Of a stretch of 64,000 nucleotides of DNA, positions 1-64,000 are shown piece after piece. This stretch comes from Eledone cirrhosa (lineage: Eukaryota). The notes below the pieces were generated by a model. It did not search any database and was not told the origin of the DNA. It was given only the letters and a program-made list of their open reading frames with translations. The stretch lies in contig OZ024740.1 in NCBI GenBank assembly GCA_964016885.1, positions 358,360,001 to 358,424,000 of the forward strand, in the 5' to 3' direction. Each line of letters opens with the position of its first letter. The first letter of the stretch is position 1. The position numbers were made by a program, and so were the translations under genes.

Positions 1-640
1 ATATAATCTACCTGGCTTGTGTGTTCCCCCGATCTATAGGTGATCAAGTGATTGTCTCGTTTTTTGAAGTTAGTGTTACAGATAGTTAAGTTATTTGCGT
101 CGCAGAATTCCAGGATTCTGGAGCCTTCCTCATTTCTAGTACCGAACCCATAGCCTCCATGGATTCTGTCATAGCCGTCACAATGTTGTCCAACGTGACC
201 ATTTAGGTCGCCTGCAATAACTATATAGTCACTGTCGGTTATTTGGGAGGTAGCGAGCATCAGTGTCTCGTAGAATCTGTCTTTTATAGCGCCGGGCAGT
301 CCGGATTGGGGTGCGTACGCAGATATTACTGTCACCGTAGTTTTATTGAGGACAAGTCTTATTTTAATTATTCTGTCGTTCACTCTATTTACGTCTATTA
401 TCTTATCTGCCCACTTTTCTGCTACCATGATTCCTACCCCACCCAACCCATTGTCATTTCCCGCCCAGAAAAGCTTATAGCATCGTTCTTTACCCACGAT
501 GAATCTAGCCGACCCTCCCCTCCACCTGGTCTCTTGAATACAACAAACATCGACCTCCTTACGTTCAAGCATTTCTACAACCTCGTTAGAGCGACCCTTT
601 AAGGTGCCTACATTCATGGTACCAACTCTGAAGTTTGGGA
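1..640. mobile_element. Highly degenerate Penelope-like RT/linker remnants in a Nup54 intron
   Basis: Minus-strand G-x-AMGS-like codons near 140-165 and a plus-strand ...NLVRA near 580-590. Heavily frameshifted. Confidence 0.3.
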
Positions 641-1730
641 TTGCGTTTGGAGGGTGGGAGCGGTGGGGCGCGGGGGGGGGGGGGGAATGGGGTTATGTTA
701 GCCATCCTGGGCCGAAACAAGGAGGAGTGCTTGCATTCTCGTCCACGAGGTGAATTTTGCTTTATCTTTGGCATTGTCGCTGAGCGTCCACATTTTTCTC
801 TCTTCAACTCTCCAGAATTCCGTAGTCCATCCATCATATCGAAAAGCAACCAGTTAAGCGATGGTATGGGCCTCTGACTTATGATTGGTCCACGTAATAA
901 TAATGGTGGTGCGTGGGGGCGGGAGGGAGGGAAAAATGGCAATGATAATGGTATATCCAGTTTAGTATAGATACTCTGTATCCCTGCATATCATAAGTAG
1001 TAGGCAAAGGGGTTGGTGTCAGGAAGGGCATCTGGCTGTAAAATGTTGCCACAAAAAGTCTAACCCATGCTAGCATGGAAAAGTCAACGTAGATATAATG
1101 ATGTAGATATATGCATAAACTTCCTGTTTTTGTCATGCAACAGGCATATTTTGATATTTGAACATTCTTGAACTAGGCTTCTTTTTTGATAACCCTATAT
1201 TGTCTATTGCTATATATACTACATTGAACAAGAAATGGTACTTGTTCTCAACTAGGTCCATGGAGGCAAAGTGTGTGAGATACAGGGTGTGGCTGGTATT
1301 TGTTCACAAAATGGGAATAAGTGTTTTTATTTTTTGAGGTATAATTGCCAACCATGAGTTAGTTTGTCTTCATGACATGTTCTATCGATCTCACTTGATG
1401 AACCCACCTTTGGCTTTGATGACTGCTTATTTTTAAATGTTTATCCTTATATTAAAATCTTTCGTAATCTTATTTTAGAAACTTTTGTTAAGTGATATTC
1501 TAAAAATCAGCTTCCTAATGGAAGATTTAGTTATTTTATTGAATTCTATCAAAGTTTTGGTTATTTCCAAAATTATTTGAAAATCATAGGCAGTTTCTTT
1601 CATGAAAAATATGGTAAATGAAAGGGTTAAGTTGTAAAGCTTAATACTAAACTAGATAACAATTTGATATAATCGTTTGTTTTATTTGTGTGTTGCATTC
1701 AGTATTGAGTATTTAAATGTGTAATTGCAG

Positions 1731-1933
1731 GACAGAGATGGTTATCTATATTGAAGAACGGCAAATGACTGGCCAAAAAAGATGTTTTCCAACTTCCAAA
1801 GTAGTTGAGGATTTAAACAATGTGGCAGTAAAGAAAAGATTGTCTGAAAATCCCTTAAATGTCGAACATATCCTTTCAAAACAAGCCCTTACACCCGAAC
1901 AGCTGAAGCAGTATTTAGATAATCCATTAGCAG
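1731..1933 (+). CDS. NUP54: Nucleoporin Nup54, internal coding exon (first visible here; upstream exons lie outside the window)
   Basis: ttgcAG|G acceptor and GCAG|GTATGA donor. Encodes TEMVIYIEERQ...LTPEQLKQYLDNPLAG and splices in phase to the next exon (G+GC = Gly). Confidence 0.85.
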
Positions 1934-3734
1934 GTATGATTCAATGCTCTTGAAATTTTATGGCTACGTTTTATTTTCAGAATAGCGTTGAAATTTTGTT
2001 TTTTCTTGTTCAAAGCAGCTTTTAAAATATATATTAAATCTGCCAATAGCTTAACTACAATATTTCCATAAGCTATGCTAAACCCTTCTTTAGAATAAAT
2101 GTACTAGTGAAGAAGAGTTCTGTTGTGTGTATCTGGTTTCGTACAGGAAAGGTATCTGGCTGTGAAACATAACCTCAAAAACGATCCCATGACAAGTATG
2201 AAGTCTATCATGAGGCCTGCAAGGCTGTCTAACTCTTGCTTTAGCAAGAACAATTGTCTTAAAATACTTGTTATTTTGTTGTATACGATGAGTTATATGA
2301 ATGAGATATGAGTACAGATTGGGTCTTAAACTGTATAGAAATTGAAAAATTCAATAAATATAAAGAATTTTTCAACAAAAGCTACAAGAACTGTTTGGCT
2401 GTATTTTGTATTGAGGAAATCTATCCTACTTTACCTTTTTCAGAAGTTATAATTCTTGGCAGTTAGGGTTTCTATATGGTTGCTTGAACTCATAGAAATA
2501 AGAGCCAAATCTCATCTTATCTTTAAAAAAGAAATTCACATATGACAATTTAATTCTAGATATACAAACAGATGAGGTAGACATGGTTGGAACACCTTTG
2601 ATCATAACTCAATCAAAGCTGACCTGGGGCTAAACAACAATTTCAATGCTCACAACTTTTCTTGTTTCTTGTACTCCTGCCATACTAATTCTACTAGTGC
2701 ATCATTATTAACACATATCCCTGATTGATATGGGAATATTCTAAATACTCTTGAACTCCTATGAACCACTACTATCTCTGAATCTATAGTATTGTTTAAC
2801 CACTATTTAATCATGGTTATTCACAGCACATCTTCATATTGCACAACTATATGGTACTTGGAAGTAATTTAAGTAGCTGGAGTTATACCAATTTACTGCT
2901 GACTGTTCACTCTTGACTTATTTAAGAAAGCTAAGTGGGCTACTGAAACCATCCTTCACATCTCTCACAGAACCAAAGCTCATAATCCAAATCTCTGTAG
3001 TTTTTCACATGTAGCTGCACAGCGGCAATTTTGGCTATGGAGATAACCTACGACACCTGTAATACAATCACCTATCTCACTGCTGCAAGATTAGTATCCT
3101 AAACATAAACAAAACTTTCATGTATCCAAGTTTGCTGCCTGTTTTGCATCCAATTTCACATTGTGCATACTAGGCAAAATTCCACCAATACTTCTCCATT
3201 CCACTAGGTTCATTATTATGTACAAACACTCGCCAAGTGTCATACAATCATATTTAACCAACAAGGTTCATGGTCCTGACAATGTCTTCTTCATAACTCA
3301 ATCAAAGTGCAAATTTGGAAATACGCTACAGCATGTCCTTTTCCCCAAAAATGTAAATATTTTTATCCTACTAACTAACTACCTACCTATCGTTATCACC
3401 CTCAACATTACTTCAACTTCATGAGATACTCAATATCAACAATCAGTACAGCTACCATAAAGTCATTGTCTGGTGAGGACCTGCTCTTGTATATCACACA
3501 TCTATGGGCTTCATTTGTTTCTCTCTTGGATTGGAAGCTTCCTGTCATATCACATCATGTGTTCAGGTTCTCTCTATTTCACATTGCTTGAAAGTTCAGT
3601 TATGTTGCCATACAGTCTGTAAATTAGCTATCAACTTGCTATCAACTCTGACAATGTCTAATCCTTGTATGTCTTTTTTTATTACAGATAGCTCTTTTTG
3701 CTGTAGTTTATATTGTAGTTCTTTTACTTGCTAG

Positions 3735-3883
3735 GCATTGATCCATTATTGTGGCAACAGGCTAAAAAAGACAATCCAGATCCAGACACCTTTATTCCAG
3801 TTCCTATTGTTGGGTTTGAAGAACTTCTTCAACGCCTAAAGCAACAAGAGCAACAGACAAAGAACCACCAAAGTAGATTGGAT
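3735..3883 (+). CDS. NUP54: Nup54 coding exon
   Basis: ctAG acceptor and GTAAGT donor. GIDPLLWQQAKKDNPDPDTFIPVPIVGFEELLQRLKQQEQQTKNHQSRLD matches the conserved Nup54 GxDPxxWxQAKxDNPD...IPVPxVGF motif. Confidence 0.95.
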
Positions 3884-3909
3884 GTAAGTTCATTATTTAC
3901 CAACTCTAA

Positions 3910-4255
3910 GTGGGTTGGCAGTATCGGTAGAGGGTCGGGCGCCATGCTTTGCAGCACAGTTACGTCCCTTTACGGACTGAGTTGAAATCCCTCCGAGGTT
4001 AACTTACGGAGTCGATAAAATAAAGTACCAATAATACACTGGGATAATTGCTGGCCTTGTGCCAAAAGTAGAAACAATTATTTACCAACTCAATGACACC
4101 ATGCTTTGCAGCATTGAGTTATGGCCCTTTACGTTCTGAGTTCAAATCCACTGAGGTTAACTTTGCTTTTCATCCTTCGGGGTCGATAAAATAAAGCACC
4201 AGTAATGCACTGGAGTAATTGCTGGCCTTGTGCCAAAAGTAGAAATATTATTTAC
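3910..4255 (+). mobile_element. Two tandem copies of an abundant tRNA-derived SINE family
   Basis: B-box-like GAGTTCAAATCC, core TTTCATCC..GGGGTCGATAAAATAAAGTACCAG and tail GGCCTTGTGCCAAAAGTAGAAAC. The same family recurs near 8935-9128, 39060-39170, 44220-44395, 49240-49400, 51470-52130 and 58100-58660. Confidence 0.8.
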
Positions 4256-4883
4256 CAAAAATTAATTTCTTCAATTAATGTTTGTTTTTAGATATTAAGA
4301 AGACATTATCACAATATTAGTAACACTGATCAACATGGTGAAGACTCATAAATATAACTGTTATATTTATGAGTCTTCACCAAGTATTTTGTAGGTTAAT
4401 CATATATCCAATCAGACCGTATTGTGACTTTCTTGTAACATGTTATTTGTCACTAAAGCTACATGTTACTATACTGTCTGTTGCTAAACTAAGGTCAGCC
4501 ATGACCACATTATCATGTCTTTGCCCTTTTTTAGAGAGTAGCTTGAATTTGAGGGAAATAGGCTGTTATTTTTTAGGGGTTGTGTGACCACATAGATTCC
4601 CATTGTTAACAATATATGTAAGGATCTTAATTTTAACATTGTTTACTGTGATCAGACTTAGTTATATGTTGCCAATTAAGACTATATGTCTAAGTGTTAT
4701 TTCTCACCCTAGTTAAATATGTTACTTGTCACCAAGTTTGATGGTGTAAATTTTAGCTATATATGTCTCTAATGTATTGCAACAAGCAAGCAACATTCTA
4801 TTATAGTTTTCACTTAATATCATTTCTGTATTAAATTCTTGTTAGTTATCAGAAATGTTATTTTGTATTGTCTTTATATATAG

Positions 4884-4991
4884 TTGATTGCCCAAGAGTT
4901 GAATGAACTGCAGCTAAAGCACCGTAATACTGTTGCCAGAATGGATGAAGCTAAACGTAAACACCTTAACCTGGGGCATCGCCTTTTAAAA
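4884..4991 (+). CDS. NUP54: Nup54 coding exon (not in the ORF track)
   Basis: tatAG acceptor and GTAAGT donor, 108 nt, phase 0. Encodes LIAQELNELQLKHRNTVARMDEAKRKHLNLGHRLLK (coiled coil). Confidence 0.92.
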
Positions 4992-5237
4992 GTAAGTAAA
5001 AGTAATATTTTATAGCATACATTTTGTAAACAATAGTGTCATTGATTAAGGTTTATGCCCGCAATCTTGCCTCTGCCTATTCCATGGATTCAGCTATAAG
5101 GACTAGATCATCAATATTCAAGAGTTCCCATGGAATGTCAGTCTTAAACTCCTCAGTTATGGCCTGAAGAACAATGATAAGCAGAAGTGGACTGAACCCT
5201 GGTGGTCCTCCACATGACTTACAAAGAACAGTCAATA

Positions 5238-5556
5238 CATCATCATCATCATTTTACGTCCGCTTTTCCTTGCTTGCAATGGTTGGACGGGTCCTATTCA
5301 GCACAGCATCTCTCCACTTGTCATGGTCCTTCGCCTGCTCTCACCACCTCTGCCCATGTTTTTCGTGGTCTACCTCTACTGCGTCTTCCTTCTACTGGGA
5401 TTTCTTGGCACTTCTTTACCCAGCGGTCATCCTCCATGCGCATCACATGTCCATACCATCTCGGCCTTCTCTCCTGCACACCACAACTTATCCCTCTTAT
5501 ACCCAGTTTCTTTCCAACTCGTCTATTGGCATTGCACATCCAAGTTTACTTGGTGA
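5238..5556 (-). mobile_element. 3' fragment of an RTE-clade LINE with a (GAT)n tail
   Basis: RWYGHVMRMEDDRWVKKC...RSRGRPRKTW C-terminal motif, followed by a short tandem-repeat tail. Confidence 0.8.
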
Positions 5557-6837
5557 GTTGCCAAATTTTCAGCAGCCCAAATATGATATCAATAAAAGAT
5601 CAATAGATCCTGACTAGAAGCAATTGCATCTACATTAGGAAACTGATAAACCATCTACCTGTAACTCCTGGTGGAGTCGTAGGGATGCCAGAGTAAAATA
5701 CAGCATTTCTTGGACATTTTTTAAACCTAGTACAGCCCAACGCCTCTTCAGGTCTGAACACACCCAATTTCTTTGAGTGATACAGGGAAAGTGATGAAGA
5801 AATATGAAGGAAGAATGAACCTCTGTACTGGATTGGTACTTTGTTTTATTAACTTCAAAACGATGAAAGACAAAGTTGACTTTGGCAGGACTTGAATTTA
5901 GAATGTTGATTCAGAGTATATACTGCAAAGCATTCTATCCAACGTTCTAACAGCTCTGCCAATTCGCTGCCTCTCCTGTATATGAATGACAACCAATTAG
6001 CGACCCTACATCAGTGTATAGAATTCAGTAAAAAGATCTGCATTAACCCTTTCATTACCATTTTTCTAATGACAAACACTGCCTATAATTTTCAAATTAT
6101 TTTGAAAATAATAGAAAATTTGGGAAGATTTAGTAATATAACTTATTCATTATTTATCAGGTGTTTGGAAGATAATTTCACAAAGGTTCTTACATGAAAT
6201 TATGATGAAAAGTTTTTAGATAAATATAAACATTGTAAAATACATAGCGTAGAATCATAGAACCAAATGCAGTATGTTATGAAAAGGGTTAATTAAAAAT
6301 GTTCCAAAGCTATCATAAAAAAAAGAAAATTGATAAAAACATTGTAGTAAAAATTCAAAAGTCTAAGAACTAGAAAAATTGTGCTAGCTACACACACTTG
6401 TAGATATAAAAAGAACCTATATATGTAAATATTCAATGAAAAAGATTAAATGAAGTAGATATTGTACAGGAGTTGATAAATACTTAAATGGATTTGCTAG
6501 GATTGTTTACAGAATTGCACTGGAATAATTAACAGTAAGAACCCCTATATTATATAGAAAAAGACTGCTTTTGTACATGCATATGATGCATATAGAGGAT
6601 GACAGTTGTGTAAACATGCCAATTAATCCAAGTAGAAGCAACCTACAGAAAGAAAAGCCCAAAGAAGACATGAATAAGTGGTGAAAGCTGAACTTCAAGG
6701 AGATGATGAAGGATTGCCACAATTGGCAAGACGCTAGTCCATGTCGAATCCATAGAAGTATGAATAAACAGACATAAAAATGATGATGATATATATATTA
6801 TCTGATTTCTTTACATTGTATTTGTTTAACATTATAG

Positions 6838-6957
6838 GTTATTGTCAAGCAAGAGGTTTACAGAAAATTAGGTGTTGCAATGCAGGATACTGAAGAACAA
6901 TTCCGTGCTCAGCTGGAAGCTTTGCAGTCAGAACTTAATCATCCGACACAGTTCAAG
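6838..6957 (+). CDS. NUP54: Nup54 coding exon
   Basis: tatAG acceptor and GTAAGT donor, 120 nt. VIVKQEVYRKLGVAMQDTEEQFRAQLEALQSELNHPTQFK resembles the vertebrate ...GELNAPTQFK segment. Confidence 0.95.
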
Positions 6958-7269
6958 GTAAGTTATCATAATCACCAAAATCATCAATATAACAATTCTT
7001 ATGTAACCTTATGTTCTTGGGCCTCATCTATTTCTTTTCAAGTTTTCCTTGGTCTGTTTTTATCATGAACATGGCAAGTTGGCAAAAAATGCCTTGTTCA
7101 AATCCTGTTGAGGGCAATTTTGCCTTTCATTCTTTTGCATTTTATAAATCAAATACCAGCCCAGTATTAGTGTTGGTTCTTCCCCTGTCTCTTTCTCATT
7201 TAATATCTCTTTCTTTCTTTCTCTGGAAGAAATTGGATACGATCCCACCTGGATAGGGATGAACACTGC

Positions 7270-7790
7270 CAGGCTTAAAATGTTGAAATGTGTTTCAGGA
7301 CAGCACTGGATTACTACTCCACCAGAAGTTCTTCACCGTTCTGAGAGGGTCGTGGGGGCAGAATCCTCAAACATTCCTTCCAGCTGGTTCTGTCAGGAGC
7401 ACCCATCTGCTATTGATCTGGCTGGTTCCACAAACGAGACCAGCCAAGCTCATGGATGTTGTCCAACCATCTTGCTCAGGGTTGACCCCTTGGTCTCCTG
7501 CCAGTTGGTTTTGTCCATAAAATCTGTCCAGTGATACTTTCCTGAGACATTCTAACCACATGCCCATAGTATTGGACCTTTGAAATCTCAATTCGGAGAA
7601 GTAGCAGCTCTAACTGGAGTGACTCTGATCTCCAAGCTAAGCACTCTATCGAGTAACGTTACTCCAAAGACTCTTCAAAGGAACCTTATTTCGGCCGCTT
7701 GTATTTATGATCGTATTCTTTCAGTCATTACCCAAGATTCATGACCATAGGTAAGGGTTGGCATGAATAGTGAGTTTGGTTTTTACACCT
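7270..7790 (-). mobile_element. RTE-clade LINE 3' remnant (related copy at about 56330-56690)
   Basis: Minus strand reads PTLTYGHESWVMTERIRS..QAAEIRFL, typical of the region C-terminal to RTE RT. Confidence 0.6.
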
Positions 7791-8427
7791 ACCTTCTGAT
7801 TACTGAATGCTGAAGCTGTTAAGGTCCAGAAAAGAGAGAATCTCTATCTTGGATACTTTCCATCATCAACTCACTGTCTCTTTTTCAACCAACATGCACC
7901 ATCCATAAACATTAATGAGTTGTTACTTTGCCAATTCATTTGTTCAATCTTTCACATGATTTAGCTTGGTATATCTTATGAAAATATGATATAATTTATC
8001 TCTTGAGTATTCAGATTCATCTGACGTAAGGACAAGGCTATTAATAGCTCTAACTAACAATACTCAGGATTTGTTAATATGATCAACAATCTGCTGTAGG
8101 AGATACATAGTTTTTAATTTCTTTATTTGTATATATGAATACATTACATATAGTGTCATTCATTTATGGATACTAAAAGATTCAATAGAATGTCAATTTA
8201 TCATAGATAGTATTCCTAGATAATTTACTAAGTGAACTGAGGCAGATAAAATTAAATGTAATGCTAAAACACAACAATGCTTGAAGATGTTATTAGCATA
8301 TAAGTGATGAACTCTAGGTTATTCACTTCATTTCTCTATTTGACTCACTAATTCCCTCACTCTCTCCCTCTTTTCCCTACCCATTATTTCGTATAGCTCC
8401 TGGAACTAATGTAATTTGTTATTTCAG

Positions 8428-8538
8428 GGCCGACTCAATGAATTATTGTCACAAATTCGCATGCAGAATCATTTGACCACGCCATGGGTTGATGCAAATT
8501 ACCAAATGGAACCTCTTATGGAAGAAGAGATCCGAGAA
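8428..8538 (+). CDS. NUP54: Nup54 coding exon
   Basis: ttcAG acceptor and GTATGT donor, 111 nt. GRLNELLSQIRMQNH is the Nup54 signature. Confidence 0.95.
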
Positions 8539-8579
8539 GTATGTATTTATTATTATATATATGTGTGTGTGTGTGTGTG

Positions 8580-8616
<37 letters not shown>

Positions 8617-8652
8617 CAAGCAGGGAAAAGCGGACGTAAAATGCTGATGATG

Positions 8653-8695
<43 letters not shown>

Positions 8696-8934
8696 ATATT
8701 ATGCCGGTACCACAAAACATCCAGCCCAAACTGTAAAGTGGTCGTGTAGGTGTCACTACAAAAAGACCCAGCACACACTAATTGTGGTTGGTGTTAGGAA
8801 GGGCATCCAGCCATAGAAAACCAGCTAGAAACACTCCTGACCCAACTTGCCTCTAAATGGGATAAACCCGTCAGAATCTGGTCAGGTAAATCTGGGATAT
8901 CAGTTGAACTTTCATTGGCAATGTTTTAGAAGAG

Positions 8935-9128
8935 TAATAATTGTTTCTACTTTTGGCACAAGGCCAGCAAATCACCAGTGCATTACTGGTACTTTATTTT
9001 ATCGACCCCGTAAGGATGAAAGGCAAAGTTAACCTCGGCGGGATTTGAACTCAGAATGGCAAGGGCCGTAACTCTATGCGTCAAAGCATGGCGTCCGACC
9101 CTTTCCCGATACTGCCAATCCACCGCCA
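8935..9128 (-). mobile_element. tRNA-derived SINE
   Basis: Reverse complement of the family at 3910-4255. Confidence 0.8.
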
Positions 9129-9620
9129 ATGGTGTCTATCAAGCTGTCTTACTCTCAAAACTCTGCATCAAGGCAAGGTGTCTAGTAAACACTCATTAAC
9201 CTGTTGGAATATTTTTTTCTACTTTCATTTACAATGGTACAATTCTGTATTAAAATATCACCCCAAAACAATTGAAATATAGGTTGTAAATAGAGAACCA
9301 AAAGAAGTTAATAGTTTGGAAAACCCAAACTATTCCTACAATAATAACTCTTTTAATCCTTTTTTAACCACATTTTTAAAGGAAGACACTGCTTACGGTT
9401 TTCAATAACTTTGAAAAAATTTGAAGGAATTTAATAATATAACAATTTTCTCATTAATAAGGTATTGTTTGGAGCATAAACGTTTTTACATAAAATTATG
9501 GCGGAAGGTTTTTAGATGAAATAAAGTTTTATATTTTAGAACTAGAGGTAGTCTAGTATTAAAAGGATTGAAACGTATCAATATATATGGTTTAAGTTTA
9601 CAAGTATTTCTCTTTTACAG

Positions 9621-9740
9621 CTTTTAAAACAACAACAAACTGGAATACAACATATTATACAACTAATGAAAGAAGACTCTTTGGATCTTTGTCTAATTGA
9701 AGAGGGTCTGGCTGAAATCTCTGCTTCTCATAATAGATAG
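9621..9740 (+). CDS. NUP54: Nup54 terminal coding exon
   Basis: Polypyrimidine tract with ttacAG acceptor. Encodes LLKQQQTGIQHIIQLMKEDSLDLCLIEEGLAEISASHNR followed by a TAG stop; resembles the Nup54 C-terminal LKQQQEGLSHLI helix. Confidence 0.92.
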   Translation, partial: LLKQQQTGIQHIIQLMKEDSLDLCLIEEGLAEISASHNR

Positions 9741-9879
9741 CAGTGAAGAGTGGCTTAGCACTTCTCCTTCCAACAAATATACCGTCATGTAATTATTAAC
9801 ACTATAAATTCATCCTGTGGATCTGGTTGTCATTATCTGAAAAGGTAACTGATCCATTATTTTGTTTCTAAAAGATAAA

Positions 9880-9885
9880 AATAAA
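9880..9885 (+). terminator. Candidate polyadenylation signal of Nup54
   Basis: AATAAA 140 nt after the stop codon, followed by a T-rich stretch. Confidence 0.5.
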
Positions 9886-10587
9886 GTTTTTTTTATATTT
9901 CTATTTGAGTCCTTCTATTATTACCATTTATTCTGAATAGAATGTTTTCTGCACATATAACTTTCAACATTATATTCTTCTCATAAATCTGAATGTAATG
10001 TCTATATTTCCACAGTAGAGTATTGCTTGCACACTATCTTTCTTTTTTCTTGTGCACTATACTTCCACTCTAGTACATCACTGCTAAGGAGGAAATTGAT
10101 TCCTTCCCATTTATCTTCTCTCACTGGGTTATTTAGTTACTAGGAGACGGTAGTCTTTAAACTGAAACATTCGACCATGAGTAAAAGTTTATCTGCTGTC
10201 AACTGATTGCAAAGACTTCTTTTCATGTGCCATATATGTACAAACCATCCAGTCATCTTTGCATTAGGCTCAAAACGTCCAGGCTGCAACAACCATCATT
10301 GGCAAAATAGTAAGGTCTAGCAATAATGTAGAATTAAAACAATCCTAAAGAATAGAAACTCAAGTTGTGAATAACTTTAAATTCAATCATGACAAACATT
10401 TGTTGTAACTTTTTATGAGTATCTTTGTCTAGAAATTAAATATAAATTAATAGTGAATAGATTAAATTATCATGCCTAAAAGTTTAAATTTCCTTCATCT
10501 CAAAGGTAACTATAGCCACAGTTTATAGAGGAGTTACATTAAGAAAGTGTTATATGGAGGTAAATATACAACTTGCATCTAAACAGG

Positions 10588-10850
10588 TGCATGGCCTAGT
10601 GGTAAGTGTATTGGACTTACTATCATAAAGTCATGGGTTCGATTCCTGCAATGGGTTGTGTGTTGTGTTCTTGAGCAAAACATTTCATTTCATGGTGCTC
10701 CAATATACTCAACTGAAAACGAGTACCAGCAGTAGCTGGGAATTTAACTTTGCAATAGACTGGCATCTTGTCCAGTGAGGAGTCTTGTACTCTGTCACTT
10801 AACACACAAAAACTGGGATAAAAACTAGCCTGATGAGCTTCTGGGCTCAA
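10588..10850 (+). mobile_element. tRNA-head SINE of a second family (related copy at about 31580-31700)
   Basis: A box TGGCCTAGTGG, B box GGTTCGATTCC, followed by TTGTGTTCTTGAGCAAAACA. Confidence 0.7.
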
Positions 10851-11619
10851 GAGACTTAAGACATTTTTAGAAACACTCAGAACTAGACATTGGCCCCTAA
10901 ACAGTGAAAAGAACTGGTAAAATTTATTAATTGTAAACTGATCATATAACTGTCAAATTCAACCCAGGTTAACAGTCCTTCCTTAAGCAAAATACTTGCT
11001 ATAATAACAATGTTAATGCCAACAATGATAGACAGGCAGACAGTAGAACCATTAAAGATAGTAGCAAGCAATGTATGTTTAAGTGAGCATGTTTGTTTTC
11101 TTGTTTGCATGTTGCTTTACTTGTGTGCAGCAATAGCCATGGAAAGAAAAGATAGTTTAATAGATAGAGACAGACACACACACACGTATATACACAAGAA
11201 AAGTAAAGTTTGGAAATATTTCCTGCACAGTAAAATATAATGGGAAACACGCTACACTGATTTGTCGACATGATCTCAATCTTAGCATTTTTAAAATGTT
11301 AAATATATTTAGCATTTTATAGTTATTCTGGAGTCCAAATTTTACTCCTGTTGATAAATTGACTAAAAATTGTTTTGAAATGTCTCTGATTTAGGCACAG
11401 GGCTAAGTTAAACCATCATAATAACACCAAGGTTCTTGTTTTGACTGCCTCTCTGAGATAACAACAGTAGGGCTTAATATCATATTGTATTCTATTTTAT
11501 TGGTCTCGAAAGACTGGATCTGTGCCTGGATAATTTTGTCAGCTACTGATGGTGGTGCAGTATCTGTTGAGGTTGAGCAGGCCCACATGGGAATGGCTGT
11601 CTTCAATGAAGTGACTGCA

Positions 11620-12356
11620 TTTGAAGATGCTCTCCTCTGGTCTTTACTTTGGTGGCATGTTTTAGTTTCTTCATCGTGGGCAATCATTAATGACCTCCCA
11701 TCTCTGGATGTCCAGATCTCTTGACTTCACATCTTTCCTGCAGATGTCTTTGAAATGAAGATGAGGTCATCTTTGTGCTTGTGGCCAGTTCCCCATACAG
11801 TCAGTTTTGGGATATGATGTATGTGACTAAGCCAGCGCTGTTGGAGCAGGGTGAATATGTTGGGTATTTTTTTGCAGTTCAGGACTGGTTAACTGGTCGG
11901 TCCACTTGGTATCCAAAATGCGTCTCAGGCTACGAAGGTGGAAGACATTGAGACGCCGCTCCTGTCTGGAGTACAGGCTCCATGTCTTGCTGCTGTAAAG
12001 TTATGTGCTGAGTACACACTCTCTGTAGACAGCAATTTTGGTGTTTGTTGTCTGTTCTCCCAGACTCTATCAGCCTGGAAAATGTGGAGGTTGCTCTTCT
12101 AACTCTCCTGCATATTTTGGGGTCGAAGGAGATGTTGTCAGTGATGATAGAGGTGAGATAGATTAATTTGTGGACTACTTCCAGCTCGTAGTTCTTGATG
12201 GTTATGGTACAGGGTGCTTGACACCTTGGCGCAATACATTGGTTTTTTTTCGGATTGGTCAGGCTGAATTCCTGGCTGGCCCTCGAGAGTTCATCCATGA
12301 GATGCTGTATTTGCCCCTCAAAGTGTGCTGCCAATGAGATTGCAACATTGTCACCC
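11620..12356 (-). mobile_element. RTE-clade LINE RT remnant
   Basis: ...ELEVVHKLIYLTSIITDN...RRVRRATSTFSRL, a frameshifted RT thumb region. Confidence 0.7.
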
Positions 12357-12409
12357 TCTATAATATTGTATATCCATACAATATATACACACTGTACAGT
12401 GAACAAGGT

Positions 12410-13122
12410 AAACAGTAAAAAATATTGTAAACATATACAGTAGAGAAAAAAACTTTTGGCACAAGAGACAGCTCGTAGTATAGGAGAACGGTTAAATGAA
12501 CACTGGCGAGAGCTTCAAGATAAAAAAGAATCATCTGTACTCCACCAACATGCTAAAATAGAACATGAAGGCAAATTAGAGAACATAGAAATAAAAATAG
12601 AATCTACATACAGAAAAGATGCAATGTTTAGACAAATCCCAGAGGCAATAAACATAAATGAACTCCAACCAATATTAAATAGAAAACGATGAATGGAATA
12701 GCAACATCACAACTTACAATTAAGGACAAAATGAAAACACACACACATAGAACAAACAACCAACCAGTAACATGTAAATAAACAAATAAAAATACACACA
12801 GACACCCGGATGTAACATACAAAAACAAGATGGCGTAGGACAGAACAAATGAGAGGCACAAAACAAAGAAAAGAATCCCCAGTCACTGAAGAGGTCACAG
12901 AATGTGTGACGAAAGAACTTTGACAATATATGAACAACCGCCCCGTTGGGGAACCAACCAACCAACCGGAAATTTATAAATTCTTAAATTTATAATAAAT
13001 TGGAGTGAAACAACTGGTGCGTGTGTTTCTTATTGGCAACATGACCCTCCCAAAGTATAACAATATCGGTTTCAACACACGTTTTCAGATAAAGAATCTT
13101 GCTAAACAAATTCAGAAACGAA
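12410..13122 (+). mobile_element. Penelope-like element 3' end: GIY-YIG endonuclease remnant, UTR with hammerhead, ending in (TA)n
   Basis: ORF 12456-12692 (QETARSIGERLNEH...SSVLHQH...RQIPEAINI...LNRK) fits the PLE GIY-YIG C-terminus. Its tail CATGACCCTCCCAAAGTATAACAAT recurs near 42190-42235 (-) and 61021-61052. Confidence 0.75.
12882..12924 (+). ncRNA. Minimal type I hammerhead ribozyme (PLE-associated)
   Basis: GUCA-CUGAAGA-g-GUCACA(gaaug)UGUGAC-GAAA-G(aa)C-UU/UGAC. Stems I and II pair; stem III is minimal. Confidence 0.7.
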
Positions 13123-13146
13123 ATATATATATATATATATATATAA

Positions 13147-13196
<50 letters not shown>

Positions 13197-13288
13197 TAAA
13201 ATAAAATAAAATTAGAATTTTATTTCTCGCCCTAACACAGCTGATACATAAATGTGAGTATGCATACGTACACACGCGTGTGTGTGTG

Positions 13289-13339
<51 letters not shown>

Positions 13340-13816
13340 ACTTACACACACACATACGAGCGAGATACGGTCTCCCGACCATTCCCGCATCATATGGAAC
13401 AAAACCGTCTAACCCATGCTAGCGTGGAAGATGGACTTTAAACGATGATGATGATATATATATAGTAGTCATGGGACACAGTTATTAGTTATGCAATAAA
13501 TATATTTTGTACTCAGTGTCATTATAATCCAAGATACCTGCATTTGAAATGTGTTCTATCACGTTTATAGAATATTAAATATCAAATGATACATATATAA
13601 TTAAGTTAAAGTGTACATCTACATATGTATACGGAAGTATTAGTATGCATATAAATACACACATGTATACATATGTACATGTACTCAGCTTTTCACTAGA
13701 CACTTTACAGTGAGTGTCAGCTAGTCTGTATGTAACCACACAGGCGGACCGGGTTTTAGAGTCATACGAGTTTTCAAGGAAACACATTTCCTCTATTCTC
13801 CAGAGGGCCAGACAGG

Positions 13817-13861
13817 AATATTGGACTAGTTTCGATGTTATTACATCTCATCAGCAATATT
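13817..13861 (-). ncRNA. Type I hammerhead ribozyme, array copy 1 (further minus copies at 14286-14330, 14755-14799, 15224-15268, 15693-15737)
   Basis: Minus strand reads AAUAUUG-CUGAUGA-GAUGU(aaua)ACAUC-GAAA-C(ua)G-UC/CAAUAUU. Stem I extends over 13795-13889. Confidence 0.92.
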
Positions 13862-16414
13862 TACCCATCTTCCGGCTTCTCTGGAGAATTGTAAAAGCAC
13901 ATATCGTTATATGCTTTCTCTATGAAAATTAGTAGTGGGTAGACTAATTTGCATAGAACGTGAGTCATTGTACGCACCGGTTCAGCGGAAACGATAAAAA
14001 CAAATAACGAAACGAAATTAAATCTCGTTTCGCTTCTAACTCACTTTTGTATGACTGACGCTTAAACAATTAAGTTAAAGTGTACATCTACATATGTATA
14101 CGGAAGTAATAGTATGCATATAAATACACACATGTATACATATGTACATGTACTCAGCTTTTCACTAGACACTTTACAGTGAGTGTCAGCTAGTCTGTAT
14201 GTAACCACACAGGCGGACCGGGTTTTAGAGTCATACGAGTTTTCAAGGAAACACATTTCCTCTATTCTCCAGAGGGCCAGACAGGAATGTTGGACTAGTT
14301 TCGATGTTATTACATCTCATCAGCAATATTTACCCATCTTCCGGCTTCTCTGGAGAATTGTAAAAGCACATATCGTTATATGCTTTCTCTATGAAAATTA
14401 GTAGTGGGTAGACTAATTTGCATAGAACGTGAGTCATTGTACGCACCGGTTCAGCGGAAACGATAAAAACAAATAACGAAACGAAATTAAATCTCGTTTC
14501 GCTTCTAACTCACTTTTGTATGACTGACGCTTAAACAATTAAGTTAAAGTGTACATCTACATATGTATACGGAAGTATTAGTATGCATATAAATACACAC
14601 ATGTATACATATGTACATGTACTCAGCTTTTCACTAGACACTTTACAGTGAGTGTCAGCTAGTCTGTATGTAACCACACAGGCGGACCGGGTTTTAGAGT
14701 CATACGAGTTTTCAAGGAAACACATTTCCTCTATTCTCCAGAGGGCCAGACAGGAATATTGGACTAGTTTCGATGTTATTACATCTCATCAGCAATATTT
14801 ACCCATCTTCCGGCTTCTCTGGAGAATTGTAAAAGCACATATCGTTATATGCTTTCTCTATGAAAATTAGTAGTGGGTAGACTAATTTGCATAGAACGTG
14901 AGTCATTGTACGCACCGGTTCAGCGGAAACGATAAAAACAAATAACGAAACGAAATTAAATCTCGTTTCGCTTCTAACTCACTTTTGTATGACTGACGCT
15001 TAAACAATTAAGTTAAAGTGTACATCTACATATGTATACGGAAGTATTAGTATGCATATAAATACACACATGTATACATATGTACATGTACTCAGCTTTT
15101 CACTAGACACTTTACAGTGAGTGTCAGCTAGTCTGTATGTAACCACACAGGCGGACCGGGTTTTAGAGTCATACGAGTTTTCAAGGAAACACATTTCCTC
15201 TATTCTCCAGAGGGCCAGACAGGAATATTGGACTAGTTTCGATGTTATTACATCTCATCAACAATATTTACCCATCTTCCGGCTTCTCTGGAGAATTGTA
15301 AAAGCACATATCGTTATATGCTTTCGCTATGAAAATTAGTAGTGGGTAGACTAATTTGCATGGAACGTGAGTCATTGTACGCACCGGTTCAGCGGAAACG
15401 ATAAAAACAAATAACGAAACGAAATTAAATCTCGTTTCGCTTCTAACTCACTTTTGTATGACTGACGCTTAAACAATTAAGTTAAAGTGTACATCTACAT
15501 ATGTATACGGAAGTAATAGTATGCATATAAATACACACATGTATACATATGTACATGTACTCAGCTTTTCACTAGACACTTTACAGTGAGTGTCAGCTAG
15601 TCTGTATGTAACCACACAGGCGGACCGGGTTTTAGAGTCATACGAGTTTTCAAGGAAACACATTTCCTCTATTCTCCAGAGGGCCAGACAGGAATGTTGG
15701 ACTAGTTTCGATGTTATTACATCTCATCAGCAATATTTACCCATCTTCCGGCTTCTCTGGAGAATTGTAAAAGCACATATCGTTATATGCTTTCTCTATG
15801 AAAATTAGTAGTGGGTAGACTAATTTGCATAGAACGTGAGTCATTGTACGCACCGGTTCAGCGGAAACGATAAAAACAAATAACGAAACGAAATTAAATC
15901 TCGTTTCGCTTCTAACTCACTTTTGTATGACTGACGCTTAAACAATTAAGTTAAAGTGTACATCTACATATGTATACGGAGTCCAATATTCCTGTCTGGC
16001 CCTCTGGAGAATAGAGGAAATGTGTTTCCTTGAAAACTCGTATGACTCTAAAACCCGGTCCGCCTGTGTGGTTACATACAGACTAGCTGACACTCACTGT
16101 AAAGTGTCTAGTGAAAAGCTGAGTACATGTACATATGTATACATGTGTGTATTTATATGCATACTAATACTTCCGTATACATATGTAGATGTACACTTTA
16201 ACTTAATTGTTTAAGCGTCAGTCATACAAAAGTGAGTTAGAAGCGAAACGAGATTTAATTTCGTTTCGTTATTTGTTTTTATCGTTTCCGCTGAACCGGT
16301 GCGTACAATGACTCACGTTCTATGCAAATTAGTCTACCCACTACTAATTTTCATAGAGAAAGCATATAACGATATGTGCTTTTACAATTCTCCAGAGAAG
16401 CCGGAAGATGGGTA

Positions 16415-16459
16415 AATATTGCTGATGAGATGTAATAACATCGAAACTAGTCCAACATT
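16415..16459 (+). ncRNA. Type I hammerhead ribozyme, plus-strand array copy (also 16884-16928 and 17352-17396)
   Basis: AATATTG CTGATGA GATGT aata ACATC GAAA CTAG TC CAACATT; predicted cleavage after 16452. Confidence 0.9.
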
Positions 16460-17868
16460 CCTGTCTGGCCCTCTGGAGAATAGAGGAAATGTGTTTCCTT
16501 GAAAACTCGTATGACTCTAAAACCCGGTCCGCCTGTGTGGTTACATACAGACTAGCTGACATTCACTGTAAAGTGTCTAGTGAAAAGCTGAGTACATGTA
16601 CATATGTATACATGTGTGTATTTATATGCATACTAATACTTCCGTATACATATGTAGATGTACACTTTAACTTAATTGTTTAAGCGTCAGTCATACAAAA
16701 GTGAGTTAGAAGCGAAACGAGATTTAATTTCGTTTCGTTATTTGTTTTTATCGTTTCCGCTGAACCGGTGCATACAATGACTCACGTTCTATGCAAATTA
16801 GTCTACCCACTACTAATTTTCATAGAGAAAGCATATAACGATATGTGCTTTTACAATTCTCCAGAGAAGCCGGAAGATGGGTAAATATTGCTGATGAGAT
16901 GTAATAACATCGAAACTAGTCCAACATTCCTGTCTGGCCCTCTGGAGAATAGAGGAAATGTGTTTCCTTGAAAACTCGTATGACTCTAAAACCCGGTCCG
17001 CCTGTGTGGTTACATACAGACTAGCTGACACTCACTGTAAAGTGTCTATGAAAAGCTGAGTACATGTACATATGTATACATGTGTGTATTTATATGCATA
17101 CTAATACTTCCGTATACATATGTAGATGTACACTTTAACTTAATTGTTTAAGCGTCAGTCATACAAAAGTGAGTTAGAAGCGAAACGAGATTTAATTTCG
17201 TTTCGTTATTTGTTTTTATCGTTTCCGCTGAACCGGTGCGTACAATGACTCACGTTCTATGCAAATTAGTCTACCCACTACTAATTTTCATAGAGAAAGC
17301 ATATAACGATATGTGCTTTTACAATTCTCCAGAGAAGCCGGAAGATGGGTAAATATTGCTGATGAGATGTAATAACATCGAAACTAGTCCAACATTCCTG
17401 TCTGGCCCTCTGGAGAATAGAGGAAATGTGTTTCCTTGAAAACTCGTATGACTCTAAAACCCGGTCCGCCTGTGTGGTTACATACAGACTAGCTGACACT
17501 CACTGTAAAGTGTCTAGTGAAAAGCTGAGTACATGTACATATGTATACATGTGTGTATTTATATGCATACTAATACTTCCGTATACATATGTAGATGTAC
17601 ACTTTAACTTAATTGTTTAAGCGTCAGTCATACAAAAGTGAGTTAGAAGCGAAACGAGATTTAATTTCGTCTCGTTATTTGTTTTTGATACATATATAAA
17701 TATAGTAAAATAAAATATATATAATATTTATTTATACATAGTATATATTATACTATGAAAATACGATAAAATAAAGTACCAGTAATGTAGTGGTTAATTG
17801 CTGGCCTTGTGCCTAAAGTAGAAACAATTATATTATTTATTATATATAAATTAACGATTTTATTTATT

Positions 17869-18518
17869 ATATACTAGCTGAGGTACCCAGCTTCACCCGG
17901 GAGAACAGGTAAGAGAAGACGGATAAAAGAGAAAACGACTGTATTAGATGTGTTGTCTGGTATGAGGTGAGACCGTAATGTGTGTGTGAGAGACAAAAAC
18001 AATCATAAAACTTCCTTATTAGGCTGGGGGGAGTAAACTGCCGATTAAATAGAATCATTAGCCTTGGATTTTAAATGTGAAATAACCATAGTCAGTATGA
18101 TCTTTTTCAACTCCAAAGGACGTCATCTGAAATGCAGCAATATACTGCATAACATTGCTTCTGAAGTGTTTTGCTTCGTCTGTAAGTAGTATATGGATAA
18201 AAGCTGGAGGGTAGATTAATTTCAAATAGTGTCAATTTTTCTTTGTTCTGTAAAATCAAAGACTGCAAAACGACTTCATAAAAGCTAACGCAATATTGTT
18301 AAACCTTCAACTGATACTTTGATCTATAGTTTAAGCCGATTCTAGACTTTTGTGGGACCTCACTCTCTCTGAATATCTAACACTTTAATTGTATCTCTCT
18401 CTGTATAACGGCCTATATCTTTCTTTCTGCCTCTCTCTCTTTAGATGTGTGTGTGTATGTATTTGTGTGTGCATGTAAACCAACCAATAAACATCTCTTT
18501 TTTATATTATATATAGAT
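17869..18518 (+). mobile_element. Non-autonomous Helentron/DINE-1-like rolling-circle element
   Basis: Starts ATACTAGCTGAGGTACCCAGCTTCACCCGGG, has a subterminal microsatellite, ends TTTATATTATATATAGAT in a T-rich site; no TSD seen. Confidence 0.5.
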
Positions 18519-19594
18519 TATTCACAATTTGCGTGTAGGCAGGTTTCTCTGGAAATAGTTTCGGGGGGCGTTGAGAATCTCTGATGTAAAGTAGAAGACT
18601 ACAAACCCTTAATTACTAAAACATCAACGAAAAGAAACACAAGCTGAGTTGTGTTGCACATAGTGGTTATTTTCATAGTGTGAATGTGCTACCGTGCATA
18701 AGCTATTCGCCAAAATAAGGGTAACAGCCTTTGATTAATTCAACTTGGCTTAACCTTTGTCTCTGAATGCATATTATTAGTTATCAAATTACGACCAGAT
18801 TATAATCACGATACAGTTAGAAAATATATAATTACTGGAAAGAAAATCGATTTCTGTCATACATTTTCAACGAATTTATACATACAAACTCTTACAAAAA
18901 AAAAATGTTTATTCGTGTGGGATCTGAAAACGAATAAGTACTCGTTAAGTAATATATAATTAACAGACTGAATAGAGATGCAAAAGCACATGAAGAAGGG
19001 AGATGAATTAATTAGAACAGCAGGGGAGTTAAGAAATTAGTTATTTAGGGGAAGTGTGGACAATTAAAAATAAAAGGCATATTGTTAAAAGTTGTGTAAA
19101 AGTGAATAATAAACAGGATGTCTTCTGGTAAAATGTCGATCGCATTCGGTCTTTATTTTTGTGACTCTCCTATTATAGCAACACTCAGTCAGTACGTTAG
19201 CTTTGCTCTGCATGGAGTTATCTCAGAACAGCTGCCTAAATATTTCCTAACAGGAAACAGACAAAATTAGTTTCCTAATTTGATGCATGATTCTATCATT
19301 GACTGAGCTAAATGTTTATCAAGATGATAGATGTGCTGCGCTTACCTAGCACACACACAGAATACACGCTCCTAAAACATTGAAACTCAAAGTTGGCGGC
19401 AGAAGTCAACACTGCCATATACACTCGTAACTCAAATTTCGTCTGTTTCATTTGATATACAGCTTAAAGATGACTGGTTTAACGAGGTTCCATGATTACA
19501 CACACAGACATACACACTCACGTACACACGTATGCATACACACATACACAAACACACACGCACATGCATACTCGCTCACAGATTTTTCAATACA

Positions 19595-20218
19595 TACGAG
19601 GGTCGGCTCACTGTGAAGGAGTGATGCTAGAGCTGTGAAATCTTGCATGCATTAATTTTAACTCTTCTTATTAATAACTATATTTTATCTGACTGTTCAA
19701 AGAATACTTCAAATTAATAACTATTCAAAGAATACTTCTTATTAATAACTATATTTTATGTGACTGTTCAAAGAATACTTCAAAAGTAACCAGTAGCGAC
19801 TTCTCTTGAAAATGGACAACATTTCGTATGGTGGTGTTATCAAGTAACCGTAGAAAAGGATTTAACCCCCAAAGACATTCATACTGAGATGGTTGCTATA
19901 TTACAAGGTGACGCTACAGCTTTATCAACAGTGCAAATGGGCAGCTGAATTTAGGAGAGGATGGGAGAGTCTTGAAGATGATCTAAGGTCTGAACTGGCA
20001 CCACCGAGGAATACATTGTGTTCAACATATGGTGATGGATGAAAGGAGATTTACTATAACTCAAATAGCCAATTCTGTTAGAATATCCCGTGAGAGAGTT
20101 GAGAATATCCTGCATAATGAAATTGACATGACGAAGGTTTCCAGGCTGACCACATCACGGGAAAATCTGATTTTGTTTGAGGTAGATTCAGCTGGTTTCC
20201 TTGAACGTTTCCTAGCCC
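19595..20218 (+). mobile_element. Mariner transposon 5' remnant
   Basis: TA-CGAGGGT terminus and DERRFTITQIANSVRISRERVENILHNE..MTKVS, a mariner transposase HTH region; truncated by the adjacent LINE. Confidence 0.7.
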
Positions 20219-20224
20219 AACATG

Positions 20225-21780
20225 CAGGACAATACAAAAACAGGGACACAGGGGGTTTAGATAAAATCATATAAACAAATAAAACAGATAACAATAAACT
20301 GTATAATTATAAAAATAAAAATTCACCAATGGGCTGACTTAGGAACTCCACCGATCTTAAAACAACCCTACTCTTCATGAGCCCGCTAGGAGGGCACCCT
20401 AATCAGGCGCGTAATCAGAATAAGTTCATTCACTCGGGCCAGCCTCGCTACATTCCCCCCCCCCCCCCTTTAATAATTTTACTTGCGGGAAGCGCTTCTC
20501 TCTTCACCCTCAATTTCCTTTCCAAAGGGAGCTTGAAAAAGTTGAGGTCGAAGAGAAAAGTATCTGTCTTCAGCCCTTTGGGCTGTGTCCACCACACAAC
20601 CTCTTTTGCTTTAGCCATTAGACAGAGGAAAACTGCTAGCCCTTCCCGACCGAAAGAAAGCGGTGAGGCGATTTTCCCAATTGAGTCGATTGACAGACAC
20701 GCAATAATAGCTGTTCGACAAAACTCCACAAGTCAGTAATGCACGGACAATGGACGAATGCGTGCAGAACGGTTTTTCTTTCTGCGCGCACCTCGGGCAT
20801 ATCTGTCTGACAGCACTTCCGTGTCTGTAGAGTTACCGACAGTGTACCTCGGTAGCATTGCGAAGCCAAGAATTTCTGGAAGTCCTCCATAGTCCCCGGC
20901 TCGATAGTTCTCCGGAACAGACTGATTAGTTCGATTTCGTCGATGCTAAGAACTTCCCGGAACAGACTGATTAGTTCGATTTCGTCGATGCCAAGAGCTT
21001 CCCCGAGAACGTCGTCGCACTTTCCCACCACTAGTCCTCTATAGAACGCTAGAGTGGAATTTCTTTCTGACTGCATTGCGCTACTGGTAGAGGGCAGTGT
21101 GGGCCTGACAACATTCAAGATGCCAGGTGCCCAATCTCAGTTTTCACTTGATCCACGACTGCAGCCCAGTCAAAGAGATGAGCTGCGGAAAGACCTGTCA
21201 GACAAACGGTGACCATCCTGTTCACTGTTTAGGGAGATCTGTAGATGCTGTAGCATCAGCGCATATGTGTGCATCATCAGCTAGGGCATGCCCAGCCCTC
21301 CGCGTAGAGAGTGCTTGCAGGAGATGGACTGCTACACCAATGGAAGAAGTTGAAGAGTAGGCTCCATTTCGATGAGGCATGAATGGGGCCAAGGTACGAC
21401 GGTCAGGCGGTAATAGAGGACGGATGTGATATACGCACTCGTCACTTCCATCTGAATTTTCAAAGACAGCTTCTTCTCGGCCAATATCTGGGTGGGAGTG
21501 GCCATCCTACTCGTTACCTCGTCCCAGGTCTTATTCATATTAATTGTTGTAAGGAAAGAGGCGTAGCTCACCAACCTCACGAGGTATCAAGACCTATCAT
21601 GTCTTGATGCGATATATCATTGAGAGCCCTGTTCACCTAATCTCTTGCCAGAACATAACGACATATACCTGAGCTCACGCGTTTGACCCGATAAGCAAAG
21701 GAGAATAGAGCGGCCACGTTGGTTATTCTTCCGTTTACGTCACGTTACTGATCCCTATACTTCTGACAAAGTTCCTAAGC
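20225..21780 (-). mobile_element. L1/Tx1-like LINE 3' portion, decayed
   Basis: GC-richer block. The minus strand reads ...W.EKKLSLK...YITSVLYYRLTVVP, a Cys/His-containing C-terminal segment and a T-rich 3' UTR. Confidence 0.55.
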
Positions 21781-22971
21781 CCCATAGTAGTATATGTATG
21801 TGTGTGTTTGTGTGTGTCTCTCTGTATGTATGTAAGTATATATATATAAATATATGAATAATTACTAAGGTAGGATGTTCATTTTTCATATTTCACATTT
21901 TATTTAATTACATAATGTGTCGCAATGCGCATTTCTTGGTAAGTCCGCCTAACGAACAAACCATATTTTAGTTAAAACATTTTTAAAACTCTGCAAAGAA
22001 TATAATACATACTCAAAAATTACAATAGAAGCGACTGGGCCTCCATTTGCTCACAATAGAGAGATGGGAAGATCGGGAGAGACGGAGGCGGTGTTAGTGG
22101 GAGTTTGGGTCTTTTCTGTTCGGACCAGGTGTATATATATATATGTATATACGATAGAATATTACAGTGACAGCTATTATTTTCATAGACACTCACGTTT
22201 CTCTAATTCTCATTTTTACTGTATTGTACCCCCCCCCCCCTATGTCTATATATCATTTCAAAAAAATATTAGTAATCCGAACTTCCAACCCCTTATCTTA
22301 CTACACTAGATCTATACAATACACAGTAACACCCCTCTCCAGGAATAAATACCCAGGCCCTATCAACGTAGAATCTAGATAGTACATACGAGTATTATTA
22401 CCCACTTATTAACTATGAGCCCTTTCTATGTAAACATAGGGGTAATTCATTTATTTTAATGCGTGGTATTAGTAATAACCTAAAAAAACTGCCAGTTTCA
22501 TAAGGATTGTTGACAAAACACATACAATGTCTGATAATGGAGAATATCTGCTTCAGTTAATATCTATGAAACAGGTATTTTGTATGTATTTCTAGTACCA
22601 TGCATTAAAATATATCGGGTACAAGATCTGATAATGGAGAACACGTGCTTTAACTAATACTTTGTATCAAAACCTTTATACTATGGTAATCAGGTAACGT
22701 CAATGTAGATAGCAGGATACAGGTATCATTATGTGTATCTTTGTCAGAAGAATAATATAACAGTTATACTCTGCATCTACATTGAGCACTTTCATATCTA
22801 ACGCATGGAAATATATACTGCGGTATTTCTTCTGATACAACCAACAGACTCTCCAACCAACACAGATGCATGCATACACTTACACACATACACACAGACA
22901 CACACGCGTACATAGTCTCTCTCTCACGCATATATTTCTATATATGTACTCAACCACACCCACGCTCACAC

Positions 22972-23010
<39 letters not shown>

Positions 23011-23013
<3 letters not shown>

Positions 23014-23246
23014 CGAAGGAAATGTGGTAAGGAACCAGGTGGACCATAACGCACCAAAGTACTCAATACTTAGGGTAGTAGAGTGGGTAATAGGAACGAG
23101 TAGGGCCCCGACGGTTGAGCTCAAGCCGTTTCGACGGCTAATTCTGGAGTAAATGAAAATTTTATGTACAAGGATAACATTTTCATTTAGTCCAGAATTA
23201 GCCGTCGAAACGGCTTGAGCTCAGCCGTCGGGGTCCTACTCGCTCC

Positions 23247-23250
<4 letters not shown>
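23011..23250 (-). repeat. Palindromic (TA)n-embedded repeat carrying the 3' half of a hammerhead (other copies at 31828-31925, 47058-47210, 47530-47710, 60542-60730)
   Basis: Inverted arms of about 75 bp around a spacer at about 23163-23178; contains GAAA-CGGC(...)GCCG-UC. Confidence 0.75.
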
Positions 23251-23307
<57 letters not shown>

Positions 23308-23410
23308 CAAGATGTATGGTAGGTCGTATGTGAATCGCGATGATCACGCCTGACCTACCAAATATACGACGGTAGCTAGTTAAGCTCTATGCGTATAAGC
23401 AGAGCAGAAA

Positions 23411-25977
<2,567 letters not shown>

Positions 25978-26560
25978 CACATTTATACACGTGTGTATAT
26001 ATGTGTATGATGTGTATGTATTAATGTTTGTTCTCTTCAGAGAGAAATAATACATTTTAAAGCTTCTGAACAATAATGGTTTATTAATGGTTTGAAATGA
26101 GATGAAATAGCGATTGATTCTCACATATTATGTACGATATATTTGATATATCTTAACACACCCGCCTACTAAACCCACATTTCTTTCTTTAATCTATTTC
26201 AGGTTGGTTTCACATAAACACTTACACATATACACACACATATACACACATACATATTTACACACATACATACATACATACATACATACATACATACATA
26301 CATACATACATACATACATACATACATACATACATCCATCCATCCATACATACACGAAAGGCTGAAAACTCTGCTAAGAGTTTTGCAATCGCTTGTCAGA
26401 TTATAGAGTTTGGTGCACTTTTAGGCTACGGTCAGCCACACGAACCTGTAGCATATCCCGAACAAGTAATACTTCTGCTTTGAAGGTTTTTTAAGTGGGG
26501 AAAGGCTATACATACATACATACATACATACATACATACATACATACATACATACATACA

Positions 26561-27620
26561 TGGTGGCTGCCAACTCGTTTTCGAGTACGGCCACTACTTT
26601 ATATCCATGTAGGAGAACCCCTACCGATGCGCTAAACAAGTGTGACTTTTTAGTCCAGCCAGCGACTTGAAAACTCTGGTACAAACACTACACCTGTGAC
26701 AATTATTGACACATAGTGCTAGACCCATGGTACGATGTGACGACAAGTGCAGAGAGATCTCCAGATATAAAGCAATGCCTGTGCCGTGAAGCTTTTATAG
26801 TGAGCAAAGGCACTGCACAAAGCCAGTCCCACACTCTTAACCAAGATGATATTTAACAAAAAGAAGAACAAGTCAACATCATTGGATACCATCAGGGTTG
26901 CAGGTGTTATATCAGAGCTTTCCTTCTCCTAGAATTCTGCCTTGACAAAGGCTAAGGGGTCATCTCTCTCGGATACATATATACATACATACATACATAT
27001 ATATATATATACATGGTGGCTGCCAACTCGTTTTCGAGTACGGCCAGCACTTTATATCCATGTAGGAGAACCCCTACCGATGCGCTGAATGAGTGTGACG
27101 TTTTAGTCCAGCCAGCGACTTGAAAACTCTGGTACAAACACTACACTTGTGACAATCATTGACACAGTGCTAGGCCCATGGTACCATGTGACGACAGGTG
27201 CAGAGAGATCTCCAGATATAAAGCAATGCCTGTGCCGTGAAGCTTTTATAGTGAGCAAAGGTACTGCACAAATCCAGTCCCACTCTCTTAACCAAGATGA
27301 TATTTACCAAAAAGAAGAACAAGTCAACATCATTGGATACCATCAGGGTTGCAGGTGTTATATCAGAGTTTTCCTTCTCCTAGAATTCTGCCTTGACAAA
27401 GGCTAAGGGGTCATCTCTCCCGGTGATTTTGGATGGTCATTGACGCTTAAGAGCTCCTTTGCCCTTTGACAGGTTTTGTTTTTAGTCCTGCAGGATGTCC
27501 AAAGTCACCCTCCTCGCCAAGAAACCTTGGTGGGGTTGCCAGTTTAGTCGCCAACGACCCGACCATGAGACAGGTTGTACTGGGATACATGTTACCAGTA
27601 GCACCAACTGGTGACCTGAC
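26561..27620 (-). repeat. Local 453-bp-offset duplication of an interspersed repeat resembling an RTE 5' region, between (TACA)n tracts
   Basis: 26561-26968 is nearly identical to 27014-27419; related segments lie at 28340-28480 and 28920-29465. Confidence 0.7.
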
Positions 27621-27709
27621 ATACATACATACATACATACATACATACATACATACATACATACATACATACATACATACATACATACATACACACATAT
27701 ATACATGAT

Positions 27710-27950
27710 GGACTCTCCAGATTCAAGATTACTCTTCAGCCTTTTCTTATACTTGAGCCATGACCTTTCTACTTTCCTATTAATAATTTGAAGCTGAGTG
27801 TACACGAGGATCTTAAGTATTCGATCATCGTTCATTTTGAGGACATGGCCAGTCCATCGTAATTGAGATTGCATGATGAAAGTCTCAATGCCTCCAATTA
27901 TGCACTTAATTAACAGAGCAACATTTAAGACCTTATCTCCAAGTGTGTAA
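27710..27950 (-). mobile_element. RTE-clade LINE fragment
   Basis: QLRWTGHVLKMNDDRILKILVY motif. Confidence 0.65.
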
Positions 27951-28215
27951 CCACAAATTATACGAGGGCAGCACTTGTGTTACACATCTAGATGATTTAT
28001 GTGTACGATACGGTATCGAGGTCTCAGATTCTACAAAAGGGTGGTGAGAGCAACGGCTTTGTATTAATAGATTTTGATGTTGTTTTCGTACAGAGACGAT
28101 GACAGAGTTCACCAAATTAGTAATTGATACACAATCTTGTAATCATTGGATGTATTTGAGTTATCTTTGCTGTCCAAGTAGGCAAATCAATTAACATATA
28201 TGAGATTCTCCACTT

Positions 28216-28331
<116 letters not shown>

Positions 28332-28800
28332 GGTCATTCATGAGCGGTATTGGTCTGGTTCGTCGGTGACTAAACAGGCAATACTACCAAGCATGCTTGG
28401 GGAGGAAGGTAATTTTTTGACGCCCAGTGGGATGAAAAACAAAACCCGTCAAAAAGTGGGTGAACTCATGGGAGTCAACGGTCTTTCAATAAACCCTGTA
28501 TTCACCTTTGACAGACCACCTGGCGGTGCGTTACTTCGTTAGCTGGTGTAGTACCAGAGAGGTTAAACTTTGTGACAATAAAACATGAGTATTGTTAATC
28601 AAGAAGTCGCGTGGCACTTATGTGCACATACGTGCATACAGGAGTACATACATATATACATACACACACACACACACATACATACACACACACACATACA
28701 CGTACATACACACATAAAGACATGCATGCATAAATACATGCATGCATAAACATATACATACATGCATACATGCATACATGCATACATACATACATACATG

Positions 28801-28832
<32 letters not shown>

Positions 28833-29499
28833 CATACATGATAGCTGCCCCCTCGTTATCGAGTATGGCGATTGCACGATATAACATTATTAATAATTAT
28901 TAATTAATTCTATCGTGAAATGCCTGTGAAGTGAAGATATCTTTTAAAGTGAGCAAAGACTGTGCACTGAGCCAATCCCACTCTCTGAGCGAAAAGAAGA
29001 AAAGATCAACATCATCGGTAACTACTGAGCCGCAGCTTTTATATCGGAGTTATCCCAGTTTCCTGAGTTGCCTTCTCCTAGAAGAATGCCCTGACAAAGA
29101 CTAGGGGTCCTTCATTCCCAGTGGTTTAACCGTGCGATCGGGTGTCCAGACCGACTATTTCTATGTCCCCGCGCATATACATACACACATGCACCCATGT
29201 ATATACACATTTATATATATTTATATATATATATATTTATATATACATATTTATATATACATATTTACACACTTTTGGATGGCCGTTGACTCTTATGAGT
29301 TCTTCCGACCTTTGTCAGGTTTTGTTTTTTGTCCTGCAGGGTGTCCAAAATCCCCCTCCTGAGCAAGTAAACTTGGTGGGGTTGCCGGTATAGTCGCCGA
29401 CGATCCGACCATGCGACAGGTTGTACTGGGTTACATGTTACCAGTAGCACTCAAGAGTGACCCGACATAAATATATACATACATACATACATAATACAC

Positions 29500-30954
29500 T
29501 GCGTGCCTCAATCTGTTCCTGCAAGACCATTGTGCCATCAACAACATTATAACACCTGAGTATACTGGGGAAAAGAAGGAAGTGTGGGGCTGTATAGAAC
29601 AGCTACTAATTAACAAAATGATCCAGAAAAGATTAAAGGATTGCTGGAACTTGACTGTAGTTTGGCTAGACCGCCAGGCGACCTGGGTGGATTATCAAAG
29701 CTTTACAACTAGCCAAAATCACACAACTATAGCCGCTTTAGAACGTCTGACCAAGACTTCGTACAACACTTTGCTCCCTAGGGATGATAAGGATAAAAGT
29801 GAACCTGATAGCATACACTACCGAAAAGGCATCTTTCAATGTCATAGCTTGTAAGTGCTGCTCTTCTTCCTCTCATATCTGCTCACAAAACAGTGGCCAT
29901 AGAAATGGACCAAGAATTATTTCGCATCTTTTCTTTGTCGATTGCATGAAATTGTATCGACCACATAAAAGAAACGCAATTGAACCGCATTATTTAATTT
30001 TCTACAGATATTGCATTGAAATATGATGAGTCCAAAAGTACATTTTTGACAACAAAAGTTGAAAAAGTTGTGCCCACCTTTGAAGACCTAAACATGAACG
30101 GTTTGACGATACAAACTCTCTAGTCAGGTTACAAATATAGGTAACTTGGACAGAATTAGAATGTCAGATATATGGGGAGGACCAGGAATGAGTACATCAG
30201 TAAAGCGAATATGGTCATCAGAACTCTCAGCATATAAGCATATTACCCACAATATTTTGCTGCACCCTTCCTAAGGCCAACATTTGGCCTGCTAAATAGG
30301 TCATTGCAAGGACTGAGCGAAATGGATGTAAGGACTCGCAAGCTGCTCAGTGTTACTGGAATCTTTACCATCAATGGTGATACGGATAGAATATATTTGT
30401 CAGGCAAGGAGTTCGTCGGAGACTAAATCTATATTAACATCATACGAGACTCGGATGGGCATGACAATTATAATTATTTCCGATTTAGGCACAAGGCCAC
30501 TGATCGAGGGGAGACACATGAAATAAAATTTGACACCATCTCTCTCTCAGGAACATTGGTAGACTCTATTCAATGATCGAACAAAATAAAAAAAAATGAA
30601 CCAATTCACTGAAAAGGTTCTACATGGAAACTTGAGTCGAAAAACACAGACCATCAAGCGGAAAAAACCATGGAGTTCCGATAAGTTCATAATATCCCAC
30701 CTTGAAGCATCCCACAAACAAAATATCTCCACTAAATACCTACTGCACAAAAGAAGAAAATATTCAGTTGAAAATAAAAGGTGGCTGTACAAAACGATGA
30801 GGGAAGACGTTAATCACATTATTGTTAATTGTGAAAGAATATCTTCTCGTTACTACCTCCCAATGAGGCATGACATGTTAGCTAGAACGATCTGGAATGC
30901 ATTACGGAAGACTAAAATAAAAACTGAAAATCAAATCAAATATCTGAATGTACA

Positions 30955-30955
<1 letters not shown>
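29500..30955 (+). mobile_element. Decayed R4/Dong-clade non-LTR retrotransposon
   Basis: GCIEQLLINK, YRKGIFQ, SHLFFVD.MKLY and EDVNHIIVNC...RHD motifs across frameshifts. Confidence 0.7.
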
Positions 30956-31007
<52 letters not shown>

Positions 31008-31008
<1 letters not shown>

Positions 31009-31390
31009 TAATAAAAGGAATTCCAACTTTGTCTGATTTACTCGTTTTATTTACAATCCTTTAAAATTTATAATGGTATTAGAATGAAATAGTATGGTAG
31101 AATATTAAATGTTAAGTCTTAATTGAACAAGTACTTTCATGCTTTCGCAATCTTCAGGTTCATATTGTGTGGTGTCAGTCAAGTTTGCAATTTTCAACTG
31201 TCGAAAATTGAAAACTTGACTGTCACCACACAGTATGAACCTGACGATTGCGAAAGCATGAAAGTACTTGTTCAATTAAGACTTAACATTTAATATTCTA
31301 CCATACTATTTCATTCTAATACCATTATAAATTTTAAAGGATTGTAAATAAAACGAGTAAATCAGACAAAGTTGGAATTCTTTTTATTAA
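31008..31390. repeat. Near-perfect foldback of about 190-bp arms from a PLE 3' end, with a hammerhead in each arm
   Basis: 31008-31196 is the reverse complement of about 31203-31390. Confidence 0.9.
31236..31274 (+). ncRNA. Minimal hammerhead ribozyme (minus copy at 31124-31162)
   Basis: UGAAC-CUGACGA-uUGC(GAAA)GCAu-GAAA-G(ua)C-UU/GUUCA. Confidence 0.75.
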
Positions 31391-31425
31391 TATAATCTTC
31401 TATACACAATCATACTCACCCGTGT

Positions 31426-31535
<110 letters not shown>

Positions 31536-31795
31536 GCATATACTGTCATGCCCCCCCCCCCCCCCCAACACGCATATATAAGGCGCGTGGCCGAGTGGTT
31601 AGAGAATTGGATTCGCAATCGTGAGGTTGTGAGTTCGATTCCTGGACCTGGCGATGTGTTATGTCCTTGAGCAAGACACTTTATTTCACGTTGCTCTTTC
31701 TATCTGGAGTTGCGACCGATAGATAGTACTAGCAACTGGAAAGACCAACGGAAACATTGTTTCTTCGGTCCGATTTGACGAAAGTCGATCGACTG

Positions 31796-31829
<34 letters not shown>

Positions 31830-32134
31830 AAAAGAGTCAGGACCCCGACGGCTGAGCTCCGGCCAATTCGACAGCTAGTTCTGAACGTTATCGTCCACCT
31901 GGTTCCTTACCACACTCCCTTCGTTTTATATATATATATATATATATATATAAACAATGAGTTATTTGGTTTGTTGATTATTCAACAAAGTTAATTTTAC
32001 AACAGATTAGAAGCACTCAACAGTTGGAGTATCATATAATATTAATAAATGGAAAATATATTTATATAATGAAATAAATATGGTTTTATAAAGATATTTT
32101 CCATTTATTAATATTATTGTTATATATATATATA

Positions 32135-32136
<2 letters not shown>

Positions 32137-32177
<41 letters not shown>

Positions 32178-33720
32178 GTTCTTTGAGTCTCAGTCATTGA
32201 TGTTAGTTAACTGGAAAGTTTGTTGAAATGAATATCAAGCCACTACCTGCAGCCTCAGATATTCAGGACGTATCGGAGGGTTCTTGCTGTTCCCAGCAAG
32301 CATGCCTTTTGAAGTGTTCCAAAAAGCGGGGCGGGGCCAATTTTCTTTAACCATCCCTGGAAACTCTTTAAGATAGTACCTAGTGTGCCTATGACAATCG
32401 GGACCACTTTGACTTTATGGCAGTTCCAAATCCTTTTTACCTCCCACTTTAAGTCCTGGTATCGGTTAATTTTCTCCCTCTCCTTCTCTTGTACTCTCGT
32501 GTCGAATGGGCAGGCCACATCCACAATCAGACACGATCTTTTTTCCTTGTCCCAAACCACCAGGTCAGGTCTATTGTGTTCCAGTTTCTTGTCAGTCTGT
32601 ATCCTAAAATCCCACAGCACCTTCACCTGATCGTTTTCTATCACCGACTCTGGCTTATGTTCATACCACTTCTCAGAATGTGGTAAATTGTTTACTTTGC
32701 ATAGGTGCCATCACATCATGTCTCCAGCCTTTATATTGAGTCTGGGCTAGGTGTTTACACTCGGATACAATGTGAGCCACAGTCTCCTCTCTCTCTCCAC
32801 AGATCCAGCACAGTGGGCTAGCCTCCTCTTTGTAAATACGGTGTTTCAGCCACTTCGTTTTGAGGGCCTGCTCTTGCGCAGCCATTAGCATTCCTTCTGT
32901 AGCCTTTTTATGGTCTCCTTTTTTCAACCAGTTCCATGTCTGTGGATCTCTGAATTCAGTTTTCTCAAAGAAGGTACTATAAAGGGATTTTTCATGAAGG
33001 CTGCTCTTTCTCCTTCTTATTTCCTCCTTGGAAATCCCCTAGTCTATTGTCCTCTCCTTCAGTACAATTCTGAGCATTGGCTCCTTACTATCAGTCACGT
33101 ATTTGTGTAGGTTGTTTTTCTCCATCTGAACACAGTCCTCTATGCTGATAAGACCTCTTACACCTTCAGATCTCCTTAAGCAGAGTCTATTGACATCACT
33201 CCTCTTGTGGAACATGTTGTAGATAGTCAATAGCTTCCTAGTCTTCCTATCCATTTCTTTTTGTTCAGCAACATTCCATCTCAGAATTCCCGCACTGTAC
33301 CTAATAATAGACACAGCTCGGAAATTTACTGCACTTATGGCATTCCTACTGTTCAGATGTGACTTTAATACGCTCCTTATTCTCCGAATGTATTCAGATC
33401 TTATCAATTCCTTCATTTTTTTGTTCTGGATGTCATCAGCCTCCAGAGCACCCAAATACTTGTATCCTTCTTCAGTGTCAATTTCCTTTATCATCTCACC
33501 TTTTGGTACCTGGATTCTGTTGCTTCTGCTCAATTTACCCCTCTTCATCACAAGGACTCCACACTTACTAATACCAAATTGCATACATATATCATTGCTG
33601 AAAATATGGACAGTGTCAACAAGCACATCCAACTCCTTCTCACTCTTCCCGAAGAGCTTAAGATCGTCCATGCAGAGGAGGTGATTGCCAACGTTCACAC
33701 AGAAAGATGAATTTGTCACC
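32137..33720 (-). mobile_element. 5'-truncated R4/Dong-clade non-LTR retrotransposon (RT, CCHC finger, restriction-like endonuclease) with a (TAA)n tail
   Basis: HLLCMDDLKLF, YKYLG, CWICGEREETVAHIVSEC and NRPDLVVWDK...IVDVACPFD...KINRYQDL. Split into three frames; ends in (AAT)n at 32137-32177. Confidence 0.9.
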
Positions 33721-34157
33721 TCGTGCGCCGCTAGTCAAACGTGGTAAGCGTGTATTGAATAGAAATAACAGTCCAACACACACAACTTAATAAGCTCAAC
33801 TTGTGAGGGAGCAGAAATATATATGAAAATTAGAGTTAAAACTCAATTGGAACCCTGTAACTATTAAGCTCAAAGTATAAATACTGAGCCGATATATATA
33901 GTAAGAAACACAGTAAACCGTGTGTCTAAAATTACAAGGGTTGAAAAACCACATTTGTTTGAAATATTTAACCAAGAAGCAGACAGAATGATAAAATATA
34001 CAAACCGCCTCAATAACCATTATATCTCTCGGACAGATTATCCCTATATATATATATATATATATGTATGTAAATGGTAAACAGAAATAACAACACAATC
34101 GGTACAGTATATGGAAGGTATATATTATGTTAACGCTTGATAAAGCAGGAAGAGGGC

Positions 34158-34191
34158 CTTAACGTTTCGGAAGCTAGTCCTTCATCAGAAG
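34158..34191 (-). ncRNA. Minimal PLE-type hammerhead
   Basis: CUU-CUGAUGA-a-GGA(cuagcu)UCC-GAAA-CG-UU/AAG, with a palindromic ACGU stem III. Confidence 0.7.
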
Positions 34192-34285
34192 AAAGAATGA
34201 GAAATAAAATAGATTAAGGGTACGAGTGGGATGGAATTGGAAAAAATGTCTTTAGATAAAAATAATAGGTCCATTCATGTTGACA

Positions 34286-34362
<77 letters not shown>

Positions 34363-34463
34363 GAAAAGTATAGAAATTATTGTGAGCAAGAAGCCAACAG
34401 TATTCCATAATATATATATAATATATATATATAATATATATATATAGTATATATATATAATAT

Positions 34464-34513
<50 letters not shown>

Positions 34514-34548
34514 GGTGTTAAAGTTTGCTTGAAGCATTGTGAAATGTG

Positions 34549-35042
34549 TAAAATACGTAGTTAAGAAAGCCACAACAATGCAGAGGGAAATCTGGAGGTA
34601 GGAAGTGAAAGATAGATAGGAAAAACAGGTGAAAGTGAAAATTGAGAGAGACAAAGATGAAAACAAAACAAAGGTAGAAGGGTTACCGTAGTGGAGATTT
34701 AATCCCAATATTTCGGGCTCACGCCCATCAACGGGGGAAAGTTCCAAAAGGGGGGGGGGAACAGGCCAAGCGGAGAAAGTTGTGATGTCGTTCCTGTCTT
34801 AACGACATCACAACTTTCTCCGCTTGGCCTGTTCCCCCCCTTTTGGAACTTTCCCCCGTTGATGGGCGTGAGCCCGAAATATTGGGATTAAATCTCCACT
34901 ACGGTAACCCTTCTACCTTTGTTTTGTTTTCATCTTTGTCTCTCTCAATTTTCACTTTCACCTGTTTTTCCTATCTATCTTTCACTTCCTACCTCGAGAT
35001 TTCCCTCTGCATTGTTGTGGCTTTCTTAACTACGTATTTTAT
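34549..35042. repeat. Foldback inverted repeat (about 240-bp arms, 8-nt spacer) with a degenerate hammerhead in each arm
   Basis: Arms meet at 34792/34801. UCCC-CCGUUGA-u-GGGC(GUGA)GCCC-GAAA-UA-UU/GGGA lies at 34852-34887 (+) and 34703-34738 (-). Confidence 0.85.
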
Positions 35043-35044
35043 AT

Positions 35045-35149
<105 letters not shown>

Positions 35150-35249
35150 GAATCATTTGATAAATTAACCACATAAAAAATCATTTAAACGAGGCTATAA
35201 GTTTAAAATGTACTTATGAAGAAATAATAGAAAAATGATACAGATTATT

Positions 35250-35665
35250 TTCCGCGATGTACAGCCATATGACACTTATCTAATTATTTCTTCTAGCCTG
35301 TAGAAATTGACTAGACAAATAGTTAACTACACGGAATTACCTACAAAATAGAAGATTGAAGAAAAAATGCACATAAATTTTACCAGACTTCTCATAGTCT
35401 CTACCACCGGTGGTTTTTTTCCACCTTTTGGATATACCCGGTCTTGGAACTCATCAGGAGATACCCCAGACTGGACTAAGGTTTTTATACCATGATCCCC
35501 ACCAGAAATGAATTCAAAATGGTTAAGAACCATCACGTGGCCAGTGGTCAAGGCAGAAAGTTTGTGATTGGTGCCTGTCGGCGAGTAGGTTGGTTGCTAG
35601 AAAGCGCAGCCGAATACTGCCTAAAGTTTTACTCAAACCTACGGGAGTATATATTAAATTCAAAG
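35250..35665 (-). mobile_element. Penelope-like 3' end with a degenerate hammerhead at 35390-35461
   Basis: DG-LN-like ORF end, then UCUC-CUGAUGA-long stem II-GAGAC..GAGA (GAAA box altered). Confidence 0.45.
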
Positions 35666-35666
35666 A

Positions 35667-35733
<67 letters not shown>

Positions 35734-37474
35734 ATTAGACAGTCACAGATACATATATGAGTTTGGAAAACATTCACGGTGTGGCTCAATGAAGTATTAA
35801 TTAAATAATTATTAATCAGAGCTATATATAAAAATGTAAGTCCAAAGAATCATTAGATAAAATATATACAGTATTTCCTCTCCCAATCGGTATAATATAT
35901 ATATGTATATATGAATATGTCGGCGAACTAGTAGAATTATTAGAACCTTGGAAAGAATGTTTTGCGGTATTTGCTCCAGTTCTCATTTCAAATCCCACTG
36001 TCAATTTTCCTTTCATCCTGTCCAGGTCGATCCAGCTTAGTACTGGAAACAATTTTTCCTTTATATCTCTTTCTCACATCCTCTCTATCAATCGTTTTCT
36101 CCTTCCCTGGGAAATCTGCTTTGGTGAAGCCTAGAGAGGAGATGGGTACCGCCAGGTTTAAAATGCATAAGAAACGTCGTATCTCAATAAGGTCCTCCCA
36201 TGACTCTTCTAGGAGTTATGGATCACTTTAAAAATACATATATGAATATGTGTGTATGTGTATTTATGTTAATTTTCATATGGATATTCAATAAGGCAGA
36301 TATTTATGTTAATTTTCATATGGATATTCAATAAGGCACCGAATTAATATTAATAACCGAATTCATCTCCTGCCACACACACCCATTCCAAGAATTGTCA
36401 TTGTTAGCTTCTGTTGGAATCCGACCTATTTTCTTCCCTCCACACACTTGCTTCTAGCCATACAGTATTTTTTAAACTATCATTTTTATGATTACCTTAT
36501 CTCTGACCAACAACATGAGTTTTCTGTTTTATATTGGATGCTAATTTCGTTAACTACTATAAGTATTTTACTTTTTCTTTTTGTTTTATTTAAACATCTA
36601 TCTAATCAACTTTATTCTCAACAGCCATAAATAGAGTATAATTTTTTGTAAAATTCACACAGGAAAATGCACACACAACCATGTATTCTACACACAACCC
36701 AATGCCCCCACACCCATGTACACACGCACACATTCGCACCCACACACCCCACACACAAACCAGAACTAAATTCTATCTTACATTTCTAAGCTCAGACACA
36801 CTCACTATTCTAATAGTTATTACTTTTCAAATCAATATCAATAGACTTTCGTCGGTTTAGACGATGAGTTGTCTAGTTATTCGACAAGCCGAACAGTCTA
36901 CTCATGAAGTGGCTCAGCATTTCACAGAAGGGTTTACTTTTAAAGAAATGCTCAGGGAGATTCAGTGTGGCAAACTGTGTGATAAGGATGGTTCTTTTAG
37001 TTACAGGTACAATCCATCTGATGGGCTTTCAAACAGTTTCCGTTTACTCAATTTCATTTACAAGGCATAGATTGACTCAAGGTTATGGTAAATACACAAG
37101 ACGAACCCGAACCCTCTTTATTTTGAGCTTACCAACTCCTATTTATTTCTTACTTCAACTATTCTATTTCTTTTCCTTCTGATAGCTTAAAATACTTTGT
37201 TTTGACCAACAACATATCGCTTTCTGTTACGTTTTTTTATGTTCTTAAGTCTGACTGAAATTTTAAAGCCATTCGAGGCATAATATATTTCTTTTCTTTC
37301 TTTTTTTTATAGTTTCCTTTAAAATAATTTCTATCCAAACTTCGACTTTCCTCCCACCCATAAACTGGATATCATATTCCATATAACAATCACACATAAG
37401 CACCATCCACGCACATACATAAACACGTACACACATATCCCGAATTGATGAACTTCCCACTTCTCTCTCTCTCC

Positions 37475-37513
<39 letters not shown>

Positions 37514-37552
37514 TAAAGAAAATTTCGCTCTACATGGCTGAATACAATAAAT

Positions 37553-38145
<593 letters not shown>

Positions 38146-39977
38146 ATACATATAAGTATGATGGACAGACGGAGAAACAACTCTTCTTTTATAATATAGA
38201 TTTTGACGGAAATGACTCGCAATAATGCACATGCACTCTGCAACCGACACACACATGTGCACTACACACACGCACATATATATGGACACCAAACATTTTC
38301 CCATGATCTCCAAAATTTGACCTTACCCCTCATAATTCAAAAACAACATAGTATTACTCTTAGCCCCTTTAAGCATTTCTAAATTCAGGCTTTCGACTTA
38401 TATTCTGTTATCTAGTGACTGGTCAAACTCTTTGTCACATCAGTCTTACGTGTTTTCGAAAACATTAATAGTCTTTTGATATTTCATTAAACTATTTCGT
38501 ATGAAATAAAAGCGAGACCTTTTGCCTAACTGAAAATAAAATAAAATTGATACAATCAATTAAGGAAAGGAGAAAATACTCGATACGTATCAGCAACGAA
38601 GCATTCTCTAATCTGATTGCCAATAGATTACGCATGAACAGTGTATTGCAAAACAAAAATAAATATGTGAGTATTGATGTATCTTTATATTTTCTTTTCT
38701 AAATTTATTCTTACAAATATATCAATTATGATATGGCATTTCAACGTTGTTAGTTTTATCTTCTAAGACTTCTCTAACCAAAAGTAGACACATTTGCTTC
38801 GTTTATTCCAACCAATAATCTATATCTATAAAAGTCGTATTTTTGCTGCTCTGTGACTTGTTGTCTCCATCAGAGATAAAGTATATTTTAGAGATATATT
38901 AAGCAAGAAAAATAATAATAAATAAAATAAAATAAATAATAAATAACAGCTTTCTCTAAAACTTTTATATGGCAGTTGTTGATTCAGAAAGAAAAATGAA
39001 ATTATTTCGACGTTCAACTTAATTAGATTTTAAAAATGTATAACAATGTATAAGTTCTAATTGTTTCTACTTTTAGCACATGGCCAGCAACTATGCCAGT
39101 ACATTACTGGTACTTTATTTTATCGACCCCGTAAGGATGAAAGCCAAAGTTAACCTCGGCGGGATTTATAATGTCAACAATTTAGCAGCGGGTTTCGTGG
39201 TGGGGGTAAACAATCTAGATTGTAGTTATTTCATCTATTTGGTTGTTTAATATTAGCTCAGCTCTGCTAAGGCAAACCTATCATCAAATGCATTTCATCA
39301 AATGCATTTCATCCATTCAGGTATTTAGGACAATATAATTTGATACATCCCTCTTTCTGGTGAGGTGGCAGGATGTGATTTGATAGAGATTTATCTGCTA
39401 TTTCCTGCAGCAGCTTGAATGATCCTTTTGGTTCCGCTAGATTCTAATTATTTAATCTAGTGTTCTTTCTAAGAATTTCCCATATTTTCGTATATGAGGA
39501 GCCCCATTGTTTAATATGTCTTATTTTTAAATCAGAAGGAGGATTTAAGCAAGCTTTGGCTGCTATTTCGAGCAGGACAAGCGACTGTGCAGAGGATCTT
39601 TCTCTGGTTCCTTAGATTGTTTGTACAAAGATGTTTGGAAAACTGATATCATTCAGAAATTAAAGATTCAGAAACATTATAAAAACACAAAAAAACAAAT
39701 AAACATACAAATACCAAAACAATTAGAATATCTAAAACACAAACAAAAGGAAATATTTAAGGAGAGAGATTTTAAGTTATTGTAACCTCAGTACTTACAT
39801 GTAATGAGGGAGTTATTATGCAGTCACTCGACCTGCATAGAAAAGCAGCCTAATTCCGTCATACCTTAGAAAACTGCCGTTTTGAAAAAATGAACACACC
39901 TTTTCTTATTTGTTTTTCTTTGCTTGTTTCCTTAAAGCTTATCATCATTCTGTTAGTATACATCTATTACGCAATTT

Positions 39978-40035
39978 ACACCTGATGAGGTCACCGGGAT
40001 TTTAGGCAAACTGGCCACTGAAATGTGCATAGTGT
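39978..40035 (+). ncRNA. Type I hammerhead ribozyme at a PLE-like 3' end
   Basis: ACAC-CUGAUGA-interrupted stem II-GAAA-UG(ug)CA-UA/GUGU, followed by AATAAA and then (TA)n. Confidence 0.65.
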
Positions 40036-40096
40036 TTACAGTAATAAAAAATTAAGGAAATTCGACATATTTGGCCTCCTGTCATTTCTCTTTCTG

Positions 40097-40146
<50 letters not shown>

Positions 40147-40419
40147 AGAGTTAAACAAGGTTCAATGAATACATCAAAGAATGAGTTTTACAATCGATTG
40201 GAAGCACTCAACAGATAATGTTTTCCAGAGTTATTAATATTAATTCAAAATATTAACAAAATATTTATAACTTTGATTCAGATCTTTATTTATCTGTTTT
40301 AAGTATATAGTTTGGATATTTAACTTGTAAATTTACTGATTATAATTTGAACTGTGGATCATTCATGCGTTTGCATATTTTATATATATATATATATATT
40401 TTACTCATTTTGAGTATGT

Positions 40420-42140
40420 TTTGGGGGACTCAGGAAGTTAGATTTGCACTTGTTTTTTTTTATGTATATCTAGGTATAAATTTAACAAACCATAATAGCT
40501 GACAAATATTGGTATATTTCTCCACTGAACTGGAGGTAAAACTACAATTATAGCATTACTAACAATGATTATAATTATTATTTTTTATTAAATGTATACC
40601 GTTTCATTAATACCTATAATTATATCTATATATAGTTGTATAAATATCTTTATCTAGTGTAATAACATAATCATAGTTACATTTATAAATAATTTAGACA
40701 CTCAAATGACTTTATATTGTTATAAGTGTTTGGTATTCCCTGGAAGGTCGAACTTATATAATAATTTACTTAATATAATATAAAATAATATAATATAATT
40801 TAATTTAACTTATTTTGTTTTATTTTATTTTAATTAAATTTAGATTACCTTCAGCTTTTTCAAATATTCAGCGCTTCTTTATATCACATTTGCTAAAATA
40901 TTTTAGAGATATCTTTTCTTTACTTTATTAAAACCCTATTGCATTTATTTCTAATTTTGGGCATCTTTAAATTTCATAAATAATTCATTTTCTTTTATTT
41001 GTATATTTATTTTGTATCTGGCCCCTATCACTGTGACTCATATAGTTTTTTAAACTTATATCTTTATAGTATATATCAACTAAATGAAAATAATTGATAT
41101 AAAACATTGGTTCTTTAACAATGTTTTTAACTATATATATTGTTGAGCATTATCTTCAGGAAATTATTTACTATTGTAATATGATAATATATTATTTATA
41201 TTTGAAAGGTATCACCTCAACTATGAACAAATAATAAACTATAATCTTGGTATTTTATGATCAATACATATATATATAGTTGAAAATTCTGACTTCTTTA
41301 AGTTTAATTATAAGGCCGGTTGATACTTTAGGTACTCAAACTATTTAACAATAAATTCTTTAATAATTATAACTATAATTATCTTATAAATTATATTATA
41401 GAAACTGTTGTCAATATTATAAGTAATTTTGGTAAAGATTACCTTCGTGAGGATATAAAACATTATATATATATATTTTCTTTCTCGGGTTTCGTAAATC
41501 CTTTAAATTTGTTTTCATAAAATTTGAATTTTAGAAATTTAACATAATTATATTATAATATTAATACAAATACCTCTTAACTTTTAAAACCTAAAATATG
41601 ATTCTTTACCCTGAAATAACATAAATTAAATATTTTGAAAATTAACCGCCAACTATATTATATAGAAATCTGTGTGTATAGAAACGTGAACATAAATTAC
41701 TCCCCTTTGTCTCTCTCTCTCTTTAATCATCTTTCATCTGTCTTCTCAAGCCACATACTAAATATATTATCACATCAGCTGTTTCTTCCTCTATGCTTTC
41801 TTTTCCCTCCTCTTTCTCTAGTAGTTTTTAAAAATTAAAAATGTTTTAACTCTTATATTGATGCCATGTATTTCTTAAAACCTATTACACGCACCCTCTC
41901 TATTGTTTGTATTACGTTATCTCATGTTCTCAATATTAGGGTATAAATATTGAGTTTTGTCATAAGTTAATCACTACCTTGATTGAATCTTAACCATCTA
42001 CCATGTCAGGCTATGTCATGTATCATTTTATTTTATCTGATGAGGACGTAATGTTGAACTTAACTCAGTACCTCTGAAATATGTATAATAAAATATAACT
42101 GATCACAAGAATATCTATTTTGTTAATATTTTGAATTAAT
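40420..42140 (+). mobile_element. Very AT-decayed Penelope-like element ending in a hammerhead
   Basis: An extremely AT-rich body with faint RT-like traces, a pyrimidine-rich UTR, a hammerhead at 42029 and then (TA)n. Confidence 0.4.
42029..42095 (+). ncRNA. Type I hammerhead ribozyme
   Basis: UAUUUUAU-CUGAUGA-GGA...UCU-GAAA-UA(ug)UA-UA/AUAAAAUA, with an 8-bp stem I. Confidence 0.7.
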
Positions 42141-42608
42141 ATTATATATATATATATATATTTGTTTTGCGAGTTTTTTTAATATGAAATCGTGTGTCGA
42201 AACAAATATTGTTATACTTGGGGAGGGTCATATTGTTGTAATAATATTGCCAGAAATAATAACAGAACACATTCACTGTTTGGTTGGTTTTCGCTTCTGT
42301 ATCTTTTATATCTCCACAGTTAATTCATTTGGTCCTCAATGTTTATCATTGACTGACCAACGGTCAAAAATACAGATATAATATAGATATAAACACATAT
42401 ATATAGTCTAACAAAGTTCTTTCGTTGCACATCTTCAATATCATCAGTGGTACTCCTGTTGTATGTCTACTCTATTTATTGTATGTCTACGCTTTTCTAA
42501 AATAGCGTAGACATACAATACAACCGCTCTGTATAATCAGTTCCTGATTATTACTGGAATTCTATAAGAATCCAACATTTATAATTTTCAACAGACAAAG
42601 GTGAATGC

Positions 42609-42656
42609 TAAGCTCTGATGAATACCAACAGTATGAAACAGAGATCTGTCAGCTTA
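42609..42656 (+). ncRNA. Canonical type I hammerhead ribozyme with a long stem III
   Basis: UAAGCU-CUGAUGA-AUAC(caaca)GUAU-GAAA-CAGA(ga)UCUG-UC/AGCUUA; distal stem I ACAGACAAAGG (42591) pairs with CCUUUGUUUGU (42661). Confidence 0.88.
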
Positions 42657-43909
42657 TCTCCCTTTGTTTGTTTAAAAAAGAAGTAAGTGACATAGTCAGT
42701 ACTTTAAAACAATAGCGTAAGGTCTTCAAAATGTTTTTAATTAAGCATACAGTATATTGCCAAATATACTATATATACATTCATATATACATCGCTATTT
42801 CAGAGCACTCATTCTAATATATATATATATTTATATATATCCTGTGCATCCCTTATTTTGAATATATATTCTAAAGTCTTTGTTTTGAAACTATCATGTA
42901 TATATATATATATGCTTCCCTTCATGTCGATATAAGTACCAGTCAAGTACTGGGTTAGGGTTAGTGTTATCTCTTTCTCACTTCCTTTCTTTCCCTCTCT
43001 ATCCTTCTCTGGAAATAAATTTGCTGTATTCAAACCTGGAGAGGAGATGGACTCTACCAGGTTAAACGATGCTCTTGAAAAGTATATCAATATGGCATCC
43101 CTACGTCACTCTAAAAAGTTACGGATCCATACATACATATGCATATATTAATATACAGAGACACACTCACATAGAAGTAGAGTGAAAGATAAGATATTAG
43201 TCAAGTAAGACCATTATCCAACCAGGTAACTGGGTACTTGATACTTTAAAAAGGTAGATTATTCATTAACTATTAGTCATTATTCATTACTCATTACTCA
43301 TTAATCATTATCTATTAATTTGTTAAAAGGTTCAGTCTAAATAAAACGAGTAGAAGTGTTTTAATCCGATATGCGTTAGATTTGGCTTAACCAGAGAGAC
43401 GCCAAAAAGTAATCCCCACGCTCCATTATTCTGTATTATATGATATAATACTTAGCTACATATATCATATCGCATAATGTAAATGCTTTGCAATAAATCA
43501 CAACGTATTATCAGCATCTTTCTTTCATAAAACAACAATAACTACAACAATCACCACAACCAGCACCTCCACCAGTTATGCTTCATTTTATTGTGCATAT
43601 GATTGCCTGTTGATTATCTGATGTAGGAAAACTTGATTGTTAGATAGCTGATTTTATATTTCAATATATTACGAGCTCTGTGGAGTAATGATTATGGTTG
43701 CTAGATTGTTAAGTGTATCACCTGATTTCGACCAACAGTTTAATCATTCATTTCATTCCAATTCTCTTGCTTCCTTTACAGTTTTGATAAATACAAGAAC
43801 AATGTGCCACCAAATACTCCTCCAAGTCTATAGAGTTTCCCTAAGAATCCAATAGTTAATGACAATTAAGTATGTTTTTGAAACAGCGAGTGAGTTTGAA
43901 ATTAGAAAT

Positions 43910-44093
43910 AGAAGCTTTCACCATATTTTTGACTAAGGAAATGTTAGCTTGATAGTCTTAGAGTCTAAGAAATGGAAAAGGTGACTATTGGCGTACATGT
44001 ACGTCAATACTCTTCTTTTTCCATTTCTTAGGGGGTTCTAAAACCCACTACCAGGCTAACATTTCTTTAGTCAAAAATATGGTGAAAGCTTCT
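43910..44093. repeat. Spacerless imperfect palindrome centred at 43997/43998, same family as 50300-50790
   Basis: Arms are reverse-complementary around CGTACATGTACG. Confidence 0.8.
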
Positions 44094-44619
44094 GTAGCGG
44101 ATAAGTGGTATTCTTAGTATGGTAGTTTTGATGAAAAGAATAATGCCATGATTGAGTTGTTAACAACGTTTATTTATTAATAACAATATTCACTCTGCAC
44201 ATCGAGTAATATTATTTGTGGATTGGCAGTATCGGTAGAGGGTCTGACGCCATGCTTTGATGCATAGAGTTACGGTCCTTACCATTCTGAGTTCAAATCC
44301 CGCCGAAGTTAACTTTGCCTTTCATCCTTACGGGGTCGATAAAATAAAGTACTGGGTAATTGCTGACCTTGTGCCAAAAGTAGAAACAATTATTTATGGC
44401 ATGACATATCCGTACATTAAATTGCTAGCTGCTACGAGCTAACGTGAATGCATGTATCAGAGAAGACGATGATGTAAAAGTTGTGTTGTGTCTTACAGAT
44501 ACAATATGACAGGAAGAATAGGATGATCGTATAATGTAAACAATATGAACTTACTATGTGTGTGTGTGCCTATTCTTAGAATATGTTATTCTCGTAGTAG
44601 TAGTGGTCAATCTGTCAGG

Positions 44620-45480
44620 CAGGCATGGCTGGCTTTCTGGCTGGCTGTGTCGGTGGCCGAGAGGTAGAAGCCAGTAAGGAGCAGGATAGAGAAGGGGTAA
44701 ACTGTCTACTAATGCCTACATCATTATCACTTGCTGACTGCTGCTTTGAGTCTGTCTTTGAGTTCCTTAACTCCTTGTATTTATAATAAGTGCTAAAGTT
44801 AGAAGGATGTGTATATGAGGTTGATTTATGATCAGCCATGTGGATATTGTCTCCCAAGAAGCTGGGGTCACAGGTCAAGTGGAATGTACGTTTATCATCG
44901 TTGACTTGACAAGACAATGGTGAGAATTTTCCAATAATGGTTAGTCCCAGAGGCGAGAAACCTCAGATTCGGTTTCGAATCTTCGCCGGTAAAATATAGG
45001 AGTATTCCGTTATAGTAACCCCCTTCTAGTGAGAAAGGTATGGATCGAACGATCAAGGTGTGTGTGAGGCTAAGATAGGTATGTATTGGCGTGCGGGGTC
45101 ACTCTCGATGTGTAATTCGTATGATACTTTCCCAGTGAGTCGGGGAAGTTGTTGGCGAGTCCGTTGGAGAAACGGTGGGAACTGGTGGCAAATCCTGTTC
45201 CATTAATGCTTTCCTAGTGAATCGGGGAAGTGGCTGGACTGAAGTTTTATGCTATAAGACGATGAGTGTGCAACGAGATTCGGAGCTGTGTGAATCCAGC
45301 TGAAATTAGCAATTCTCGTGTTGTGGCCTGTGTGTGTCCAGGTGAATTAAGCTGCATGTGTCGATAGCATATTTCCGTACCTCAACCAGGTGAAAAGGGA
45401 TCTCACAGAATACCAACACGAATCAAGACCATATGAAAAGCGATCTCGTAGAATCCCCACAGGAATCAAGAACATACACT
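44620..45480 (-). mobile_element. Possible decayed LTR-retrotransposon integrase 3' region
   Basis: GC-richer block with faint RxTPH and ...LSxxV...HxDQ-like traces; not firmly readable. Confidence 0.3.
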
Positions 45481-45509
45481 ATAGACAACAACATTATATA
45501 TATATATAT

Positions 45510-45513
<4 letters not shown>

Positions 45514-45598
<85 letters not shown>

Positions 45599-45640
45599 AA
45601 GGGAAACAAGAGAAAGAAAGAGAAAGACAGAAAGTGAGAA

Positions 45641-45672
<32 letters not shown>

Positions 45673-45710
45673 AGAAAGGGAAAAAAAGAGAAAGAAAGAG
45701 AAAGACAGAA

Positions 45711-45775
<65 letters not shown>

Positions 45776-45788
45776 TAGATAGAGAGAG
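45514..45788. repeat. (GA)n / purine-rich microsatellite
   Basis: Directly visible. Confidence 0.95.
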
Positions 45789-46729
45789 ATGAATGGGACG
45801 GTGGAAGATAAGGTGAAACGGAGATGAGCAGAAACAGAAATAGTAAGAGAGAAGTGGAGGAAAAGAGAACATTGATTCTTAAAATCCTGCGGTCTTCTAC
45901 TTGAACAAATTCTTTCAGTGAAATATGTTTATCGTTTTGACATCTCCGTGACTCTATTTGACATTAGTACTAAACTGTATTTACAAGCTGTGGGCGTAGA
46001 GTGTCCGCATAATTAAGCGGTTCACTTTGCAATCATTACAGCCCGGGTTTATTGGGAAGATGCCATCTTTGTGGGAGAAATTGAATAGACGGAAACTATT
46101 TGGAATCCCGTTGGATGAACTGTACCTGTAATTCAAAGGCCAGTCATATCACAGAATGTGTCACGCTAAATTTCTTTGAGAATTACGTTAAGTTACACGT
46201 TCAATGGAATGGTCTTACACGCTCATTTCATGAGACTGTTGTTTCGTTGATCTAACAGCTGGAATACTCATCTTCGAAACTGACGAAGTTCCATTGACTT
46301 ACATGATATTTCACTACAAATTTTCTTAAATTTTCTGTATTTCTTTTCATACCTCTTTCTCTTTTCTCTTTTCATCTTTTCTCTTTTCTCTTCATATTTC
46401 AAGGCCCTCTACTGGAACAACGACCTTAGGCAGTTCTATTATAAATCGATTAATTAACCTAGAAGTTTGAACAAAACTTCTAGAAGGAAGAATTTAGTCG
46501 AATATATCAATTTGCAGGCGTATACTTATATATATATGTATATATATATAGTAAACGAATGAAGAATAACATGGCCGGCTGTACAAAAAGGCGTTTATTT
46601 ACAGTATTAATTGTTTCATTAATCAGGTGATTCTAAAAGCCGCTGATCGTTAGAAATTACGTCACTCAACCTTAATTACAGTGTTTGTTTGATCAAATCA
46701 TCAGAATACCTTAAACGATACCTTGTTAT

Positions 46730-46783
<54 letters not shown>

Positions 46784-46789
<6 letters not shown>

Positions 46790-46975
46790 GACAGGGGGGA
46801 AGAAAAAATGGCTTCACTTGTGCTTTCAACAAATTTATTTTCTTCACAAAATCCAAAAAGAATTTTTCTTAAAAAAAATTATTTTATAAATTAAGTTGTC
46901 TTTTTGGATTTTGTGAAGAAAATAAATTTGTTGAAAGCACAAGTGAAGCCATTTTATCTTCCCCCTGTCTTAATA
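46784..46975. repeat. Foldback inverted repeat (about 75-bp arms) next to (TA)n
   Basis: TATTAAGACAGGGGG...CCAAAAAG versus CTTTTTGG...CCCCCTGTCTTAATA. Confidence 0.85.
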
Positions 46976-47006
46976 TACCTAACTGTACCAAGGATTACAC
47001 ACATTT

Positions 47007-47062
<56 letters not shown>

Positions 47063-47382
47063 AAGTATGACCCCAAGCAGAAATAGCTGTCGAAACGGCT
47101 TGAGCTCTGCCGTCGGGGTCATACTTTTTCCTATTTCCCACTCTACTACCCTAAGCATTGAGTACTCTGCTGCGTTATGGTCCATCTGGTTTCTTACCAC
47201 TATTCCTTTGGTATATATATATGGGGTAACAAGTTATCGTTATAGGTAATCCAGTTAGAGGTTGTCAGTATTCTTCGTCGTGGATAGTTTTAACGTACGG
47301 CTTTGTTTAACTCAACAAGATGTTTCCATAGTTAGGCAGCGAGTTCGCGGTAATTCCTATGTAGATTATACTTGGAGTAATA

Positions 47383-47490
47383 ATAGTGAAAGAATGAAGA
47401 GTAACATGGTTGGCTGTACAATAAGGGGCTTTATTTATTTATGAAATAAAGCCCCTTATTGTACAGCCAACCATGTTACTCTTCATTCTT

Positions 47491-47497
<7 letters not shown>
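47383..47497. repeat. Foldback inverted repeat (about 52-bp arms)
   Basis: ATAGTGAAAGAATGAAGAG...GGGGCTTTATTT versus AAATAAAGCCCC...CTTTCACTAT. Confidence 0.85.
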
Positions 47498-47532
<35 letters not shown>

Positions 47533-47865
47533 AAAAAGTATTAGCCCGACGGCAGAGCTCAAGCTGTTTCGACGGCTATTTCTGGACGGCTATTTCTGAC
47601 CCGTCGGGGTCATACTTTTTCCTATTTCCTATTTCCCACTCTACTACCCTAAGTATTGAGTACTCTGGTGCGTTATGGTCCATCTGGTTCCTTACCACAA
47701 TTCCTTCGTTATATATACATATATATGTATATATATATATAAAAATAATGATAAATGTGAAGACTAAAATCCAAAGAGGGCTCGATAAGGATAAATATAT
47801 ATCAAATATATAAGAACCCTAGAGCAAATATTTATTAAAATAACAGATTAAAGTTTAAACTTTAA

Positions 47866-47934
<69 letters not shown>

Positions 47935-47997
47935 ATTAGAAAGTGAGGTTTTTTTTACAAAATGAAAAATAACCGAGGTGTTCTACACGAGTGAAAG

Positions 47998-48282
47998 TAT
48001 AAGGAAAAAAGATGAAATCGAAAATGCAACTGCGGTCTTTTAAAGAAAATATATATATTTATTTGGTTCCTTTACCGGTTTCGCAGTTATTCTGCTTTTC
48101 AAAAGTAGAATTGAGATGGAGGGTTTGTGGTTTTTCTCACACCCAGATGTGAGAAAAACCACAAACCCTCCATCTCAATACTACTTTTGAAAAGCAGAAG
48201 AACTGCGAAACCGGTAAAGGAACCAAATAAATATATATTTTAAAAAAAAGACTCCAGTTGCATTTTCGATTTTATCTTTTTT

Positions 48283-48289
<7 letters not shown>
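47998..48289. repeat. Foldback inverted repeat (about 143-bp arms, 6-nt spacer) with hammerheads
   Basis: Arms meet at 48141/48148. Confidence 0.9.
48184..48219 (+). ncRNA. Minimal hammerhead with U3-A8 core (minus copy at 48070-48105)
   Basis: CUU-UUGAAAA-GCAG(aagaa)CUGC-GAAA-C(cg)G-UA/AAG. Confidence 0.75.
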
Positions 48290-48328
<39 letters not shown>

Positions 48329-48415
48329 ATATATATATACATATATATATAATACATATACATATATATATGTATATATATATGCATATATATATACATA
48401 CATATATACATATTC

Positions 48416-48496
<81 letters not shown>

Positions 48497-49002
48497 GTAT
48501 TTGCCTGAAACATATAAAAAAAGATCTTCACTGTGTCCAATACACCCATATCGCCGTTGGGAGGCTAACAGAGGGTGAGAACAACCATGGTTACAAACTT
48601 ACAAATTTATTTTTTTATTGCTATTAGTATTACTAACTCTGCAATTTATATAAGCAAAATGATATTGATTTCTTTTAAGAGTTTCTGAAAAAACAATGAA
48701 ATAACTTTTAACAAATTTATGAAGTAGTGTACTAAAATTCATTTTTACTCAAAATGTCTTGTAAAACCAAGAGGCGTCTTATACGAAGGATCATCCAATA
48801 ATCCAGCAAATTATATATTTTATTCTTTTATTTGATTCTGCCATTAGACTGCGGCCTTACTGAAGCGCCAGCCTAATTTAGTCGATTGCATCGATCGCAG
48901 TACTCAGTTTTCAAGTCTGATACTTAGTTTATCGATTTTTTCTTCTTGCTGAAACGTTATGGTACGAGAAATAAACACAGACACAAACGGAGACTGAGTA
49001 AT

Positions 49003-49070
<68 letters not shown>

Positions 49071-49621
49071 TACATGTGCCATTGTCCTGTGTTCACCCTT
49101 CTATCGGTATGTTTACTTCGTTTTTTCTCTTTTTCTTCTACCCGTTTTTCTTTCTTTCTCTCTCTTCGCTATCACTTCTTTCCCTCGTGGGTTTTGATAG
49201 ATAAAAGGCCATGGACACGATATAGATCGATGTTCTCTTATAATTGTTTCTACTTTTGGCACAAGGCCAGCAATTACCCAGTGCATTACTGGTACTTTAT
49301 TTTATCGACCCCGGAAGGATGAAAGGCAAAGTTAACCTCGGCGGGATTTGAACTCAGATCATACAGGGAGGTAACTCTATGCTTCAAAGCATGCGCCGAA
49401 ACATCTATGACCCGTAATAAACAGCTGACGAAGAGAAACTTTCCATCTCTTGTTTGTGTCGCCTTACCTTCTAACACTCGTTATCAGTAATTTTCAATCT
49501 AAATATTCTTCTTAACTCAGTTAATTTAATTTAATTTAATTTAATATTTATTTACATAAAATACAAAACCAATATCCCTCATAACTCATTAGAACAATTA
49601 TCTATAACATGATATACACAT

Positions 49622-49652
<31 letters not shown>

Positions 49653-50091
49653 TCTACTTTAACAGAAGAAAAATATTATATTATAAACACATTTTAAACA
49701 ACTAATAATTGTAAATACACATACTATTAAGATATATACTTAGAATATATTTCCCTCAAATTAACGTTATATGATTTTTTTTTATTCATCTTCCCTTTTT
49801 TCTTTCTTTTCTCGCACTATTTTATCCTTCTTCTCTTTTCTCTTCTCTCTCTCCATAGTTGTTTACATATTCATTTGCATATTAACCCATAAGTTTGAAA
49901 AATCCCTAATACATTCCCACTATCCAGAGAATATCCAACCGATAAGGTATGATTTTCATGGGTATGTCTCTATTTACAAAACAAACTTTGTATTTTATCT
50001 GAGGAAAGCGTACCAATGTGTTTTGTAATCCTTGAAATATATATAATAAAATAAATATGGTTTTATAAATATAGTTTCCATTATTTAATAT

Positions 50092-50140
<49 letters not shown>

Positions 50141-50154
50141 CACACATATATATA

Positions 50155-50186
<32 letters not shown>

Positions 50187-50396
50187 CACACACACACATA
50201 TATATATATGTATATTCATATATATATTTATTTATATATGTACAGTATATATATATACATATACACACATATATATATGTATATTCATATATATATATAT
50301 TAGAAAATATATAGCTTTCACCGTATTTTTGACTAAAGGAATTTTAGCCTGATAATGGGGTTTAGAACCCTCAGATAAATGGAAAAAGATGAGTAT

Positions 50397-50467
50397 TGAC
50401 GTACATGGGAGTCGAACCCACATCTTTGGTTAGCGCGACCACTGTGCTACCATTACACCAACTCATC
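50397..50467 (-). pseudogene. tRNA-like cloverleaf (pseudo-tRNA or SINE head) inside a rearranged repeat
   Basis: A box TGGTGTAATGG, anticodon arm TGGT(CGCGCTA)ACCA, T arm GTGGG(TTCGACT)CCCAT, weak acceptor stem, and a T5 run about 12 nt downstream. Confidence 0.55.
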
Positions 50468-50790
50468 ACCCATCTCTTTAGTCAAAAATACGGTGAAAGC
50501 TATATATTTTCTAATTTCAAACCTGCTCACTGTTTCAAAACATACTTACTTGCCATTTAAACTCGCTAAGAATGTAGTTTCTAATTTGGATGGAAAGAGA
50601 TGGGTGATGTGTTGGTGTAATGGTAGCACAGTGGTCGCGATAACCATGTACGTCAATGCTCATCTTTTTCCATTTATCTGAGGGTTCTAAACCCCATTAT
50701 CAGGCTAAAATTCCTTTAGTAAAAAATACGGTGAAAGCTATATATTTTCTAATTTCAAACCTACTCACTGTTTCAAAACATACTTACTTG

Positions 50791-50860
<70 letters not shown>

Positions 50861-52321
50861 TACGTATATATATATATACACATACGTATATATATATGTG
50901 TGTGTGTATATATATAATATATATACATACGCACATACTTACACACGCTCATACACACATTCACACACGTGTGTGTGTGGCTGTGTAATAGATCGACAAA
51001 GATAACGGGTCTCTGCTATGGACTTAACTTTAGTTTTTCATTGATAGAATTGATAGAAATTCGTGAAATACGAAGAAATCCAGCTGTATTTGGTTGTGAA
51101 AATAAAACTGATGTATCTTATTGGTTTGGTGAGATGAAATATTTATTAAAATTTTACTCTTGATATTTGAAAAGGAAACTCTTGGGGTAAGAAAGTGGAC
51201 GGCAAGAAGATTTAATACTTAAAGATATCTAAGTCATATAAGTAGAATTTTACTACAAGCTATAAATCAACCGACGCTCACACAGATAGATGCATACATA
51301 TATATATACCTAAACACGTACATACACATTCATGCATATATAAACATATACGCACGAATGCATTAAGCTGTTTTTCTGTATTCAATATCAGAATTATTTT
51401 TAGTGTTTTCTAAATAATTACGTATTAGGCCTGTGTATGGGAATGCATGTGAACATGCAACAAATACTTATTTCTAATTTAGGCACAAAGCCAACAATAT
51501 GTGGGGAGGACAAAGTGGATTACATCGACACCAGTTCATAACTGGTATTTTATTTACTCAACCACGAAATGATGAAAGGCATAGTTGAACTCTTATTACG
51601 TAAAGGGCTGTAACTAAATGATTTTAAGCATGTTGTCCGACGCTCTAACGATTCTAACAATTTGAAGGGATGGGGGAAGTCAATTAAATCGAAGTGTACT
51701 GGTACTTTATTTTATCGACCCAATAAATATGAAAGCCAAAGCTAACCTCGATGAGATTTGAATGTAAAGAGATGTAAGCTATATGCCACAAAGCGTGTTG
51801 TCCGACGCTCTACAGATATTGATAATCCAAAGCCCTTATGTATCAAATTATAGTTTCTGATTTAGGCACTGGGCCAATAATTTTATGCGAGGGGAAACTC
51901 GATTATATTGACCCCAGTGATCTACAGGTACTTTATTTTATCAACCTCATAAGGATGAAAGGCAAACCTAACCTCAGTGGGACTTGAAATCAGAACGTAA
52001 AGCGTCGTAATTATAGCTGCACAGCATGTTGCCCGAGGTTTTACCGATACTGTCAATCCAATGTCCTTATTCATGAAATAATATTAATAATAATTTCTAC
52101 TATAGGCACAAGGCCAGCAATTTTGTATCATTTAAGGTTGAGGAGGTTGTCGTGAATGGATCTCTTATAACACCAAAAGCTAGACACACTCGGACTAAAG
52201 TGCCAAAGGAACTTAATGTGGCAAATTCCATGTCTTTCGATGCTATCCACAATTTTCGTACAATATCACACTTGAACCTAGCAATCTTTGGGAAATCGAG
52301 GAGATTAATGACTGTTACAGG

Positions 52322-54114
52322 CAAGGGCCTTGTTTCAAGGGGGTACCAGGGGACAAGTACTCCCCCACGTTTTCAGGAACGGGGAACAAACCATCCTCCC
52401 TACTTTTTTCCAATGAAAAAAACATAGGAAGATCTCCCTAACAAGCCATACATATATGTATAATACATATTTTTACATGTTTATTTATGTGCATATATTT
52501 ATATGAATATATATAGACCCTAAGATGCAAACGGTATTGAATTTTGTTCGTTCGATATTTACATTCATTTGCTAAAAATGAAAAAAAGATCAACTCATCA
52601 ATAATTTGAATGAGAATTGTATAACATTTTTATATGTATTTGTCTCACTAAGTGAATATAGATAAATAAACAAAACATTGTTTATCAAACTCCCAATGGA
52701 AATGCAAATAATTTTATTTTCTACTCTTGAATTTCAGCTGCTTCCGTTTTTTCGTAGTATATAACATCTTCAATTGTTAACGTCTCATGCAGCATTTTCT
52801 TTGATCACGACACTTATAAAAAACATCACCCTTTTCAAGTGAGAAATTTAATCACGCGTATTTATCACAACATGAAGAAAATAAAGTATCGTCACCACGC
52901 TCATTAAAACCTGTGCCTTACTCACTAACACGACTTTCTGCAGTCAAAGACTTCTTGAAAATTATTCAGATGTCGTCATTTCTTTACAAGAGTAACAAAT
53001 GAGTTTGGCACATACATTGCATCCAGAGCTAATGGTATTCTTACGTGTCACTCTACGGGCCAATGTGTTCTTGGATTGCATGTTGTAGTCCATTACTTCA
53101 ATTCCTTGAAGGATTGAACAAATATTTTCAAAGTACCACCGTCAATCTAGGTAGCATGTTGCATAGTGTCAAACTGGTACAGGAGGAGCTAAAAATCTAC
53201 GCAGTGAAGAAACATTTCAGGAGCTGTTCAATACAGCAGAAAAAATGATTTATCAACTCGATATTTCTCCTTTAGAGCTACCCAAGCAACGAAAAGTTCC
53301 TAAAAAATACCAGGAAGCAAATGCGTTAAAATATCAACACTGCACTGTTTTTGGATCATTACAGAGTGCAGTATTTGCAGGTAGCGGATACTGCAATATC
53401 AAATTTGAAAGATTATATTTTTTCACAGGATTTAGCAGATTATGAAAAACTGACCAATATTTTACTCAATGAAAGTTTTTGTGCTGAAGTGATCATACAG
53501 TATCCAGAGCTTGATGAATTTTCTTTAAGGAACGAAATACTTTTTTTATAGAAATCATCATAGTGGATCATCTCTCGAGGATCATCGTAAAATATTTGGT
53601 GAAATGTAACCAAAAGTCCGTCGCATGTTTCCAAATGTTGAGCGATTGCTCAGGTTACTTTTAATGTTTCCAACCAGTTCTTGTGAAGCTGAAATATCTT
53701 TTAGCGCTCTGCAGAGACTCAAAACTTGGCTGCAATCGACCATGAATCAATATTCTAATATGCCAGAGATGTTTTGAAAAAGATTAGTTGTGAAGAAGTT
53801 GCTAAATTATTTATTGACAGCAATGATGCGAGATATGATACGTTTGGAAAGTTCTAAAAGACAATAAATTTACTTTATATTTTTTTTATTCAAACGTCTA
53901 TGTATTATTTTTCGTTTATTTGATATAAATGCTTTTTACTTTTATTTGTTTTATATCTGAACTTCATTTGAATATATAAAATTTAATTAGCGTAAAATTT
54001 TACTTACGTGATAGGGTCCGGGAAAGGAACCATAAGCAATACTAACGTGCTACTTTAAGAATTAACAAATGTTGGTTTGTCCCTTTCACATTTTTAAGGC
54101 AAACGAGGCCCCTG
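52322..54114 (+). mobile_element. hAT DNA transposon, decayed and internally deleted
   Basis: TIRs CAAGGGCCTTGTTT and AAACGAGGCCCCTG; exact 8-bp TSD GTTACAGG at 52314-52321 and 54115-54122; hAT dimerization motif FPNVERLLRLLLMFPTSSCEAEISFSALQRLKTWLQSTMNQ near 53628-53750. Confidence 0.92.
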
Positions 54115-54556
54115 GTTACAGGTAATAATCCTGAAATATGTGACTATTTAGGAACAAACAAATTTTATGTTATAAACATCTTTCTCAATTTATCAACCTT
54201 AGTTCTCATGATTCTTATAAGCGACTCAAAAGAAAAGTGCAAAATGTTTTCAGAGATATTAAGCAACAATGGTGGCAGGGCAAAGCCAAATGAGCATAAG
54301 AGTAAGTAGATCGCAAGGTTATGGTCCTGAATCTTCTTCAACAGCACCTGTAAGAACTGCAGATGGTCGGTCACTTTTGACTGATATTGTTTCCATTCAG
54401 AATTGTTGGGTAGACCACTTCTCTAAGCTCCTTAAAAGGTCTTCTAATGTCGACATAGTTATTATTGAATCAATGGAAAGCTACTCAACTGCAGATGAAA
54501 TGGCCTCAGAATCAATTAGAAATGACATTGCTTCTGCTGTAAAAAAATTAAATAAT

Positions 54557-54777
54557 TATTTCTGATTTAGGCACAAGGCCAACAATTTTTTAGGGGAGTG
54601 GAAAGTCGATTAAATCGACCGCAGTGAATTACTGGTGCTTTATTTTATCGACCCTGTAAGGATGAAAGCAAAGTTAATTTCAGCAGGATTTGAACTCAGT
54701 TCGTAGAGGGCCGTAGTTCTATTATGCAAAGCATGGTGTCTGACGCTCTACCGATATTGTCAATCCACCGTCCTCAC
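54557..54777 (-). mobile_element. tRNA-derived SINE with a 14-bp TSD
   Basis: Same family as 3910; AAAAATTAAATAAT at 54543-54556 and 54778-54791. Confidence 0.85.
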
Positions 54778-57700
54778 AAAAATTAAATAATGATCAGTCT
54801 TCTGGACTACTTACTGAGGTTCTCAAGCTTGGAGATGAGAAAATGGTAGATGAACGTACCCCTAAGTAAGTGTTTGATGGAGAACTTGTTCATGGAGAAA
54901 GGAAACAGTGTAAACGAAAGAAAAAGTTCAAGGATAATTGAAAGAGAACTTGAAGAATGAAGTAATTGTAAAAAAAAAACCCAAAACACTGGAAAATATT
55001 GGAATTGAGCAAAATAGTGCAATGCAGGTAAATATTAAAAAGAAAATAAGAAAAAAAGCCCATTAAGTAAAGAACATGAACTATGGAACGTTTTCTACCT
55101 GTAGAGTTTGGGGCAAAATATGCCTCTCATATAAATGAGTTTCCTACTAACTACAGAACATATTTACCAGGTCACTTTTATCAATGCCACATATGCCACA
55201 AGATCTGAAAATCTCAAAGAGGTCTGAAAAGACAGTTCAAACTTAATCTAGTTCAGACGCCACAGGCAGTTCAAGCTGCATCAAAACTAATCTGCAATGT
55301 CTTTTAAAAGTATGTCTAGACTAAAACGCCACATAGGATCTCAATCCACAACTGAACATCCTGTATACTGAGGAGATCAAGCTTTGCATTGAGCAGACAA
55401 CATCAACAAAACAAATTTATGTATATATACACATATAAGAAGACGGCTATATGTGGCTCTTACAATAGTAGATGCTGATAACTATCTCTGCATTATCTTA
55501 AATCTTAGAAAACTGAGAAATCTTTTGAAATGAATCTAAACAACTATTGGAAATATTTTGCATGGCTACAAATGTCACACACCATTATGGAGATAATGCC
55601 CTTATCTTGATGACGATGATGATTCTGAAGAGGAGATGGAGAATGAAGCCAAAGTGTGACAGTGGACAATGTATGTAAACTTCAATAAGACTAATGACAT
55701 ATAGATGAAGCGGATTGGGAGGAGAAAGATGAAAGATACAGAAGATTAAACAGACTGAGATGTTGGATTTCGATGCCCACACTGAAATGTTAATTACAAT
55801 AAATATGGAGATTTATACTAATAATAATTAAAATAAGAATAATGAAGACAAGTGTATGCAGCCTCACATTATGATAAAGAGGTTCGCTTCGCAATCCAGG
55901 GTTTGATCCCATAACATGGTATCTTGTGCATGTGTCGTTTACCATAGCTTCAGTTTGACCCATGTCTTGTGAGTGAAGTTGGGTAGAATAAAACTATTTA
56001 GTAGCCCGTCAGATTGGCTGTGCTTGCAATTAACAGGGTCAGTCTTGTCACACAATGTTACCCTGAATCTCCCTGAGAACTACCTTAAGGATATACGTGT
56101 CTGTAGAATGTCAAGTCACTTACTCGTTAATTTCATGAGCAATCTGTTCCGTTGATCGAACAGCTGGAACACTCATAATCGAAACCGACGGAGGTCCATC
56201 GATCGATCGTATGAAGGAAGACGACGACGGTGATGATGATGATACTAATGAGAAGAAGAAGAAGAAGAAGAAGAAGAAGAAGAAGAAGAAGAAGAAGAAG
56301 AAGATATACAGTTAAAACTTCTTCACCCACTTATTCCTGAGAGGGTCATGGGGGCTGAGTCCTCAAACACTCTTTCCACCGAGTTCTGTTAGAAGCAACT
56401 GTCTCCAATTGATCCAGCTGGATACCCTAGCGAGACCAGCAAAGCTCATGGATGTTATCCAACCATCTTACTCGGGATGTACCAGTGGGTCTCCTGGAGG
56501 GCCATGGGAGCAGAGTCTTCAAGGAAGCTCTCCAGAGGGTCCTACCAGAAGCACCTTCTCCAAATGATCCGGCTGCATCCCAAGGGAGACCTACCGAGCC
56601 CATAGATGTTATTCAATCATTTTACTTGTGGACTACCCCTGGGTCTACTGCCGGTTGATTTTGAACGTAAAATCTGTCCAGCGATTCTTATACCACATTA
56701 ATGAAAAACAACAAGCATCTGTTAACATATAATCCGAGCTTATAGCTAACGTAGCAATTATTAAACCTCAAATATAATCAATTTTTATATTTTGATCGAA
56801 GTCAATCAGATATCACTTCACTTTTATTTTCAGTATAACAAAAAATCGAAACTATTTTATATTAGCAAGTCTAATATCGCATCAAGTAAATCAAATGAAA
56901 CAATGAAAGAGTGAATTATTAAAATCATAATGCTTATATTATGTCATGATATTAGAATGGGATAATGATGCTAATCATAGCCAATTTCCAGTCGGAATTT
57001 CATATTGTTCTCTTAATATTAAGCAGTGAGCTGAATAATCAATGTATAATTAAATACTCATAATTCATATTCTCATGAAACGAAGGATTCGTATATTTTA
57101 AACATTTGTAGTATTTTTTTGTTTTTAACGTGGACAGGATTTTGGTACTATGTTCTGAACATCAGGTATTGGGTTTCCATTCTTTTTTGAATACGTGATT
57201 TCTTGGCTATCGGTACGAACTTTAATTGTTAAGGAATCTCCGTATGTGGATGGACCGAGACATTATTGAATGATATGTGTTTATATTTATCTGTATATTC
57301 TTACTTTCTTATCTAGATACAATATCAATATTTATAGGAGAAAGATTTAAACTGCTGGATTGAACATCTTATATTACTGAATCGTTGTCTAATATAATAC
57401 TGAAAATTATAATATTTAGAATATAAATTTATTGAGGCTGGAATTTCAACTTTGAAAAAAAAAAGAATTTTACAAATCCAACTGTTTTGGCTAAGCTGAA
57501 TTACAACGTGTTTTAAAGCAATGAAATAGAATGTTGTATTGTTCATATACTTTTTGTTTGCAACGGCATTAAAATGTAGGTGAAAGGAAATTATATTCAG
57601 CCAAAAACCAAAACTACGTCACCTCAGATTCCATTTCCAGGCGCTAGATTATCCGTTGTTCTGTGGATTTAATACTATCACATAATGTTTTATTTCTCTG

Positions 57701-59136
57701 TCACTAGGTACAAAGGTCCTATATCTAAGGAGAGGAGGAGGATATAGGGGGTCAGTACTTCATATCTTTCCAGGAATCATATCAGAGGTCTTCATCTGGA
57801 CATTGAAACTCTGACCCAGCTCACCACTTGCTCCACAACACTTGGCATCATAAGCGATATCGATATTGCTTCTATTTATTTGTTTGGTAGATTGACAGAA
57901 TTTTTAGAACATCAAACAAAATATCTTAAGGTACTTAGTTATGGGCCTTCACGTTTAAATCCTGCCGTGATTAAATCCTTCTTCCGGGGCTGATTAAATA
58001 TAATATCAGTCAAATATTGTGTGTTGATGTCATCGATTTTCTTCCCACCCAAATTACTGGCATTATGCCAACATTAGAAACGTCTATTTACTTGAGTGGT
58101 TAGTTGGCATATTGGTTAGGGTATCGATAATATTTGCGGTATTTATTCCAGACCTTTGTATTTTAAGTTCAAATTCCACCGCGGTCACTTTAACCTCTCA
58201 TAATTTCAGAGTGGATAAAATAAAGTACCAGTTATGTATTGGGATCAGTTTAATTGACTAACGACTTTGGCCTTGTGTCTATGTTAGAAACAATTATTAT
58301 CATACTATTTATTTTTCCACATTTTAGTGCAAACACATAAAGTCAATTTCTTGGACTTTCATGGATCAGAAATATCCATCAACGGGTGTTCAGCCAAATT
58401 GTTTTTTATTGGATGAGTTGTTGGGGGACTATATTAACTCTAGTCCCTAGCTTATTTCATCGACCCAGGAAGGATGAAAAGGAATGTTGACCTCGGTGGG
58501 ATTTGAACTTAATGGTTCGTCACTCAAATAATTGTTTCTACTTTCGGCACAAGGCCAGCAATTCTGGGGGCATGGAACATCGATTAATCGACCCTAGTGC
58601 ATTACTGCTGCTTTATTATATCGACCCCGTAACGATGAAAGGCAAAGTTAACTCAAATAATGCAAGACAACGTTTTTGCACTGTATTAATTCTGCTAATG
58701 CACTACCTAATTAGCAAAGTAAAATGAATAATTCTTCTTAATCACGATCTAAAAACCTTTTGTGCATTTCGAAATATGCCATGATATGGTCTCATAATTC
58801 CTGTTGGAGTTGTTAGGGCATTTAAAACTGTCGGAGCCGATTCCTCTCTAGGTTCGAACACAGCCAGTTTCATATAAAGAAAGAGTAAGAGAGAAGCAGT
58901 GAGAAAGAGATATAGAGGAAAAATCAACCCCAATATTGGAGTGTTTAAAGGATCAAATTAACCTCGGCAGAATTTAAGCTCAGAGCACAGTATGTCAGAT
59001 CAAATGCCACGAAACGTTTTTTCCAACGTTCTAACGTTCAATTTGAAATATAAAATATGTAAAACACAAACAATAATATTTAGGAATGGTTCTTTTATTT
59101 AAATTTGAAGGCACATTTTGTGAATATACTTTAGAG

Positions 59137-59395
59137 CAGGCATGGGCAACCTTTTTCGAGAAGCGGGCCGCTAGCGCTAATTTACATTCGTGCACACATT
59201 AAAAAAAGGGTGGTAACTCAGGTTGTTTTGATTTGTTTCTTCAGAATTCGTACACGTTGTTTTCCTCGATCGTAAAAATGATAGAAAGATAAATTACGAC
59301 TTAAAATTTGGGGTTAAAAAATCGGAAAGATTTCACTTAGGTGACTTAGGCAAGCCATTCAGAAAGCTTCGCGGGCCGCAGGTTGCTCATGACTG
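59137..59395. mobile_element. hAT (Charlie-type) MITE
   Basis: TIRs CAGGCATGGGCAACC and GGTTGCTCATGACTG; exact 8-bp TSD CTTTAGAG on both sides. Confidence 0.9.
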
Positions 59396-60134
59396 CTTTA
59401 GAGTTTATCAAGTTTTGAAAGGGCAAATAAGTTATGCTGAGATATAAACATTCGGACATAGTGATTTCACAGAACCTCCACCACTTCGATGGTAATTTGA
59501 CCGGCTAGAAATAGCGACTAACGCTCTCCGAGAAAGACATCCTACTTTATTTTAAAAACAACCACCACTGCTCAGGCAGCCCGTGGTACACCATGGATAC
59601 AAAAACTTGATATAGTAATGACTAGAAAGCGTTTGATCATAGGTCTTATCCACCCGCCAGAAACAGGGGTTACATCCCTTGCAGGGTAACCACATGAGGT
59701 AGTGGCTTCACTAATGCTTCATTTGAACCTGGTAGGCGGTTGAAAGCAAAAACCTGTTGACAAAGTGTCTACCTTGTTCGATCCTTATACCAAAAGCTTA
59801 CAATGAAAGCAGACAGTATACTTGATTTAAGATTCACAGAAACCTCCCACTTTCCAGGAAGGTCCAGGTAAAAATTTTTTGTTAACCTGTTTAGCTTGCT
59901 CGTTTTTTCGGCTGCCTGGCTTATCACTTCACAGCCATTTTTATAATGTGTCTGGCCCTTATAATGTATGCTAATTGCTCTGGCTTCTTTCTTTTCCATT
60001 GAGCGCTTTCTGGAATATCCGGAAAATTCCGTTTCGTTTTGTTTTGGCTGCCGCCGAAATACGATCTCGCTGAAATTATATATAGCAAATAAATAAAGTA
60101 TATAGTTATCTAATAAACAACATAAGATAATTAT

Positions 60135-60192
60135 TCCATTTACCAGTGGTTTCTTGAAAGCAAATAAATCTGCGTTCAGTCGTCAGAATGAA
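60135..60192 (-). ncRNA. Type I hammerhead ribozyme in the left arm of an inverted repeat (about 60095-60516)
   Basis: UUCAUU-CUGACGA-cUGAAcGCAGAU(uu)AUUUGCuUUCAa-GAAA-CCA(c)UGG-UA/AAUGGA. Confidence 0.75.
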
Positions 60193-60214
60193 AAAATGCT
60201 GGTGTTTATATATA

Positions 60215-60282
<68 letters not shown>

Positions 60283-60740
60283 TATATATATATATGCACA
60301 CATATATATATATGCACACATATATATATATATGCACATATATATATGTGCACATATATATATGCACATATATATATGCACATATATATATGCACACATA
60401 TATATATGCACACATATATATATATGCACACATATATAAACACCAGGATTTTTTCATATAATCATATAATTTTTTCATAATTATCTTATGTTGTTTATTA
60501 CATAACTATATACTTTTTCCTTTATATATATATATATATATAGGAAAAAGTATGACGCGGACGGCAGAGCTCAAGCAGTTTCGACGGCTATTTCTAGAAA
60601 TAGCCGTCGAAACGGCTTGAGCTCTGCCGTCGGGGTCATACTTCGTCCTATTTTCCACTCTACTACCCTAAGTATTCAGTACTCTGGTGCGTTATGGTCC
60701 ATCTGGTTCCTTACCACAATTCCTTCGTTATATATATACA

Positions 60741-60834
<94 letters not shown>

Positions 60835-60994
60835 TATATAAATAATGATAAATGTGAAGACTAAAATCCAAAGAGGGCTCGATAAGGATAAATATATATC
60901 AAATATATAAGAACCCTAGAGCAAATATTTATTAAAATACCAGATTAAAGGTTAAACTTTAATCAGTTATTTTAATAAATAAATACACACACAC

Positions 60995-62241
<1,247 letters not shown>

Positions 62242-62242
62242 C

Positions 62243-62858
62243 GATGACGGACAGTCCTGTCTTCTTGCTCTAATTTTATTCATATGTATCCCATTTGCAA
62301 CAACGCAGCACGCCATTTGCCATTTTTCATTTATATTTTTCCCTCCGTTGTGACCAGTCTGTTTCTTTCTTACTGCTCTTTCTCTCTCCTTGTATCTCTT
62401 ACCTTCATTCACCCCTCTGCCTGTCACCCTCTCTCGGTTGGCCTCTTCCCCACAATTTCACTCACTCACTCTCTGCTACTACCCCTCTCTCACTTGTGTG
62501 AAATCCTTTTCTCGCTCACGTTTCACAGGGTCTGAACGCGTCTTTCTCTCCTCGTCCACGATTTGCTCGAACTTAAGTTCACAGATATCACAGACTTGTT
62601 TCTTATCTTCCTCTCTTTCCGTTGCATTACCATCTCTGTTTGTTTACATGTCTCGCTTTCTCACCCAATTCTACTTGTCCCAATAACTTTTTTTAGTTAT
62701 TGCTCGCACCAGCCTGAGGTATATGGTCTTTAATGCGAAGAAATACCGATGATGGCTGGAAGATCACTGATGACGGACAGTCCTGTCTCCTTGCTCTAAT
62801 TTTATTCAAATGTATCTCATTTGCAACAACGCAGCACACCATTTGCCATTTTTCCTTT
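62243..62858 (+). mobile_element. (TA)n-embedded element with an 85-bp terminal direct repeat (PLE pseudo-LTR-like)
   Basis: GATGACGGACAGTCCTGTC...GCCATTTTTC at about 62243-62327 and 62769-62853; pyrimidine-rich interior. Confidence 0.55.
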
Positions 62859-62923
62859 ATATATATATATATATAAATATATATACATTCATTCATACAT
62901 GCTTTTAACAGTGACGTATGATT

Positions 62924-62954
<31 letters not shown>

Positions 62955-64000
62955 TATTTGTTGAAATTATTTGCGTTTTATTTTGGCATTTCTCATTTTT
63001 TCGATTGTGTTTTATCAATATTACAATCTTAACTAAATCCATTTATATATTAGAGAATACAAAAAACAATAGCTTTTGTTATTTAACTAATCTTGTTTAA
63101 TGTTTTTGATTCATACCATATAGTAAGTTTCCAAGATAACTGTTGAAAGTTTTATTATTTGATTTAGGCAAAGTAAATTATGTAAATATTCTAAATAGTT
63201 AGATACTGAAAATATTTTGATTTAATTTTGATTTGTATTTCCACGTTTAAATTTTGAATCCCGCTGAGATCCGGCATCGATAAAATAAGTGCAAACCAAC
63301 TATACCCATGACTACACTTAGAAACTTCAGCTAACAATCAATGTTATGGTTTTCTTGGAAGACAATGGGATGGCTTTGTAACATTCATACATTCATAACT
63401 ATCGCTTGGACTTTGATAACGTAAGGGAAGTAACTAATCAGTACCAGCCATGTTCTGGAAGTTGCTACAAATGTCTATATCCATCACCACACCTGAAGAC
63501 TTATGCTTTAGTCAGTGATTAATATTATGTATTTCTTGCGACAATTAATGTCCTTTGGGCATTAATAATGTAAGTAACTAATAAGAATCACAACTCGACG
63601 ACAGTTTATCATACACTATGGTGCACTGTTTCAAAACTTGATATAAACGTGCGGTACTGAGTGCGAAATATTTAAGGGGAAAAGAGTTAAGGAACATACA
63701 GTATTTTAAATTCAAAATTAAGACATGCCATTTCTAAGTGAACCCTTACCAATTTAAAGCGGAATTATAGATTTCAAATGAGACAGCATAAAATAACATC
63801 ATAGCATCATTTGTAATGCCAACAATGTGAACTGGTCTAGTTAATTATAAGTTTGTATCGACCAAGTAATTAGAGAGAAAACTCATCATGTGGTTGTAAT
63901 ATCTTCCAGTTTTTTAAGAGTAAGTACAGAAATATCATAAGGCGGCGAATTGGCAGTCATTAAAACGTCGGATAGAATGTTTTATGGTATTCATTCTGAC

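Follow-up and report, generated by a model that had tools for sequence, protein, structure and literature searches.

Hammerhead retrozyme insertions in Eledone cirrhosa with two fixed outer-end sites and a head-to-head layout resembling that of Penelope-like elements

A 469-bp non-coding repeat with a type I hammerhead ribozyme, found in a window of 64 kb on contig OZ024740.1 of Eledone cirrhosa (the whole stretch of DNA analysed, to which all coordinates refer), forms insertions of two head-to-head arms whose outer ends lie at two fixed positions of the unit and adjoin alternating A/T. The assignment of this family to the retrozymes is supported, with self-cleavage and a 469-nt circle as predicted properties. 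Its insertions very probably arise by two-site priming of the type used by Penelope-like elements (PLEs), and if this is so, a circular template is reasonably probable from the pattern of ends and alleles. On balance, we lean slightly towards a non-autonomous hammerhead retrozyme that is mobilised in trans by an endonuclease-bearing PLE (RT/GIY-YIG). Retrozymes and the Penelope tail are already known and the unit length is ordinary, whereas no paper was found that reports a two-fixed-site, head-to-head footprint for retrozymes.

Architecture of the insertion and its ribozyme

The repeat has a 469-bp period and a unit GC content of 37%, and its copies are 98.7-100% identical to a reference unit. 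The earlier note had counted about 8.7 copies with few differences, which holds for the assembled sequence (5.1 + 3.6 units), but its single tandem run proved to be one insertion with arms in opposite orientation, framed by a target-site duplication that occurs just twice in the whole window.

13587..13600, plus strand: left copy of the target-site duplication, a 14-bp imperfect TA-rich site; its last 2 nt are common to the array
13599..15980, minus strand: left arm of 5.1 units with the ribozyme sense on minus; its outer 3′ end lies at unit position 225, the short site, and its inner 5′ end at position 189
15980..15980, no strand: head-to-head junction of the two 5′-truncated arms, with 1 nt overlap
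15980..17686, plus strand: right arm of 3.6 units with the ribozyme sense on plus; its inner 5′ end lies at unit position 466 and its outer 3′ end at position 297, the long site
17686..17699, plus strand: right copy of the target-site duplication; its first base is common to the array
16453..16921, plus strand: reference unit, bounded by two successive cut sites, the predicted self-cleaved monomer; its predicted circular fold has z -10
16676..16683, plus strand: proposed short priming site in the reference unit (unit positions 224-231)
16711..16739, plus strand: hairpin of 13 bp at unit 259-287, lying between the proposed priming sites and carrying the locus-private 269G allele
16747..16751, plus strand: proposed long priming site in the reference unit (unit positions 295-299)
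16791..16823, plus strand: hairpin motif that is unchanged between families A and B and contains the octamer-type ATGCAAAT, a candidate internal promoter element
16387..16481, plus strand: extended stem I enclosing the core; its 2-nt bulge is kept in families A and B
16422..16452, 16891-16921 and 17359-17389, plus strand: hammerhead cores, each followed by the stem I mismatch allele
13824..13854 and 14762-14792, minus strand: hammerhead cores with perfect stem I
14293-14323 and 15700-15730, minus strand: hammerhead cores with the stem I mismatch
15231..15261, minus strand: hammerhead with C3 changed to U

The hammerhead core consists of CUGAUGA, a 5-bp stem II, GAAA and GUC, with a predicted cut after 16452, and helix III is reduced to one base pair and a palindromic CUAG loop. 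The core and cut position are as the earlier note gave them; its complete hammerhead in each unit has to be qualified, as there are 8 whole hammerheads in 8.7 units and 7 of them have an intact core. The eighth carries U instead of C3 at 15261 and is probably inactive, judging from the conservation of the core. In five others, stem I contains an A-C mismatch, which leaves just 2 of the 8 in agreement with the hammerhead as first drawn. The extended stem I with its bulges is well supported by folding, a 121-nt segment reaching -40.8 kcal/mol (z -4.5) with 0 of 200 shuffles equally good, and the two other hairpins named for the monomer are present. The hammerhead pairs covary: six of 20 show changes on both sides and 95.7% of the cells are paired, in a set of 7 distinct sequences representing essentially three lineages. 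Folded in circular mode, the unit is predicted to be highly self-paired, at z -10 to -12, and the opposite strand reaches z -9.6. In an Rfam search, Hammerhead_HH9 was the best match at 8/8 sites (27.9-31.8 bits, E 3e-5 to 6e-4) against a cut-off of 52, and no hammerhead family attained its gathering score on the array; miRNA-like matches, far under the cut-off, are due to an AT-rich hairpin.

The longest stop-free stretch in the monomer is 84 codons, which agrees with there being no credible ORF, and no RT or GIY-YIG endonuclease ORF was found in the unit or across the whole insertion. Dispersal is evident from 769 exact marker matches for the family, and a motif that it has in common with sister families (90% and 61% identical) gives 17,591 matches. 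In a listing of sequencing runs, 13 of 21 rows in 9 studies match part of the analysed stretch, none of them half of its sequence words, and no RNA run is listed; these rows were left out of the evidence. Everything tested fits a hammerhead repeat like the non-LTR retrozymes that is young, dispersed and without coding capacity. The label viroid-like is not supported because each unit has the ribozyme on just one of its polarities and its copies have been integrated into the genome by a retroelement route. The monomer is also not unusually long, since retrozyme consensus lengths of 51-972 bp (10.64898/2026.07.22.740005) and 150-450 bp (PMC7229834) are given.

Outer ends and their counterparts in Penelope-like elements

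Outer ends were examined in 35 insertions, namely the window locus and 34 taken from the best matches, a set selected because its units are nearly identical to that of the window. The outer 3′ ends fall at unit positions 224-231 or 296-299 in 56 of 59 cases, and these two sites lie about 70 nt apart and far from the ribozyme cut. Alternating A/T adjoins 53 of 54 anchored outer ends, compared with a background of 7%. Two head-to-head arms are present in 25/35 insertions, and in each of the 21 two-armed insertions whose ends both lie at fixed sites, one end is long and the other short; 14/35 are single-armed or irregular. The same rule is seen in position-ordered lists that cover one contig over its first 82.7 Mb and contain 69 long and 72 short junctions. 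Of the 48 head-to-head pairs spaced by up to 20 kb, 46 are long with short, two are short with short and none is long with long. Genome-wide, there are 2,187 long-end junctions and none in the control, and both sister families end at the two homologous sites. One locus, L184, resembled a short-short insertion and was rejected because its end falls in a (TA)n tract that belongs to family B itself. Target-site duplications of 14 bp (window locus), 13 bp (L059) and 11 bp (L040) could be read, and they are unreadable within pure (TA)n.

Autonomous PLEs of the same genome show the same combination of long and short ends, in 5/5 inverted units read of a Hydra-type family X and in 1/1 of a Neptune-type N2, with tails of about 55, 70 and 100 nt. 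Several young PLE families with long ORFs are also present, among them Neptune-type L096, L097 and L099 and Hydra-type L168 and L109. The proposal that the repeat borrows a Penelope RT gains direct genomic support from the two fixed end sites, the long-plus-short pairing, the (TA)n target and the local PLE ends. The helper search scored 150 of 10,596 GIY-YIG candidates and included 16 long-ORF or flanking stretches. Local alignment of the unit with 13 terminal regions of about eight PLE families revealed no real similarity, and five to seven scores above z 2.5 were traced to low complexity or to a neighbouring family-B copy. Three candidate chimeras adjoining a PLE were rejected as long-plus-short chimeras (short with short at L035, long with long at L061, a mid-ORF inversion at L056), and two elements considered as Naiads (L109 and L168) have motifs that fit Hydra.

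The footprint has close parallels in the published endonuclease-bearing PLEs (Neptune, Hydra, Naiad and Poseidon), which share with the 469-bp family an inverted 5′-truncated copy, a tail at one end (PMC8557442, PMC11167929), two internal RT start sites, microsatellite targeting and a hammerhead, located in PLEs in the terminal repeat. In PLEs, the tail is set by two internal positions at which the RT begins synthesis; the RT extends both strands and has been modelled as a dimer (PMC11167929). Unlike PLEs, the 469-bp family is without an RT or endonuclease ORF and repeats its unit many times per arm. Its tail, the difference between the long and short ends, is about 70 nt and occurs at one end only, whereas 30-40 bp has been described for PLEs (PMC8557442), and its starts could pair over 1-5 nt (UA/UAU) with a (TA)n primer, whereas the anole PLE enzyme uses non-homologous sites (PMC11167929).

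Inner ends, haplotypes and the nature of the template

The inner ends are uniform over the unit (KS p 0.56). None of 46 falls 2 nt or less from the ribozyme cut, and no inner junction is the same at two loci. Twin priming of the L1 type would place inner ends at the start of the other arm, and they are not clustered there. Arms cross up to 15 cut sites (L053). Among 38 insertions, 13 carry an allele fixed in all covering copies, in both arms for 10 of them, and no two-armed locus has arms of different haplotype; conversion could also have spread such a fixed allele. At the window locus, 269G is found in 9/9 copies and elsewhere in only one unit genome-wide, on a different haplotype, so that this assembly holds no donor array with the 269G haplotype. 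That unit, the C14 copy, was rejected as the donor; it lacks 375G, and its 269G is therefore a recurrent mutation. Alleles present in some but not all copies occur at 9/38 insertions (at the window locus, 4C in 5/9 and 184T in 2/9), which makes a single monomer circle insufficient without later conversion. A trimer circle was rejected for the window locus, where the allele phases of the two arms disagree, and A-to-I editing of the template is unsupported by the locus-fixed changes (29 A>G and 22 T>C, p 0.40).

These data could be combined in the following scheme. Arrays would be transcribed, as the conserved octamer-type motif suggests, and neighbouring hammerheads may pair via their palindromic helix III to release 469-nt units, which would be ligated into circles as in described retrozymes. 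A dimeric PLE RT/GIY-YIG protein would then nick (TA)n with a stagger of 11-14 bp, in keeping with the target and duplications seen, and each nicked strand would prime cDNA at its own internal site, 224-231 or 295-299, as the end positions and their long-plus-short pairing indicate. Both cDNAs would traverse several units, probably round the same circle, stop at random and be joined by microhomology or short filler; the random inner ends and the single haplotype of both arms are consistent with this. We tentatively consider a more specific version, in which a single PLE dimer starts cDNA from both nicked strands, with one circular RNA as their common template and two fixed hairpin-flanking sites as starting points, and rolls both cDNAs round it, and in which the retrozyme superfamily (~17,600 units) is recognised by RNA shape rather than by sequence common with its helper and has its own snRNA-type promoter. 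If true, one mechanism would account for the tandem arrays of retrozymes, the PLE tail and the inverted copy.

The same enzyme and two-site priming could instead act on a read-through transcript of an existing array, either long, linear and uncleaved or a small multimer, the hammerhead being incidental to mobility, a reading that we regard as possible though rather doubtful. In vitro, insertion by the anole PLE is unaffected by hammerhead mutants, the ribozyme being dispensable and unprocessed RNA the main substrate (PMC11167929). Slow cleavage is implied for a weak helix III by passages of PMC4209133, and only one of nine Xenopus dimers was cleaved. The partial alleles would also be accommodated by such a template, including those that share the same unit index in both arms at L040 and L050. 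However, the missing donor array for the window haplotype and the absence of inner ends at the cut site speak against it, as does the conservation of core and stems with compensatory changes across 61% identity.

Later growth of short two-armed PLE-type insertions by unequal crossover, slippage or conversion, in the manner of a satellite, is likely for the longest arrays and improbable as the rule. A local amplification model has been proposed (10.64898/2026.07.22.740005), and dimer-like allele patterns at L053, an internal duplication at L054/L055 and an arm on C1 that comprises 45 or more units agree with it. Multi-unit arms are nevertheless common despite single-copy differences of only 0.16% per base, and the 10 units of L042 contain zero variants. 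In addition, none of 55 single variants testable in the opposite arm is common to both arms, indicating that exchange is rare. An assembly chimera is very improbable, and so is a DNA-level origin from a transposon that has internal repeats and is of the fold-back or MITE-like type. Inverted termini, target-site duplications and TA targets are known in DNA transposons, but here the termini are unequal (long and short), the inner junction is never the same, the duplication length varies between 11 and 14 bp where readable, and the layout recurs in RT-coding PLEs and at thousands of loci.

Relation to known mobile elements

Metazoan non-LTR retrozymes include units of 350-390 bp in mussel and 330/350 bp in axolotl, and are also known from coral and as newt satellite 2 (PMC7229834); they have been surveyed in vertebrates (10.64898/2026.07.22.740005). 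They resemble the 469-bp family in a short tandem unit that is low in GC, contains one type I hammerhead and has no ORF, a highly self-paired predicted circle, a duplication longer than 4 bp and PLEs in the same genome, and the amphibian form that cleaves as a dimer has the same helix III of one pair and a palindromic tetraloop. In the text consulted they are described as head-to-tail, with the mobilising enzyme and the circle as template called open (PMC7229834; 10.64898/2026.07.22.740005), whereas insertions of the present family are head-to-head, have two priming sites at fixed positions and target (TA)n. Evidence for a PLE link in the latter source is co-occurrence and terminal-repeat similarity; many Xenopus retrozyme families resemble a PLE terminal repeat, whereas the 469-bp unit has no similarity among those compared. 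The origin of the PLE inverted copy and one-sided tail has likewise been called undefined (PMC8557442). The insertions of the 469-bp family number in the thousands and are very young; their start sites are exact to the nucleotide, they keep strictly to one site per strand and they bear haplotype tags, and they offer a direct test of how ribozyme repeats spread. Together with local long-ORF PLEs, the family provides for a direct in vitro test a substrate of 469 nt and a target, both defined, along with a small number of candidate enzymes, and a possible route to target-primed insertion of multimers from circular RNA.

Non-autonomous Chlamys elements such as MRC1 are similarly non-coding PLE dependants with multicopy head-to-tail insertions, but they differ in a 3′ end like that of an autonomous family and in mostly lacking canonical hammerheads (PMC8557442).

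The 469-bp family also shares both-strand priming and an inversion inside the duplication with twin priming. In LINE-1, both target strands prime cDNA to give an inversion within the target-site duplication, and the second site varies in position and limits how far the first cDNA extends on a single linear RNA, whereas in the 469-bp family both sites are fixed and the arms extend independently over several units.

Structure of the array and its ribozymes

Tandem Repeats Finder resolved positions 13599-17686 of the window into two arrays with a 469-bp period, one of 5.1 copies and one of 3.6, and BLAST with unit 16453-16921 as the query placed them on opposite strands. The 469-bp period of the earlier note is thereby retained, but its single tandem run is replaced by two opposite arms, which both extend outward in the ribozyme sense from a junction at 15980 with an overlap of 1 nt. 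Because a 14-bp string flanks the array at 13587 and 17686 and has no third occurrence within the window, the 4.1 kb is one insertion. No host gene near the array was recognised in the window translations. Other features of the window are as follows.

26520-27423: 451-bp repeat in two copies of 94% identity, with (ATAC)n at its borders; inspection by eye revealed no hammerhead
50397-50467: tRNA-like sequence scoring 36.6 bits, which may be the head of a SINE
11930-12514, 27482-27979 and 32255-33734: decayed LINE-type RT/endonuclease fragments, judged from the look of their translations

The array contains eight hammerheads, and the motif is not complete in every copy, contrary to the earlier note; one carries C3 -> U and five others contain a mismatch in stem I. 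The Rfam check that had been proposed gave no match at gathering level; Hammerhead_HH9 matches all 8 sites, always below the Rfam cut-off. A comparison of 10 hammerheads, which comprise 7 distinct sequences from essentially three lineages, shows two-sided changes in 6 of 20 pairs; 95.7% of cells are paired, compared to 30-49% in slid controls. Helix III consists of one pair and a palindromic CUAG loop, a form described in PMC7229834 and PMC4209133 as cleaving well only as a dimer. Folding of the unit in circular mode, also proposed earlier, predicts a structure with z of -10 to -12, in which stem I of the majority allele closes across the cut site. Since almost as good a fold is obtained for the opposite strand, the circular fold alone is no guide to polarity. 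No ORF was found in the unit, in agreement with the earlier note.

Insertion footprint in the genome

In the 3.0-Gb genome, the unit search gave at least 408 matches, from 38 scored of 559 candidates. Dispersed copies, which the earlier note had called for, are evident from 769 exact matches of the family marker, and a motif common to the window's family (A) and a second family has 17,591 matches, compared to 0 for a control. Two sister families share 89-90% (A2) and 61% (B) identity with A (L numbers denote fetched stretches of this genome).

Family A2: unit of 466-470 nt, 90% identical to A
Family B, L105:7579-9901, L177, L179 and others: unit of 466-511 nt, internal (TA)n, same two ends as A

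One family-A insertion (contig C1, G000:C1:127664830-127686763) has a two-unit arm on one side and, on the other, at least 45 units that follow one another at intervals of exactly 469 bp. Another, of 14.4 kb (L054/L055), consists of two head-to-head units with a tail-to-tail join at the 259-287 hairpin, and carries allele 348G in 29/29 copies.

From 35 stretches picked by similarity, 34 insertions were obtained, 35 with the window. Of these, 21 are two-armed and head-to-head with a fixed site at each outer end, four are two-armed with one irregular end, and ten are single-armed. The outer 3' ends lie at unit 224-231 (short) or 296-299 (long) in 56 of 59 cases rather than at the ribozyme cut; all 21 regular two-armed insertions combine one long and one short end. 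Alternating A/T adjoins 53 of 54 anchored ends (background 7%), with UA/UAU of 1-5 nt in register with the A/T flank, and target-site duplications of 14, 13 and 11 bp were found where the flank is other than pure (TA)n. The inner ends (n=46) are uniform across the unit, with 0/46 within 2 nt of the ribozyme cut, and are joined via a 0-9 nt overlap or short filler.

Because this set was chosen by similarity, position-ordered junction lists were also paired over 82.7 Mb of one contig, for neighbours within 20 kb. Of 48 head-to-head pairs, 46 were long + short, two short-short and none long-long; five further neighbours had another geometry. At least 14 of 33 position-ordered stretches are two-armed with both fixed ends, all long + short (2 A, 5 A2, 7 B), and the remainder have a single arm, are irregular or are truncated by the edge of the stretch. 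The fixed end sites of B are homologous to those of A.

Relation to Penelope-like elements and known retrozymes

The genome contains 10,596 GIY-YIG candidates, of which 150 were scored, including ORFs of 900-1,100 aa. Of six candidate proteins searched against Pfam, three have both RT and GIY-YIG, one has RT only, and two have no match; these last two bear the Hydra motifs described in PMC8557442.

L168:2796-5531 and L109:985-3789: young Hydra-type Penelope-like elements (PLEs), 912-aa ORF, the second with a frameshift, Pfam-negative
Window, about 12470-13121, 480 bp left of the array: 3' end of a family Z PLE, with a GIY-YIG remnant and a hammerhead-like motif, its long end lying at (TA)n

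The family Z tail is about 70 nt, like that of the retrozyme, and sequence comparison revealed no similarity between the two. The tail of PLE family X (Hydra-type) is about 100 nt. Local PLEs likewise terminate in (TA)n, with the long site on one arm and the short site on the other (X, 5/5 inverted units; Neptune-type N2, 1/1). Nicking and extension of both strands by a PLE protein have been shown in PMC11167929; the protein, for which a dimer model is given, uses two internal RNA start sites that determine the tail, and it can dispense with the hammerhead in vitro. PLEs leave an inverted 5'-truncated copy, a one-sided 30-40 bp tail and a (TA)n bias (PMC8557442). The retrozyme insertions are alike in inverted arms, one-sided tail and (TA)n flanks. 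Since both this literature and the local PLE ends match the retrozyme ends, the footprint is that of a PLE, which supports the earlier idea of a borrowed Penelope RT; PMC7229834 goes no further than naming PLEs as a strong candidate helper. A partner family was not found when the unit was compared with 13 terminal regions of about eight PLE families, and three apparent retrozyme-PLE chimeras were rejected as partner evidence.

The retrozyme arm at L056:1450-4610 is flanked by 1.1 kb duplicated in inverted orientation from the 5' part of the PLE next to it, which points to a template switch into flanking DNA. At least a dozen more hammerhead-like families at the fetched loci terminate at (TA)n, and several of them have two alternative ends; microsatellites of this genome are landing pads shared by PLE-type elements. 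In a tandem unit of 2.6-2.85 kb at L162-L163, two tRNA-like genes are accompanied by a short head-to-head insertion of family X and by a perfect palindromic element that lies between (TA)n tracts.

On every sequence feature tested, the family is a non-LTR retrozyme, as had been proposed; its 469-nt monomer is not unusually long but of ordinary length, judging from 10.64898/2026.07.22.740005. The literature search, with Repbase and most subscription titles outside its scope, found no head-to-head two-site retrozyme insertions and no such family in cephalopods, although supplementary figures of the papers cited here may show the layout. The word 'inverted' is absent from the available text of PMC7229834, as are 'tail' and 'orientation' from that of 10.64898/2026.07.22.740005, and passages of PMC8490949 and PMC11722881 add neither case; PMC6962438 merely counts 235 hammerhead matches in a squid. 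Collectively, we can conclude that this is a real, young retrozyme whose insertions bear an unusually clear PLE two-site footprint.

Template and transcription

An allele is present in all covering copies in 13 of 38 family-A insertions, in ten of them in both arms, and none of the 38 has arms of differing haplotype. One A2 locus has 13 alleles fixed across its copies. In the window, 269G occurs in 9/9 copies and, genome-wide, in one other unit, which lacks the window's 375G. This shared haplotype, together with arms that span up to 15 cut sites and the absence of inner ends at the cut, fits repeated reading of one circular template by both arms. Counting against it, nine of 38 loci have alleles in part of their copies only, such as the window's 4C (5/9 copies, the pattern differing between arms). 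Later conversion between copies can explain these partial alleles, and could also have spread a fixed allele; a donor array may also lie on the unassembled haplotype. Template editing and a trimer-circle template were tested and not supported. In families A, A2 and B, 51 of 91 locus-fixed alleles are A>G or T>C, whereas C>T and G>A are the leading types among changes confined to one copy; the bias of the fixed alleles may come from selection on RNA structure or a wrong consensus polarity.

An octamer is part of the newt satellite 2 promoter. The octamer-type ATGCAAAT is identical in families A and B and sits in an imperfect inverted repeat, the single mismatch of which is kept in both. Newt satellite 2 is driven by an internal snRNA-type promoter (PMC2220036), and by analogy ATGCAAAT is a candidate promoter element, offered as a lead only.

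What the first reader, a model, noticed from the sequence alone, without database searches (positions are those of the whole stretch)
13587..17699. The whole inverted array is flanked by a 14-bp target-site duplication, pointing to one retrotransposition event with twin priming
Seen: TGATACATATATAA lies at 13587-13600 and again at 17686-17699, overlapping the array ends by 1-2 nt. The left 2.4 kb is antisense and the right 1.7 kb is sense to the ribozyme strand. Known: a TSD plus a 5' inversion is the signature of target-primed reverse transcription with twin priming. Inference: the multimer was inserted en bloc from RNA, with both target strands priming cDNA, rather than growing in place by unequal crossover. 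The TA-rich target fits the preference shown by the neighbouring PLE ends.
Basis: partly seen in the sequence, partly recalled or inferred. Interest (0 to 1): 0.85.

Follow-up and report, generated by a model that had tools for sequence, protein, structure and literature searches.

The report
Ribozyme array inserted by two-sided priming
A small self-cleaving RNA was copied into this animal chromosome as a ready-made multi-copy array, with both cut DNA strands starting the copy at two fixed places on the RNA, as Penelope-like transposons do, which shows how such ribozyme repeats spread.

Summary
The 14-bp duplication is a true TSD: the array sits in an older dispersed repeat whose uninterrupted copies carry the site once. 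The array is a 469-nt hammerhead retrozyme with two head-to-head arms, and this is the family's usual form. Of 63 loci, 44 have two arms, all head-to-head. In 37 of the 44, one arm ends at unit position 300-303 (site A) and the other at 228-235 (site B); one pair is A/A and none is B/B. Inner ends fall at random. Arms of one locus share rare variants (12 of 26 loci, 0.7 expected) and differ no more between arms than within them. So 'one event, both strands primed, multimer born at insertion' is supported. 'L1-type twin priming' is not: there is no poly(A), both priming sites are fixed, and breakpoints are not adjacent. The pattern is the Penelope-like 'inverted copy plus tail' signature. I found no report of it for a retrozyme, nor of the one-of-each rule. 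Still open: the partner enzyme, circular versus linear template, and read support.

The parts
13587..13600 (+). Left copy of the 14-bp target-site duplication; its last 2 nt overlap the left arm (priming microhomology at site B)
   Evidence: single copy in paralogous empty sites
17686..17699 (+). Right copy of the 14-bp target-site duplication; its first nt overlaps the right arm (site A)
13599..15980 (-). Arm B: 5.1 copies of the 469-nt retrozyme unit; RNA 3' end at unit position 229 (site B) next to the left TSD; 5'-truncated at position 193
15980..17686 (+). Arm A: 3.6 copies; 5'-truncated at unit position 1; RNA 3' end at position 301 (site A) next to the right TSD
15980..15980 (.). Head-to-head junction, one shared base, not palindromic (unit positions 193 and 1)
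17620..17686 (+). 'Tail': the ~70 nt between site B and site A, present at the end of arm A only; holds a predicted 13-bp hairpin (about 17647-17675)
   Evidence: fold is a prediction
16415..16459 (+). Type I hammerhead with a palindromic, dimer-type helix III; predicted cleavage after 16452; further copies at 16884-16928 and 17352-17396
   Evidence: motif scan; dimer-type architecture as described in PMC4209133; activity not tested
13817..15737 (-). Five hammerhead copies in arm B (13817-13861, 14286-14330, 14755-14799, 15224-15268, 15693-15737); the copy at 15224-15268 has a substitution at the first core base (15261)
13567..13600 (+). Left part of the older dispersed repeat that served as target
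17686..17876 (+). Right part of the same host repeat (continues the left part in uninterrupted copies)
12331..13124 (+). Neighbouring Penelope-like 3' fragment (context, not part of the insertion); start approximate. Its family also ends at two fixed sites about 60 nt apart (13066 and 13124)
   Evidence: the GIY-YIG-like C-terminus is read by eye (recalled); Pfam gave no hit

Best explanation
The array is one insertion of a non-autonomous hammerhead retrozyme, made in trans by the RT-endonuclease of a Penelope-like element (PLE). (1) The endonuclease cuts both strands of TA-rich DNA with a stagger of about 11-14 nt, leaving 3' overhangs (TSD shown; enzyme inferred). (2) Each 3' end pairs over 1-5 nt with a U-rich site of the sense RNA. 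One end uses site A (unit 300-303) and the other site B (228-235), on either side of a hairpin (fixed sites and one-of-each pairing shown; pairing inferred from overlaps and target-derived letters). (3) Each cDNA runs through as many units as the RT manages, on a circular or uncleaved multimeric RNA from one source, and stops at a random place (random inner ends and shared source shown; template form not settled). (4) The two truncated ends are joined with 0-4 nt microhomology or a short insert, and the gaps are filled (junctions shown; repair route inferred). The product is TSD, arm B inverted, junction, arm A with tail, TSD. If the second priming fails, a one-arm copy results.
For: Empty paralogous sites here and at L090, which also has a 14-bp TSD. 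44 of 44 two-arm loci are head-to-head: 37 A+B, 1 A+A, 0 B+B, 6 with one odd end. All 19 one-arm loci end at A (11) or B (8). In a sample by position on C1, 23 A/B head-to-head pairs lie within 10 kb among 100 A ends and 33 B ends; the only A/A pair is two separate insertions. 12 more A+B loci, nearly all of an 85-90% subfamily. Inner ends are uniform round the unit (Rayleigh p 0.63, n=72). Junction microhomology is 1-4 nt in 14 of 29, blunt in 4. Target letters replace element letters at the ends. Cross-arm sharing of rare variants: 12 of 26 loci against 0.72 in permutations, maximum 6 of 5000. Unit divergence is 0.57% within arms, 0.55% across arms and 0.88% between loci; L042 has no difference over 4.5 kb. 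A sister 430-nt retrozyme family ends at the homologous two sites, and so does the neighbouring PLE family at two sites of its own. In vitro, a PLE cuts and extends both strands and starts at two adjacent internal RNA sites that define the tail (PMC11167929). An inverted copy, a one-sided tail and a TSD are typical of PLEs (PMC3846280; PMC8557442).
Against: No autonomous PLE sharing the tail or ribozyme was found: 20 A-end loci were all retrozyme, and neither a young Neptune-like family nor the neighbouring family matches the unit. In vitro, the PLE showed no strand difference in start site and no primer-RNA homology; here the sites pair one-of-each and show short homology. The tail is about 70 nt, against 30-40 nt in published PLEs. 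There are two same-site pairs (L077 A/A with a 41-nt arm, L181 B/B/B) and six pairs with an odd end. Only 5 of 36 A+B loci have a TSD with internal breaks of the TA run; the rest sit in (TA)n, where TSD length cannot be read. In the window the unit variants are not in register between the arms (position 8: A 1110, B 01001), so one RNA copied twice from the same hairpin does not fit this locus without later conversion. There is no expression evidence and no read evidence.
Confidence: 0.8

Rival explanations
1. L1-type twin priming on one linear multimeric RNA by a LINE enzyme: the first strand primes at the RNA 3' end, and the second strand primes at a chance internal homology just ahead of the first RT.
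For: TSD of 14 bp, inverted plus direct segment, short microhomologies. In a multimer, site B could lie several units upstream of site A, which would allow the different unit haplotypes of the two arms in the window. LINE-like ORFs are common in the fetched loci.
Against: No poly(A). The second site is fixed, not variable. Site A is not the ribozyme cleavage end (position 5). Breakpoint adjacency is at chance level: 2-3 of 36, against 46% for L1. The two-arm form is 70% of loci against about 20%. The same two-site form occurs in a PLE family of this genome.
Confidence: 0.07
2. Short arms were inserted, and the tandem copies grew in place later by unequal crossover or slippage.
For: 11 of 38 multi-unit loci have variants shared by some but not all units, including near-period-2 blocks in L053 and L085. 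L046 and L053 are more alike within the long arm than across arms. L054/L055 has a duplicated inner junction. The 2026 preprint favours local amplification.
Against: Within-arm and cross-arm divergence are equal over 23 loci (Wilcoxon p 0.27). L042 is 4.5 kb with no differences. In the window a private variant (8C) is polymorphic in both arms. Both arms exceed one unit in 18 of 35 loci.
Confidence: 0.06
3. Fold-back or self-priming on an antisense template makes the inverted structure (the proposal for bdelloid Penelope palindromes), or two independent insertions hit the same TA site.
For: Three junctions are near-palindromic (L041, L068; L177). Self-priming was proposed for head-to-head PLE repeats (PMC3846280). 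TA runs attract repeated insertions (L065/L080).
Against: 34 of 36 junctions are more than 20 nt from palindromic. Independent insertions would not give head-to-head orientation every time, one-of-each end sites, shared rare variants or a single TSD.
Confidence: 0.05
4. Assembly or fold-back-read artefact.
For: Long inverted repeats are hard to assemble. No reads could be laid on this locus.
Against: The junction is not a mirror point, the flanks are not inverted, the TSD restores a known host repeat, and the same geometry with different inner breakpoints recurs at dozens of loci.
Confidence: 0.02

Closest known systems
Metazoan non-LTR retrozymes (Cervera and de la Pena 2020, PMC7229834; Li et al. 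2026, 10.64898/2026.07.22.740005)
   Same: Non-coding tandem units with one type I hammerhead each, low GC, no LTR, dispersed arrays, TSD longer than 4 bp, proposed mobilisation by PLEs from circular RNA.
   Different: The unit (469 nt) is slightly above the 150-450 bp range quoted. In the parts I read, neither paper describes head-to-head arms, fixed end sites or a tail. The preprint has no hit for 'head-to-head', 'tail' or 'target site' and discusses growth by local amplification.
Penelope-like element insertions: inverted 5'-truncated copy, one-sided tail, TSD (PMC3846280, PMC8557442); PAc in vitro (PMC11167929)
   Same: Head-to-head arms, tail at one end only, AT-rich or (TA)n targets, TSD of similar order (8-10 bp in rotifer), both strands extended, two internal start sites, dimer-type hammerhead.
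   Different: No ORF. Tail about 70 nt rather than 30-40. Both arms are multi-copy arrays. Near-strict one-of-each use of the two sites and 1-5 nt primer homology, neither seen in the in vitro study.
L1 twin priming (Ostertag and Kazazian 2001, seen only as cited in PMC12016303)
   Same: Both target strands prime cDNA; TSD about 13-14 bp; inverted plus direct segment joined by end-joining.
   Different: L1 uses poly(A) plus a variable internal site, with adjacent breakpoints in 46% and inversions in about 20% of insertions. None of these holds here.
Non-autonomous Chlamys elements such as MRC1 (PMC8557442, passage)
   Same: Non-autonomous PLE derivatives that form multicopy head-to-tail insertions.
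   Different: They resemble the 3' ends of known autonomous partners, and that clade lacks canonical hammerheads. No partner was found here.

Membership tests
Non-LTR retrozyme | Tandem non-coding units of a few hundred nt, each with a type I hammerhead | tested here: met
   469-nt unit; 8 hammerhead copies in the window, 7 with an intact core. The only ORF of 120 aa or more over family copies arises where the unit runs into TA repeats
Non-LTR retrozyme | Dispersed in many copies, no LTR/PBS/PPT, TSD longer than 4 bp when present | tested here: met
   2359 A-end and 686 B-end junctions with TA genome-wide; 14-bp TSDs. PBS/PPT were not searched for explicitly
Non-LTR retrozyme | Expressed, self-cleaving, forms circular RNA | not testable with these tools
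   No RNA holder listed. The monomer folds far better than shuffles (z -9.6), which is not evidence of expression
PLE-type insertion product | Inverted 5'-truncated copy head-to-head with the direct copy | tested here: met
   44 of 44 two-arm loci; 14 of 14 more
PLE-type insertion product | Tail present at one end only, between two fixed RT start sites | tested here: met
   Sites 228-235 and 300-303 (one end at 308) account for 101 of 107 arm ends; longer than published tails
PLE-type insertion product | AT-rich or (TA)n target with TSD | tested here: met
PLE-type insertion product | An autonomous PLE in the genome sharing the cis-acting end sequence | tested here: inconclusive
   PLE-like ORFs are abundant and one family is young (98-99%, RT domain), but no shared tail was found in the two families and 20 A-end loci examined
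Autonomous Penelope-like element | RT plus GIY-YIG ORF | tested here: not met
   No coding frame in the array
L1 twin-priming product | Poly(A)-primed non-inverted segment | tested here: not met
   No A tail at any of the ends printed
L1 twin-priming product | Variable internal second priming site, often adjacent to the end of the first cDNA | tested here: not met
   Fixed site; adjacency 2-3 of 36, chance 3.1
L1 twin-priming product | TSD around the whole unit, both strands priming | tested here: met

The most novel reading that the evidence does not exclude
A PLE RT dimer works as an asymmetric two-headed integrase. One active site always starts at site A and the other at site B of the same bound hairpin, and on circular ribozyme RNAs both heads run by rolling-circle, strand-displacing synthesis. 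Hammerhead 'satellites' would then be written into chromosomes in one step as inverted multimers, and these arrays would be a direct record of rolling-circle reverse transcription of an animal circular RNA.
Probability: 0.35. Interest if true: 0.8.

Novelty: new variant of a known kind. Interest (0 to 1): 0.62.

Why it matters
How animal retrozymes move, and how PLEs make their inverted-plus-tail insertions, are both stated as open in the papers read. This family ties the two together with insertion anatomy rather than co-occurrence or sequence kinship. It shows that tandem ribozyme arrays are mostly born multimeric. It also gives a rule that any PLE mechanism must explain: the two cut strands use different, fixed RNA sites. 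A 469-nt non-coding RNA with two mapped start sites and thousands of natural insertions is a compact test substrate. Such loci are also kilobase-long perfect inverted repeats, a likely source of dsRNA and assembly errors.

Tried and rejected
Reads: none could be laid, so there is no read-level check of the junctions and no orthologous empty allele. No RNA holder was listed, which is no evidence either way. Rfam gave no hammerhead hit. Partner search: the retrozyme tail matched only retrozyme copies. A Neptune-like family that hosts two insertions in its 3' microsatellite (L045, L171) shows no similarity to the unit and no convincing hammerhead in 1.5 kb upstream. The neighbouring PLE family shares the TA target, the two-site form and a few letters at its ends, but has no alignable tail. 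Idea that the inner junction marks the ribozyme cut: the window's right arm starts 4 nt from it, but only 2 of 72 inner ends lie within 10 nt of it (3.2 by chance), so rejected. Idea that both heads copy one RNA in register: of four informative loci, two fit (L040, L050) and two do not (L049, window), so unresolved. Single monomer circle as the only template: not sufficient for 11 of 38 multi-unit loci unless later conversion is allowed. A source array for the window's private variants was not found (only one other unit with the same letter). Rows left out: L079 (no match); L089 (duplicate of L088) in the 36-locus statistics; L054/L055 merged; stray hits to other families in L031, L065 and L084. 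Variant tests used only arms of at least 96% identity, without L039 and L054/L055. The junction table also omits L047 and L049. Earlier scan findings: none returned.
Full report
OBSERVATION. The 14-mer is at 13587-13600 and 17686-17699 and nowhere else in the window at up to one mismatch. It does not extend further. Between the copies lie two tandem arrays of a 469-nt unit, more than 99% identical and inverted to each other. I number the unit as window 16449-16917. The left arm (13599-15980, minus strand) runs from position 229 at the TSD to 193 at the junction; the right arm (15980-17686) runs from 1 to 301. Each unit holds a type I hammerhead motif with a palindromic helix III, the kind described as needing a second copy to cleave (PMC4209133, passages). 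Rfam does not report it. Both RNA 3' ends point outward to the TSD, so the arms are head-to-head.

THE TSD IS REAL. A search with the left flank hit many places over its last 33 nt: the target is a copy of an older dispersed repeat. In 10 of the 12 places fetched, the left-flank sequence continues into the right-flank sequence over a single TA-rich site. L122 carries exactly one 14-mer, and the others differ in TA count or by small indels. A second locus, L090, has a different 14-bp duplication, and two diverged paralogues (L114, L116) carry its site once. These are paralogous, not orthologous, empty sites. In (TA)n targets the length cannot be read: only 5 of 36 A+B loci have a duplication with internal breaks. 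The longest possible duplication is 8-14 nt at 17 of the 36.

THE FAMILY. The window lies in a 3.0-Gb animal genome. Its repeats look cephalopod-like to me; that is a recalled impression, not tested. I fetched loci from three DNA searches that scored 38 of 559, 33 of 33 and 40 of 956 candidates (fetched) and mapped the arms. Of 63 loci, 44 have two arms and all 44 are head-to-head. The 3' ends cluster at 300-303 (site A) and 228-235 (site B), 101 of 107 ends. Pair types are 37 A+B (one a segmental duplicate), 1 A+A, 0 B+B and 6 with one odd end. One-arm loci are 11 A and 8 B. If each strand chose a site independently at even odds, at most 1 same-site pair in 37 has probability about 3e-10 (hand arithmetic). 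The first search favours long arrays, so I added a sample by position. Exact patterns found 2359 A-end and 686 B-end junctions with TA genome-wide (controls 1 and 1); the B pattern misses subfamily variants. Over the first 111 Mb of C1, 100 A ends and 33 B ends form 23 head-to-head A/B pairs. The one A/A pair is two separate insertions, and one B/B locus appears among the first 100 B ends. Of 20 further loci chosen by their A end, 12 are A+B, 7 one-arm and 1 runs out of the stretch. The B/B locus L181 has three B ends with the same flank and looks like a later duplication. A related 430-nt family ends mostly at the homologous positions 280 and about 224, with head-to-head A+B pairs in several loci; other ends occur in its older copies. 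A shared ribozyme pattern occurs 16,324 times (control 0).

INNER ENDS AND JUNCTIONS. The 72 inner ends of 36 A+B loci are uniform round the unit (Rayleigh p 0.63). They do not cluster at the ribozyme cut (2 of 72 within 10 nt, 3.2 expected) or at the other priming site (2-3 of 36 within 20 nt, 3.1 expected). Arm lengths are similar (medians 667 and 733 nt) and uncorrelated. Of 29 junctions, 14 share 1-4 nt, 4 are blunt and 11 show extra letters, some of them due to nearby substitutions. At the outer ends, element and target overlap by 1-5 nt, and target letters often replace an element letter (11 site-B ends and 5 site-A ends). That is what a primer paired with a mismatch would leave. The stretch between B and A folds into a 13-bp hairpin.

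ONE SOURCE, BORN MULTIMERIC. Rare variants are shared by both arms in 12 of 26 loci, against a mean of 0.72 and a maximum of 6 in 5000 permutations. In the window, 273G and 379G are in every unit of both arms. Units differ by 0.57% within arms, 0.55% across arms (23 loci, p 0.27) and 0.88% between loci. L042 has no difference in 4.5 kb. Growth of each arm from its own seed would make within-arm distances smaller; that is seen only in the two longest arms (L046, L053). A duplicated inner junction at L054/L055 also shows that later change happens. The template form is open. Fixed private variants suit a cloned circle. But 11 of 38 multi-unit loci, including the window (8C in 5 of 9 units, in both arms, out of register), need a mixed template or later conversion.

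MECHANISM. Staggered cuts in TA-rich DNA free two 3' ends. One primes at A and one at B. Both cDNAs run through several units and stop at random, and end-joining links them. Shown: TSD, fixed sites, pairing rule, random inner ends, shared source. Inferred: the enzyme, base-paired priming, the repair step, circle versus multimer, one RNA versus two.

COMPARISON. PMC11167929 (parts 1-2 of 4; supplements not read, and its Fig. S2 bears on tail ends) shows a PLE protein cutting and extending both strands and starting at two internal sites that bound the genomic tail. It reports no strand difference and no primer homology. PMC3846280 (passages) and PMC8557442 (passages) describe the inverted copy, a 30-40-bp one-sided tail, TSDs and (TA)n bias of PLEs, and call the mechanism undefined. 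The PLE-like neighbour at about 12331-13124 belongs to a family with the same two-site, head-to-head form. PMC7229834 (passages and Discussion; Supplementary Fig. S9 not seen) proposes that PLEs copy retrozyme circles into tandem cDNA. The preprint 10.64898/2026.07.22.740005 (parts 1 and 3 of 5 and a term search; supplements closed) links retrozymes to PLE pLTRs, discusses local amplification and leaves the mechanism open. PMC12016303 (passages and section 8) gives the L1 figures used. PMC13282606 (term search) does not mention ribozymes or retrozymes. Six literature searches turned up no report of head-to-head retrozyme arrays with fixed paired end sites. The library lacks most subscription papers, so older Penelope work may hold part of this.

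AGAINST AND MISSING. No partner PLE was identified. Two same-site pairs and six odd-ended pairs exist. No read, expression or cleavage data were obtained. Samples are not random draws of the whole genome.

VERDICT. A real feature and a typical member of its family rather than a one-off. It works like a PLE insertion, meets the sequence tests for a non-LTR retrozyme, and fails the tests for L1 twin priming. New variant of a known kind; interest 0.62.

Noticed in passing
L131-L156, L031:5936-6408, L061:6622-7520, L084:4471-5918: A second, more abundant retrozyme family (about 430 nt), alignable to this one, with homologous end sites (280 and about 224) and head-to-head pairs.
   Followed up: partly
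window 12331-13124; L095-L106: Penelope-like family with a hammerhead-like motif near 12886 (read by eye) and two fixed ends about 60 nt apart, both followed by TA runs at insertions. Candidate partner; tail not alignable.
   Followed up: partly
L171:552-2891, L045, L069, L182-L189: Young (98-99%) Neptune-like PLE family with a long open RT frame; retrozyme arrays sit in its 3' microsatellite in L045 and L171.
   Followed up: partly
L054/L055 (C4:303493607-303507961): Four-arm array of about 14 kb in which the same inner junction occurs twice and a fold-back lies at the tail hairpin: later duplication or mis-assembly.
   Followed up: no
L181:469-2185: Three site-B ends, each followed by the same flank; an exception to the pairing rule.
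   Followed up: partly
L056:3354-6509: A 1.08-kb inverted duplication of a PLE 5' region (99.4%) with a one-arm retrozyme between the arms.
   Followed up: no
window 15987, 15227, 14758, 13820 versus the other units: Unit position 8 varies within the array; the C form is private to this locus and puts a mismatch in ribozyme helix I, which could lower cleavage.
   Followed up: partly
L088, L089: Two identical insertions about 18 kb apart, a segmental or assembly duplication.
   Followed up: no
window 42607-42660: Another hammerhead-like motif on the + strand, 165 nt before a TA run.
   Followed up: no
window 50397-50467: tRNA-like Rfam match on the - strand, 36.6 bits; possibly a SINE head.
   Followed up: no
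window 26520-27423: Two-copy 451-bp tandem repeat, 94% identity.
   Followed up: no
window 32255-33734 and 30590-31036: Broken LINE-like RT/endonuclease frames (family assignment by eye).
   Followed up: no

Follow-up and report, generated by a model that had tools for sequence, protein, structure and literature searches.

Positions 13587-17699 of the window, which denotes the whole 64,000-nucleotide stretch of Eledone cirrhosa DNA that was analysed, were identified by sequence comparison as a single insertion of a 469-nt type I hammerhead retrozyme, with two head-to-head arms flanked by a 14-bp target-site duplication. The arms met 3-4 nt upstream of a predicted ribozyme cleavage site, and this closeness is likely a coincidence, the outcome of an ordinary truncation. 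In the family at large, the density of inner arm ends was at background at the scissile bond but rose about twofold in the 20 nt downstream of it, and the excess, which sits at +7..+20, likely reflects stalling of the reverse transcriptase near a folded hammerhead. The reading that we favor, and consider fairly probable as a whole, is that a Penelope-like enzyme made one hammerhead retrozyme insertion by priming two cDNAs, that the junction in the window arose by chance and that the enzyme sometimes stalls downstream, near the hammerhead.

Layout of the insertion

Unit positions were counted from +1, the first base 3' of the GUC cleavage triplet, in a unit of 469 nt, and the features of the insertion are collected in Table 1. 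The outer end of the sense arm (297) can be set beside the family 3' end at 299, the first fixed start site, and that of the inverted arm (225) fell within the second (224-231). At the junction, the antisense arm terminated ...TATACGGA at 15980 and the sense arm ran from the A at 15980, which fits both arms, through GTC (15981-15983) into CAATATT, as the initial annotation had it; its placement of the predicted scissile bond at 15983/15984, 469 nt before the one at 16452/16453, was likewise confirmed. That annotation also proposed a near-microhomology, AGT, from the continuation of the antisense arm. The continuation past 15980 would indeed read AGTA, but the longer match is superfluous since a 1-nt overlap was the commonest junction type among the inversions mapped in the family (27 of 127). 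The catalytic core was absent from the unit that holds the hammerhead remnant at 15980..15990.

Table 1. Coordinates of the retrozyme insertion and its parts in the window
Feature	Position	Strand	Remarks
Left target-site duplication copy, TGATACATATATAA	13587..13600	+	Final 2 nt (AA) also match the element
Inverted arm, 5.1 units of 469 nt	13599..15980	-	Outer end at unit 225, inner end at 189
Head-to-head junction	15980..15980	.	One A common to both arms, 1-nt microhomology
Sense arm, 3.6 units	15980..17686	+	Inner end at -4/-3, outer end at unit 297
Partial hammerhead	15980..15990	+	(A)GUC, predicted cut 15983/15984, 3' strand of stem I
Unit positions +7..+20 in the first sense unit	15990..16003	+	Zone of the 2.4-fold pile-up of inner ends in other copies
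Complete type I hammerhead	16415..16459	+	Predicted cut 16452/16453; recurs every 469 nt in both arms
Right target-site duplication copy	17686..17699	+	14 bp

Comparison of the contigs of four sequencing runs with 15880-16080 gave no piece across the junction, a result that carries no weight either way. One run (X4), labelled as another organism, had a single 499-nt contig (unit length plus 30) with a depth of 2.4 and otherwise without variants. Elsewhere in the window, a 451-bp two-copy repeat with (ATAC)n boundaries was located at 26520-27423, and a weak tRNA-like match, possibly the head of a SINE, at 50397-50467.

The hammerhead motif

The motif consisted of stem I, CUGAUGA, stem II, GAAA, a 2-bp stem III within the palindrome ACUAGU, and GUC; it had the CUGANGA, GAAA and NUH core of a type I hammerhead, stems I-III, and was open at stem I. 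The best Rfam assignment was HH9 at 27.9 bits (E 1.4e-4), under the gathering score of 52. When seven real copies were aligned, 98% of the cells in the hammerhead pairs were paired and compensatory changes occurred in 7 of the 14 pairs, mostly contributed by one diverged sister-family copy. The cleavage triplet was GUC in the window insertion and GUU in many copies of subfamilies B, C and D. In the predicted circular fold of the unit, the hammerhead was in its active form and +1..+29 were paired. As judged from sequence, the hammerhead is real as a motif, and self-cleavage is predicted for it. One copy (G000:C5:81646256-81646305) had the hammerhead core deleted precisely up to +1.

The retrozyme family

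Exact matches to the family 3' end that ran into non-element sequence amounted to at least 2,293 copies in the 3.0-Gb genome. In all, 174 insertions were mapped in two sets. Set 1 (94 insertions) was drawn from the first 100 listed matches, contained in 100 stretches; seven were removed (two endless arrays, a duplicate, one that lacked a 3' end and three from a separate match set) and one second insertion was added. Set 2 (80 insertions) comprised 57 of the 59 matches of one search and the first 23 of the 43 matches of another, with the omission of L150, which contained an assembly gap, and of the inverted stub of L168. Head-to-head inversions made up 127 of the 174 loci, 43 were single-armed and four were of other kinds; a tiny inverted stub was present in 13 of the 41 single-armed loci that were checked. 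Two fixed sites, at 299 and at 224-231 of the unit, served as starting points for the arms of the family. The outer end of the inverted arm was at 220-231 in 105 of 121 arms, and the 3' end at 297-299 was also found in unselected matches. The target sites of the mapped loci were almost all (TA)n-rich, and the duplications lay inside (TA)n and were of uncertain length. The overlap at the junction was 0-2 nt in 69 of the 127 inversions. In L1 twin priming, the head-to-head inversion lies within the target duplication, the junction microhomology is short and first-strand ends are enriched near the second primer. The retrozyme shared the head-to-head inversion and the short microhomology, and ends near its second primer were also in excess (21 versus 12.2 expected at 221-240), but unlike L1 its second priming site was fixed, there was no poly(A) and both arms could extend over many units.

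The non-LTR retrozymes of metazoans are described as low-GC tandem units with a type I hammerhead and a short stem III (Cervera and de la Pena 2020, PMC7229834; Li, Clavereau and Pollet 2026, 10.64898/2026.07.22.740005), and a circular RNA intermediate and a Penelope origin have been proposed for them in the same papers. The present element resembled them in its low-G+C tandem units, judged to be non-coding from their short, stem-rich sequence, in having one type I hammerhead per unit, and in its dispersed arrays with target duplications of more than 4 bp (14 bp in the window insertion). It differed in the length of the unit, 469 nt as against RNAs of 170-400 nt and repeats of 150-450 bp in the sections of those papers available to us. 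Endonuclease-bearing Penelope-like elements have a tail and an inverted 5'-truncated copy (Craig et al. 2021, PMC8557442; PMC11167929), and two internal start sites and AT-rich targets have been reported for Penelope elements (Frangieh et al. 2024, PMC11167929). The retrozyme shared with these the two fixed start sites that define a tail, an inverted 5'-truncated arm without a tail, (TA)n targets and insertion from a mostly uncut template; unlike them, it is judged to lack an ORF, its tail was about 70-75 nt rather than 30-40, and both arms were multimers. On these sequence features, the element joins the metazoan non-LTR retrozymes as a new member, one with Penelope-type ends.

Possible partner elements were abundant. 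The genome contained 10,596 GIY-YIG candidates, of which 150 were scored, and reverse transcriptase ORFs were found in the flanks of the mapped loci; no match to the 469-nt unit was present in the pLTR of 30 GIY-YIG loci, among the matches listed. Some of the Penelope-type reverse transcriptase/GIY-YIG elements had long open frames (L235:1-2440, L045:4060-6399 and L038:208-3597). The copy in L235 ended in GTTTTC before (TA)n, resembling the GTTTTT end of the retrozyme, and L038 and L147 had hammerhead-like motifs of their own downstream of the ORF. Two loci, L106 and L107 (G000:C1, about 95.63-95.69 Mb), were long satellite-like arrays of at least 21 and at least 17 units with no end visible. 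A second hammerhead repeat family, with a GUA triplet and a unit of about 490 nt, occurred at L235:2700-3264 on the reverse strand and L118:5870-5924 on the forward strand, and had the same GAAACTAGT stem III as the 469-nt retrozyme, together with a motif that resembles unit positions 274-314. This motif, near the first start site and present in both hammerhead families, is possibly a shared recognition signal.

Inner ends downstream of the cleavage site

In the locus test, the inner ends of arms longer than 60 nt were compared with the number of times that each unit position had been passed, the first 60 nt being skipped. In the genome-wide single-base test, sequence patterns that caught about half of the ends near the site (capture 0.49-0.51, with equally conserved anchors) gave 57, 40, 75 and 147 matches (100 of the 147 listed) to B/C/D-type units. 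These matches, a few of which overlap the locus samples, were classified by eye, and those on contigs C1 to C28:66 Mb were retained; matches that could be read as intact units with a substitution or an indel (12 of 57, 8 of 115 and 19 of 100) were set aside and obvious duplicates were counted once, leaving 211 ends, and the null consisted of simulated uniform ends with chance extension. The subfamily of the window insertion, type A, was sampled with 27 and 34 matches, less the window itself, one duplicate, nine ambiguous matches and one indel.

In set 1, 16 ends fell at +1..+20 versus 6.6 expected, an interval that was picked after the fact. With the interval noted beforehand, the excess was replicated in set 2 (11 versus 5.4 expected, p=0.021), and the pooled count was 27 versus 12.1 (p=9e-5, or 0.011 after correction for scanning). 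It also held under a length-preserving null in which lengths were jittered (p<0.001), and when counted per locus. A genome-wide comparison noted in advance gave 127 ends at +1..+20 versus 39 at -14..-1, a ratio of 2.24 (p=4e-6), the ratio predicted beforehand being 3-4. Genome-wide, 107 ends lay at +7..+20 versus 44.3 expected (ratio 2.41, with limits set after seeing the data) and +1..+6 was at background (20 versus 18.3). In A-type units, there were 26 ends in 11 downstream positions versus 23 in 19 (p=0.014, without sequence correction). The excess was 4.2-fold on first arrival at the site, 1.8-fold on the second and 1.65-fold later, a post hoc contrast that is descriptive only and in which the later-pass excess was non-zero (11 events); by arm, it was 2.9-fold in the inverted and 1.7-fold in the sense arm. 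The site was crossed 475 times, as compared with 27 stops at +1..+20 of which about 12 were expected, and the excess thus concerned about 3% of approaches.

Several candidate features of the distribution were dropped. An apparent restriction of the excess to subfamily C (15 versus 4.2) relied on a family assignment that is unreliable for short first-arrival arms, because these contain no cut site, and a comparison of GUC with GUU units was confounded in the same way. A sharp edge at +1, where the best 20-nt window in the loci began, gave way genome-wide to a rise that starts near +7, and an upstream depletion in the loci (6 versus 11.7) was absent genome-wide, where the flanks had 28 versus 30.2 and 45 versus 42.8 ends. 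General stalling at hairpins or an effect of base composition was rejected as well: outside this zone, predicted pairing was uncorrelated with end density (rho 0.01), the hairpin at 141-160 was depleted of ends although equally paired, and G+C content showed no correlation with end density. At some junctions (for example C1:381443208, C9:41704858 and C1:29058295, the last being L046), +7..+12 or the region of the cut site had been copied again as short tandem repeats, suggesting that the enzyme may pause and re-prime. Ends also formed a minor peak at -8 (5 and 6 matches), within the stem III palindrome ACTAGT; some of these were perfect fold-back junctions.

A stall near the folded hammerhead, the reading preferred here, fits the first-arrival bias, as such a structure would disappear when the RNA becomes paired with cDNA; since pairing was not predictive elsewhere, the stall would need something special to the hammerhead. 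The main rival is that the junction in the window is due to chance and that the excess at +7..+20 arose by run-off from a self-cleaved linear RNA with a 5'-OH at +1, 7-20 nt of cDNA being lost before joining. This is unlikely, although several observations agree with it. The excess was confined to the 3' side of the cut, with 27 ends in the 20 nt downstream and 6 in the 20 nt upstream in the locus sample (127 versus 39 genome-wide), and was strongest on first arrival. Moreover, both arms ended in the zone at L115, L166 and L177 and, as classified by eye, in several genome-wide pairs, which is commoner than looks random and which a physical end of the RNA would explain, and linear and circular retrozyme RNAs are reported to coexist in other animals (PMC7229834). 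Nevertheless, 1) the background density at +1..+6 would require that at least 7 nt be trimmed nearly always, 2) first-arrival ends near the second primer site were mostly within about 10 nt of it, 3) in 7 of 16 first-arrival stops the partner arm had passed a cut site (in one case by no more than 4 nt), for which a linear monomer could not be the template, and 4) the upstream depletion that was seen in the loci did not recur genome-wide.

A lesser rival, and an improbable one, is that the excess at +7..+20 was produced by joining or trimming rather than by copying stops, through a preference for sequence or microhomology, the palindromes AATATT and ACTAGT, or homology with the partner strand of stem I. 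Fold-back junctions do occur at palindromes, as in the peak at -8, and in L157 and L160 the junction lies between +16/+17 and the complementary strand at 404-409. Against this, the simulated null with chance extension failed to yield the excess, the partner strand at 401-440 was not enriched (22 versus 22.5), and the density of ends did not follow G+C.

Inner ends at the scissile bond

The initial annotation had proposed that the cDNA ended at or just past the point of cleavage or ligation, that the closeness of the junction to this point was beyond chance and that breakpoints would be enriched at the GUC site. This was supported neither for the window junction nor for the GUC site. The sense arm holds three to four templated bases from upstream of the bond and had crossed three earlier cut sites, so that the junction represents a fourth arrival; the retained GTC and the three crossings indicate read-through of the bond, not run-off from a 5'-OH end. 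For a given insertion, the probability of an inner end within -4..+4 is 3.4%, and 2,293 insertions would be expected to contain about 68 such junctions. Within this interval, 7 of 272 inner ends were found versus 4.7 expected in the 174 pooled loci (p=0.2; 5 versus 2.6 in set 1 and 2 versus 2.1 in set 2). In B/C/D-type units genome-wide, there were 25 ends versus 24.8 expected (ratio 1.01, CI 0.61-1.61), with 5 versus 5.8 at -4,-3 and 3 versus 2.5 at +1 alone, and A-type units had 8 ends in the 8 positions at -4..+4 versus 14 in 9 flanking upstream positions. A hot spot at the scissile bond was therefore rejected in loci, in B/C/D-type and in A-type units. Although the window sense arm starts at -4/-3, L045 at -4 and L046 at -3 (the latter with a stutter), and a few ends lie exactly at +1 (L206; 3 of 45 in one pattern set), the idea that the bond itself stopped the enzyme is largely refuted and very improbable, given the background counts at -4,-3 and -4..+4, with which A-type units agree, an upper 95% limit of 1.6-fold for enrichment, the three sites already passed by the window arm and the inability of a cleaved end to supply bases upstream of the bond. 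The same annotation named a uniform distribution of breakpoints as the outcome that would speak against it; the distribution was flat at -4..+4 but was not uniform, owing to the approximately twofold excess at +1..+20. Of its footprint of the ribozyme in vivo, a weak mark of the ribozyme region survives at the level of the population, at +1..+20 and centred on +7..+20; it differs from the mark that was proposed and does not include the window junction. The single junction that prompted the analysis carries no weight as evidence.

The RNA template

Among the 56 two-armed loci with enough coverage, 218 variants were fixed across all covered units of both arms; 33 of these occurred at a single sampled locus each, including two in the window insertion. 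In 40 of 92 loci, the sense arm most similar to an inverted arm was its own partner, and there were 17 ties. The haplotypes shared by the two arms would be explained if both were copied from one RNA molecule that had passed through a monomer bottleneck, most simply a circle. In 22 of 56 loci with fourfold or higher coverage, the window insertion included, other variants were restricted to a subset of the units (68 sites, 47 of them absent from other sampled loci; examples are L035, L090, L108, L186 and L198). In the insertion at 13599-17686, position 4 was C in five of nine units and position 184 was T in two of nine; such unit-to-unit differences speak against a single monomer circle, which predicts identical units. 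The subset variants may stem from gene conversion or assembly polishing, from a template that was multimeric, or from a modified template base that was misread repeatedly; 4C disrupts one pair of stem I.

Discussion

In the mechanism that we propose, a Penelope-type protein would cut both strands of an AT-rich target, and both cut DNA ends would prime on one RNA, at 299 and at 224-231. The template would probably be a ligated circle that is copied round several times. Both cDNAs would extend toward the 5' side of the RNA, often for several units, halt at largely random points and be joined over 0-2 nt of microhomology. The cut or ligation site would usually be read through, and in a few percent of approaches, mainly the first, the leading edge of the enzyme would meet a folded hammerhead core or a bound protein and stall 7-20 nt short of the core.

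In R2 elements, the cut made by an HDV-like ribozyme defines the 5' end of the RNA and the type of junction in the genome (Eickbush et al. 2013, PMC3774820). In contrast, the insertion ends of the retrozyme were not concentrated at the cut: the site was read through in about 95% of approaches with no spike at the bond, and intact RNA, whether circular or uncut, is therefore the main template. Hammerhead cleavage has been reported to be dispensable for Penelope insertion in vitro, with no RNA ends seen at the cut (PMC11167929). No mapping of inversion or truncation breakpoints on the unit was found in the available sections of PMC7229834 and 10.64898/2026.07.22.740005, and no breakpoint map on a retrozyme unit was found in the open-access literature, mostly at the level of titles and abstracts.

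The counts in this one large family provide a genomic answer to the question of the role of the hammerhead in the mobility of Penelope elements and retrozymes. The reproducible twofold excess just downstream shows that the enzyme is still affected by the ribozyme region, and the stall zone is a modest, replicated and testable addition to this picture. We put it at slightly better than even that the pile-up at +7..+20 is a fossil record of the state of the hammerhead, folded, protein-bound or cut, in germ-line RNA during reverse transcription. If this is true, retrozyme and Penelope families could be read for the folding or cleavage of ribozymes in vivo with no more than genome sequence.
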